DNA of 40,274 nt, taken from the IMG/VR virus record IMGVR_UViG_3300045988_066894, positions 1 to 40,274 of that record; one strand, given 5' to 3'. The notes under the pieces were generated by a model. It had not been told where the DNA came from and did not search any database. It worked only from the letters and a program-made list of their open reading frames with translations. This document shows positions 1-40,274 of this stretch, one piece after another. Position numbers and translations under genes: made by a program. How positions within the stretch are numbered: position 1 is the stretch's first letter; each line of letters starts with the position of its first letter. The DNA comes from a virus.

Positions 1-28
1 AAAAGTGCCTCCAGCGGGACTCGAACCC
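1..28. repeat. attL core: 28-bp direct repeat identical to 40247-40274
   Basis: aaaagtgcctccagcgggactcgaaccc occurs at both window ends. Its reverse complement GGGTTCGAGTCCCGCTGGAGGCA reads as a tRNA T-arm plus 3' acceptor strand. The integrase gene starts 15 bp inside. Confidence 0.9.
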
Positions 29-42
29 ACCGGCGAAAAGCT

Positions 43-1212
43 TCAGACACCAACCGTTTCAACGGTTCCATCGACACCTTGCGTCACGTTTGCCCACATT
101 TTGCCCACATTCCGCGAAAAAAGCAAACCACCCATCCTCTCCGACAGCTCATCCAGATCATCATCGAAGAGATCGGCGTAAACGTCCAATGTCATGGCGG
201 CGCTCTTGTGCCCCAACTGCCTTTGCACGGTCTTGACGTTAGCGCCGGACTGCACCATAAGTGACGCCGCCGTATGCCGCAGATCGTGAATCGTCATGTG
301 GCCACGCTCCACGCCCGCGCGACGAAGAGCCACCGCGAACCATCCATCGCTTCGCGTCGGATTCCAGCCGTTTCCCATCGGCTCGTCCAAAGGCTCGCCG
401 GGAGCGGTGAAAAGGAAATCGGACGGCCTGCGCCCCTCGCATTGCCTGGCGAGCAGTGGACGCAACACCAGTGGGAACATCACCGAACGTCCATCATGTG
501 TTTTCGGGTCGGTCTCCACCATCTCGCTGGACAGTCTGGTGATGCTACGCCAGATGTGGAGCCTGCATCGTTGCAGGTCAACGTCCTCCACACGCAGTGC
601 GACGAGTTCGCCCCAGCGCATGCCGCACAGGCCCAAGGTCAGCACGATCGGCTCACGCCAACCGCACTGCATCGCCACACGAGACAATTCGTCGGCCGAC
701 AGATAGACATGCTTCCGCACCTGCTTTCGCGGCAGCTCGATGCCGTCGCATGGATTGTCGTGGATGCACCGATCGGCCTTTGCCCTCTCCATGAGACTGC
801 GGAGCAGATTCTCGGCGCGAATCGTCACGGACGCGCTGCGCCGTCCGGCCAGATCGGTGACCCACCGCTGCACTTCGTCGCGTGTGATTGACTGCATCTC
901 CCTCATGCCCCACTGCGGCTCCACATGCACGCGCCAAGCGTCTTCCAGCGACTTGATGTAGCTTGGCTTCGCTTTGGTCTTCTTGGCGGCCAGCCACGGC
1001 TCCCAGAAGTCCTCCACGAGCCTGCGCCCGGCCTGTGGGTCGATGTAGGCTCCGACGCTTTTCGCGGTGGTCACATTGGCCGCTCCCCACGCATCGGCGT
1101 CCATCTTGCGTTTGAAGCCACGCCTTCCGGTGGATGAGCCGTCGGGCTTGCGGTAGCGCACCTCGTATCTTTTTCCGGCTTTGGTGGCGTATTGGCGGAT
1201 CGTGTAGGCCAT
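43..1212 (-). CDS. int: tyrosine-type site-specific integrase
   Basis: 389-aa ORF. C-terminal catalytic signature HDLRHTAASLMVQSGANVKTVQRQLGHKSAAMTLDVYADLF (HxxR ... H ... Y). Lies next to the att core. Confidence 0.95.
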   Translation of the reverse strand: MAYTIRQYATKAGKRYEVRYRKPDGSSTGRRGFKRKMDADAWGAANVTTAKSVGAYIDPQAGRRLVEDFWEPWLAAKKTKAKPSYIKSLEDAWRVHVEPQWGMREMQSITRDEVQRWVTDLAGRRSASVTIRAENLLRSLMERAKADRCIHDNPCDGIELPRKQVRKHVYLSADELSRVAMQCGWREPIVLTLGLCGMRWGELVALRVEDVDLQRCRLHIWRSITRLSSEMVETDPKTHDGRSVMFPLVLRPLLARQCEGRRPSDFLFTAPGEPLDEPMGNGWNPTRSDGWFAVALRRAGVERGHMTIHDLRHTAASLMVQSGANVKTVQRQLGHKSAAMTLDVYADLFDDDLDELSERMGGLLFSRNVGKMWANVTQGVDGTVETVGV

Positions 1213-1285
1213 GCTCTCCCCTTCGTTTGCGTGGCATCAAGTCTATCAATCCACTGATTTTTCCTGTGTTTTCTTGTGTTTTGAC

Positions 1286-1314
1286 TTGCATTACTTTATT
1301 TACTGTGCTAATAT
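1286..1314 (+). promoter_or_regulatory. putative sigma70-type promoter for the small-peptide/Xis operon
   Basis: TTGCAT, 17 nt, then TGcTAATAT (extended -10) in an AT-rich island about 28 nt upstream of the ATG at 1342. Confidence 0.35.
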
Positions 1315-1341
1315 AGTTTATATCAAGGAAAGGAGGTGAAC

Positions 1342-1461
1342 ATGACACCATCGGAGATAATCACCAGCATCTCGCTTCTCGTCGCGAGCATCGCGGCCCT
1401 CATCAAAGCAGTGACCGGACTCATCAAGGAGATGAGACGGAAACCGAAGAAGAGGAAGTGA
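1342..1461 (+). CDS. 39-aa small hydrophobic peptide with basic tail (type I toxin-like or holin-like)
   Basis: Below the 60-aa cutoff of the ORF track. ATG follows AAGGAAAGGAGGTG at ideal spacing. MTPSEIITSISLLVASIAALIKAVTGLIKEMRRKPKKRK has one TM-like helix and a KKRK tail. Confidence 0.4.
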   Translation: MTPSEIITSISLLVASIAALIKAVTGLIKEMRRKPKKRK

Positions 1462-1509
1462 GCAAGGGTTCCGGCCAGACCTAGGGGCCGGAACCCCATA
1501 TCTCCGATT

Positions 1510-1665
1510 ATGCCATGGGACATCATGAGAACGGAATCGATAGTCAGCGCGGTGTTCGCGCTCGGAACCGCCGCCAGCGCATGGTTCGGCTGGCCGTTCG
1601 CACTCACCGCCGGATGTGCCATCGTCAGCGCCGTCTTCGCGCTCATCGCCGGAAGGAAGGACTGA
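1510..1665 (+). CDS. 51-aa small membrane protein
   Basis: MPWDIMRTESIVSAVFALGTAASAWFGWPFALTAGCAIVSAVFALIAGRKD has two hydrophobic segments. Its stop TGA lies 1 nt before the next ATG (1667). The true start could instead be the ATG at 1525. Confidence 0.4.
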   Translation: MPWDIMRTESIVSAVFALGTAASAWFGWPFALTAGCAIVSAVFALIAGRKD

Positions 1666-1666
1666 C

Positions 1667-1879
1667 ATGGCCGTCGAATACCTGAGCGTCACCGACGTGG
1701 CCAAGCGCCTCGGCATCAGCACCGCCGCCGTCAGCGCCTACAAGCTCCCCCAGCCGGACGCCACCATCGGACGCACGCGCGGCTGGCTCCCCGAGACCAT
1801 CGACCAATGGAACGCGCAGCGCCCAGGACGCGGCGTCGGCGGAGGCAGGCCACGCAAACGCAAACACAAGACCGAATAA
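1667..1879 (+). CDS. excisionase-like / MerR-AlpA-type HTH DNA-binding protein
   Basis: MAVEYLSVTDVAKRLGISTAAVSAYKLP... is an HTH followed by a basic GRGVGGGRPRKRKHK tail. It is divergent from and adjacent to int. Start refined inside ORF 1616..1879. Confidence 0.6.
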   Translation: MAVEYLSVTDVAKRLGISTAAVSAYKLPQPDATIGRTRGWLPETIDQWNAQRPGRGVGGGRPRKRKHKTE

Positions 1880-1888
1880 ACACGAAAA

Positions 1889-1924
1889 CGCCCCTCCCCC
1901 AGCTTAAGAGCTGAGAGAGGGGCG
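1889..1924. terminator. long hairpin between convergent genes (possible bidirectional terminator)
   Basis: CGCCCCTC ... CAGCT-taag-AGCTG ... GAGGGGCG forms a nested perfect stem. There is no strong T-run. Confidence 0.35.
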
Positions 1925-1977
1925 ATGTTACATGTGGGCGCAAAATATTCCAACAGGATTTAAACTGCGCGATTTTT

Positions 1978-2787
1978 TCATGCGAGGTTTTCGATGATCC
2001 GCTTCTCGGAATCGCTGAGCGGCCATACCGTCACATCTTCTGCGGCCTTCAGTTCCGCGGCCTTCAGTTCCGCGGCCTTCAGTTCCGCGGCCTTCAGTTC
2101 CGCGGCCTTAGCTTCGCTCAGGAGATAGCCGCCGCCGTAGATGGCCTTCTTCACGGCCTTCTGCGAGTCGAGAGCCCTCGTGAACGCAACGTCCGAAGCC
2201 TTGACGCAGAACTCGACCTGCTTGCCAATCTTCCCGAGCCTGCTCACGGTAAGCAGTTCACGCGGATACGCGTATTTCGGCGGATGCCTGCGTTGCTCTT
2301 TCCTGACGCGCTTCACGGTCTCGTCGATCGCGTTGGCCAAGTCCGGCGCGGTGCGGATCAGGTCATCACCGAAACTCGTCACGAACGACGTGTTGACCTG
2401 CGCGCCGTTCGCGTATTCGATGGTCGAATCCGTGACGATCATGTGCGCCCCATTGCGCGACGTGCTGGAGAAGATCGTGAGATACGGCGCGAACAGGAAG
2501 AACGGAATTTGCTCCGTCCGATAGAACGTGCAGATCTTCGACAGGATGCTGAACGGCGGATTATCCACAACCACCGCACCGCCCGAATAGTCGAACCGTT
2601 CGTAGTCGCCGCCCGGATAGAAGGGACGCACCACCTTCCTGGGGTCGATGCCATATTCACGGCACGCCCAGCCCTTTATGGTCTCATACACTGCGGGGGG
2701 GGTATAGCAGTCATCCGTGGTCTTCTTCGGTTTGAATTTGTCCACGAACGCACCGTAATCGTCAATCGTCTGCTGTCTGATGCCCAT
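1978..2787 (-). CDS. N6-adenine DNA methyltransferase (EcoRI-methylase-like family), orphan
   Basis: 269-aa ORF. Has TDDCYTPP near the N-terminus and the catalytic motif VVVDNPPFS. No adjacent restriction endonuclease. The C-terminus carries an (AAELK)n repeat. Confidence 0.65.
   Translation of the reverse strand: MGIRQQTIDDYGAFVDKFKPKKTTDDCYTPPAVYETIKGWACREYGIDPRKVVRPFYPGGDYERFDYSGGAVVVDNPPFSILSKICTFYRTEQIPFFLFAPYLTIFSSTSRNGAHMIVTDSTIEYANGAQVNTSFVTSFGDDLIRTAPDLANAIDETVKRVRKEQRRHPPKYAYPRELLTVSRLGKIGKQVEFCVKASDVAFTRALDSQKAVKKAIYGGGYLLSEAKAAELKAAELKAAELKAAELKAAEDVTVWPLSDSEKRIIENLA
2042..2116. repeat. 15-bp perfect tandem repeat x4 plus one degenerate unit, in frame within the methyltransferase
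   Basis: gcggccttcagttcc is repeated at 2042, 2057, 2072 and 2087, then gcggccttagcttcg. It encodes AKAAELKAAELKAAELKAAELKAAE. Confidence 0.95.
2695..2702. repeat. G8/C8 homopolymer inside the 5' part of the methyltransferase CDS
   Basis: ctgcGGGGGGGGtat, read on the coding strand as TAT ACC CCC CCC GCA (YTPPA). Currently in frame. Confidence 0.9.
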
Positions 2788-2796
2788 TTTGAAAGT

Positions 2797-2835
2797 CCTA
2801 AAAATAAGGCCCCTCCTCCATGATGGAGAAGGGGC
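2797..2835 (-). terminator. rho-independent terminator after the holin gene
   Basis: On the minus strand GCCCCTTCTCCAT/ATGGAGGAGGGGC forms a 12-13 bp stem followed by CTTATTTTTAGG. Confidence 0.6.
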
Positions 2836-2952
2836 AAATGTTAAAAACGGGTGTAAAAAATTCCACGGACGCTACAGTGCCGCAAATTTTTCCACACCCA
2901 AGTTTGAGTTTCCGGCGCGATGTTGAGTCTCACGCCAGAAAATTAAACACTG

Positions 2953-3231
2953 TCAGGTGTTTCGCAGTGGATTGTAGGCGACGCCAAGACCACTGGCGAT
3001 GAAGCCGGCCACGGTCGAAATGTAGCCGCCGACAGCCGCATCGCCAAAGGTCATGAAGCCAAGGCCGACGCACGAAGCGATCAGACCTAGCACGTACACG
3101 ACGGTACGCACCTGCTTGGAGAAGACCGGAGTGTACGCGTCCGGCGGCTGGTTGTCCTGACCATCCTCACGCTCGTTGGTCAGATTATTGACGGTGGTCT
3201 CCAAAGTGGATGGTGCTGCATGTTCTGCCAT
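2953..3231 (-). CDS. holin-like membrane protein
   Basis: 92 aa with two TM segments (VVYVLGLIASCVGLGFMTF and GGYISTVAGFIASGLGVAY). Strong SD (TAGGAGGGA). Immediately downstream of the endolysin. Confidence 0.65.
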   Translation of the reverse strand: MAEHAAPSTLETTVNNLTNEREDGQDNQPPDAYTPVFSKQVRTVVYVLGLIASCVGLGFMTFGDAAVGGYISTVAGFIASGLGVAYNPLRNT

Positions 3232-3245
3232 ATTTTATATCCCTC

Positions 3246-4349
3246 CTAGATGTGCAGGACTTGTCCTGGATAAATCAGATTCGGATTTGCAATGCCGTTT
3301 TTCGCGGCGATCGCCTGATAGGTCGTGCCATATTTCGCGGCGATGCCGCTCAACGTGTCGCCGGACCGCACCGTATAAGTCGTGCCGGCGGACTGTGCCG
3401 GAGCCGCCGCACCGCCGATGGCCAACACTTCGCCTGGATAGATCAGGTTCGGATTGCCGGAATGGAATCCGGTGATATGGGACTGAGCCACACCGAGCTT
3501 GGCGGCAATGCCGGATAGGGTGTCTCCAGGCTGGACGGTATACGTCCGACCGGAGGATGCCGGCTTTGCGAGCTTCTGATTCACCAAAGCCTGAACTGCG
3601 CCGTAACGCGCGCCAAGCTTCTGCTTGCGAGCATCGCCATCGCCGAATTCGCCTCGAATCACGGCATCGGCGAGATCGTCATCGGAACGTCCGGCGAGCG
3701 GATCGGAAGGCTGCGAAGGGGCGATATGCGAACCGTTTCCGCCACCGGTCACATACTTGTCGTAAACGGAACCATCGCCGTAGAACTTATTGAGATCCAG
3801 ATTCCCGCCGTAGCCGGGAAGACGGCCGGAAGAGGAATACTGGCGAATGACGCAAGCATAAGCGCCTTCGTTCCACGGCTTCGACTGATAGCCGGTGGGG
3901 TTCATGTTCGCGTACTGGGCGATCCACAGGCCGCAGTTCTGACGATTGGCGACAGCTGCGACCTGAGCATAGCGGGATGCCTGCACGTAAATGATCGGGG
4001 GGATTCCGGTACGGGCTTTCACCTGAGCGACGACCTGTTCGAGATAGCCCTCGTTGCCCCAAGCGGCATTCTCGTTGGATTCCCAATCGATGCAGAACAG
4101 GCCTTTGCCTATCCAATTGGCGCAATTGTCGACGAAGTAATTGGCTTCGGCGACGGCGTTGCCGCCTGAGACGTAATGATATACGCCGAAACGTTTTCCG
4201 GTTTGGCGGGCCTGTTCGATTTGTCGAGCGCAGTCGGGGGACACGTATCCCGTGCCCTGTGTGGCCTTAGCGATCACGAAATCGCAAGGCACTTTGGACA
4301 GGTCGATGCCCTGCTGCCAATTGCTGATGTCAATGCCATTCAAAGTCAT
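3246..4349 (-). CDS. endolysin: GH25 muramidase with two C-terminal LysM domains
   Basis: The N-terminus [18 protein letters not shown]...[11 protein letters not shown]...FGVYHYV is GH25-like. Two LysM repeats follow ([18 protein letters not shown]... and [18 protein letters not shown]...IYPGQVLHI). Start refined to MTLNG after GGGAAGGA. Confidence 0.9.
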
Positions 4350-4379
4350 GGCCAATCCTTCCCGCCCTCGATGCGAGGG

Positions 4380-4411
4380 CAATAAAAGGCCACCACGAAT
4401 GTGATGGCCTT
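4380..4411 (-). terminator. hairpin plus T-run just upstream of the endolysin (terminator or attenuator)
   Basis: On the minus strand AAGGCCATC-loop-GGTGGCCTT is followed by TTATTG. One mismatch in a 9-bp stem. Confidence 0.4.
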
Positions 4412-4434
4412 ATGGTGTATTGAAAATGTCAGTG

Positions 4435-4521
4435 TCAGCGCTTGTGCGCACCGTGGTTGAAAATGATGATGAGTGCGAGGAGCAGCAGGTAGGTGCCGCC
4501 CGCGATCATGAGACGCATCAT
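4435..4521 (-). CDS. 28-aa hydrophobic peptide
   Basis: MMRLMIAGGTYLLLLALIIIFNHGAHKR. Its start overlaps the upstream stop as ATGA. Below the ORF-track cutoff. Confidence 0.3.
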   Translation of the reverse strand: MMRLMIAGGTYLLLLALIIIFNHGAHKR

Positions 4522-4907
4522 TGCCGGTCCTCCAAGTATTTTTCTGCTGCTGCGACGATCCAGCATTGCGCGTCCAATTTCTCAAGCTTCGCCAGCTCGT
4601 ATCGGACGGCCTCGCTGTGGTCATGTGACTGGTCGCCGTAAATCAGTGAGATCAACGTGTTTTTTATGGTGTCGCGGCAGAGTTCGTCCATGCGCTCGTC
4701 AAAGCGTTCCGTCCGCTCGCCTAATTGGCGGGTTTTAGCGAAATGCTGGGAAAGCACCGAATTATAAGGCAATCGCTCGGGGTTCACATGCGCATACAAT
4801 CCGGTCGCGAGCGATTCGAGCGCTCCCGGCCAGATTTTGAGACAGAGCGTGATGACAGCGCACGCGCCGCCCACACCACCAAAACCCGCTAAAAACGTTT
4901 GAAACAC
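4518..4907 (-). CDS. membrane-anchored protein of the lysis region, function unknown
   Basis: 129 aa. GTG start 7 nt after AAGGAG. N-terminal TM segment FLAGFGGVGGACAVITLCLKIW. Confidence 0.6.
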   Translation of the reverse strand: MFQTFLAGFGGVGGACAVITLCLKIWPGALESLATGLYAHVNPERLPYNSVLSQHFAKTRQLGERTERFDERMDELCRDTIKNTLISLIYGDQSHDHSEAVRYELAKLEKLDAQCWIVAAAEKYLEDRQ

Positions 4908-4928
4908 ATCACATCTCCTTGAAATCGT

Positions 4929-5321
4929 TTAATCTTTTGGCATGGTGTCGCCATTGAAATAATTGCCCGGCAATCCCAACGAGACAAGCTGCTGCCACTG
5001 GTCTTGAGGCACGCACAAGCCCTTGCTCAGATTGACCGTGCAACCGTTCAGCCCAACGAGAATGCCGTGAGTGGTGCTGGCGGCGGTGAAGACGTAATCC
5101 ACGCGACCATTCGAAGCGACCAGCCCACTATCGCTGCCATTGGTGGTGAGACGCAAGCGCGGATTGTCGCCACTCGTGGACAGCATGTAACAGACGACGC
5201 TCACATGGTATTTCACGCCCGCCGTCAACCCCGTGAAGGTGATGTCCGATGGTGTCGTGTTCGTCGTCTTGACGCTCACACCGTCTTTCGGCATGACGCA
5301 GTGATTAACGATGGGAGTCAT
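4929..5321 (-). CDS. small lectin/CBM-like tail-associated protein, paralogue C
   Basis: 130 aa, beta-rich. The C-terminus GNYFNGDTMPKD is shared with the two upstream paralogues. Confidence 0.6.
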   Translation of the reverse strand: MTPIVNHCVMPKDGVSVKTTNTTPSDITFTGLTAGVKYHVSVVCYMLSTSGDNPRLRLTTNGSDSGLVASNGRVDYVFTAASTTHGILVGLNGCTVNLSKGLCVPQDQWQQLVSLGLPGNYFNGDTMPKD

Positions 5322-5343
5322 GCCACCACCCCCAATGCGAGGG

Positions 5344-5712
5344 TCAGGCGCGCGGCATCGTATCCCCGTCGAAATATCCGATGCTGTCGAGCAGGGTCTT
5401 GTTCGCCTGGTATTCGCCCAGCTCGCACATGACCATGTTCCACACCTTGACGGTCGGACTGCCGGACACGACCTTGTATCTCAGGCTCATCGGATTCGCG
5501 ATCGGGGACGTGAAGGACCATCCGATGCGTTGGCTCTTGCTGAAGGTGCCCGGACAGTTGTCTATCGTGACGGAGCCGCCCGACACGTCCAGCCAGACCG
5601 TGCACCAGTATGGGGTACCCGGAGTCTTCTCGATGGTCGTAATCGGCGTGTACTCGCCCGGCTTCAGCGTGACGTGGGCGCTTGGATTGCTTATCAGGTT
5701 CGTGACCATCAT
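5344..5712 (-). CDS. small lectin/CBM-like tail-associated protein, paralogue B
   Basis: 122 aa. N-terminal TNLISNPS and C-terminal GYFDGDTMPRA, motifs typical of actinophage minor-tail carbohydrate-binding modules. Confidence 0.6.
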   Translation of the reverse strand: MMVTNLISNPSAHVTLKPGEYTPITTIEKTPGTPYWCTVWLDVSGGSVTIDNCPGTFSKSQRIGWSFTSPIANPMSLRYKVVSGSPTVKVWNMVMCELGEYQANKTLLDSIGYFDGDTMPRA

Positions 5713-6170
5713 CGGACATCACCCGCCCGACGGACGCTCCTATGCGCGCGGCATCGTGTCGCCCGTGAAGAAGCCCGGAAGCCCCCCCCCCCGAGCGCCG
5801 CGTCATACGTGTCGGCGGCTTCCACGCTCAATTCGCTGATGGCCATACCGGAGGGGACGGCCAGGCGCGCGTCATTGGCGGTCGGGGTGAAGCGGATCGT
5901 ATATTTCCCGACCGTCTGGGCACTTGGGCATTCGGACGTGCCGCCGAAAAAGATGCCGATGCTTTTATTCGTCGTATCGTTGCTGACGATCCTGAACGTG
6001 CACACGTATTCCACGCCGACCTCGCACGCGAAAGGCAGGTCGATGTATTCGCCTCTGGTGTTGGCCAGCGTGCCACCGGTCATGTACTTCGATATGTCGC
6101 CGCCCTTTTGGACGACATGGAAGCCGGTGGGGTCGAACTTTGGGTTCGGCCACAGGTTAATCCTCTGCAT
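5709..6170 (-). CDS. small lectin/CBM-like tail-associated protein, paralogue A; its C-terminus is out of frame after a G11 tract
   Basis: The N-terminus is MQRINLWPNPKFDP. After ...AALGGGG the 0 frame gives an Arg-rich tail (FRASSRATRCRAHR...). The -1 frame gives LPGFFTGDTMPRA* (stop at 5740-5742), which matches paralogues B and C. Confidence 0.6.
   Translation of the reverse strand: MQRINLWPNPKFDPTGFHVVQKGGDISKYMTGGTLANTRGEYIDLPFACEVGVEYVCTFRIVSNDTTNKSIGIFFGGTSECPSAQTVGKYTIRFTPTANDARLAVPSGMAISELSVEAADTYDAALGGGGFRASSRATRCRAHRSVRRAGDVR
5782..5792. repeat. C11 (G11 on the coding strand) homopolymer
   Basis: gaagCCCCCCCCCCCgagc counted directly. The count is consistent with the GGGG in ORF 5709..6170 and the PPP in the antisense ORF. 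Confidence 0.95.
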
Positions 6171-6330
6171 TCTCGTCTCCCTTCACGCTTTCGAGCACAT
6201 CCTTCGGGATGAGTTTCATGGCCGCCGACAGCTGACTGGTCAGGATTGCGATTTGCTTGTTGAGAGTGCCGATTTGCGCGGAAAGCTGGTCGATGACCTC
6301 GTTCGCGTCGGCTGGAATCTGCTGAGTCAA
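6157..6330 (-). CDS. 57-aa coiled-coil protein (TTG start)
   Basis: AAGGAG, 5 nt, then TTG. (M)TQQIPADANEVIDQLSAQIGTLNKQIAILTSQLSAAMKLIPKDVLESVKGDENAED. Overlaps the start of paralogue A. Below the ORF-track cutoff. Confidence 0.35.
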   Translation of the reverse strand: MTQQIPADANEVIDQLSAQIGTLNKQIAILTSQLSAAMKLIPKDVLESVKGDENAED

Positions 6331-6404
6331 AATGTCTCCTTAAATACGAAACCCCCGCAATCCGATTGGATTGCAGGGGTTGAAAAAAATGGTGAAAAGC
6401 GGGG

Positions 6405-6716
6405 TTAGTCGGCGGCGGTCATCGTGTCGATACGGGTGACGGCCTTAAGCCCGTCGAGCGTCAAAGTGCGTCCGAGATTCGTCTTCACGTCCGTGAGAGT
6501 GACGGACGTGCCGGAATCATCGAATGTGGCGAGCACGCCACGTGCATAATCCCTCCATGATTCGGTCGAACCGTCGGTGCTGGAGAACTCCAATCCGAGA
6601 CGGCACAATTCCGCTCGCACCGACTCCTTCGGCGGACGCAAATCAAGCACGCCAGACGGCTCGGCGGGCGTCACGTCAGTCGCGGTATCGGTATCGGTAT
6701 CGGTCACATCGGCCAT
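6405..6716 (-). CDS. hypothetical protein (103 aa)
   Basis: Start refined to MADVTDTDTD after AAGGAG. Contains a (TD)n stretch encoded by a ggtatc x3 microrepeat. Confidence 0.55.
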   Translation of the reverse strand: MADVTDTDTDTATDVTPAEPSGVLDLRPPKESVRAELCRLGLEFSSTDGSTESWRDYARGVLATFDDSGTSVTLTDVKTNLGRTLTLDGLKAVTRIDTMTAAD

Positions 6717-6727
6717 AATCAATCTCC

Positions 6728-7309
6728 TTATTGTTGGTTGTTTTGAGGTCGTGGCATGAGGGATTGGTAAAATCTCTCCTCGCACTCGTCCAGATTTGAT
6801 TGACTGGACTCGTCATTGAGGAAATCGTCAAGACCCTCAATGTTTTTGGTCATGCTTGTGTCAATGCCACTCGACGGCTCCTCATCGGAGTCATCAACGG
6901 ACAGTGTGGCAATGAGATTCGCGTCCGTCTCATTCGACATGACCGGCAGACTCATGCCCTCACGCGCCTTATTGCGCGCGGCGGTCAGCGGGTCATTCAA
7001 CACTTCCCCATCAGCCGCAAGCATGCTCACGCCGGTGGCGGAATCATTCAGCGCGCTTTCCAAGGCCTCGTAAGCCCCCGTCCACACGCCCCTGCCGGTG
7101 GCGCGGTCGTACAGGCTCGTATCCTCCCTGCCCTGCATGATCGCCGCGATCGCCTCCCGAATCGAAGCAAAGCCGAGCAGCGCCTTCCACGAGACGAGCA
7201 CATCGGGCGTGAAAACGAAACTGTCCGACCCGTTCACCGGCGGATCGCAGCGGATGATGCACAAGCCGTTCTCATCCTGTTCGAAAGTCGATGACAATAT
7301 GTCCTCCAA
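6728..7309 (-). CDS. acidic hypothetical protein (193 aa) downstream of the tail-tip gene
   Basis: ORF directly abutting the stop of the 1758-aa gene (TGA then TTG). Strongly acidic C-terminal half. Confidence 0.5.
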   Translation of the reverse strand: MEDILSSTFEQDENGLCIIRCDPPVNGSDSFVFTPDVLVSWKALLGFASIREAIAAIMQGREDTSLYDRATGRGVWTGAYEALESALNDSATGVSMLAADGEVLNDPLTAARNKAREGMSLPVMSNETDANLIATLSVDDSDEEPSSGIDTSMTKNIEGLDDFLNDESSQSNLDECEERFYQSLMPRPQNNQQ

Positions 7310-10300
7310 TCACTTGACCAAATAAGCCAGGAATTCCGCGTAAACATCCACCGGGCAAGGCTGGTCGGCGTTGTAAAGCTTCAATGTGAAGCCGCTCTGA
7401 CCGCCCGTATTGGCCGGGTGCGCGATGATGCCCGCCCAATCGCTGTCCGCGTTAGCGACAACGTAATAGTGGCCGTATTTTGTGGGGCTGAACGTGCAAT
7501 TGACTTGCATGGAAGCGCCGGTCGCAATCTTCGAGCCGGGATTCGGATACCACGCCTTCCACGCAGCCTGGGCATGGAACGTAAAACGGTTCGTGATGCC
7601 GCCGAGATAGCCGCCGAGATACACGTATCCGGTGCCGATGTTCGCGCCGACTCCGACCTCGCCGTTCCCGTCTTCGGCTTCGAGCCAGCACTCCGAACCG
7701 TTCGCGCTATCGCCGGCCAGAGTGAGGAAAGCGCTGCTTTTCTTGCTCTCGTCCGGCTCGTCGTAATCCGTGTTCGCCACGGCATGCACTCTGGATGTGA
7801 CGCCGCCGCTGCCGGTACCGCCTTTCTTGCGCGGCTTCGATCTGAGAGACATGAACGCGGCAGGATCGTTCTTGCTCACGTGTCCGCTCCACAAGTCCAG
7901 TTCGCTCATCGCGCCGACCTGATTCGACTGGATGACAGAAGCGATGGCCGGATGCGAAAAGTAGGCGGTGGACCCGTTGTAGGCCGGGAATTCCAAGCCA
8001 TCACCGACGAACGTTTCCGTGCCGCCGATGATGTAGGTCTGATAATCCGGACTGATACGCACCCTGTGCCCGCTGATGCGGGTTTGGAAAGTGCCGGTCA
8101 GCAGATTCGACTTGCCTTCGCCGTCAAGATAGACGGTGCGATTGTGGTTGCTGTCCCACATTTGCAAGGCCGTGCTATTGAGCTTCATGCCCGTGTTCGC
8201 GGCCTCGGAGCTCTGGAAGACGGCGCCCGTGAAGACGTAGCCCTTGAACTGGCCTGCCGCCACCTTGTCGGACGTGATAGTGCCAGCCGCGATCTTGACG
8301 GCCGTCACACTGTTTGCCGCGAGCTTGTCGGCGGTGATGGCACCGGTCACAATCTTGGACGCATTGACCGAATTAGCAGCCAATTTGTCGGCATTCACGA
8401 CACCAGCCGCCAAGGCAGCAGTGGTCACGGCATTAGCCGCAATCTCCCCGGCCTGAATCTTGTGGACGTTGAGCAACGCGACCGTCATATCCTCCGTGAC
8501 CTTGAGCTTCGCGGTCGTGACCGAGTTCGCGGCCAGCTTGTCGGTGCCGATGGCACCGGCCTGTACCTTACCCGCCGTCACGCTGTTCGCGGCCAATTTG
8601 TCGGCGTTAACCGCATTGGCCGCGAGCTTGTCGGTCGTGACGGCGCCAGCCACGATGTCAACAGCATTGATCTTGTGCGCGTTGAGCAACGCGACCGTCA
8701 TATCCTCCGTGACCTTGAGCTTCGCGGTCGTGACCGAGTTCGCGGCCAGCTTGTCAGCGGTGATGGCGAGCGAGACGATGTTGCGCGCCTGCACGCTGTC
8801 AGCGGCGAGTTTCGCGGCGGTCACCGCGTCGGCAACCAGCTTTTCAGTGGTCACCGAATTGGCGGCCAGCTTGTCCACCGTGATCGCATTGGCCTTGACC
8901 TTCTCGGCGGTCACGGAATCCACGGCGAGATGCTTCGCAGCCACCGTGCCCGACGCGAGAATGTTGTTCGCCACGAGGTCAAAAGGCTCGAAGCGCGTAC
9001 CATCCCACGTCAGCACCTCCACCACGCGATCAGACAGAGGCACCAAGACGCTCGGACTGTTATTCGGAGTCCCCTGCCAGTATGTGTAAAAGTCCGCGAG
9101 CAGTGATGGGCTTGCGTTCTTCCCCCCTTGCCAGCGCGTCCAATACTTCTGCGTGCGCCACCACATGTCACCCGGCTTCAACCCATCATGCGCGGGTTCG
9201 TCCGGGCCACGGTAGATCAGATTCTTCCCGTCCGCCGTGGTCTGCGCCTTTTTCGCGGCGGCCTGCGCCTGATTCGCCTGTGACGCGGCGTTGGCGGCTG
9301 TGGTCTGAGCCTTGTCAGCCGTTGATTGCGCCGTCTGCGCGGCAGCATGGGCCTTGACAGCCGCATTGGCGGCATCCGTGGCCGCCTTGTCCGTCACAGC
9401 CATCCATGTGCTGCCGTTCCAACGTTTCGGCGTGTTCGCGCCGCCGGTGGTGTCGATCCACAAGGTAGTCGGCTTGCGCATCGACGTATCCGGCGCAGTG
9501 GACTGGATCAGCACGTCGGCCTTGCCGTTAGCCACGCCAGCGGCGGCGGCAGCAGCCGTATTCGCCTTCTGCGCCGCCCTGGCCGCGTCCGTGGCGGACT
9601 GGGCCGCACTGTCGGCGGTGGCCTTCGCCTGCGTGGCAACGCTCGAAGCGTTCGAGGCGGTGGCCTTGGCATTGGCCGCATCGGTCTTCGCGGTGGAAGC
9701 GTCCGACTTGGCGGAAGCCGCGTCGGACTTGGCCGCATTGGCCGAAGCGTTGGCGGTGTTTGCCAGTGTTTCGGCATTGCCAGCGGTCTTCTTGGCGCTT
9801 TCGGCGGCGGTCTGGGCGGCATTGGCGGCATCCTTGGCCTGACCTGCGGTGGCGGTGGCGCTCTTCGCGGCAGCGGTAGCCGCATTGGCGGTATCCTGCG
9901 CTGTCTTCGCCGCACCATTGGCCGTATCAGCCGTGCCCTGCGCGTTTTTCGCTGCGGCAGCGGCATTCTCAGCAGCCTTCTTGGCGTCGGTGGTCTTCGC
10001 GGCATTGTCCGCGATATCCGACTTAGCCTTGGAAATCTCGTCCGCGTTCTTCTCGACATCGGCATAGCCGAGATGGTTCCAATTCGAGCCATCCCACACC
10101 AAGGTGTCGATCACGCGGTCGGACAATGGCACGAGCACGCTCGGACTGTTATTCGGAGTCCCCTGCCAGTATGTGTAAAAGTCCGCAAGCAGTGAGGGGC
10201 TGTTGTTCTTCTCGCCCTGCCAGCGCGTCCAATACTTCTGCGTCTTGAGCCACAGGTCGCCGACGATCAGACCTTTTGAGGCGTCCGGCATGTCAGGCCC

Positions 10301-12586
10301 ACGGAAGGTATGGTTCTTGCTATGGGCCTCGGCATACGCCTGTGCAGCCGACTCCTTGGCCTTCGAAATCTCCCCGTTCGCGGTGGTCAGGTCGCTTTTG
10401 GTCTGCGCGATGTCCTTCCGGGCCTGCGACAGATCGGCCTGCGCCTGCGAGAGCGTCTGATTCGCCGTGTCGAGATTCGACCTGTTGGCTTGGATGTCCT
10501 TCTGCGCCTGCGACAGCTTCGCAGTATTATCCCTCAACGTGGCGTTGGCAGAGTCGATGGCCGACTGGTTCGCCTTGATGTCCGACTTCGCGGATTCAAG
10601 CTCTTTCGCCGTGGCTGCCTGCGCAGTCTGATTCGCGGCGATGTCCTTCCGCGCCTGATCGAGCTTGGCCGTATTATCCTGCAAAGCCGTCTTGTTGTCA
10701 GCCAAATCCTGCTGGATTCGCTTGACCTCTTCAGGTGAAACCGCGGAAGCCACGGTGACAGTGGCGACTGCCGACCAAGCGGAGCGATTGCCCGCATGAT
10801 CCACGGACCTCAGCGCATAGGAGTGCTGGGAACCGGAGGCCAGACCGGTCACGAGATAATCGCCCTGACCGGACTGGTTTGCGCTGATGACGGTCATGCC
10901 GGACGCATTGACACCCTCGCCGACCTCAATATGATCGAAGTCCGATTCCATTTGAGCGCCAGTGCTTGTCCTGCCATCCCAGTGGACGGTCACCACGCCA
11001 AGCTCGGACGACAACACCGGCTCCGACGGTACGGAGCATGGCGTCGTATCCGATTCGACGGTGGCCACGACGATGCCCGACCAGTCTCCGAGCTTGTCCG
11101 AATACGTCGGCACAGCCCTGACCCTGACCTCGATTTGCGTGCCGCAATCCAAGCCTCCGAAGCCAAGCTGCGTCTTATCCGTCGTGCCCGCCGCATGCCA
11201 GGGCGCGCCATCCACGTGCTTGCGCCACTCGACGGCGTAATTGCTGATTTCGATGGCGGTGTTATTCGTCGCTTCGGTCACTGCAGACCACGAAGCCGTG
11301 GCCAGACCATGCGCGAAACCATCGCTGCCGATATAGGCATCAGTCTGCACCACAAGCCCAAGCGGAGCCTTCGGCACGCGATGGTCACGGTCGGACGAGG
11401 CGGTCGTGCCGCCCTCGCTACCGGCCAACGCGGCACCACCGGTGATGCCCTTGAGCTTCTTCGCCTGACGCACGGAAGCGTCATACTTAATATCATTCAG
11501 AGCGATTGAGCAGGATAAGCCCTCGTTCTGGCGCATGCTCAGGTCGATTTCCTGCACGCGCACCTTCTCGCCATGGGAGACGGTGGGAGCCGTAATCCAA
11601 TCGCCAGCATGGAAGTCGATGAGCGGTAGATTATCCACGCCGGAAGTCACCAGATCGCGCGTGTACTGGCCGCGTACCCTAGCCGCATCATCAAGCGTGG
11701 ACTGCATGAATGCCTGCGCAGTGTCCTTGTCGGACACGCCACCCTGCGAGCTATAGGATTCCCACTTGCCCCAAGGCGTCGGAGCAGCCGGATTATCCAT
11801 GCGGAAAAGCAGGTTATTGTCACCCTCGACAAGGATAGTGGATGCCAGGTCGGCGATGGACTCCTCGAAGGGTGCCTCGCTGATGTCACGAGCCAATTGC
11901 AGCACAATGCTCTTGCTCAGGTCACGGCTCAATGCGGTGCTGTCCGCATTCCACAGCTTGAGCGTCCTACCTGTGGTGCGCCAGTCGCAGCCACCGCCAT
12001 TGACAAGAGACGACAGGATCGTCTGCAGATCCGTGCCGAGACTGTAATAAAGCGTGTATTTCCTCGCCCACGCCGCGCCGCCCGCGTCCTTCGCGGTGTC
12101 GAAGCCCAAGGTCAGTCCGGTGGCCACGCCGCCACGCGCCTTGTTTTCGTCCAACAGCGTTTTGAGGATCACGCCCGGATTAGACGAATAGAAGGGCCTT
12201 TTGCCCTTGTTGTCGCCGTCCGTGAGCAGATGGCTGTAATCGTTGTTCTCGGCCTTGCTCAGGAGCCAGCTTATCGACTGACCACTGTAGGTGACGGTGC
12301 GAGTCCGGTCATCGGTCTTGCCGCTACGGCCAGTGATGACGTAGCGCGCGTTGTCCGGCTCACGATAGCCTGTGCCGTCCGACACCTCCACGGCCACTTC
12401 GAGACCGTCCGTAAGCTCACGGTCGAATGCCTGGGCGTCACCGGACAGCAGCGAGTATTCGATACTAATCGCACCATCGTCATTGTGCAGCATGGATGCG
12501 CTGAAGCTCACCGGCTCCGCAAGGACGCCGATTCGCTCGCCGAATGGGCGGTAGGCCACGAGTCGCGCGTGAAGAGACTTGCTCAT
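7310..12586 (-). CDS. giant tail-tip / tail fibre protein (Tal-like N-terminus, Fn3-like region, duplicated Ala-rich coiled coils, repeat beta-helix, C-terminal receptor-binding region)
   Basis: 1758 aa, located after TMP and Dit. Ala/Lys/Gln-rich heptad segments occur twice. There are about 20 copies of an 11-residue A-x-S/A-V-T-x-x-K-L-A-A type repeat. The W-rich YWTRWQG..N.SPS motifs are duplicated. Confidence 0.8.
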   Translation of the reverse strand: MSKSLHARLVAYRPFGERIGVLAEPVSFSASMLHNDDGAISIEYSLLSGDAQAFDRELTDGLEVAVEVSDGTGYREPDNARYVITGRSGKTDDRTRTVTYSGQSISWLLSKAENNDYSHLLTDGDNKGKRPFYSSNPGVILKTLLDENKARGGVATGLTLGFDTAKDAGGAAWARKYTLYYSLGTDLQTILSSLVNGGGCDWRTTGRTLKLWNADSTALSRDLSKSIVLQLARDISEAPFEESIADLASTILVEGDNNLLFRMDNPAAPTPWGKWESYSSQGGVSDKDTAQAFMQSTLDDAARVRGQYTRDLVTSGVDNLPLIDFHAGDWITAPTVSHGEKVRVQEIDLSMRQNEGLSCSIALNDIKYDASVRQAKKLKGITGGAALAGSEGGTTASSDRDHRVPKAPLGLVVQTDAYIGSDGFAHGLATASWSAVTEATNNTAIEISNYAVEWRKHVDGAPWHAAGTTDKTQLGFGGLDCGTQIEVRVRAVPTYSDKLGDWSGIVVATVESDTTPCSVPSEPVLSSELGVVTVHWDGRTSTGAQMESDFDHIEVGEGVNASGMTVISANQSGQGDYLVTGLASGSQHSYALRSVDHAGNRSAWSAVATVTVASAVSPEEVKRIQQDLADNKTALQDNTAKLDQARKDIAANQTAQAATAKELESAKSDIKANQSAIDSANATLRDNTAKLSQAQKDIQANRSNLDTANQTLSQAQADLSQARKDIAQTKSDLTTANGEISKAKESAAQAYAEAHSKNHTFRGPDMPDASKGLIVGDLWLKTQKYWTRWQGEKNNSPSLLADFYTYWQGTPNNSPSVLVPLSDRVIDTLVWDGSNWNHLGYADVEKNADEISKAKSDIADNAAKTTDAKKAAENAAAAAKNAQGTADTANGAAKTAQDTANAATAAAKSATATAGQAKDAANAAQTAAESAKKTAGNAETLANTANASANAAKSDAASAKSDASTAKTDAANAKATASNASSVATQAKATADSAAQSATDAARAAQKANTAAAAAAGVANGKADVLIQSTAPDTSMRKPTTLWIDTTGGANTPKRWNGSTWMAVTDKAATDAANAAVKAHAAAQTAQSTADKAQTTAANAASQANQAQAAAKKAQTTADGKNLIYRGPDEPAHDGLKPGDMWWRTQKYWTRWQGGKNASPSLLADFYTYWQGTPNNSPSVLVPLSDRVVEVLTWDGTRFEPFDLVANNILASGTVAAKHLAVDSVTAEKVKANAITVDKLAANSVTTEKLVADAVTAAKLAADSVQARNIVSLAITADKLAANSVTTAKLKVTEDMTVALLNAHKINAVDIVAGAVTTDKLAANAVNADKLAANSVTAGKVQAGAIGTDKLAANSVTTAKLKVTEDMTVALLNVHKIQAGEIAANAVTTAALAAGVVNADKLAANSVNASKIVTGAITADKLAANSVTAVKIAAGTITSDKVAAGQFKGYVFTGAVFQSSEAANTGMKLNSTALQMWDSNHNRTVYLDGEGKSNLLTGTFQTRISGHRVRISPDYQTYIIGGTETFVGDGLEFPAYNGSTAYFSHPAIASVIQSNQVGAMSELDLWSGHVSKNDPAAFMSLRSKPRKKGGTGSGGVTSRVHAVANTDYDEPDESKKSSAFLTLAGDSANGSECWLEAEDGNGEVGVGANIGTGYVYLGGYLGGITNRFTFHAQAAWKAWYPNPGSKIATGASMQVNCTFSPTKYGHYYVVANADSDWAGIIAHPANTGGQSGFTLKLYNADQPCPVDVYAEFLAYLVK
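8467..8755. repeat. two perfect 76-bp direct repeats (8467-8542 and 8680-8755) inside the tail fibre gene
   Basis: cgttgagcaacgcgaccgtcatatcctccgtgaccttgagcttcgcggtcgtgaccgagttcgcggccagcttgtc occurs twice. The 213-bp offset is 71 codons, so it is in frame. Confidence 0.9.
9048..10186. repeat. about 190-bp diverged direct repeat with 50-bp perfect cores (9048-9097 and 10137-10186) inside the tail fibre gene
   Basis: acgctcggactgttattcggagtcccctgccagtatgtgtaaaagtccgc occurs twice. The 1089-bp offset is 363 codons. It encodes the duplicated ...LLADFYTYWQGTPNNSPSVLVPLSDR... module. Confidence 0.9.
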
Positions 12587-12589
12587 TAA

Positions 12590-13495
12590 TCACTCCCAGG
12601 ATTGCAAAAACCGGCATGTCACCTTGTCGGCGCTGCCGGTCTGTTTGATGGTGATGCGATAATCGCCGGACGAAATGTCAGGCCACACTTGCAGTGGCTC
12701 GGTGGTCCAGTCGATGCCATTCGTCGCATCCGTGCCGCCTGACCATGCGTCGGCATTGGCCGCCGTCCACGCCTTGCGATTGGCTGCATCGACGAAAAGG
12801 TAAGGTCGTGAGGCGTCACGTTTGCCGCTCCACATTAGATTCGTGCCACTCACCGGATCTGAAATGGTCACACCAGTGACAGCACCGAAACGCAATACCA
12901 GCGCGGTGATCGGCGCATTGGAAAGCCAGCCGTCGGGAAGCGTGTCGAAAAGCTCGGACGGACTGGCGTTAGGCAATCCCTGCCAGCGAGTCCAATACCC
13001 CTTGCCGCTCGGCTTGGAGACCCCGCCCGGCAGCAGTCTGCCGCCCGACGCAGCCAACGTCGCCTCCTGCCACCGCTCGCCACTCCAAAACACATCCGGC
13101 AATTGGAACACGGCGGTCATGACACGCAGGTCGCGGAACGGGCGTTCGTCATCGTCCGGCTCGCAGCTCGTGCACACCGCTCTCGTGACCATGCTGCGAG
13201 AACTGCCGTCATCCAAGGTCTCCGTCCTGCCGAGCGTGAGCTTCGCCGCATGCAGGCAACGGGCACGGAAACGCGAGATCAGCGCATCGGAATCAGCGCC
13301 CCACGCCGCGACCTTGATTGTCAGCTCCGGCGCATCCAGCACCGGAATCGAGGAGCCTACGATGACGCCGTTGCGTCCGCTCACATGCACCGTGTCAACG
13401 ATCGGCGACAGCGACGTGTAATGCGTAGTGCCGACAAGCACGCGCATATGCTCGGAGTCGAGCGGTTGGCCGTTGAGCGAATAGCTGACCTTCAT
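12590..13495 (-). CDS. distal tail protein (Dit-like)
   Basis: 301 aa, positioned between TMP and the tail-tip gene. Carries one copy of the GYWTRWQGLPNASPSEL motif also found in the fibre. Confidence 0.6.
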   Translation of the reverse strand: MKVSYSLNGQPLDSEHMRVLVGTTHYTSLSPIVDTVHVSGRNGVIVGSSIPVLDAPELTIKVAAWGADSDALISRFRARCLHAAKLTLGRTETLDDGSSRSMVTRAVCTSCEPDDDERPFRDLRVMTAVFQLPDVFWSGERWQEATLAASGGRLLPGGVSKPSGKGYWTRWQGLPNASPSELFDTLPDGWLSNAPITALVLRFGAVTGVTISDPVSGTNLMWSGKRDASRPYLFVDAANRKAWTAANADAWSGGTDATNGIDWTTEPLQVWPDISSGDYRITIKQTGSADKVTCRFLQSWE

Positions 13496-13510
13496 TCGGA
13501 TTCCTTCCGA

Positions 13511-16288
13511 TTACCATTGCGGCATGGCCGCTGTCTGCAGCTTCTGCTGCGTGCTTATCGACGTCGGCGCGATAGCCGGATAGTTGAAAGTCTGCGTGAT
13601 GTTCGTCACGCTCCCACCATTGCCGTAGGCTGCGGCGTTAACTCCACGCGAGGCGTTGGCTACCCCGACGGAATACGAGGCGTCCTGCGACGGCAGGATG
13701 CCGGTCAGCCTTCCAGCCGCCTTCCTCACCTTCGACGCGCTCTCATCGATGCCGACCGCCATGCCCTCGCCGATCATCTCGCCGACCTGATCGCGGAACA
13801 CGCGTGACGGAGAATGGATGCCAAGCTTGCGTTTCACCCAATCCAACGCGTTCGTGGCCGCGTTGACAGCGGCAGACACGAGTCTGCCTGCCGCGCCTGC
13901 GATGCCGGTCGCGATACCCGTGATGATATTCAGGCCGACGCTACCCCAGTTAACAGATGTGAAACCGCGCATGATCTGGCCGACCATGCCGGGAATGGCC
14001 CCGATAAGCCTCGGCACCGACGCTATGAAGCCGTTGGCCAGTGCGCCGAGCAGCTGCACGCCAGCCTGCAGGATCTGCGGGAGACGACTGATGATGCCAC
14101 CGACCAGTTGTCCGATGAGGATCGGAGCCTTGCCTACCAAGTCCGGCATGGCGTTGATGAGGCCCTGCGCCAGTCCGAGGATGAGCTTCAGGCCGCTGTC
14201 GATGATCTGCGGCAGGTTGTTGAGGATGCCTTGCACGAGGTTGAGGACGGCGTTGATTCCGATGGGGATGAGCTGCGGCAACTGGGCCGACAATCCATCC
14301 AACAGCGTCGTCAGCACCGTCACCGCCGTGGAAGCGATCTGCGGCAAAGCCTGCACGATGCCCTGCAACAGGTTCGTTGTCATCGACAGTCCGGATTGCA
14401 GGAACGACGGCAGGCTGGACGTCACCCACGATTGGAACTGGGCGAGCAGTTGCGGCAGGCTCGTCGTAATCCATGTCGTCGCGCTGGTCAGCAGCATCGT
14501 GCCAAGCTGACCCAACGCTCCGAGCACCGGCGGAAGTATCTGCATGACCAGTGCCGGCAGCGTGCTGCCCAATGAGGAGAACAGTTGCGGCAGTGCGGCG
14601 GTGATGCCGGTGATGATCTGCGCGATGCGCGGACCCACGTTCTGGATGACCGTGCCGATCGAGTCGACCAGCTGCTTGGTCAATCCGTTGATGTCGGCAT
14701 TGTCCTTGCCGAGTTCCGCCAGCCAGTTCTGCCATGCGGCCTTCATCATGTTGACGGAGCCCTCGATGGTCTTCGCGGCCTCCTCCTCGGTAGTGCCGGT
14801 GATGCCCATCTGCTGCTGCATGATGTGGATGGCCTGCACCACGTCGGAGAACTTGTCGATGGACAGGTCGCCCATCTCACCGTTGGCCTGCTTGACCTTG
14901 TTCGCGTCCTGGATCAGACGCTCCATCTCGGATTTCGTACCACCGTATCCGAGCTTCAGATTGTCGAGCATGGCGTAGTTGCCGCGCGCCAAACTCTGGT
15001 AGGTCTGTTGGATGGACTCGATGTCGGTGCCCATCTTGTTGGCGTTGTCCGACATGTCGACCATGGCGATATCGCCGAGTTCCGCGGCCTTCGCGGTGTC
15101 GCCGCCGAGCGAACTGATCAGCGAGGCGGAAAAGCTCGTGACCTGCTCCATATACTGGTTAGCGCTGATGCCTGCGGTCCGGTACGCGTCCGCCGCGTGC
15201 TTCTGCACGGTGCTGGACGCGTCCTTGAACAGCGTGTCCACGCCGCCGACGGCCTGCTGCCAGCTCGCATACGCGTCGAGGGAGCTCTTGCCGACTCCGG
15301 CCAAAGCCGCGACGGCGGTGCCTACGCCAGCCAATCCGACCGTGGCGACGCCCTTCAACGCGCCTACGGCCTTGCCAGACATGGAGCTGATCGCATTCCA
15401 TGCGGTGTCTGCGCCGCTTTTGAACTTGGAGCCTATCGCCGACGCGACACTGCCGGCGGCTCCGTGAATCTGCGACAGTACGCCGCCGACCGCGCCGCCG
15501 ACGTTGCCGAGATAGCCGCCGATGGCATTGCTGACGTTTTTGAAAGGTGCTGGTATCCTTGCCGCGATGGCCGAGCTCATCGCGGAGAACTTCGCAGACA
15601 ATGGCGCGGTAAGACGTGACGCGGTGGATTGCATGGCAGCGCCTGCGGCGCTCATTCCAGCCTTAGCCTTCACCTTGAACTCGGTGAACGCCTCCGTGGC
15701 CGCGCTTGTGACCCGTCCGAACGCATTGTCGACCGGCTGAATAATGGTCGCGCCAAGATTCTTGAACGCCGATCCGAGCGAACCACTGCTGGAGGCGAGA
15801 TTGTCCTGCGCGTCATTGAGCGCCTTCTGCGCATCCTTCAACCGGTTCTCGGACTGCGTCGCCCGGTCGGTCATGGTGGACAGCTTCAGCCGGGCCTGTT
15901 CGAGCCTGATGGTCGCGGCCTCGGCCTGCGTGCTGCCCTCACCATGCTTGGCGATGGCATTGGCGACGCTCTCCTCGGCGGCACGCACCTGATTCGCCGC
16001 CGCCTTCTGCTGGAGCATGGCCTGACGGTATGCGGCCGTGGATTTCGCCACGTCACGCTCATAGGATTTCAGCACGTCAGCACTGAAATCGTTCGCCGAC
16101 TGTTTGAACCCGTTTTTGAACGCGCGTCCGAACAGTCCGCCGCTTTTGCCGCCGTTCATGCTCGAATCGAAAGTCTTCGACGCGACCTTGCCGCTCGCGC
16201 CGACCTCCTTGTTGACCGTGCTGCGGAAACCCTTCATCGACGGGAAAACGCTGATGTGCGCGGAACCAAGTTCGCTGCCGAACGCCAT
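13511..16288 (-). CDS. tape measure protein
   Basis: 925 aa. Ala/Gly/Leu-rich with repeated hydrophobic segments. Located immediately after the G/GT chaperone pair. Confidence 0.9.
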   Translation of the reverse strand: MAFGSELGSAHISVFPSMKGFRSTVNKEVGASGKVASKTFDSSMNGGKSGGLFGRAFKNGFKQSANDFSADVLKSYERDVAKSTAAYRQAMLQQKAAANQVRAAEESVANAIAKHGEGSTQAEAATIRLEQARLKLSTMTDRATQSENRLKDAQKALNDAQDNLASSSGSLGSAFKNLGATIIQPVDNAFGRVTSAATEAFTEFKVKAKAGMSAAGAAMQSTASRLTAPLSAKFSAMSSAIAARIPAPFKNVSNAIGGYLGNVGGAVGGVLSQIHGAAGSVASAIGSKFKSGADTAWNAISSMSGKAVGALKGVATVGLAGVGTAVAALAGVGKSSLDAYASWQQAVGGVDTLFKDASSTVQKHAADAYRTAGISANQYMEQVTSFSASLISSLGGDTAKAAELGDIAMVDMSDNANKMGTDIESIQQTYQSLARGNYAMLDNLKLGYGGTKSEMERLIQDANKVKQANGEMGDLSIDKFSDVVQAIHIMQQQMGITGTTEEEAAKTIEGSVNMMKAAWQNWLAELGKDNADINGLTKQLVDSIGTVIQNVGPRIAQIITGITAALPQLFSSLGSTLPALVMQILPPVLGALGQLGTMLLTSATTWITTSLPQLLAQFQSWVTSSLPSFLQSGLSMTTNLLQGIVQALPQIASTAVTVLTTLLDGLSAQLPQLIPIGINAVLNLVQGILNNLPQIIDSGLKLILGLAQGLINAMPDLVGKAPILIGQLVGGIISRLPQILQAGVQLLGALANGFIASVPRLIGAIPGMVGQIMRGFTSVNWGSVGLNIITGIATGIAGAAGRLVSAAVNAATNALDWVKRKLGIHSPSRVFRDQVGEMIGEGMAVGIDESASKVRKAAGRLTGILPSQDASYSVGVANASRGVNAAAYGNGGSVTNITQTFNYPAIAPTSISTQQKLQTAAMPQW

Positions 16289-16312
16289 GCGGCACCTCCA
16301 CTATTCAGTTAT

Positions 16313-17058
16313 TCAGTCTTCGTAAAGAGTCCGGAAAACCGGGCTCATGCCCTTGGTCTGTTCGCGCAGCCGCTCACGCTCGGCCTTCTCCCTATCCGCC
16401 CGCAATCGTTCCGCGAGCGAATCGAAAGGTTTCGGAAACTCGTCGCTGCCAAACGCGTAGACGACCGGTATCTCACCCCACCGGACCGGATAATCCAAGC
16501 CGTTGAACTCCGCGCCCGTGTAGGATGACGGATCGCCGATAATCTGCTCAAGGAGCGCTATCGCGTCGCCGTAGCGGAGCCTGCCGCCAAGATCGGCCTG
16601 CAGACTCCACCCATGCATCGTGAAATCGGCTCGGATCACGCTCCCGTGGTCGGCGAGCTGGCGGGCGAACCATTGAATTTTCCCAGTGAGGCGCCCTGCG
16701 CGCGCACCACCGCATCGCCATAGTCGGACAGAAGATTGAACACGACCTGCACCGGTTCGCCGTTCAGCTGCTCCGCCTGCTCGTCGCCAGCGAAGGCGCT
16801 CAGAATGCGCTTGAGCTGTTCGACGCTTTCCGTATCATCGGACGTGTTCGAAAGTCTCGTGAAATCGTCGATACTCATCGACAATGGGAGCTTGTACGTG
16901 CGTCCGCCGGGCACGAGCGCCCAATACACATCGCCCTTGATGATGTGGCGCACCCTGTAGTTCTGCGCAATGGAGGCGAACGCCTCCTCATCGTTTTTCT
17001 CCGTCCACTGGTCGAAATCCTCGACGGTCGGCTTGAAATCGGTGGAAGTGGAAGTCAT
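16313..17058 (-). CDS. tail assembly chaperone fusion (gpGT-like) made by a -1 programmed frameshift
   Basis: In the 0 frame CTG GGA AAA TTC contains G GGA AAA. The -1 frame reads GGG AAA ATT CAA TGG ... and continues into ORF 16313..16639 (..VIRADFTMHGW..). Confidence 0.75.
16636..17058 (-). CDS. tail assembly chaperone (gpG-like)
   Basis: 140-aa acidic protein between the major tail protein and TMP. Contains the slippery heptamer near its 3' end. Confidence 0.8.
   Translation of the reverse strand: MTSTSTDFKPTVEDFDQWTEKNDEEAFASIAQNYRVRHIIKGDVYWALVPGGRTYKLPLSMSIDDFTRLSNTSDDTESVEQLKRILSAFAGDEQAEQLNGEPVQVVFNLLSDYGDAVVRAQGASLGKFNGSPASSPTTGA
16688..16694 (-). other. -1 slippery heptamer GGGAAAA (G/GT)
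   Basis: The plus strand reads ttttccc. This is a canonical X XXY YYZ heptamer in the gpG frame. Confidence 0.75.
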
Positions 17059-17104
17059 TGTCTTGTCCTATCTGCTTTTCGCCTGCCTGCCGTGGAAAAT
17101 AAGA

Positions 17105-17145
17105 TTCCCGGACCGCGCAGACAGGCGAGATAGGCGGTCCGGGAA
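17105..17145 (-). terminator. hairpin plus T-run after the major tail protein region
   Basis: 11-12 bp perfect stem TTCCCGGACCGC / GCGGTCCGGGAA, followed on the minus strand by TCTTATTTTCC. Confidence 0.5.
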
Positions 17146-17161
17146 GATTTTCGTCCGCCGG

Positions 17162-18033
17162 TCAGGCGGCGCGTGCGGTGACGGTGACAGTCAGATCGGA
17201 TGAGGTCACGCCGTCGTATATGGCGTTGATCCTCGCGCTTCCGGCCTTGACGGCGGTGAGCGTGCCTCCCTCGACGGTCGCCACGCCTGCATCCTTGGAC
17301 TTGAATGTGGCCTGTCCGGTCACGTCCACGGTGGTCTTGTCCACATGTGTGGCGACGGCCTTGAGCGCGAGCTTCGCGCCTTGGACGACCGACGGCTTCG
17401 TGTTTCCGTCAGCCGAGGTCACGGCCACCGCCGTCACGCTTTTGGGTCGTACCAGCTTTCGATCCACCTGGTGTTCGGATGCTCCGCATCCACATACAGC
17501 GGATCTTTCATCCATTCGACGGTGAGCGCGCGACCGGTGACCGAGCCACGCTCCTGCTGGTCCGGCTCGTTGCCGGTGACTTGCATGACGCCGGCGCGAC
17601 GGTGCACGCGGCCGGTGTCGAACGTCTCCTCCTCGTACACCATCCACTTCGCATCCTGGATGATGTCGGCCACGTGGTAGACGCCCTGGGCGTCCGGCTC
17701 GCCGATGGTGATTTTGCGGGTCAGCGCGTTGTTTTCGGCCGGGCTGAAAGTCTGCGTGAGGCTGGTCGCTAACGGCAGCTTTTTGTAACCGTCCTGCAAA
17801 AACTCGATGGGGTCGTCGCCGTCGCGCGAATCCTGGTTGCCGCCGTCGGACTTGACGAGTCCGATGCATGCGGTCGACCGATTGTAGGCGGCCGGAAGTT
17901 CCGGCGTTGCATTGCTGGGTGCGATCATCTCCGGCGTGATTTTGTTTTCGGTGGAGTACGGGACGATCATGATGGCGGCGGTGACGAGCGCCTCCACCTG
18001 TCCCAGATCCATGCCTTGACTGTCTTTGGCCAT
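17162..18033 (-). CDS. major tail protein with C-terminal Big_2 Ig-like domain, made by a -1 programmed frameshift
   Basis: The 0 frame reads ..GAC CCA AAA GCG TGA. C CCA AAA is a canonical slippery heptamer. The -1 frame reads CCC AAA AGC GTG ACG = PKSVTAVAVTSADGNTKPSVVQGAKLALKAVATHVDKTTVDVTGQATFKSKDAGVATVEGGTLTAVKAGSARINAIYDGVTSSDLTVTVTARAA*. Confidence 0.75.
17434..18033 (-). CDS. major tail protein
   Basis: 199 aa, positioned between the tail terminator and the chaperones. Strongly expressed-looking start (MAKDSQG). Confidence 0.8.
   Translation of the reverse strand: MAKDSQGMDLGQVEALVTAAIMIVPYSTENKITPEMIAPSNATPELPAAYNRSTACIGLVKSDGGNQDSRDGDDPIEFLQDGYKKLPLATSLTQTFSPAENNALTRKITIGEPDAQGVYHVADIIQDAKWMVYEEETFDTGRVHRRAGVMQVTGNEPDQQERGSVTGRALTVEWMKDPLYVDAEHPNTRWIESWYDPKA
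17440..17446 (-). other. -1 slippery heptamer CCCAAAA (major tail protein / Ig extension)
   Basis: The plus strand reads ttttggg. It lies 2 codons before the major tail protein stop. Confidence 0.7.
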
Positions 18034-18046
18034 GGCGTTTCCTTTC

Positions 18047-18478
18047 TTAGGGTTGTCTGATTCCGGCCGTCGAATATTCGGCGGTCATGTAGTAGTGGCA
18101 CCATGCCGCGTCCTCTCCGACCGGGTACGGGCCGTTGCATCCGTCGGGCACGACGGCGCAGATGCGGCTGCCTTCGGCGAATCCGATGAGGATGCCGGGC
18201 TCTCCGGTCAGCACGCCGTACACGCGGGCCGCCAGATCACGGCATGGTTTCGTATCGTTGCGCGTCCATCCGAGCACGTTGACGCCTATCGACCTGTCGA
18301 ACGTCACGCGGTCGGCGGATTGCGTGCCGCCGTCATCACGCACGACCACGAGCGGATAGGAACCGTCGTAACCGTCAGGGATACGGTTTCCGACCTGCAG
18401 GCCGGGGATGTCCGTGATGTTGGAGCGCAGCCATCCGGTGAGGAATAGTTCGAGGTCGGGTGGGATGACGCTTGCCAT
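18047..18478 (-). CDS. tail terminator / tail completion protein (putative)
   Basis: 143 aa, directly upstream of the major tail protein. Call rests on synteny with HK97-like siphoviruses. Confidence 0.5.
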   Translation of the reverse strand: MASVIPPDLELFLTGWLRSNITDIPGLQVGNRIPDGYDGSYPLVVVRDDGGTQSADRVTFDRSIGVNVLGWTRNDTKPCRDLAARVYGVLTGEPGILIGFAEGSRICAVVPDGCNGPYPVGEDAAWCHYYMTAEYSTAGIRQP

Positions 18479-18765
18479 CAGACCCTCGCCTTCTTCAGCG
18501 CCTTGGCCAGATTGCCGGTCTGCGCCTCCACGATCAGGGTTTTCGGGTCGTGGCCGACGACCATGACGGTCGTTCGGTGCTCCCTTTTGACCTCCTCGAT
18601 TCCAAGGCCGTCGCGGTACGCGCCGGTATCGACTGGAGCGGACGCCTTCGCGTAGGCGAGTGCCCTGTTCGCGGCCAGCATGGTGAGCGACTTGACTCCC
18701 GCGCTATTGAGAATCCCGTCGAAGAATTTCGGGTTGAAGTCGACCGATATCCTGTTTTTCGCCAT
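18478..18765 (-). CDS. HK97 gp10-like head-tail joining (neck) protein
   Basis: 95 aa. Motif APVDTGAYRDGL is typical of the gp10 family. Confidence 0.6.
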   Translation of the reverse strand: MAKNRISVDFNPKFFDGILNSAGVKSLTMLAANRALAYAKASAPVDTGAYRDGLGIEEVKREHRTTVMVVGHDPKTLIVEAQTGNLAKALKKARV

Positions 18766-18769
18766 TTGT

Positions 18770-19168
18770 TCAGCCCTTTCTTTCCGTCAGACGGCATTCC
18801 AAGGTCGGACGCCATCCGGTGAATGCGTTCGCATCCTTCGAGGGGAATCCGTCGACTTCCCACAAGCGTCCGTCGTCGGGGTCTGCGCGGATCCGGTCGC
18901 CGATTCTCACGTCGGCTGTCGGATCCGGGATGGTGAGGTATGCCGTGGATGCGGTCTGTGTGTCGAGCGTGTCCGGCGTACGGGTGCTGGAGCTGGAGGC
19001 GAGGGCGCCCATGATGACGAGCTCGTCCGGAGGCGCGCTCCAGTCCGGCTCGTTCTGCGCCGGATTGTACGGATTGGCCTTGCGTTTGGCACGCAGTCGC
19101 CGCCATTTGGTGGCGCCCGGCATACGCCATCCACCGCCACCGGCATTCATGTCGTCAAGCAGGCTCAT
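18770..19168 (-). CDS. head closure / head-tail adaptor protein (putative)
   Basis: 132 aa. Call rests on position in the head-tail joining block. Confidence 0.5.
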   Translation of the reverse strand: MSLLDDMNAGGGGWRMPGATKWRRLRAKRKANPYNPAQNEPDWSAPPDELVIMGALASSSSTRTPDTLDTQTASTAYLTIPDPTADVRIGDRIRADPDDGRLWEVDGFPSKDANAFTGWRPTLECRLTERKG

Positions 19169-19680
19169 GGCAATCCTCCAAGCCTGTAGGGCTTGAGCTT
19201 GTCCTTCTCCGCCTGCATGAGCGACACCACGTCGAAACTCGCGCTGGAGCCGTTGGTGGACTGCGAGGTGACGAGCCCGATCGGGCTCATGCCAGCTCGC
19301 TTCGCGGCACTGATGAGCACCTGCTGCACGTCCGGCGCATCGTCGTATCCGGCACGAATCGAATAATGGATGGCCGCGACGCCGGCCGGGAAGCCACCGG
19401 AAAGCGACTCCACAAGACCAGTCTCCGGGTCATAGGCGTAGGCCAGTGGATTGCCCTGACGGTCGGTCAGGGATTCAATGCTCGTCACATGACGGGCGGG
19501 CAGTCGAATCACCGTGCCACCGCGAGTGTTCAGCGTTCCCGTCAAGGCCGCGTTCGGCATGACATGCCAACCACATTCACGGCGGATGGCCGACTGCGCA
19601 GCCTTAAGCCTGAAAGCCGCGTCGTCCTCGAAAGCCGAAGGGTCGGCAATCATGTCGGGAATCACATTCACATCACTCAT
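19165..19680 (-). CDS. head-tail connector (gp6-like, putative)
   Basis: Start refined to MSDVNV after GGAGG. Follows the capsid block. Confidence 0.5.
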   Translation of the reverse strand: MSDVNVIPDMIADPSAFEDDAAFRLKAAQSAIRRECGWHVMPNAALTGTLNTRGGTVIRLPARHVTSIESLTDRQGNPLAYAYDPETGLVESLSGGFPAGVAAIHYSIRAGYDDAPDVQQVLISAAKRAGMSPIGLVTSQSTNGSSASFDVVSLMQAEKDKLKPYRLGGLP

Positions 19681-19694
19681 GCCGACCTCCACGC

Positions 19695-19925
19695 TTACTC
19701 TGCAGCCATCAGGCCAGCCGCAATCAGAGAATTGACCAGGGCGTCGAATTCGCTCTTGGTTGGCGTGTCGCCGGCGGCCAAAGCCACATGCGTTGCAGGC
19801 TTCACTGCAGCGCTGCCAATATCGGTCGGCTTGCCGTTGGTCCCGACGAAGACCACATCGGCCACGTTGGCATTCGGGTCAAGTTTCGCCGCCGAGGCTG
19901 GAATCACTCGAAACTGTCGAGCCAT
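19695..19925 (-). CDS. small hypothetical head-associated protein (76 aa)
   Basis: ORF immediately downstream of the major capsid gene. Confidence 0.5.
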   Translation of the reverse strand: MARQFRVIPASAAKLDPNANVADVVFVGTNGKPTDIGSAAVKPATHVALAAGDTPTKSEFDALVNSLIAAGLMAAE

Positions 19926-19936
19926 ATCATGTCTCC

Positions 19937-21142
19937 TTACTTAAGGGTCAGCTTGACGAAAGCCTTCGGCTTGCGCACGGCCAAAGCCACACGCTCCTTG
20001 GCGCGAATGGTCACCAGATCGGAGATGAAGTCGGTGTCATTGGAATTGGTGGCCTCGACCGTCACACCGCCCTTGCGATAGAAGGTGGCAGCACCCTTAA
20101 AGGAGCCGACGATGGCTGTGCCGACGTCGACAGCGGGAGTCACCACGGTGTCCAGACCCCAGAGGCGCGGAGTGATGGTCAGCGCGCCGCCATTCACGCC
20201 ATAGAACGGTCCACCGCCGATGAAATTGCCATCATTGTCCTTCTTCAATCGAATGGCCTCATAGTCTGTCGGATTGATGACAAGGGCATCCGGCATCATG
20301 CCGGTCGTGGTGGAGATCATCGACTGCGCGTGCAGGACGGCAACGTCATTGCCGGCGTCTGTAGCGGTGTATGACTGGATTCCTTCACGATTCAGCAGGC
20401 CCTTGATGTTCTTGCCGGTGCCGTCGCCGTTGAGCAGCTGCTTCTCCTCGGCGATGCTCAGATCGTAGAGCAGGCGTCCATCGATGTCGGACTTCAGGAA
20501 TTCGAGGTCGGTGACCATGTCGTTGGATTCCTTGATGAATCCAGCGATTGTGGACAAAGCGTCGGTGTGCTCTGTCGCGTCGGCGTAATGGATCTGGCTG
20601 AATCTCTCGCCTTCGCCGACGGTGCCGAAATCGCCTTCCTTTTCGCCTTCCACGTAGTAGGTGATGGCCTGTCCGCTGATAGCGCCGATACCGAACAGGT
20701 TTGTGATGGTCGGACGACGGTAAGCCTGGACGAAATTCGGGTCCACGTAGGTCAACAGGGAGCCGTACACGCCGGACGGTCCGCCGGTGACCTGCGTGTC
20801 AGTGTTGGCCTTGCGGCGCGGAACCCATTCCGGTGCTGCGATTGACGCTCCCGAAACTCCCTTTATCTTCGCCAGCTGTTCGCCGATGTTCTTCACGACG
20901 AAATCGCCAAGAGACTCGCCGGATGCGGCTCCGCTTTTCTGGGTGTCCGCCAGATTGTCGGTCAATCCCGCGAAACGCTTATGCACCGCATCCAACGTTT
21001 CGATGGAATCCTGCAATTCGTGCGCCTCGGCGTTCAGCCCCTTCAGCTTCTCGATGTCGGAAGCGGTGAGATTATCCTCGCCCTTGGCCAGCACCGCTTC
21101 GATGGCGGCCTTGGTCTTGGCGAGACGATCATTGAAACTCAT
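19937..21142 (-). CDS. major capsid protein, HK97 fold family
   Basis: 401 aa. N-terminal coiled delta-like region, then a capsid body. Follows the prohead protease. Confidence 0.9.
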   Translation of the reverse strand: MSFNDRLAKTKAAIEAVLAKGEDNLTASDIEKLKGLNAEAHELQDSIETLDAVHKRFAGLTDNLADTQKSGAASGESLGDFVVKNIGEQLAKIKGVSGASIAAPEWVPRRKANTDTQVTGGPSGVYGSLLTYVDPNFVQAYRRPTITNLFGIGAISGQAITYYVEGEKEGDFGTVGEGERFSQIHYADATEHTDALSTIAGFIKESNDMVTDLEFLKSDIDGRLLYDLSIAEEKQLLNGDGTGKNIKGLLNREGIQSYTATDAGNDVAVLHAQSMISTTTGMMPDALVINPTDYEAIRLKKDNDGNFIGGGPFYGVNGGALTITPRLWGLDTVVTPAVDVGTAIVGSFKGAATFYRKGGVTVEATNSNDTDFISDLVTIRAKERVALAVRKPKAFVKLTLK

Positions 21143-21909
21143 TTGGTCTCCTTGTTGTCCTTGCCGCCAGTGACCAGTTCACGGGCGGATTTGATTACAT
21201 TCAGACGCTCGGCCTTCTCGGTCTCCGCGTCCCTACCCTTATCAGGGGCAAGCTTCTTATCATCCTTTTTCTCGCCGGTCTTGGAATCATCCGGCTTATC
21301 TTCGTCGGAAGCGCTGGAATTGTCGGAATCGATGCCTTCCAACACCTCGTTCAGCGACGCCAATGCGGCACGAAGCTTCTCCTCATTGGCGGAGCTGATG
21401 GCGCGACCTGACTTCACGGCCAGAATCTCGGCCTGCTGGTTCGCGGCCACCGGCACCACGCTGATCTCGAAAAGCTTGATCTGCTGGAATTCGGAATGGC
21501 CACCCCACGGGCCGTCGCCCTTTTCCGTGATCCAAGCGGTCTTCGTCGGCACGAAGCCGATGCTCATCTGATGAACCCTGCCATCCTTGAGCAGGTCGTA
21601 AGCCTGCTGTGCGGTCGGATTATCCTCGATATCAAGCTGTGCCGAGATGAGCAGGCCCTTCTCGTCCTCGACGGCACTCAAGGTGCGTCCGATGATGTCG
21701 GTCGGCTTGCCGTCCTGATGGTTCCAATGGATCGGGATGCCGGCTCCGCCGGCGTAGTCCTTCTCCAAGGTCTCCGCGAAAGCGCCCTTGGCGATCACGT
21801 CGCCCTGCAGGTCCTTGTTGCCGAAAGTGCTGGCGTAGCCGCTGAAGACGCCTTCGCCTGCGGAATCGTCCAAGGATTTCACGTTGAATCTGAGCTGTTT
21901 GAGATTCAC
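21139..21909 (-). CDS. prohead protease (HK97 family) with a charged C-terminal scaffold-like tail
   Basis: FSGYASTFGNKDLQGDVIAKGAF ... IHWNH protease signature. C-terminal D/E/K-rich region. Confidence 0.85.
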   Translation of the reverse strand: MNLKQLRFNVKSLDDSAGEGVFSGYASTFGNKDLQGDVIAKGAFAETLEKDYAGGAGIPIHWNHQDGKPTDIIGRTLSAVEDEKGLLISAQLDIEDNPTAQQAYDLLKDGRVHQMSIGFVPTKTAWITEKGDGPWGGHSEFQQIKLFEISVVPVAANQQAEILAVKSGRAISSANEEKLRAALASLNEVLEGIDSDNSSASDEDKPDDSKTGEKKDDKKLAPDKGRDAETEKAERLNVIKSARELVTGGKDNKETK

Positions 21910-23189
21910 TGTCCTTCTCCGTTCACTGGATTGTTCTGTTGCGCGTTCTGCGTCCTGCCGCCGTCCTGCGGGCTTGGCTGTCCGCCGGTCGCCACGTTCA
22001 GTGGCGTCACCAATTCGTCGCCACCATCAAGCTTCGGATAGTTGAGGATGCGCCGTGCCTCGTTCGTGGTCATGAAACTACGCCCCGTGGCCGTGCTGAG
22101 CGCCTGATACTGTTCGGAGAACGTTCCGCGCAGCTTGGCGTCAACGTTCGCTTCAATGTAGGCGTCAGGCTGGCCGAGCGCGTCTGGCAGCAGCAGATTG
22201 AGCGACTGTTCGAAAGCCACGATGTACGGCATCAACTCCACGTTCCACATCTGCTCCTTGAAGGCTCCGATGTTGGAATTCGTGCCGCTGCGGAAGCCTA
22301 GATTTTCTGGCGCGATGTGGAATGCGTTGGCCACGTCGATGCGAATCCTGTCCCTCGCGTCGATGTCCTGCATGTCGATCGGTTTGAACGCGTCCACGGT
22401 CTTGATTTCCATGCCGTCGTTGAGCAGCGGCCAGCCACCGGCAAGATTCCCGCCGGACTTGTAATTGCGCATGCCCTGCACGAATTCGTCCTGCGCCTCC
22501 TGCGACGGCCACGGCATCTCCTTCGGACGGGAGATGTACGCTGGAATCTGGCCGCCGTTCTTCGCTATCGCACGTCGATATTCGGCCATCTCACGTGCCT
22601 CCGCCAAAAGCGGTGCGAGAGTGCCGGACACAGGAGAGCCGCCGATGCCGGACGTGCTATAGCCCACATCCAGCAGAATCTGCGGGTCTGGCAGTTTGAA
22701 ATACCGGCTTCCTTCCGGCTGTCCGGTGCTGATCTGCACCCCGGTGATCTCGTCAAGAGTATTGCCGGAAAGCGTGAAATTCTGCACCGGGATCCGCCGC
22801 AACCACAGTCGGCCGGACTGCTTGTCGGCATCGAGCAGGCACAGCCAACGGTCATTGAGCAGGCCATCGCAGAGCAGCGAGTAGAAGAATCGGTAGCGTG
22901 TCATGCCAGGAAGAACGCTCGGCTTTGCCATCAACTGCGCCAAAGGGCTTGTCGTGTCCTCCGCACGGTCACCGTCAGGCTGGCGCGTGTAGACCTTGAA
23001 CGGCATGCTGGCGATATTCCGCGCGATATGGTCGATGACGGTGCGCACCGCCGCCTCTCGCTCGTAGACTCCGGCGCCGAACCAATCGATCGGCAGCTGC
23101 GTGACCTGCGAAATGTTGACTGGCGATTCGGAGAACTTCTGGGCCACGGATACCGGGCTTTTCTTGAGCCATCTGGAAAAGAACCCCAT
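21906..23189 (-). CDS. portal protein (HK97 family)
   Basis: 427 aa, positioned between TerL and the protease. Confidence 0.85.
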   Translation of the reverse strand: MGFFSRWLKKSPVSVAQKFSESPVNISQVTQLPIDWFGAGVYEREAAVRTVIDHIARNIASMPFKVYTRQPDGDRAEDTTSPLAQLMAKPSVLPGMTRYRFFYSLLCDGLLNDRWLCLLDADKQSGRLWLRRIPVQNFTLSGNTLDEITGVQISTGQPEGSRYFKLPDPQILLDVGYSTSGIGGSPVSGTLAPLLAEAREMAEYRRAIAKNGGQIPAYISRPKEMPWPSQEAQDEFVQGMRNYKSGGNLAGGWPLLNDGMEIKTVDAFKPIDMQDIDARDRIRIDVANAFHIAPENLGFRSGTNSNIGAFKEQMWNVELMPYIVAFEQSLNLLLPDALGQPDAYIEANVDAKLRGTFSEQYQALSTATGRSFMTTNEARRILNYPKLDGGDELVTPLNVATGGQPSPQDGGRTQNAQQNNPVNGEGQ

Positions 23190-23206
23190 GAAACCTCCTC
23201 ACTGGG

Positions 23207-24820
23207 TCATACGACTGCGAAATGGGTCACACTCGGCGCATATTTCGGTGTCTCCGCTTCGACTTGCATGGTCTCCAAGGCGTACAATGCCTGCGATTCA
23301 GCCACCAATCCGGAAATCTGCAATGCGGACTTGGTGCGGTCCCACACCTCGACCTCGCCAAGACGCCGGGACACGGCCACGGAAACCTGCTGTTCGACGG
23401 CGGGCTGCGGAAGGTGCCGCAGCTTGCCCTCGCGCACACGGTCATGGAAACGGCCGCAGCACGCGCCCAACCGGAAGCCTTCGATGAGATGCACCGTCCA
23501 CCCTTTTTCGGTCAACGGGTCGATGAAGTCCACTGCCGGACAGCCCTTGCCCTGCACGGCGATCTCCGTGACATGCGGCCAACGCTCCTGCAAAAGGTCA
23601 AGATAATGCGGCACCCACAGCATGCCGTCACGACGAGCGATCAACTCCACATGAGGCAACCCGTCCGCACGCATTCCGGCAGCGGCCACATACGTGGTCT
23701 TCCTGTCCGCGCTCGTATCCACGGACAGTACGACACGATTACCGTCCGGAATCGTGGAACGCGAGTCGATGCCGCCAGCCCACATTTTCGGATTGATGAA
23801 AGGAATGATGTCAGCCGTCACCCACTGACACAGGACCTCAGTACGAAAAGCGGCCTCGGTCATGCCGTCAATATCGGATCTGACGCTCATGACGGTCATC
23901 GGCCCATAGCCGAGCGACGGATTCGCCTGGCGAATAGCGTCGGCATCATCCACCGGACACTTGTCAGGCGCAGACCACTCGAAAAACCCGAAGCTCCCAT
24001 CCTGCTCGCCGGACAGGAACACGTCGGCCGGATTGCCACCGTCTGCACTCAGACGCGCCCACTCGTCAACAAGCTTTCGGCCCTTGTCGACCTGCTTGCG
24101 AAGCGCGACGCTGCGATAGTCGCCAGCGTTCGAAATGCCCCACAACTGGCTCGACCAGACGGCCTTCGTGGTCTGGCTGACAGCATTCCAGCCATCGTCC
24201 GTATGCTGCTCACGAAGCTCATCAAACACCACACGGGCAGCGCTCTTCGCTCGAATATTCTTATCCGCGCGGACAATATATCGCGCCTTCGAGCGGGTGA
24301 TGATCGCTTCCTCGCCGTTCGTGTTCACGAATTTCTGCGTCATCGCGGCGAGATCCGGAATCACCAGATCCTCTTCCTCATCAGTCGCCGGAGCAGGATT
24401 ACACCACTCCTTGACCTGATTGTACGGGCCCTTGGCATTGTCCAATGTCTGCGCTGCGCCGACCACCAGGAATTTGACGGGCGGCACTCGGTCGGGATGC
24501 TTGTTGGAATCGACGAAAAGCCACCACGCGGCCAGCACGCCCATCAGCGTCGTCTTGCCATTCTGACGGGCCACAAGCACAATCACCTTACGAAAGCGAT
24601 AGCTGCCATCTTCAAGCAATTCCAAAGCATGGACGAGCAGCCACTGCTGCCACGGATACAAATGCACGTGCAGCATGATCTCCGCAAACGCGATCACCGC
24701 GAACCCGTTGCTCGTCTCCTTCGTCAACGGGCGTAACGGCGGAGTGAAGATGCGCGGCAGGGTCACGCCGTGCCTCTCATCGTCGATGGCACCGAAAACC
24801 GTAAGATTCTCAGCCGCCAT
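23207..24820 (-). CDS. terL: terminase large subunit
   Basis: 537 aa. Walker A-like VARQNGKTTL followed by a C-terminal nuclease-type region. Confidence 0.9.
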   Translation of the reverse strand: MAAENLTVFGAIDDERHGVTLPRIFTPPLRPLTKETSNGFAVIAFAEIMLHVHLYPWQQWLLVHALELLEDGSYRFRKVIVLVARQNGKTTLMGVLAAWWLFVDSNKHPDRVPPVKFLVVGAAQTLDNAKGPYNQVKEWCNPAPATDEEEDLVIPDLAAMTQKFVNTNGEEAIITRSKARYIVRADKNIRAKSAARVVFDELREQHTDDGWNAVSQTTKAVWSSQLWGISNAGDYRSVALRKQVDKGRKLVDEWARLSADGGNPADVFLSGEQDGSFGFFEWSAPDKCPVDDADAIRQANPSLGYGPMTVMSVRSDIDGMTEAAFRTEVLCQWVTADIIPFINPKMWAGGIDSRSTIPDGNRVVLSVDTSADRKTTYVAAAGMRADGLPHVELIARRDGMLWVPHYLDLLQERWPHVTEIAVQGKGCPAVDFIDPLTEKGWTVHLIEGFRLGACCGRFHDRVREGKLRHLPQPAVEQQVSVAVSRRLGEVEVWDRTKSALQISGLVAESQALYALETMQVEAETPKYAPSVTHFAVV

Positions 24821-24830
24821 CGCAACCTCC

Positions 24831-25172
24831 TCAGCTGAACCGCTTCATGAAATCATCCATCGCGATAACCTTGTCGCTCTTCGCTTCCTCAGCCCTGACT
24901 TCGGGCTTCTGCCTGGCCGGACGCCCGACCTTCGCTGGAGCGTCCAAAGTCAATCCGAGAGACTGGCAGTATTTCAGGAAAGTCGGCAGAGTCACATTGT
25001 CGATCTTCCCGTTCTCGTCAACGAATCCGGTGGCATTCAGGAAGTCAATCCGACCAGCCAGTACGCGGGCGGCCGCGACCACTGCGGAATTCACGGCCTT
25101 CAGCCCATCGGCGTTCTTCAATGAGCGCTCCAAAGCCTCCGCCACATTATGGCTCGGGAATTTCACCGACAT
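24831..25172 (-). CDS. terS: terminase small subunit
   Basis: 113 aa, directly upstream of TerL. Confidence 0.7.
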   Translation of the reverse strand: MSVKFPSHNVAEALERSLKNADGLKAVNSAVVAAARVLAGRIDFLNATGFVDENGKIDNVTLPTFLKYCQSLGLTLDAPAKVGRPARQKPEVRAEEAKSDKVIAMDDFMKRFS

Positions 25173-25311
25173 ACTTCACCTCAAATCTGCAATCGCGCGC
25201 GCGACCCCCGTTCAATTTCGGCCATCGGGGAGAGGAAGACCAACCACGCGGGACGTCTTGCGCTCTGTCGTTGGTTTTACGATTTCACCGCCCCTACCCC
25301 TCGTGTTGGGC

Positions 25312-25620
25312 TCATGCTGTTGTTATCCATTGTCTTGAGAGTGTTCCGATTGGCGCTGGCGGATCTTGGTTGCCTCTCAAGCGGTTGCAGCTGGTGTGGC
25401 TCGGCTTGAAGCCCGCTGGGTCGAATTGGAGTTCGGGATGCTTGCTGACCGGGAACATGTGATCGAGATTGAATGAGTCATCTGTGGTGTTCTTGACTGC
25501 GTTGTAGTCGATTGGCATACCACACAACCAGCAGACTGCATGCTGTGCCTTGCATTGGTTGAAGAATGCGGCCTTGTCTTTTTCGAATTGGCGGCTTGTC
25601 TTGCGCGTTCTTCCTGGCAT
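25312..25620 (-). CDS. HNH endonuclease (terminase-associated)
   Basis: CWLCGMPIDY...FNLDHMFPVSKHP...PSHTSCNRLRGN. Start refined to MPGRTRK so that the CDS does not run into the tRNA-like gene. Confidence 0.85.
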   Translation of the reverse strand: MPGRTRKTSRQFEKDKAAFFNQCKAQHAVCWLCGMPIDYNAVKNTTDDSFNLDHMFPVSKHPELQFDPAGFKPSHTSCNRLRGNQDPPAPIGTLSRQWITTA

Positions 25621-25635
25621 GTGGTCACCGCCTTG

Positions 25636-33670: not shown

Positions 33671-34350
33671 TTCGCCGTGTCCTTCGAGTAGTTGGCTTTC
33701 AAGTCCATCAATTCGCCGTTCAGCAGCTTGGTGGCGAATCCGTAGACCACTTTGTCGTTGGTTTGGAACGCGGTTCGCTGCAATGCGCTGATGGCGTCGA
33801 AAATGCCGGTCAATGCGTTGGAGATGATGGCGCGTGGGTTCTCGCACTGTTTCTCCGGTGCTGTCTCCTTGTTGGCGGTGAGTTCCTGGCTCATTGGTTC
33901 CTCCTTGTTGGCGGCTGGTTTCGATGCGACGGTCATGATGGTCTCCTTCTTCTTTCCGCTTGTGGTGATTTTGCGTGGTGAATGCTTGTCGTAGGTCGGT
34001 AATAGTCCTTCCTTGCGGAGTTGGCTGATGATGTTGCCGGCTGTTTTCTGGCTTATGCCGAGCGCTTCGGCTGTTTCCTTGCCGTCGAATGGTTGTCCTT
34101 GGTCGATGCGGTTTCTGCAGTGCGCGAGGATGAGGTCTCGTTTCGACGGTTCCGCCGTGGGCTTGCTGACGGCCTGATAGTCGGCCAGAGTATCCTCATG
34201 CGGCTTCTCCGGCTCTGGCGGTAGGTCTTGCTTGACAAGTCCGGCCTTGCGCAGGGCCCGCATTTCGTCACGGCTCAATCCCGCTTCGCCGGACTCGTCG
34301 TAAATGCTTTTGAGCTCTCGGAGCTCGTCACTGCTGTATTCGTGTTTCAA
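33667..34350 (-). CDS. winged-HTH DNA-binding protein (227 aa)
   Basis: ETAEALGISQKTAGNIISQLRKEGLL. TTG start overlapping the upstream stop. Confidence 0.6.
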   Translation of the reverse strand: MKHEYSSDELRELKSIYDESGEAGLSRDEMRALRKAGLVKQDLPPEPEKPHEDTLADYQAVSKPTAEPSKRDLILAHCRNRIDQGQPFDGKETAEALGISQKTAGNIISQLRKEGLLPTYDKHSPRKITTSGKKKETIMTVASKPAANKEEPMSQELTANKETAPEKQCENPRAIISNALTGIFDAISALQRTAFQTNDKVVYGFATKLLNGELMDLKANYSKDTAK

Positions 34351-34532
34351 TGGTTTCCTTTCCTTAAGCGTTGAATCAGCTGGTAGTTGTCTCGGATGAA
34401 TTCGTCCACGTCGATGCCCTGCTCCGTCAAAGTCGGCTTGGCATAGGAGCCGACCATGAAGCCTCGCGGCTCATATCTGCCGGTCTGACGGCTTCCAGGC
34501 ACGAAGTAGTGGCCATCATTGTGTGGTTTCAT
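34347..34532 (-). CDS. hypothetical 61-aa protein
   Basis: ATGA-coupled start (MKPHNDGHYF...). Confidence 0.45.
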   Translation of the reverse strand: MKPHNDGHYFVPGSRQTGRYEPRGFMVGSYAKPTLTEQGIDVDEFIRDNYQLIQRLRKGNH

Positions 34533-34747
34533 CTCGCTATCGTCCTCGTGTACTGGTGTGCTGTGGCCCAACGCTCGGCCACGTCACGCTCGTAAAGCAC
34601 CGGGCGCCTGTCCTGCTTGCCAGCTGGTGGTTCAGGGCCGAGCTTCAGATACTTCGGCCCCCTGCCATTGCTCCGCCAATTGGCGAGAGTGCGGGGACTC
34701 AAGCCGATCATCGCCGCGAACTCCTCCGGCCGAAGCAGGTCAGTCAT
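34529..34747 (-). CDS. MerR/excisionase-family HTH protein
   Basis: LLRPEEFAAMIGLSPRTLANWRSNGRGPKYLKLG. Confidence 0.65.
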   Translation of the reverse strand: MTDLLRPEEFAAMIGLSPRTLANWRSNGRGPKYLKLGPEPPAGKQDRRPVLYERDVAERWATAHQYTRTIAR

Positions 34748-35522
34748 TCGGCTTCTTCTCCGGGCAGTAGCGGGCGATGAAATAGCGCTGTCCCTTGCCG
34801 GTCACCTTCGGCGTGCGGCTGATGGTCACGTGGCCGTCCGAATGCGTCACCGCCGTCTCCTTGATGTGGAACAAGCCCAAGTCCATCGCCTTCTGGGTCG
34901 GCACGTTGCGGTTCGAGCTGGTCTTGCCGAGATAACCGTCCTGCCGAAGAATCTCGAAAAGTCGGTTCTGGCCGATGTTCAAGCCGTTCTGGCGCAGCAT
35001 CTTCGCCAATTCGCCGACAAGGCACGTGCCGTCCGACGCGGCCACCGCGTCCGCGAACCGCGCTTTCGGCTCCAGTTCCACGATGCGCGTCTGCTGTTCG
35101 GCGATGCGTCGCTTCTGCGCCTCCATGGTGCGTTGGCCGATCATCACGGCCTTCGCGAGGATGGTCATGTCATCGTCCGCGTCCGTGGTGGGGATGTAGC
35201 CGCCAGTCCTGCGAATCTGGGGAAGCACCTCATGCGTCACCCAACGCTGGAATTCCTTGGCCTCCGGCTTCCGCGAACGCATGATGAGCTTGTACAGGCC
35301 TGGCTCAGAGATGATAAGAGGCGCACGACCTGGCTGATTCCAAACCTCCGAATTACGGAGGTTTGTGATTTCGTCATCATCAAGAGCTTCGCGGAGATGA
35401 TTTGTGTCAATGCCGAGGATGTCACATGCGTCCTTGGCGACGAACCAAGGCTCCCCCGCTTCGTCGGTCAGGGCACGTAATGATTCGACCTTGAAATCGA
35501 ATCGCTGGATTTCATTGCTCAT
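34740..35522 (-). CDS. antirepressor (Bro-N plus KilAC/ANT domains)
   Basis: Start refined to MSNEIQRFDF after AAGGAAA. Has WFVAKDACDILG...EAKEFQRWVTHEVLPQIRRTGGY and a C-terminal KilAC-like part. Confidence 0.8.
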   Translation of the reverse strand: MSNEIQRFDFKVESLRALTDEAGEPWFVAKDACDILGIDTNHLREALDDDEITNLRNSEVWNQPGRAPLIISEPGLYKLIMRSRKPEAKEFQRWVTHEVLPQIRRTGGYIPTTDADDDMTILAKAVMIGQRTMEAQKRRIAEQQTRIVELEPKARFADAVAASDGTCLVGELAKMLRQNGLNIGQNRLFEILRQDGYLGKTSSNRNVPTQKAMDLGLFHIKETAVTHSDGHVTISRTPKVTGKGQRYFIARYCPEKKPND

Positions 35523-35551
35523 TGGGTTTCCTTTGCTTGTTGACGTTGTAG

Positions 35552-35797
35552 GCCCCGTCCTGACGAGTGGATGGGGCTGAGTGGCTGGCATTGGAGTCGA
35601 ACCGATGCCGTCCTTGGATTCCGAGCGCCCCTTTGATCGTTGGAACACGACCCGAACGTGTTCACGGCCAGTAGCGCGGCCGACGGTGACTGGCCGTCAG
35701 GCGGACTTGAAAGGGTTGCAAACACCGGAGTGCCTGCGTTTTTTTGATAGAGGAGAAGAAGATTGGAATCCGTGGGCGGGCGAACCGTCGCCCAGCC
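35552..35797 (-). ncRNA. structured non-coding leader containing a tRNA-derived T-arm/acceptor fragment and several perfect hairpins
   Basis: The minus strand reads GGCATCGG-TTCGACT-CCAATGCC-AGCCA (35582-35609). Abutting hairpins are GAACACG-TTCGGGT-CGTGTTC (35643-35663) and ACGGCCAGT-16nt-ACTGGCCGT (35664-35697). Further hairpins lie at 35552-35577 and 35778-35793. No ATG or SD occurs in about 440 bp. Confidence 0.45.
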
Positions 35798-35960
35798 GAA
35801 TGCGCCGACAGTGTATGTGAAGCAGGATGTGGTCGGCGCGTGGATAATAATCGATATTCAGTTATGTGTCCCCACTGGCCGACGAATGAGTGAACGTGGG
35901 TGTCCCGCGGAACAATCCGATTGGGTTGTTTGTTTGGACTGCCGGCCAGTGGGAAGTCTT

Positions 35961-36182
35961 TTAGTCGCGTGGCGCGAACCGCACGATCAGCCACAATGCG
36001 GTGGCGATGTACACGCCTTCCACCATGAGCGCGGCGGTGGTGCTGCCGCCATGCCAGGTGAGCATGATGGTCAGGCTGGAGATGAGGCCGATGCTGGCGA
36101 TGGCGAAGAGGATGCGGCGGCGCGTGTAGTTCGGCTTCCGCGTCTTCTCCCGCTCTTCGAGCCAGTAGTCGTGGTCGGTCAT
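35961..36182 (-). CDS. 73-aa two-TM membrane protein
   Basis: Start refined to MTDHDYW after AAAGGAGGA. TM segments ILFAIASIGLISSLTIMLTW and VEGVYIATALWLIVRF. Confidence 0.55.
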   Translation of the reverse strand: MTDHDYWLEEREKTRKPNYTRRRILFAIASIGLISSLTIMLTWHGGSTTAALMVEGVYIATALWLIVRFAPRD

Positions 36183-36385
36183 TTCGCCATCCTCCTTTCG
36201 GATAGTTCCTTCAAGATGCGGTTGCAGTCGCGGCGGATGTTCGCCAGGTCTGTCTGCGTGAGCAGGTATCGCGCGTGGCTGTCGCACGTGTCGATGGCGA
36301 GCTGGATGACGGCTGAATGGTCGCTGCGAGTGGTGCCGTCATCGAGGATTTCGAAGTAGAGGCTTCCATCCGTGGTGAGGCTCAT
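36179..36385 (-). CDS. hypothetical protein (68 aa)
   Basis: ORF in the coupled early operon. Confidence 0.5.
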   Translation of the reverse strand: MSLTTDGSLYFEILDDGTTRSDHSAVIQLAIDTCDSHARYLLTQTDLANIRRDCNRILKELSERRMAK

Positions 36386-36612
36386 CGTGTTCCTCCTATC
36401 GCGTCATAAAGGTGGTAGGCGAATGTTTCTGTGGTTTTGGCGTCCACTTCCGTGAGGATGGTCTTCCCGTCCTCGTGGAGTCTGACGAGTCTGGCGTCGT
36501 GTTCGCCGACTTGGATGGCGTAGCCGGTCAGGCCGAGCATGATCGTCCGCGGGTCGAAGACCGTCTTCCGCTGTTCGGGCGGAGCTGGCGGGTTAAGTAG
36601 TTGTCCGCTCAT
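36382..36612 (-). CDS. hypothetical protein (76 aa)
   Basis: ORF in the coupled early operon. Confidence 0.5.
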   Translation of the reverse strand: MSGQLLNPPAPPEQRKTVFDPRTIMLGLTGYAIQVGEHDARLVRLHEDGKTILTEVDAKTTETFAYHLYDAIGGTR

Positions 36613-36833
36613 TTCTGTGCTTCCTTGACGATCGTGTCGATGATGACGTCCACGAGGTCGGTCACGTCGATGTCCATCGGTCCGGTGATGTGGCCCAGGA
36701 ATCGGCTCGCGTCGATTTCATCCCACTGTTCCGCATATTGCGGGCGAATCATGTCACCATGCTCGGCGAATTCGTCGAAGACGGCTTCCACGCAGGCTTT
36801 GCGCAGGTCTTTGTTGTAGGTCTTGCTGTCCAT
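36609..36833 (-). CDS. hypothetical protein (74 aa)
   Basis: ORF in the coupled early operon. Confidence 0.5.
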   Translation of the reverse strand: MDSKTYNKDLRKACVEAVFDEFAEHGDMIRPQYAEQWDEIDASRFLGHITGPMDIDVTDLVDVIIDTIVKEAQK

Positions 36834-36857
36834 CGGACGCTCCTTTGGTTGTGGATT

Positions 36858-37106
36858 TCAGGCTTTGAATTGTTTGATGCTGTCGATCGGCTGGATGAGG
36901 AGCATGACGAGGTTTTCTGGTTCCATGTCGAGCATGGATGCCGCTTTTTCGATCTCGTCCGTCGAGAGTGGCGTGTGGCCTTTGAGCCTGTTGTTTACGG
37001 CTCTGATTTCAAGGCCCCATGCTTTTGCTAGGTCTTTCGGTGTCTTGTCGTGTCTTGCGAGTTCCGCTTTGAGGTTTCTGCTGGCTGTTTCCGTCAGGCC
37101 GGCCAT
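36858..37106 (-). CDS. Cro-like XRE-family HTH regulator
   Basis: KTPKDLAKAWGLEIRAVNNRLKG. Divergent from the CI-like repressor across an operator region. Confidence 0.65.
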   Translation of the reverse strand: MAGLTETASRNLKAELARHDKTPKDLAKAWGLEIRAVNNRLKGHTPLSTDEIEKAASMLDMEPENLVMLLIQPIDSIKQFKA

Positions 37107-37222
37107 TCATCCTCCTCGACTCCCTGCTTGGTGAGGCAGGCTCTCCAGTCGTGCCAGCCGGGGCCGCGCATGTGGCCGCACGGGTAGTGGTCGGGGGTCT
37201 TGGTCTTCTTGGTGCTCAACAT
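37094..37222 (-). CDS. possible 42-aa Cys/His-containing leader protein
   Basis: AAAGGA, 8 nt, then ATG. MLSTKKTKTPDHYPCGHMRGPGWHDWRACLTKQGVEEDEWPA. Overlaps the cro start by 13 nt. Below the ORF-track cutoff. Confidence 0.3.
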   Translation of the reverse strand: MLSTKKTKTPDHYPCGHMRGPGWHDWRACLTKQGVEEDEWPA

Positions 37223-37260
37223 CTCGTTTTTCCTTTCGACGGTTTTTAATATACGTAATT

Positions 37261-37298
37261 ACGAAGTTTCTTGTATTCGTAATTACGTAGTCTTCACG
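37261..37298. promoter_or_regulatory. operator pair: two copies of the 10-bp palindrome CGTAATTACG in the cI/cro divergent region
   Basis: TACGTAATTACG (37261-37272) and CGTAATTACGTA (37287-37298) are reverse complements of each other, with centres 24 bp apart. Confidence 0.6.
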
Positions 37299-37327
37299 AT
37301 TTATGCACATATGACTACGCAATTAGC

Positions 37328-37340
37328 TATAATTTGAAGC
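37328..37340 (+). promoter_or_regulatory. -10 box TATAAT placed 7 nt before the repressor ATG (leaderless repressor mRNA)
   Basis: agcTATAATttgaagcATG. There is no SD before the ATG at 37341. Confidence 0.45.
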
Positions 37341-37703
37341 ATGGGAAGAAAAGCACAGGAGGTCACGCATTTCGCCAAGCAGGTCATGGACGAATGCGTC
37401 AGGCTCCAAAAGCAAAGCGGCATGACCATCAAGGAATTCGCCAAGGCCTGCGGCTTCGGCGAGGTCTACTGGTACACGAGAGCAAACTACAGCCTCCCGC
37501 TCAATCTGAGTGACCTGGAACGCATCAGCGAAGTGACCGGCGTGTCCATCGGAGACATCGTGATGGATTCCAAACGTCATGCGATTGAGGAAGCGGAAGC
37601 GAAGGCGCAGGCAGGCGGTTATGGTCTTGCCGCCTATAACGCTCAGGGCAAGCAGGAGGCCATTAATGGAGAGGCTGGGCCGGATTACGACGAGCCTGCC
37701 TGA
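37341..37703 (+). CDS. CI/ImmR-like XRE-family repressor
   Basis: MTIKEFAKACGFGEVYWYTRAN HTH. Followed by an overlapping ImmA-type protease gene. Confidence 0.75.
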   Translation: MGRKAQEVTHFAKQVMDECVRLQKQSGMTIKEFAKACGFGEVYWYTRANYSLPLNLSDLERISEVTGVSIGDIVMDSKRHAIEEAEAKAQAGGYGLAAYNAQGKQEAINGEAGPDYDEPA

Positions 37704-38118
37704 CCTGCCGATCGACCGGCGCATGACCTACGGTGCCATGCGCCGCGCCATCATCGGCCTGCCCGTCACCGTGTCCAGCGCCATCCTGCCGGACGGACTA
37801 TGGGGCTGCTACGACGCCACCACAGACGTAATCCTCATCGATAGACGGCTCACATATGCCGCCAAGCGCTGCACTTTGGTGCATGAGCTGATGCATTGGC
37901 GTCATGGAGACGCGGCGTGTGACCGGCTGGGCCGCGGCCGTGAGGAGCGCAGGGCGCGCCGCGAATCGGCGCTCTTCCTCGTCGAACCGATGAGATACGG
38001 ACTGCTCGAACAGATGTACGATGGCAATTCGTGGAATATCGCCCAGGAATTGGAGGTGACCCAGCAGGTGCTCGGAGACTTCCGACTGGCAATGTCTGAG
38101 CGAGTCTGCATCATTTGA
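37666..38118 (+). CDS. ImmA/IrrE-family zinc metalloprotease
   Basis: HELMHWRHGD (HExxH). Start refined to MERLGR 6 nt after AGGAGG. Overlaps the repressor 3' end by 38 nt. Confidence 0.8.
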   Translation: MERLGRITTSLPDLPIDRRMTYGAMRRAIIGLPVTVSSAILPDGLWGCYDATTDVILIDRRLTYAAKRCTLVHELMHWRHGDAACDRLGRGREERRARRESALFLVEPMRYGLLEQMYDGNSWNIAQELEVTQQVLGDFRLAMSERVCII

Positions 38119-38155
38119 GCAATAGAATCAAAGAGAAAAGAAGAAGGGAGCAATC

Positions 38156-38446
38156 ATGGCGAAGAGACCACAGCCTGCACCGGACGCGATCTACGAGTGC
38201 GAAAGGCTTGACGATCCGCTGTTTATGGGCATACGCCTGTATGCCAATCGCCTGGAATTGGATGTCTGCACGACGTACCTGCACCGGTACAAGAAGACCG
38301 AAGCATACCAGGTAAGCGACCTGCAGGGCGTGGTGTTGAAGAAGCGCACGGTCACATGGAAATACAGTACGCTGCGCTCACTGCCACTGAAATTCAAAAA
38401 AGCCGAGGACGCGCAGGAATTCTACAATGCCGTGAACAGCCTCTAA
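38156..38446 (+). CDS. hypothetical protein (96 aa), last gene of the lysogenic operon
   Basis: ORF with SD (AAGGGAG), followed by a strong terminator. Confidence 0.6.
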   Translation: MAKRPQPAPDAIYECERLDDPLFMGIRLYANRLELDVCTTYLHRYKKTEAYQVSDLQGVVLKKRTVTWKYSTLRSLPLKFKKAEDAQEFYNAVNSL

Positions 38447-38453
38447 AAGCATT

Positions 38454-38480
38454 AAGCCCCACAATTCGTGGGGCTTTTAT
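38454..38480 (+). terminator. rho-independent terminator
   Basis: AAGCCCCAC-aattc-GTGGGGCTT forms a 9-bp perfect stem followed by TTTAT. Confidence 0.8.
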
Positions 38481-38505
38481 GTTGTCTTATAAGTCTTTAT
38501 AAGTC

Positions 38506-39300
38506 TTATATCTGCTTCAGGCGCTCGAATACCTGTGCCGTCTGTGCGGCATCGTCGGCGGCCCTATGACGCTCCGTCTTGGCGATGCCGAAATAGCGGA
38601 TGAGGTCGAGCAGCCTATGGCGGTCAAGCTGCGGCAAAAGTGTCTGAGAGATTTCCAAGGTGTCATAGAAGCTGACGTCCGGCATGCCGACACCCGCTCT
38701 TTCGGCTTCGCGGGCGATGACCGGCAGGTCGAAGCGGCGAATATTGTGCCCTATCCACGTATCATGCCCGCAGAAAGCGTAGAACTTTGGTAGCGCTTTG
38801 TCGATGGTGGGTTTGCCTTTGACGTCCCGGTCGGTGATGCCGGTGATCTGCGTAACCTTGGCCGGTATCGGAATCTGCGGGTTGACGAGCTGGCCGAATG
38901 ACGCGACCTTGCGCCCATGGCGCATGCGCACCGCACCAAGCTCGATGATCCGAGCGCTTCTACCCAATCCTGTGGTCTCGATGTCGATGGCCACGTAATC
39001 GTCGTAATCAGTTTCCGCGACATTTCCACGCTCCGTGTCGGCCGTCTCTGCCGTCTGCGTTGCCATGGCGTCCGATTGGGCTTCCTGAGACGGTTCAGGG
39101 GCATTCTCCGCTTGATGCTTATGGCGTGGCTCGGGCTTGAGGAAGAGATGCATGAAGAACCATGCGAGGAATGCGAGGAGCAGAATCGCAATGATGCTTG
39201 TGGCCAGATTATCCTGCGGTGTGGTGATGGTGTCGTATATGCCGTAGATGCCGGAGATTCCGCACAGCACGGATAGCACGAGGTAAATCAGTTTCTTCAT
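38506..39300 (-). CDS. membrane-anchored DEDDh (DnaQ/epsilon-like) 3'-5' exonuclease
   Basis: Start refined to MKKLIYL after GGAGAAGGAAGGGG. Two N-terminal TM helices, an acidic/Gln linker, then ExoI AIDIETTG, ExoII HNIRRFDLPVI and ExoIII HRAADDA. Confidence 0.75.
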   Translation of the reverse strand: MKKLIYLVLSVLCGISGIYGIYDTITTPQDNLATSIIAILLLAFLAWFFMHLFLKPEPRHKHQAENAPEPSQEAQSDAMATQTAETADTERGNVAETDYDDYVAIDIETTGLGRSARIIELGAVRMRHGRKVASFGQLVNPQIPIPAKVTQITGITDRDVKGKPTIDKALPKFYAFCGHDTWIGHNIRRFDLPVIAREAERAGVGMPDVSFYDTLEISQTLLPQLDRHRLLDLIRYFGIAKTERHRAADDAAQTAQVFERLKQI

Positions 39301-39423
39301 TTTTCCCCTTCCTTCTCCTTGCTTCAAGCTACCGCAGATGGGGATTGGACGTGCCGATTCTTTCTTTTTTCGGCGCATTGCGCCTTATAAAAAGAATGTT
39401 AAAACTTGTAGAGTCTTATATAT

Positions 39424-39516
39424 GTGCAATTGCGATTGCACCGAACGTCTCTATTTTCTCTTTTGCAATTTTACTCGCTGTGCAATTTGACTTCTACTTT
39501 CGAGTGCAATTATAAT
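39424..39516 (+). promoter_or_regulatory. consensus-like promoter (TTGACT-18-TATAAT) embedded in an array of (G)TGCAAT repeats
   Basis: The palindrome GTGCAATTGCGATTGCAC lies at 39424-39441. Further TGCAAT copies are at 39464, 39481 and 39505. The -35 box is at 39487-39492 and the -10 box at 39511-39516. Confidence 0.55.
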
Positions 39517-39624
39517 GCAGTTATAAACGAAAAAGCCCCGACGCTGACCAGAGCAAATCGGGGCGACGGAAAACCAGCTAGATTCTCCATGCACCATTCT
39601 AAGGCAAAGCATGGAGGGAAAGAC

Positions 39625-40122
39625 ATGGAAGACATGGGATACCAGAACACGCAAGCCCTTTACGACCTAAACCGCACCGGACGCCTCGCCAAGAAGCGCG
39701 GAGACAACCTGACCTGCTATACCACTGCGCAACTCGCAATCTCCTTCATGTGCTCCATGACCTACGACTGGGACCGCGAACGCAACCAGCCACCCGAGAA
39801 GCTGCGCAAGGTCAACGCGCCATGCCGCTACTACACGCTCGGCTGGCGTGCCATCGCCGACGCATTCGGAATGATTCTACTCACGCCGGAGCAGTCCATG
39901 GGCGAGAATGCCGATAAGGAGATGAAGAAGCGCGAGAACACAGTCAAGACGAACATCAGCAACGCTTGGCTGTTCCTGCAGGAGCGTGGCGTGATCAAGA
40001 AGCTGGAACCCGCCTCGCTCGGAAAGAACGCCGGCTTCCTGTTGCTGCTTGGCGACGACGAGGAGAATCTGGCGGTGGAACGGTGGGCGAGGCAATGCCT
40101 CGGACTGCCGATGATCTGGTGA
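39625..40122 (+). CDS. hypothetical protein (165 aa), possibly a wHTH regulator
   Basis: Start refined to MEDMGYQ 6 nt after GGAGGG. The long track ORF from 39424 runs through the promoter and operator array. Confidence 0.55.
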   Translation: MEDMGYQNTQALYDLNRTGRLAKKRGDNLTCYTTAQLAISFMCSMTYDWDRERNQPPEKLRKVNAPCRYYTLGWRAIADAFGMILLTPEQSMGENADKEMKKRENTVKTNISNAWLFLQERGVIKKLEPASLGKNAGFLLLLGDDEENLAVERWARQCLGLPMIW

Positions 40123-40210
40123 GCCGTGCCCACATTTTGCCCACGTTTTATAGAGAAATGACGTGATTTGCAGTGAATTGGAGTGAATTAGGAAAGTCTG
40201 AAAACCGTTG

Positions 40211-40244
40211 GAAATAAAAGAAAAACCGCCATTTCTGGCGGTTT
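40211..40244 (-). terminator. rho-independent terminator downstream of the host tRNA 3' end
   Basis: On the minus strand AAACCGCCA-gaaa-TGGCGGTTT is followed by TTCTTTTATTTC. It lies on the phage side of attR. Confidence 0.75.
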
Positions 40245-40246
40245 GA

Positions 40247-40274: not shown

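Follow-up and report, generated by a model that had tools for sequence, protein, structure and literature searches.

We have found that phages of Bifidobacterium, a key human gut genus, commonly carry in their early region an unannotated RNA of about 200 nt whose structure has strong support from covariation. In the window (the whole stretch of 40,274 nucleotides of phage DNA that was analysed) the gap at positions 35523-35960 carries a structured RNA of gene size that is non-coding and lies on the minus, transcribed strand. Its core is a complete tRNA-like fold with the top half of a tRNA and, instead of the anticodon loop, a four-way junction of about 143 nt. An earlier note on this DNA had described the gap as an ORF-free, hairpin-dense leader of about 440 bp that is related to tRNA, and both parts of that description are borne out. 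The 438-nt gap has a folding z of -4.6 (minus strand) or -4.1 (plus), with 0 of 100 shuffles folding equally well, and it is on the minus strand that the tRNA-like fold, with its acceptor-like stem and T arm, is found. No ORF is conserved within the gap; the three ORFs of the window that overlap it are intact in only 19/52, 10/52 and 5/52 homologues, and small ORFs in the gap were rejected as genes because their frames are not kept among homologues. Indels across the homologues are mostly of 1-2 nt (172 of 200). The adjoining genes are all minus-strand genes, and when genes were called independently on two metagenome contigs the same 438 nt stayed empty.

The element is present in more than 100 IMG/VR contigs of related Bifidobacterium phages, and its fold is kept and covaries among relatives. 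Identity across the gap is uniformly 73-88%, each flank alternates between alleles of roughly 82-97% and 62-68%, and the element is retained even where neighbouring flank genes have been exchanged.

Architecture and covariation of the tRNA-like structure

From 5' to 3' on the minus strand, the features in and beside the gap are:

35871..35954, minus strand: Pa, a long irregular hairpin directly 3' of the stop codon of the upstream 73-aa gene
35851..35866, minus strand: A+T-rich box CATAACTGAATATCGA, the spacer between Pa and Pb
35802..35839, minus strand: Pb hairpin, 3-4 nt 5' of the tRNA-like structure
35582..35797, minus strand: tRNA-like structured RNA, the core element, 216 nt (consensus fold, covariance model and covariation)
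35792-35797 with 35583-35588, minus strand: P1, acceptor-like stem GGCUGG/CCAGCC, 100% of cells paired
35780..35791, minus strand: P2, mini D-like hairpin GCGA-CGGU-UCGC, GG of the loop invariant
35616..35778, minus strand: long arm into the four-way junction, with branches P4, P5, P6 and P7
35774-35778 with 35609-35613, minus strand: P3a, long-arm helix
35765-35771 with 35616-35622, minus strand: P3b, long-arm helix
35718-35737, minus strand: P4, junction branch
35679-35702, minus strand: P5, junction branch
35626-35676, minus strand: P6, junction branch
35643..35663, minus strand: P7, 7-bp stem with an anticodon-like 7-nt loop
35589..35607, minus strand: T arm, 6-bp stem, loop UUCGACU
35582, minus strand: discriminator A; CCA not encoded, ACUCA after the discriminator
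35552..35577, minus strand: Pterm hairpin, located 3' of the tRNA-like structure and 5' of the ribosome-binding site; its 8-nt loop ACUCGUCA is conserved
35520..35534, minus strand: ribosome-binding site AAAGGAAA, conserved, and the start codon of the downstream gene at 35520-35522

Three sequence classes, referred to as A, B and C, retain the same fold, and the divergent classes B and C are picked up by covariance model R1 with scores of 70-75 bits (E about 1e-20). With the consensus structure from RNAalifold and pairing counted on 55 class-A sequences, 97.3% of cells are paired, as against 20-46% when partners are slid; for classes A, B and C together the values are 97.2% and 22-46%, and the A4 alignment is fitted to the model. 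Changes on both sides, the covariation among homologues that had been suggested as a check, are seen in 34 of 60 pairs as against 12.9 ± 2.3 in shuffles, with 0 of 500 shuffles reaching 34. Compensatory pairs occur in all 10 helices (class A alone has 9 pairs with two-sided change), those in P1 and P3 coming mainly from two divergent lineages and so representing few independent events. G·U exceeds A·C by 189 to 67, or by 180 to 38 with the T arm excluded, and this excess identifies the transcribed minus strand as the folded strand.

The acceptor-like stem P1 vindicates the proposal that GGCTGG at 35792-35797 pairs with CCAGCC at 35583-35588 to close a domain of about 215 nt, since the pairing is backed by covariation across the three classes: P1 reads GGCCGCA/UGCGGCC in class B and GGCUGC/GCAGCC in class C, and its third pair is C-G in 46 sequences, U·G in 15 and never G·U. 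The T-arm-like hairpin GGCATCGG-TTCGACT-CCAATGCC, followed by AGCCA, is present on the minus strand at 35582-35609, where it is not the "tRNA fragment" of the earlier note but the 3' end of a complete tRNA-like structure. Its loop has T54, C56, G57 and A58 invariant and U or C at position 55, and its stem covaries, from AUCGG/CCGAU to ACUGG/CCAGU in class A and to ACAGG/CCUGU in class B. The T stem often carries C·A mismatches, one of them in the window where most homologues have a perfect stem (CCGATGCC), and in the T arm A·C exceeds G·U (29 versus 9). Acceptor and T stems add up to a stack of 12 bp in each class, as 6+6 in A, 7+5 in B and 6+6 in C. P2, with a 4-bp stem and a 4-nt loop (YGGU) that holds the invariant GG, becomes CACA-UGGU-UGUG in class B and ACA-CGGU-UGU in class C, its invariant positions being G12, G13, T14, T15 and C16. 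Because this loop has only 4 nt, as against the 7-11 nt of the tRNA D loop with its G18 and G19, a genuine tRNA elbow is no more than a possibility.

It is the replacement of the anticodon loop by the four-way junction that explains why no cloverleaf could be drawn for this region. Classes B and C have the same number of branches as class A, with different sequence. The perfect 7-bp stem recognised previously at 35643-35663 is P7. Its loop reads UUCGGGU in the window, where nearly all relatives have UUCAGGU; classes A, B and C share the loop sequence GUUCAGGUC, and within class A three pairs of the stem co-vary (AU/GC, AU/GC and CG/UA). The perfect 9-bp hairpin noted at 35664-35697 exists in the window, but most homologues pair these bases differently, as P5 and P6. 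The stems at 35552-35577 and 35778-35793 and the A7 run are present as described.

The likeness of the 3' part to a T arm and acceptor, together with the anticodon-loop geometry of P7, might instead suggest a relic attP or inert scar of a tRNA-targeting integrase, or an intron-interrupted decoding tRNA. We give this reading next to no chance of being correct, and regard the relic attP as refuted. Known bifidoprophage att sites differ from the element (PMC6109161), and the integrase of the window phage is encoded far from the gap, at 43-1212. The pattern GGTTCGACTCCNNNGCCAGCC has 86 matches in 185,579 species genomes, 0 of them in Bifidobacterium; tRNAs were found at 0 of 8 loci checked among these and the A+T box at 0 of 86, and at least some of the matches lie in coding DNA. 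In the same 185,579 genomes we found neither a tRNA with such a combination of T loop and acceptor nor the host tRNA 3' end identical to the fragment that the earlier note had proposed looking for. The element is conserved and its 5' acceptor strand co-varies with the 3' strand, which speaks against an inert recombination scar. As to an interrupted tRNA, the arm is too long for decoding, and neither ARAGORN nor the Rfam models for tRNA, tmRNA and introns, group I introns included, give a match; an insert of about 143 nt also seems too short for a group I intron.

Other searches were similarly blank. Rfam 15, run over the whole window at gathering score, gave nothing relevant to the gap element, and a sensitive scan of 35300-36200 (E <= 10) gave chance-level matches only and left the tRNA model unmatched, so that the Rfam comparison suggested by the earlier note ends with no family matching the element. 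Scanning the class B region at E <= 1 likewise produced only chance-level matches, and a 67-nt deletion form of the element has no Rfam tRNA match. ARAGORN, run for tRNA and tmRNA, reports 0 genes in the window and none at the tRNA-like units of 14 related loci, and a gapped pattern for further sequence classes returned only classes B and C plus chance matches. The bifidoprophage literature does not mention the element; a catalogue of 10,006 viral candidate structured RNAs has been published (PMC10690425). Since gene callers leave the gap, and ARAGORN and Rfam are blank there, standard tools miss the element entirely.

Flanking elements and the exchange of neighbouring genes

The tRNA-like structure is accompanied in the gap by further elements. 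Pa contains an 11-nt perfect inverted repeat (35871-35881 / 35943-35953), its RNAalifold stem has compensatory pairs (UA/CG and GC/AU) with G·U again exceeding A·C (36 versus 7), and at L203 and like loci a different hairpin (CGGCUGAUGGC...GCCGUCAGCCG) stands in its place; Pa may serve as a terminator or insulator. The A+T box is invariant in 52/52 sequences of alignment A1 and retained in classes B and C; it may serve as the core of a promoter, as a site for a nuclease or as one for protein binding. When used as a search key this 16-mer also retrieved 16 loci of an unrelated low-GC phage, which were discarded as chance. By eye, no conserved sigma-70-type promoter is apparent in the box on either strand. 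The promoter GGGACA-17-TATTAT proposed at 35844-35872 does match the consensus in the window, but neither its sequence nor its spacing is conserved: TATTAT (35844-35849, just downstream of the box) is replaced in about 15/51 homologues, and its distance from GGGACA differs by up to 6 nt. Pb has the stem GCGCCGAC/GUCGGCGC in the window and GCCACGGC/GUCGUGGC, GCGCCUACG/CGUAGGCGC or GCGCUGGCG/CGCCAGCGC in other classes, with pairing preserved in all. At L106 the stem of Pterm is wholly exchanged (GCCAUGCUCC/GGAGCAUGGC) with its pairing kept and the loop invariant. At three loci (L137, L160 and L197) the Pa-box-Pb module is present but the tRNA-like structure is missing, and at these a similar Pterm loop (ACUCAUCA) sits on a different stem. 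Some prophages carry deletion forms, for example those of 67 nt at L091 and L108, and these, together with the loci that lack the tRNA-like structure, indicate that the element is dispensable in some genomes.

We note that short complementarities exist between loops and other parts of the gap, UUCAG of the P7 loop with CUGAA in the A+T box or CCUGA in P5, and CGUCA of the Pterm loop with UGACG in P5; these are of 5 nt each and invariant, so that covariation cannot judge them.

The gene downstream of the element in the window encodes an antirepressor, and the earlier note had taken the region for a leader dedicated to it. The same element, however, precedes six different gene families. Among the alternative cargo, as judged from sequence only, are one protein of pentapeptide repeats and one that resembles a DNA C5-methyltransferase. 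In front of each of the six families the start codon comes a constant 59-60 nt after the tRNA-like structure ends. In many loci homology breaks at 35516-35527, and in comparisons with relatives that have a different downstream gene it stops within a few bases of the start codon. The element is thus a marker of a recombination joint at which the antirepressor, the pentapeptide-repeat protein, the methyltransferase-like protein and other accessory genes replace one another, with the switch no more than a few bases from the start codon, and as such it bears on module exchange in mosaic phages.

The constant spacing to a conserved ribosome-binding site and start codon is what might be expected of a purely cis-acting leader, in which the RNA stays in the mRNA and controls either read-through, in the manner of put or nut sites, or translation of the following gene. 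Pa, as a terminator-like hairpin 3' of the upstream gene, would fit such a role, as would Pterm with its covarying stem and invariant loop, a pattern that recalls protein-binding hairpins such as boxB. We nevertheless consider a leader of this kind unlikely. No intrinsic or U-tract terminators were found in the gap, which neither resembles put or nut nor has a match in Rfam. Pterm is absent from classes B and C, we found no alternative pairing that sequesters the ribosome-binding site, and antiterminator RNAs are not known to have a tRNA-like top half.

The clustering of mosaic breakpoints at the edges of the element, above all at the start codon, could also point to a DNA-level element, for instance an origin of replication, a group of operators or a conserved linker that favours recombination between modules, and the invariant A+T-rich box, the sequence TTATCCACG resembling a DnaA box and the good folding of both strands could be explained in this way. 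It is nevertheless highly improbable that the element acts as DNA: G·U-type variation is biased to the minus strand (189 versus 67) and the compensatory changes keep pairing, not sequence, neither of which is expected of sites in duplex DNA. Moreover, no iterons were found in the gap and TCCAC-type motifs are not enriched (P = 0.05-0.18); the idea of an origin with a DnaA box and TCCAC repeats was rejected for want of enrichment.

Proposed excision from the early transcript and a possible role in trans

The most likely reading, with chances that we put at about even, is that the tRNA-like RNA is excised from the early transcript by tRNA-processing enzymes, which would punctuate the operon and yield an RNA product. 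Transcription of the RNA would be part of that of the early lytic operon, or would begin in the A+T box immediately upstream, and the top half of the RNA would be recognised by host tRNA-maturation enzymes. RNase P would then cut 5' of G35797, leaving an upstream mRNA that ends in hairpin Pb, and a 3' tRNA-processing nuclease would cut after A35582, leaving a downstream mRNA that starts with Pterm and the conserved ribosome-binding site. A stable tRNA-like RNA would be set free, and the operon would be punctuated ahead of the exchangeable accessory gene, which in the window is the antirepressor. As modelled, the structure has the structural prerequisites for processing by RNase P and RNase Z, namely the 12-bp stack, the T loop and a G1-C72 pair. 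There are precedents: in plant mitochondrial mRNAs tRNA-like elements are RNase P and RNase Z cleavage signals (PMC1920247), and the tRNA-like domain of the bacterial RNA YrlA is an RNase P substrate to which CCA is added (PMC4201824).

RNase P needs the top half only, so processing by itself leaves the conserved four-way junction and the P7 loop unexplained. Classes that are otherwise divergent all keep the branched body and the loop of P7 (GUUCAGGUC, with U33/R37 geometry), which argues for a specific partner beyond the processing enzymes, and the body probably binds one. It is possible that the released RNA acts in trans as a tRNA mimic or decoy, occupying a host tRNA-binding factor and so protecting phage development, with an anticodon nuclease, some other tRNA-targeting defence, a modification enzyme or a synthetase as candidate targets. 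This reading is compatible with excision, to which it adds a function. The element lies in the early accessory region with cargo that, judged by sequence, includes pentapeptide-repeat and DNA C5-methyltransferase-like proteins, which can serve anti-restriction or anti-defence, and these phages hold several non-canonical tRNA-like units with the T loop GGUUCGACUCC. We regard a decoy as rather doubtful all the same: neither a partner nor a defence system is linked to the element, the stem of P7 is 7 bp long and, at the end of a long arm, off tRNA geometry, and deletion derivatives exist without the whole body.

Comparison with known RNAs places the element near several of them and within none. 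It shares with canonical tRNA (RF00005) the order of acceptor 5' strand, D-like hairpin, long arm, T arm and acceptor 3' strand, as well as the 12-bp acceptor/T stack, the T-loop consensus GGUUCGACUCC, GG in the D-like loop and the discriminator A. It differs in its length of 216 nt, its D loop of only 4 nt, its four-way junction of about 143 nt and the lack of an encoded CCA; the position of the 5-bp anticodon stem is taken by P3 and the junction, and the only anticodon-like 7-nt loop, that of P7, caps a 7-bp stem on a distal branch. The topology is that of tmRNA, in which a tRNA-like acceptor/T domain leads on its anticodon side through a long helix to a large structured body, but the element has no G3·U70 pair, conserved reading frame, tag or predicted pseudoknots, and ARAGORN and Rfam are negative for it. 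It is also shorter than typical tmRNAs.

Like the Y RNA YrlA, the element is a non-coding mimic of the top half of tRNA. YrlA, which also occurs in phages of Actinobacteria, shows that such mimics engage tRNA enzymes, and it is circularly permuted relative to tRNA (PMC4201824). The topology is reversed in the phage element, whose 5' and 3' ends form the acceptor-like stem; in YrlA and Y RNAs the ends are paired on the anticodon side with the Ro60 motif GNCGAAN0-1G and the acceptor-like stem is closed by a loop. Such Y RNAs are encoded beside an rsr (Ro60) gene, and no Ro60/Rsr (TROVE) protein was matched among the 30 window proteins scanned. GOLLD and ROOL are large, highly structured non-coding RNAs carried by prophages, often beside tRNAs. 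Their Rfam models are unmatched here, and the phage element is much smaller, with a tRNA-like part that is integral rather than adjacent; the literature on such RNAs includes a cryo-EM preprint (10.1101/2024.12.08.627333).

By analogy, the closest guide to how the element may work is given by the t-elements and MALAT1-mascRNA, the latter being a module whose tRNA-like processing signal is comparable to t-elements. Plant mitochondrial t-elements likewise place a tRNA-like structure in a longer transcript, in which mRNA ends are set by RNase P and RNase Z (PMC1920247). Those systems are organellar or eukaryotic, however, and their elements are small; a processing role would also leave the large conserved body of the phage element unexplained. 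It is conceivable, if again on the doubtful side, that the element is the founding member of an undescribed family of large phage tRNA mimics that are excised by RNase P and a 3' nuclease from early transcripts and act in trans on a host tRNA-binding factor, keeping the top half of tRNA while the anticodon-side domain is expanded and branched, and in related phages forming arrays of units; the neutralising of tRNA-targeting defence would be one possibility within this reading. In joining a top half of the kind read by RNase P, RNase Z, the CCA-adding enzyme and several modification enzymes to a four-way-junction body, the element offers a case of tRNA mimicry that is open to direct tests, either of operon punctuation or of engagement of host factors.

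Lastly, this phage group has at least three other tRNA-like units of non-canonical form, which points to a blind spot in phage annotation. In the same slot, class B has two more such units downstream of the element, and at L061 a tRNA-like unit of 105 nt lies about 100 nt upstream of an Ant homologue. Within the window itself there is a second tRNA-like gene with an insertion, at 25639-25787; the Rfam tRNA model gives it 42.9 bits, and it does share GGTTCGACTCCA with the gap, as had been noticed earlier. The T loop GGUUCGACUCC is common to several of these different units.

A folded gap among the early genes

The phage is a temperate phage of Bifidobacterium, and its sole annotated relative is Bbif-1 of B. 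bifidum, with which it has the antirepressor gene alone in common. The genes around the gap between a 73-aa gene and the antirepressor gene (35523-35960) all lie on the minus strand. The integrase sits beside the lysis module, and the putative repressor region is at the other end of the window, so the window may be circularly permuted compared with a classical prophage map, attP then lying close to its left end.

43-1212, tyrosine integrase
3246-4382, GH25-LysM endolysin (lysis module), near the integrase
past the antirepressor gene, minus strand, excisionase-like HTH protein, then RusA, then Prim-Pol replication protein
34740-35522, minus strand, Ant-type antirepressor with Bro-N and ANT domains
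35552-35577, minus strand, Pterm, downstream of the tRNA-like structure and followed by a conserved ribosome-binding site
35797-35582, minus strand, the tRNA-like element
35802-35839, minus strand, Pb, whose stem is replaced three times with pairing kept
35851-35866, minus strand, invariant A+T box
35871-35954, minus strand, Pa, a long hairpin with compensatory pairs, directly after the upstream stop codon
between the gap and the Cro-like gene, minus strand, four small ORFs
36858-37106, minus strand, Cro-like repressor
37341-37703, divergent from the minus-strand genes, ORF read as a CI-like HTH protein

The sequence features that the earlier note had listed in the gap were all found where it had placed them. 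The minus strand of the 438-nt gap folds with z = -4.6 (plus strand, -4.1). There is no conserved ORF in the gap: three ORFs of the window overlap it, and of 52 homologues only 19, 10 and 5 keep them intact. Of 200 deletions counted against the window, 172 span 1 or 2 nt, and independent metagenome contigs show the same gap when their genes are called. Relatives were sought with the 28-nt T-arm pattern (matches in 31 viral contigs), antirepressor homology (80 loci) and the invariant 16-mer CATAACTGAATATCGA (more than 117 matches). Sixteen low-GC (~37%) contigs with the 16-mer (L122, L124, L127 and 13 others) were set aside as unrelated phages with dissimilar surroundings, in which the 16-mer is a chance match common to close relatives. 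By BLAST the gap is common to 51 distinct homologues at 79-93% identity; in collinear loci it keeps 73-88% identity while the flanking genes switch between a close (~82-97%) and a distant (~62-68%) allele.

A tRNA-like top half on a branched body

The earlier note had suggested that GGCUGG (35797-35792) closes a domain with CCAGCC (35588-35583), and RNAalifold on 52 sequences bears this out, giving a domain of ~216 nt with the following parts.

P1, acceptor-like stem, 6 bp in class A
P2, hairpin
P3a and P3b, long arm opening to a four-way junction
four-way junction, with branches P4, P5 and P6-P7
P7, 7-bp stem with a 7-nt loop
T arm, 6 bp, loop UUCGACU
A35582, discriminator

Among 55 sequences of class A, the sequence class to which the window belongs, 97.3% of cells are paired, as against 20-46% with slid partners, and nine pairs are altered on both sides. 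Two further classes, B and C, were reached through the 16-mer and have the same architecture in other sequence, with the same number of junction branches and with acceptor and T stems that total 12 bp in each class, as in tRNA; P3 of class B is an 11-bp helix, GGAUUCAUGCC/GGCGUGAAUCC.

Stems of the element in its three sequence classes
Acceptor stem: A, GGCUGG/CCAGCC; B, GGCCGCA/UGCGGCC; C, GGCUGC/GCAGCC
P2: A, GCGA-CGGU-UCGC; B, CACA-UGGU-UGUG; C, ACA-CGGU-UGU
T stem: A, AUCGG/CCGAU or ACUGG/CCAGU; B, ACAGG/CCUGU; C, CGCGGG/CCCACG

Trained on class A only, a covariance model recovers B and C at full length (70-75 bits, E ~1e-20). The joint alignment of the three classes, which was fitted to the model, has both-side changes in 34 of 60 pairs, against 12.9 ± 2.3 after shuffling (none of 500 shuffles reaches 34) and at most 11 with slid partners. 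Compensatory pairs are present in every helix, the long-range helices resting on few independent events because B and C add only two lineages. Comparative support for the predicted fold is solid, and the comparison shows a conserved minus-strand RNA fold that joins a tRNA top half to a novel branched body.

The pairs also bear on which molecule folds. Model pairs include 189 G·U and 67 A·C (180 and 38 with the T arm excluded), and the whole gap has 235 and 82. Since A·C on the minus strand is G·U on the plus strand, this excess indicates that the minus-strand transcript folds, which has the same sense as the early operon, and argues against a site in duplex DNA.

The element keeps the element order, 12-bp stack, T-loop consensus and discriminator A of tRNA, but lacks its D-loop size, an anticodon stem-loop at tRNA geometry and an encoded CCA. 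In the T loop T54, C56, G57 and A58 are invariant and position 55 is U or C; the P2 loop has an invariant GG at the place of tRNA G18 G19. The P7 loop, UUCGGGU in the window and UUCAGGU in nearly all relatives, has U33/R37 geometry, yet lies on a distal branch. ARAGORN, the Rfam tRNA model and tmRNA models gave no match to the element. It is not a tmRNA, because C-G or U·G, never G·U, forms the third pair of its acceptor stem and there is no tag frame; the Y RNAs of the YrlA type are arranged the opposite way round and carry a Ro60-binding motif.

A conserved module before an exchangeable gene

In relatives with another downstream gene, homology ends sharply at 35516-35527, near the start codon, and class A elements precede six unrelated gene families.

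Ant-like, 58 loci
112-aa protein, 43 loci
pentapeptide-repeat protein, 17 loci
104-aa protein, 4 loci
DNA C5-methyltransferase-like protein, 1 locus
100-aa protein, 1 locus

Whichever gene follows, the start codon is always 59-60 nt from the element. Six families at constant spacing mean that the element is not an antirepressor leader, as the earlier note had proposed, but a conserved module ahead of an accessory gene that can be exchanged. Alternatives to the antirepressor gene behind the same element and ribosome-binding site are seen in the phage loci L202 (4216 onward) and L091 (1858 onward); among their products are a pentapeptide-repeat protein of 240 aa, with ADLRGADL repeats, and a protein resembling DNA cytosine-C5 methyltransferases. 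A pattern of this kind is typical of a slot for exchangeable accessory or anti-defence genes.

A second proposal was that the T-arm fragment is the scar of an attP. The pattern GGTTCGACTCCNNNGCCAGCC has 86 matches in one genome each from 185,579 species. No match falls in Bifidobacterium, and the eight that were checked are not tRNAs. The A+T box is absent from all 86 loci, and at least some of the matches fall within coding DNA, one example being a ...VWFDSGASH... stretch. Published att cores of bifidoprophages (tRNA-Met, tmRNA and dnaJ2; PMC6109161) are unlike the element in sequence. These results, together with the covarying 5' acceptor strand, refute the scar reading. Rather than a relic, the element is a real RNA family with a tRNA-like core, without an Rfam match and widespread in Bifidobacterium phage contigs.

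Pa, the A+T box and Pb all lie upstream of the tRNA-like structure. Some loci have a different hairpin at the Pa site, and three (L137, L160 and L197) have the Pa-box-Pb module without the tRNA-like structure. The Pterm stem is wholly replaced in L106 around an invariant loop, ACUCGUCA. The promoter proposed in this region is not conserved: ~15 of 51 homologues have another sequence in place of TATTAT, and the distance between TATTAT and GGGACA varies. At L091:1792-1858 and L108:2874-2940 there are 67-nt deletion forms that have lost the entire four-way junction between the near-repeats GGATTCCAA and GGAATCCAA, and much of the Pa, A+T box and Pb module; what is left, of tRNA size, consists of the tRNA-like top half with one short hairpin, and these losses suggest that the element is decaying in some prophages.

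We note that most class A loci (for example L008 and L097), unlike the window, have GUCGGCUGGCGGG as their 3' arm of Pa (equivalent to window 35871-35883). It includes GGCUGGC, whose 7 nt are all complementary to GCCAGCC of the acceptor 3' strand, and it is possible that this alternative partner, ~300 nt off, could form a structural switch. The conserved P7 loop UUCAG (35650-35656) has complements in CUGAA, within the invariant A+T box (35856-35860), and in CCUGA of the P5 5' strand (35696-35700), and the Pterm loop CGUCA has one in UGACG of that P5 strand; these loop complementarities, of only 5 nt and invariant, are beyond test by covariation.

Possible processing and other tRNA-like units

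The element lies immediately ahead of the ribosome-binding site that serves an exchangeable early gene. From what a tRNA top half is known to recruit, we infer, as the best-supported account, that it would be excised by RNase P, cutting 5' of G35797, and a 3' tRNA nuclease, cutting after A35582, with the CCA-adding enzyme perhaps acting next. These cuts would free the RNA, leaving an upstream immediate-early mRNA that ends in Pb and a downstream mRNA that begins with Pterm and the ribosome-binding site. Precedents are the t-elements of plant mitochondria (PMC1920247) and the RNA YrlA, an RNase P substrate that is given CCA (PMC4201824). Processing alone leaves the conserved junction and P7 loop unexplained, so a second, trans-acting role as a mimic of tRNA or decoy for a tRNA-binding factor is plausible. 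We also note that 38506-39378 (minus strand), ~0.8 kb beyond the putative CI-like gene, encodes a 290-aa protein with an RNase_T/DEDDh 3'-5' exonuclease domain that also matches Rv2179c-like exoribonuclease, its N-terminal ~128 aa having no match; a tie to the 3' ends of tRNA-like RNAs would be speculative.

Other tRNA-like units were seen, those of class B, of L061 and of the window itself having T loop GGUUCGACUCC. Class B loci (such as L184:7868-8380, minus strand) carry three in tandem; the T loop is UUCGACU in each, and neither ARAGORN nor Rfam recognises any of them.

unit 1, 196 nt, main unit
unit 2, ~75 nt, GACGUGG...CCACGUC, downstream of the main unit
unit 3, 81 nt, GCUGGUG...CACCAGCA, ending 27 nt before a start codon

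In other phages different tRNA-like units, both missed by ARAGORN, fill the slot 100-150 nt upstream of an Ant homologue: a 105-nt acceptor/T-arm RNA with one long hairpin, ~100 nt upstream (L061:2797-2901), and a 102-nt sequence resembling class II tRNA-Leu(UAA), with a long variable arm (L058:2748-2849). Another tRNA-like gene, of a different family, lies in the window itself at 25639-25787 (minus strand), just upstream of an ORF read as HNH-like and of genes read as terminase, neither with a Pfam match. Missed by ARAGORN and the default Rfam scan, it is given 42.9 bits by the Rfam tRNA model in sensitive mode. Its acceptor stem, D arm and T arm are canonical and ACCA is encoded, with an ~80-nt insertion in place of the anticodon arm; eleven homologues of 144-157 nt form two subtypes.

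Follow-up and report, generated by a model that had tools for sequence, protein, structure and literature searches.

The window, by which we mean the whole 40,274-nt stretch of DNA analyzed here, is one whole prophage with identical 28-nt att repeats at both ends, and its immunity region contains a gene for a DEDDh 3'-5' exonuclease that is predicted to be tethered to the membrane by an N-terminal hairpin. We consider prophage defense or superinfection exclusion to be the best reading of this protein, and give that reading an even chance of being correct. It is favored by the architecture of the protein, the position of the gene in the immunity region, its accessory status, the recurrence of similar proteins in lysogeny modules, and the fusion of a related exonuclease to an AbiD-like domain.

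The prophage and its immunity region

The carrier is a temperate Bifidobacterium siphovirus. The landmarks around the exonuclease gene are the following:

43-1212, minus strand: integrase
37341-38446, plus strand: immunity operon (HTH repressor, ImmA/IrrE-type M78 protease and orf96), converging on the exonuclease gene
37341-37703, plus strand: HTH repressor (Pfam HTH_26/HTH_31; PHROG repressor)
37723-38118, plus strand: ImmA/IrrE-type M78 protease (Pfam Peptidase_M78; PHROG metalloprotease)
38156-38446, plus strand: orf96, third gene of the immunity operon
38454-38476, no strand assigned: two-way intrinsic terminator, a stem-loop with T-runs on both strands, between the repressor/ImmA/orf96 operon (plus) and the exonuclease gene (minus)
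38506-39300, minus strand: gene for the predicted membrane-tethered DEDDh exonuclease, a 264-aa ORF with its stop codon at 38506-38508
39424-39516, plus strand: TGCAATT/GTGCAAT repeat cluster, overlapping the promoter-like site that faces orf165
39625-40122, plus strand: orf165, the divergent neighbor, between the exonuclease gene and attR
40247-40274, no strand assigned: attR core, an exact 28-nt direct repeat of attL (1-28) and the 3' part of a tRNA gene (minus strand)

The ORF layout bears out the statement in the initial annotation that the exonuclease gene lies on the strand opposite to both of its neighbors. The same annotation placed the gene between the terminator of the repressor operon and attR; both landmarks are where this implies, at 38454-38476 and 40247-40274, but orf165 intervenes and the gene is not adjacent to attR. 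The product of orf165 had no match in Pfam, PADLOC, PHROG or NCBIfam. Its alleles in relatives range from 30 to 99% identity, and it persists also in relatives that lack the exonuclease. A promoter scan found a promoter-like sigma-70 site, TTGACT-18-TATAAT (39487-39516), pointing to orf165; the repeat cluster that overlaps it holds four of the five GTGCAAT sites of the whole window within 87 bp, and this stretch of repeats and promoter is mosaic among relatives.

A gene with its own leader and terminator

Upstream of the exonuclease gene we found these elements:

39301-39410, minus strand: conserved non-coding leader, 110 nt
39372-39384: 13-nt palindrome GGCGCATTGCGCC in the leader
39384-39389: -10-like TATAAG in the leader

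The leader is conserved in 27 diverse relatives, while the more distal intergenic DNA is mosaic. The start codon at 39300 is preceded by a Shine-Dalgarno run, AAGGAGAAGGAAGGGG, at 39305-39320. A longer, 290-aa reading from an ATG at 39378 is unlikely, and we rejected it because 4-nt and 10-nt indels in relatives break the frame there.

The upstream region is AT-rich, as had been described (GC 0.435 versus 0.59), but its sole consensus-grade sigma-70 site is the one that faces orf165, and the promoter scan returned no own-strand promoter of consensus grade for the exonuclease gene. The best own-strand candidate, TCTACA-17-TATAAG, was found by eye; a promoter of the gene's own is only weakly predicted. 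The conserved palindrome beside the -10-like element might act as an operator and keep the gene silent in lysogens. Operator palindromes of the form CGTAATTACG occur in the window at positions 37254 and 37278 only; a motif search found none upstream of the exonuclease gene, and we rejected control through the operator of the prophage repressor for that reason. Judged by its leader and terminator, the gene is a putative transcription unit of its own within the immunity region. Its GC and GC3 match those of the phage, and it is therefore old cargo rather than a recent import.

Architecture of the protein

The 264 residues divide into three parts, each encoded on the minus strand:

39139-39291: N-terminal membrane hairpin, from hydropathy peaks, positive-inside charges and AlphaFold helices
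39235-39291: predicted TM1, residues 4-22 (Kyte-Doolittle 19-mer 1.97)
residues 23-35: short predicted outside loop
39139-39195: predicted TM2, residues 36-54 (Kyte-Doolittle 19-mer 2.67)
39001-39138: juxtamembrane motif KPEPRHKHQ, then a variable, disordered stretch rich in acidic residues, Gln and Thr; residues 55-100
38509-39000: DEDDh (DnaQ/PolC-like) 3'-5' exonuclease domain, residues 101-264, from Pfam, PADLOC, PHROG and NCBIfam domain matches

Our AlphaFold (AF2) model, computed with a 60-sequence alignment as input (a single-sequence prediction had a pLDDT of 46), places the hairpin helices at residues 2-26 and 29-54 with pLDDT 81-87. The N-terminus begins MKK, the loop has no K or R and two D, and K55, R59 and K61 follow TM2. 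From hydropathy, the positive-inside rule and the AF2 helices we predict an N-in, loop-out, C-in topology with the exonuclease facing the cytoplasm, in agreement with the orientation first proposed, and most of the membrane-anchored lineages that we compared have the same charge pattern. A lipoprotein or secreted reading was rejected: there is no lipobox (the -1 residue is Leu), and the charges place the C-terminus inside. In one relative (L157) the hairpin has been exchanged for an unrelated one.

The linker (residues 55-100) has a net charge of -9, and residues 59-97 are modeled as disordered, with pLDDT below 50. Within the juxtamembrane motif, K55, P56, P58-K61 and Q63 are invariant and E57 and H62 nearly so in an alignment of relatives, among which the linker is present in several allelic forms. 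The dN/dS ratio is 0.21 overall, 0.36 for the hairpin, 0.54 for the linker and 0.12 for the exonuclease domain, the catalytic domain being the part under the strongest purifying selection.

Residues 103-258 match the whole of the Pfam RNase_T profile (PF00929, positions 1-164 of 164; E = 1.3e-33, 117.3 bits against a cutoff of 24). The Exo I DxE, Exo II D and Exo III Hx4D motifs are all present, with catalytic residues D106 and E108 (DIETTG), D191 (NIRRFD), and H245 and D250 (HRAADDA), and these are invariant or nearly so in three alignments that cover close and distant relatives. Hydropathy, the AF2 model, the Pfam match and the catalytic residues all support the original description, in which a hairpin of two TM helices is joined through a linker to a full DEDDh core.

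The AF2 model of the domain exceeds pLDDT 93 over most of its length. Foldseek matches it to the Streptococcus thermophilus DnaQ domain 8h2f (TM 0.87, rmsd 1.9 A), and DnaQ domains, PolC, DinG, epsilon, ExoX, Cas2-DEDDh and a TREX1 homologue rank ahead of RNases. Also among the fold matches are TREX1 and TREX2 and the ssDNA complexes of DinG and ExoX; the structural match to PolC 2p1j is poor (rmsd about 10 A). By sequence, the PDB matches are PolC exonuclease, DnaQ, Cas2-DEDDh and DinG, and Pfam adds a weak match (28.9 bits) to the Rv2179c-like exoribonuclease family. On this model the domain is a member of the DEDDh superfamily with an RNase H-like exonuclease fold, and its nearest relatives point to DNA rather than RNA as the probable substrate.

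Homologues and an optional cargo slot

More than 200 homologues, at 73-94% identity, are found in Bifidobacterium and in gut viral contigs. PHROG 192 and NCBI-type names label such relatives 'DNA polymerase exonuclease subunit'. Against cultured-phage records, megablast of the region gave no match and a protein search gave domain-level matches only, below 40% identity; one of these is a DEDDh gene without a membrane anchor that adjoins attR in Clostridium phage phiCT9441A. A scan of species-representative genomes returned almost only generic DEDDh proteins, with the close family missing, and viral-contig scans with two distant members (P0136 and P0139) gave no useful loci. We set aside another protein (P0353; 238 aa), which has no hairpin, is chromosomal beside a sigma factor, and does not belong to the same class.

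Among 72 scorable relatives anchored on ImmA, the exonuclease gene is intact in 46 and a decayed remnant in 8, whereas the other 18 lack it or have something else in its place, and it is therefore optional cargo. This comparison supports the accessory, 'moron'-like status that had been proposed: the presence of the gene among otherwise similar prophages is patchy, and it has its own terminator. The genes that replace it in the slot encode lipoproteins, a membrane coiled-coil protein, a SocA/Panacea toxin-antitoxin pair and an HSDR_N restriction-like nuclease. At one locus (L173), a different cargo gene of no recognized function stands behind the same leader. At another (L167), the slot holds an exonuclease domain 51% identical to ours fused to an Abi_2/AbiD domain; Abi_2 (PF07751) is present only in this and one other related fusion (L009), and the window protein is without it. 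Some variants bear added BRCT or NUMOD-like DNA- or protein-binding domains.

Membrane-anchored DEDDh proteins in other lineages

The initial annotation had proposed a survey of homologue neighborhoods, and we compared about nine lineages, picked by similarity rather than as a systematic census. Wherever an actinobacterial or Firmicute lineage offered enough context, its membrane-anchored DEDDh proteins, which are distant from ours or unrelated to it, are encoded beside an integrase and/or a repressor-ImmA switch. Lysogeny modules of this kind hold such a gene in a Bifidobacterium lineage at 40% identity (L166), in two Alloscardovia lineages and in four Firmicute-type lineages. In three lineages the DEDDh gene directly follows a CI repressor on the same strand, 8-69 nt past its annotated end; these repressors are of the HTH_3 type (L285) or HTH_3 with Peptidase_S24 (L287/L288 and L290). 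The genomes found to carry such genes are either those of temperate phages or integrative elements.

Comparison with known systems

The window protein shares its fold and catalytic residues with DnaQ/epsilon, PolC, DinG, Cas2-DEDDh and ExoX at 23-33% identity, and the DnaQ-domain and epsilon matches have target-normalized TM scores of 0.75-0.87 and rmsd 1.8-1.9 A. Those proteins have no membrane anchor, and the window protein for its part has no polymerase-binding tail, no helicase and no Cas2 partner. Its best NCBIfam equivalog scores, which stay far under the cutoffs (for example 99.4 versus 245 and 61.9 versus 222.7), place it outside Pol III epsilon and PolC. It also falls outside Cas2-DEDDh, since PADLOC PDLC01247 matches the exonuclease domain only; no Cas-like gene was found among the immediate neighbors scanned (the immunity genes, orf96 and orf165).

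TREX1 is a mammalian DEDDh 3'-5' DNA exonuclease, anchored in the endoplasmic reticulum, that clears cytosolic and viral DNA. As predicted for the window protein, it is membrane-tethered with its active site in the cytosol, and it has a role against foreign DNA; it differs in being a dimeric eukaryotic protein held by a C-terminal tail anchor rather than an N-terminal hairpin. The resemblance is one of analogy, the closest relatives of the window domain being bacterial DnaQ and PolC domains. A second parallel is with superinfection exclusion in temperate phages of Gram-positive hosts, namely lactococcal Sie2009 and Ltp of S. thermophilus phage TP-J34. Both are small proteins associated with the membrane, their genes lie between integrase and repressor, and they are thought to act at DNA entry. 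These too are membrane-associated products of a lysogeny module, and the slot in our relatives also holds lipoproteins and membrane proteins, but Sie2009 and Ltp have no enzymatic domain, act outside or within the membrane to block injection, and show no sequence similarity to the window protein.

SNIPE is an anti-phage nuclease bound to the membrane (Saxton et al., Nature 2026, PMC13190303). It consists of one polypeptide, anchored in the membrane at its N-terminus and with its nuclease domain in the cytoplasm, features that are predicted for the window protein; the anchor of SNIPE is believed to hold the nuclease away from host DNA, some of its homologues have two TM segments, and it acts on DNA during cell entry, as we propose for the window protein (PMC13190303). 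The two have no sequence or fold relationship: SNIPE has a DUF4041 domain that binds DNA and tape-measure protein and a GIY-YIG endonuclease, neither of which Pfam finds in the window protein, a DEDDh exonuclease on a disordered tether. The function of SNIPE is demonstrated; that of the window protein is a proposed one.

Among DEDDh enzymes, the ISG20-like TONDOs are single-gene exonucleases with variable auxiliary domains, often encoded on prophages and plasmids (bioRxiv 2026, PMC13344964). Nuclease-dependent defense is shown for some of them, and they trim the 3' ends of RNA-phage genomes (PMC13344964). They resemble our family as single-gene DEDDh exonucleases with auxiliary domains, but the cited part of that preprint mentions no membrane anchor. 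By fold, the window domain lies nearer to DNA proofreading exonucleases than to RNases of the ERI/ISG20 type. The PADLOC PDC-S48 profiles begin with a similar DEDDh domain (E = 2.6e-29), but positions 5-166 and 6-179 alone are matched, of profiles with 411 and 512 positions. The link to AbiD is through the sister exonuclease of the same slot, which carries the AbiD-like domain that the window protein lacks. That the architecture is absent from named defense systems had been suggested from the start, and our searches agree: PADLOC gave domain-level matches only and no named system, and searches of the literature found no described membrane-anchored DEDDh defense protein. SNIPE and TREX1 are analogues only.

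Proposed function and alternative explanations

We infer that the nuclease would be made in the lysogen and act as an exclusion or defense factor encoded by the prophage. Held by the hairpin through a flexible acidic tether some 40 aa long, it would stay at the cytoplasmic face of the membrane and there encounter the free 3' ends that linear DNA exposes while being threaded into the cell. Were those ends trimmed, for example the cohesive or terminal ends used for circularization, a superinfecting phage or other DNA would fail to establish. The host would be spared, as its circular chromosome and the resident prophage should have no free ends at the membrane, and the anchor would also hold the nuclease away from the nucleoid. 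In other words, self would be distinguished from non-self by the topology and location of the DNA. Two points speak against the defense reading. A double-stranded genome might withstand a proofreading-type exonuclease that works alone, and nothing in the window protein corresponds to an added module for binding DNA or sensing injection, of the kind that DUF4041 provides in SNIPE.

The protein could instead be an abortive-infection effector, sequestered by its hairpin and tether until membrane damage or linker cleavage on infection frees the nuclease to attack nicked or replicating host and phage DNA. That the sister exonuclease domain of this slot is joined to an Abi_2/AbiD (HEPN-like) module would fit such a role, as would the disordered, variable and fast-evolving linker (dN/dS 0.54), the toxicity of anchorless SNIPE to its host (PMC13190303), and the mild toxicity of an overproduced phage DnaQ-like protein in M. 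smegmatis (bioRxiv 10.64898/2025.12.12.693979). However, the exonuclease gene has no regular companion that could encode a protease, sensor or partner (orf165 varies independently and persists without it), the invariant KPEPRHKHQ suggests that the protein works fixed in place near the membrane and is not released, and a 3'-5' exonuclease, requiring free ends, would be a weak killer where genomes are circular. We judge this explanation unlikely.

Less likely still is a general barrier to other incoming DNA, in which the enzyme would degrade single strands entering by transformation (3' end first) or conjugation and so protect the host of the prophage from competing mobile elements. Proofreading-type DEDDh enzymes favor single-stranded 3' ends, the nearest structures include the DinG and ExoX ssDNA complexes, the active site is predicted to lie on the cytoplasmic membrane face, and some variants have BRCT or NUMOD-like binding domains, all of which would suit this role. 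But conjugative DNA enters 5' end first, and to our knowledge natural competence is not established for Bifidobacterium. The carriers in our survey are moreover temperate phages or integrative elements, and it is in this slot that genes for anti-phage exclusion are placed.

To much the same degree, we doubt a role in the phage lytic cycle, whether in processing the ends of the phage's own genome after injection, in replication or recombination at a membrane replisome, or in degrading host DNA. The names given to relatives suggest such a role, the exonuclease gene shares its strand with the early and late genes, and the conserved palindrome at the -10-like element might function as a regulated operator. 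However, about a third of close relatives have no gene or only a remnant, and the two-way terminator and the entire opposite-strand immunity operon separate the gene from the early genes. A Pfam scan of ten ORFs of the window found a Prim-Pol primase-polymerase and no replicative DNA polymerase, and no NCBIfam epsilon or PolC equivalog cutoff was reached. Counterparts in Firmicute phages are placed right behind the CI repressor, and a mycobacteriophage can grow lytically without its DnaQ-like gene (bioRxiv 10.64898/2025.12.12.693979).

An RNA or small-nucleotide substrate (3' trimming of incoming-phage RNA, clearance of short oligonucleotides, or destruction of nucleotide immune signals as counter-defense) is very improbable: the DEDDh superfamily does include RNase T, oligoribonuclease, ERI and ISG20, the Rv2179c-like Pfam match exists, DEDD dinucleases occur on actinobacterial mobile elements (PMC11706625), and ISG20-like bacterial exonucleases defend against RNA phages (PMC13344964), but DNA proofreading exonucleases rank first by both sequence and fold (E = 5e-13 versus about 1e-9 to 1e-7 for RNases), and a membrane tether has no obvious use for a diffusible substrate.

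Possible implications for prophage defense

Beyond this one prophage, we think it possible, at somewhat less than an even chance, that membrane-tethered DEDDh exonucleases are a widespread, unnamed class of single-gene defense or exclusion proteins in the temperate phages of Actinobacteria and Firmicutes, destroying or blunting entering 3' ends and telling self from non-self by DNA topology and membrane location. Such proteins would stand as bacterial counterparts to TREX1, and would parallel SNIPE with an exonuclease. If confirmed, it would be a second entry-site defense that recognizes DNA by where and when it appears rather than by its sequence, with an exonuclease acting on ends in place of the endonuclease of SNIPE, and a membrane-anchored DEDDh DNA exonuclease would be an evolutionary parallel to TREX1. 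In this survey the architecture occurs in two phyla, including gut prophages of Bifidobacterium. The hypervariable slot between ImmA/orf96 and orf165/att, with its reusable leader, is a source of further candidate defense genes. Exclusion by prophages shapes which phages infect bifidobacteria, and a defense role for the tethered exonuclease would thus bear on the ecology of the infant gut and on probiotic strains.

Prophage setting of the exonuclease gene

Both ends of the window (1-28 and 40247-40274) carry the same 28 nt as an exact direct repeat (AAAAGTGCCTCCAGCGGGACTCGAACCC), which forms the 3' part of a minus-strand tRNA gene; the window therefore represents one complete prophage of approximately 40.2 kb, from attL to attR. 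ARAGORN found no complete tRNA in the window, because the tRNA gene is severed at its edge.

Features of the prophage. The entries from the Cro-like gene to orf165 follow the order of the right end, which attR closes.
43-1212, minus strand: integrase
Minus strand, all: GH25/LysM lysin; tail, head and packaging genes; primase-polymerase; Bro-N/ANT antirepressor
36858-37106, minus strand: Cro-like HTH gene
37341-38446, plus strand: HTH repressor, ImmA/M78 protease and orf96
38454-38476: two-way terminator, between orf96 and the exonuclease gene
38506-39300, minus strand: exonuclease gene, intact ORF, 264-aa product
39305-39320, minus strand: Shine-Dalgarno run AAGGAGAAGGAAGGGG, graded strong
Between the exonuclease gene and orf165: AT-rich spacer, 324 bp
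39625-40122, plus strand: orf165, between the spacer and attR

The initial annotation placed the exonuclease gene between the repressor-operon terminator and attR; the terminator is where it was claimed to be, but orf165 intervenes before attR. The gene was also credited with an AT-rich upstream region of its own. The spacer is indeed AT-rich (GC 0.435 versus 0.59 for the prophage), but its only consensus-grade sigma-70 site (TTGACT-18-TATAAT, 39487-39516) is directed at orf165. The exonuclease gene itself is phage-like in composition (GC 0.574, GC3 0.71). Elsewhere in the prophage, a 1,758-aa tail-region protein (7310-12586, minus strand) has many degenerate 30-nt (10-aa) periodic repeats, located at 8292-8917 and 9359-9912, and a 213-nt tandem duplication, while the gene at 1978-2787 carries four to five 15-nt tandem repeats (2038-2112).

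A membrane-anchored DEDDh exonuclease

Some gene callers start the gene 26 codons upstream, at ATG 39378. We aligned the upstream DNA of 27 diverse relatives and found that 4-nt and 10-nt indels break this longer frame, so the 264-aa start is correct. The two-TM hairpin, linker and complete DEDDh core described in the initial annotation were all recovered. Hydrophobic segments span residues 4-22 and 36-54 (Kyte-Doolittle 19-mer means of 1.97 and 2.67), and the linker consists of an invariant KPEPRHKHQ followed by an acidic Gln/Thr-rich stretch, with a net charge of -9 over residues 55-100. The entire Pfam RNase_T profile (PF00929) matches residues 103-258 at E=1.3e-33. All five catalytic residues (D106, E108, D191, H245 and D250) are present, and alignments of close relatives (A1), of distant relatives that have a membrane anchor (A3) and of 60 diverse DEDDh proteins (A6) show them conserved. 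An AlphaFold model computed from a 60-sequence alignment (mean pLDDT 84.5) contains helices at 2-26 and 29-54, disorder at 59-97, and an exonuclease domain in which pLDDT exceeds 93 everywhere but in one ten-residue block (87). The closest solved structure is the S. thermophilus DnaQ domain (8h2f/8h18; E 5e-13, TM 0.87, rmsd 1.9 Å), with PolC exonuclease, the DinG N-terminal domain, Pol III epsilon, ExoX, Cas2-DEDDh and a TREX1 homologue also near. The nearest structures are DNA 3'-5' exonucleases throughout, and RNases (ERI, RNase T) rank below them. With each defining feature tested and found, the product is a member of the DEDDh superfamily.

Orientation was assigned by the positive-inside rule. 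The N-terminus begins MKK, the 13-14-aa loop has two Asp and no Lys or Arg, and K55, R59 and K61 follow the second helix; because of this charge pattern, the N-terminus is predicted to lie inside, the loop outside and the exonuclease inside, in agreement with the cytoplasmic facing originally proposed. Most of the membrane-anchored DEDDh proteins that we compared, from many lineages, have comparable charges (two to seven K/R before TM1, a short acidic or neutral loop, and three to eight K/R after TM2). We looked for a lipobox in the product and found none.

Calculated across 50 distinct alleles, dN/dS rises from 0.12 in the exonuclease domain to 0.36 in the hairpin and 0.54 in the linker; by this measure the enzyme is under strong purifying selection, and the anchor and tether are evolving faster. 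In one lineage (L157/L238) the hairpin has been exchanged for an unrelated hydrophobic one (MKIRYLFWAIVCICAAWTGLFG...) with the linker and enzyme retained (L157 5998-6759), which makes the anchor look like an exchangeable module.

Optional cargo in a hypervariable slot

Bifidobacterium (B. adolescentis, for example) and gut viral contigs together yield more than 200 close homologues (73-94% identity, lengths of about 261-265 aa). One homologue, found in eight genomic places, always has the neighbourhood orf165 / exonuclease / orf96-ImmA-repressor, either at a prophage end or, on two contigs, in the excised circular form, linked to the integrase through attP. For most of the 79 IMG/VR loci, the distance from the gene to the contig end is 0.8-1.4 kb.

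To score presence and absence, we anchored on the ImmA protein at 80 loci and searched for the exonuclease with tblastn. Eight loci were unscorable because the contig ended; among the remaining 72, the exonuclease domain is intact in 46, a remnant or internally deleted in 8 and absent in 18, which bears out the moron-like status first proposed. At five loci orf96 leads directly into the orf165 spacer, and other loci carry different cargo.

Alternative cargo in the slot.
L179 5428-6516; L211 5437-6525; L212 5436-6524; L164 2713-3843: HSDR_N (type I restriction enzyme R N-terminal, nuclease-like) protein, 362-376 aa, downstream of ImmA
L211 6697-7600, minus strand: SocA/Panacea antitoxin, with a partner of no recognised family
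L173 5879-6583, minus strand, also L174 and L178: 234-aa gene on the same strand as the exonuclease
Lipoproteins, 200-221 aa
Membrane-anchored coiled-coil protein

Given these counts and the replacement cargo, the exonuclease gene is genuine optional cargo in a hypervariable slot, within the immunity region of a temperate phage. The HSDR_N protein, a candidate single-gene defence factor, occurs as alternative or additional cargo and also adjoins a distant TM-exonuclease (a DEDDh exonuclease with an N-terminal membrane segment). A second SocA/Panacea gene has a Fic partner (L279 1562-2535); both cases fall in this cargo region, beside TM-exonuclease genes. The 234-aa gene has no Pfam or PADLOC match; by eye, it shares a similar short motif with a 218-aa gene (L162 4571-5227) adjoining a distant TM-exonuclease.

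Leader and candidate control elements

The spacer between repressor and cro contains two perfect palindromes with the core CGTAATTACG. This motif occurs nowhere else in the window; therefore that operator does not connect the exonuclease gene to the immunity switch. The best promoter candidate on the exonuclease strand is a weak TCTACA-17-TATAAG adjoining a 13-nt palindrome, GGCGCATTGCGCC (39372-39384; 39372-39389 with the -10-like TATAAG), variant forms of which are present in all relatives. It could be an operator, possibly a repressing one, or an RNA hairpin controlling the cargo gene. All relatives (27 diverse sequences aligned) conserve the 110 nt next to the exonuclease start, and this leader, with its ribosome-binding site, also precedes the 234-aa gene of L173, L174 and L178; the leader would thus be a reusable expression platform.

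The distal part of the spacer, on the orf165 side, is mosaic, with at least five types of sequence that are unrelated to one another. The orf165 promoter-like site is interleaved with four TGCAATT copies and one inverted GTGCAAT (cluster 39424-39516), and four of the five GTGCAAT sites in 40 kb lie inside 87 bp. No family match to orf165 was found in Pfam, PADLOC, PHROG or NCBIfam. Its alleles in relatives (30-99% identity) co-vary with the mosaic promoter region; together with the repeat cluster, this suggests a self-contained, possibly autoregulated cassette.

Recurrence in other phages

An exhaustive profile search returned 27,940 DEDDh relatives, only about 50 of them beyond E=1e-30. The best 150 of the 27,940 include many proteins of 230-270 aa, and some of 420-510 aa, with an N-terminal hairpin. 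We surveyed their contexts as a sample of retrievable neighbourhoods rather than a census.

Gene order around TM-exonucleases.
Bifidobacterium L166 (40% identity): integrase, TM-exonuclease, ImmA, repressor
Alloscardovia P0131: integrase, DUF2335, TM-exonuclease, M78 proteases, HTH switch
Alloscardovia P0136: Panacea+Fic pair, TM-exonuclease, DUF3800, ImmA
Firmicute-type P0298: HTH repressor, TM-exonuclease, integrase
Firmicute-type P0264: 112-aa gene, TM-exonuclease, integrase
P0303 (hairpin + DEDDh + BRCT): begins 16 nt past the annotated end of an HTH+Peptidase_S24 CI repressor; then RhuM, integrase
P0306 (single TM + DEDDh): begins 9 nt past the annotated end of an S24 repressor; element with serine recombinase
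P0369: adjoins a divergent HTH pair, small element

The retrievable contexts agree: TM-exonucleases recur in lysogeny modules of unrelated phages of Actinobacteria and Firmicutes, beside integrase or repressor genes in the sampled lineages. The gene's position in three lineages would allow co-transcription with the repressor responsible for maintaining lysogeny. One 238-aa protein (P0353) was excluded from the class; it has no hairpin, is chromosomal and adjoins a sigma factor gene.

Fusion proteins of 550-577 aa (L167 1783-3435; L009 6927-8660, Bifidobacterium sp. ESL0784) combine a sister exonuclease domain (44-51% identical) with Abi_2/AbiD (HEPN-like, RNAVSH motif). The L167 fusion lies between integrase and ImmA/repressor, that is, in the exonuclease's slot; we found no named defence system combining the two domains. 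Three proteins of 470-510 aa (P0168, P0181 and P0197) join a two-helix N-terminal hairpin and DEDDh domain to a C-terminal NUMOD/homing-endonuclease-like DNA-binding tail. The final gene ahead of attR in phiCT9441A, a cultured prophage of Clostridium tetani, encodes gp78 (L289 3779-4921), a DEDDh protein of 380 aa that has no membrane segment; this is a further DEDDh exonuclease carried as prophage-end cargo.

Comparison with known systems and proposed function

The initial annotation recognised no named defence system here, and PADLOC agrees, its hits being at domain level: the PDC-S48 profile matches the protein in its exonuclease part alone, so the protein is not PDC-S48. Nor is it Cas2-DEDDh, as the match is limited to the exonuclease domain and the neighbours are not Cas-like, or a replicative proofreading subunit, since it falls below every NCBIfam equivalog cutoff. 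TREX1, also among the fold matches, is a eukaryotic membrane-anchored DEDDh DNA exonuclease. We found no description in the literature of a membrane-anchored DEDDh defence or exclusion protein, and no cultured-phage record among those searched carries this family; in a survey of defence systems in Bifidobacterium, DEDDh comes up only next to CRISPR loci. DEDDh exonucleases with auxiliary domains are shown to defend against RNA phages (PMC13344964). SNIPE, a membrane-bound GIY-YIG nuclease, cleaves phage DNA while it is being injected and is kept from self-cleavage by its anchor (PMC13190303). The window protein lacks both DUF4041 and GIY-YIG by Pfam and is thus not SNIPE, which nevertheless provides an experimental precedent for the spatial logic proposed here (PMC13190303). 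The kinds to which we liken the gene are membrane-tethered nucleases acting at entry and prophage exclusion genes.

The product is a membrane-anchored, DnaQ-like exonuclease whose enzyme domain is predicted to lie on the cytoplasmic side, with an intact and selectively maintained active site. It may be expressed in the lysogen, its substrate is probably DNA, and its role may be protective. The best reading, which we hold at about even confidence, is a prophage-encoded exclusion or defence nuclease. A specific mechanism, end-trimming at the entry site, is somewhat less probable: the tethered enzyme would encounter linear DNA as it enters at the membrane and trim its free 3' ends. Such trimming could take away the ends that circularisation requires, or leave the genome open to further degradation. 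The host would be spared, its circular chromosome and prophage offering no free ends at the membrane. Counting against defence are the weak promoter prediction on the exonuclease strand, the protein's lack of an added DNA-binding or sensing module, and the conserved leader palindrome with its possible repressing function.

Alternatively, the enzyme might be an abortive-infection effector let go from the membrane, which we consider unlikely, or a barrier against transforming or conjugative DNA, which seems more doubtful. A role in the lytic cycle is just as doubtful: about a third of relatives have no intact copy, a two-way terminator separates the gene from the repressor operon, and in other phages it is placed in linkage with CI. 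That the substrate is RNA or small nucleotides is very improbable.

We infer the functional role of the window exonuclease; it merits attention because such proteins recur across phyla and because of its likeness to SNIPE and TREX1.
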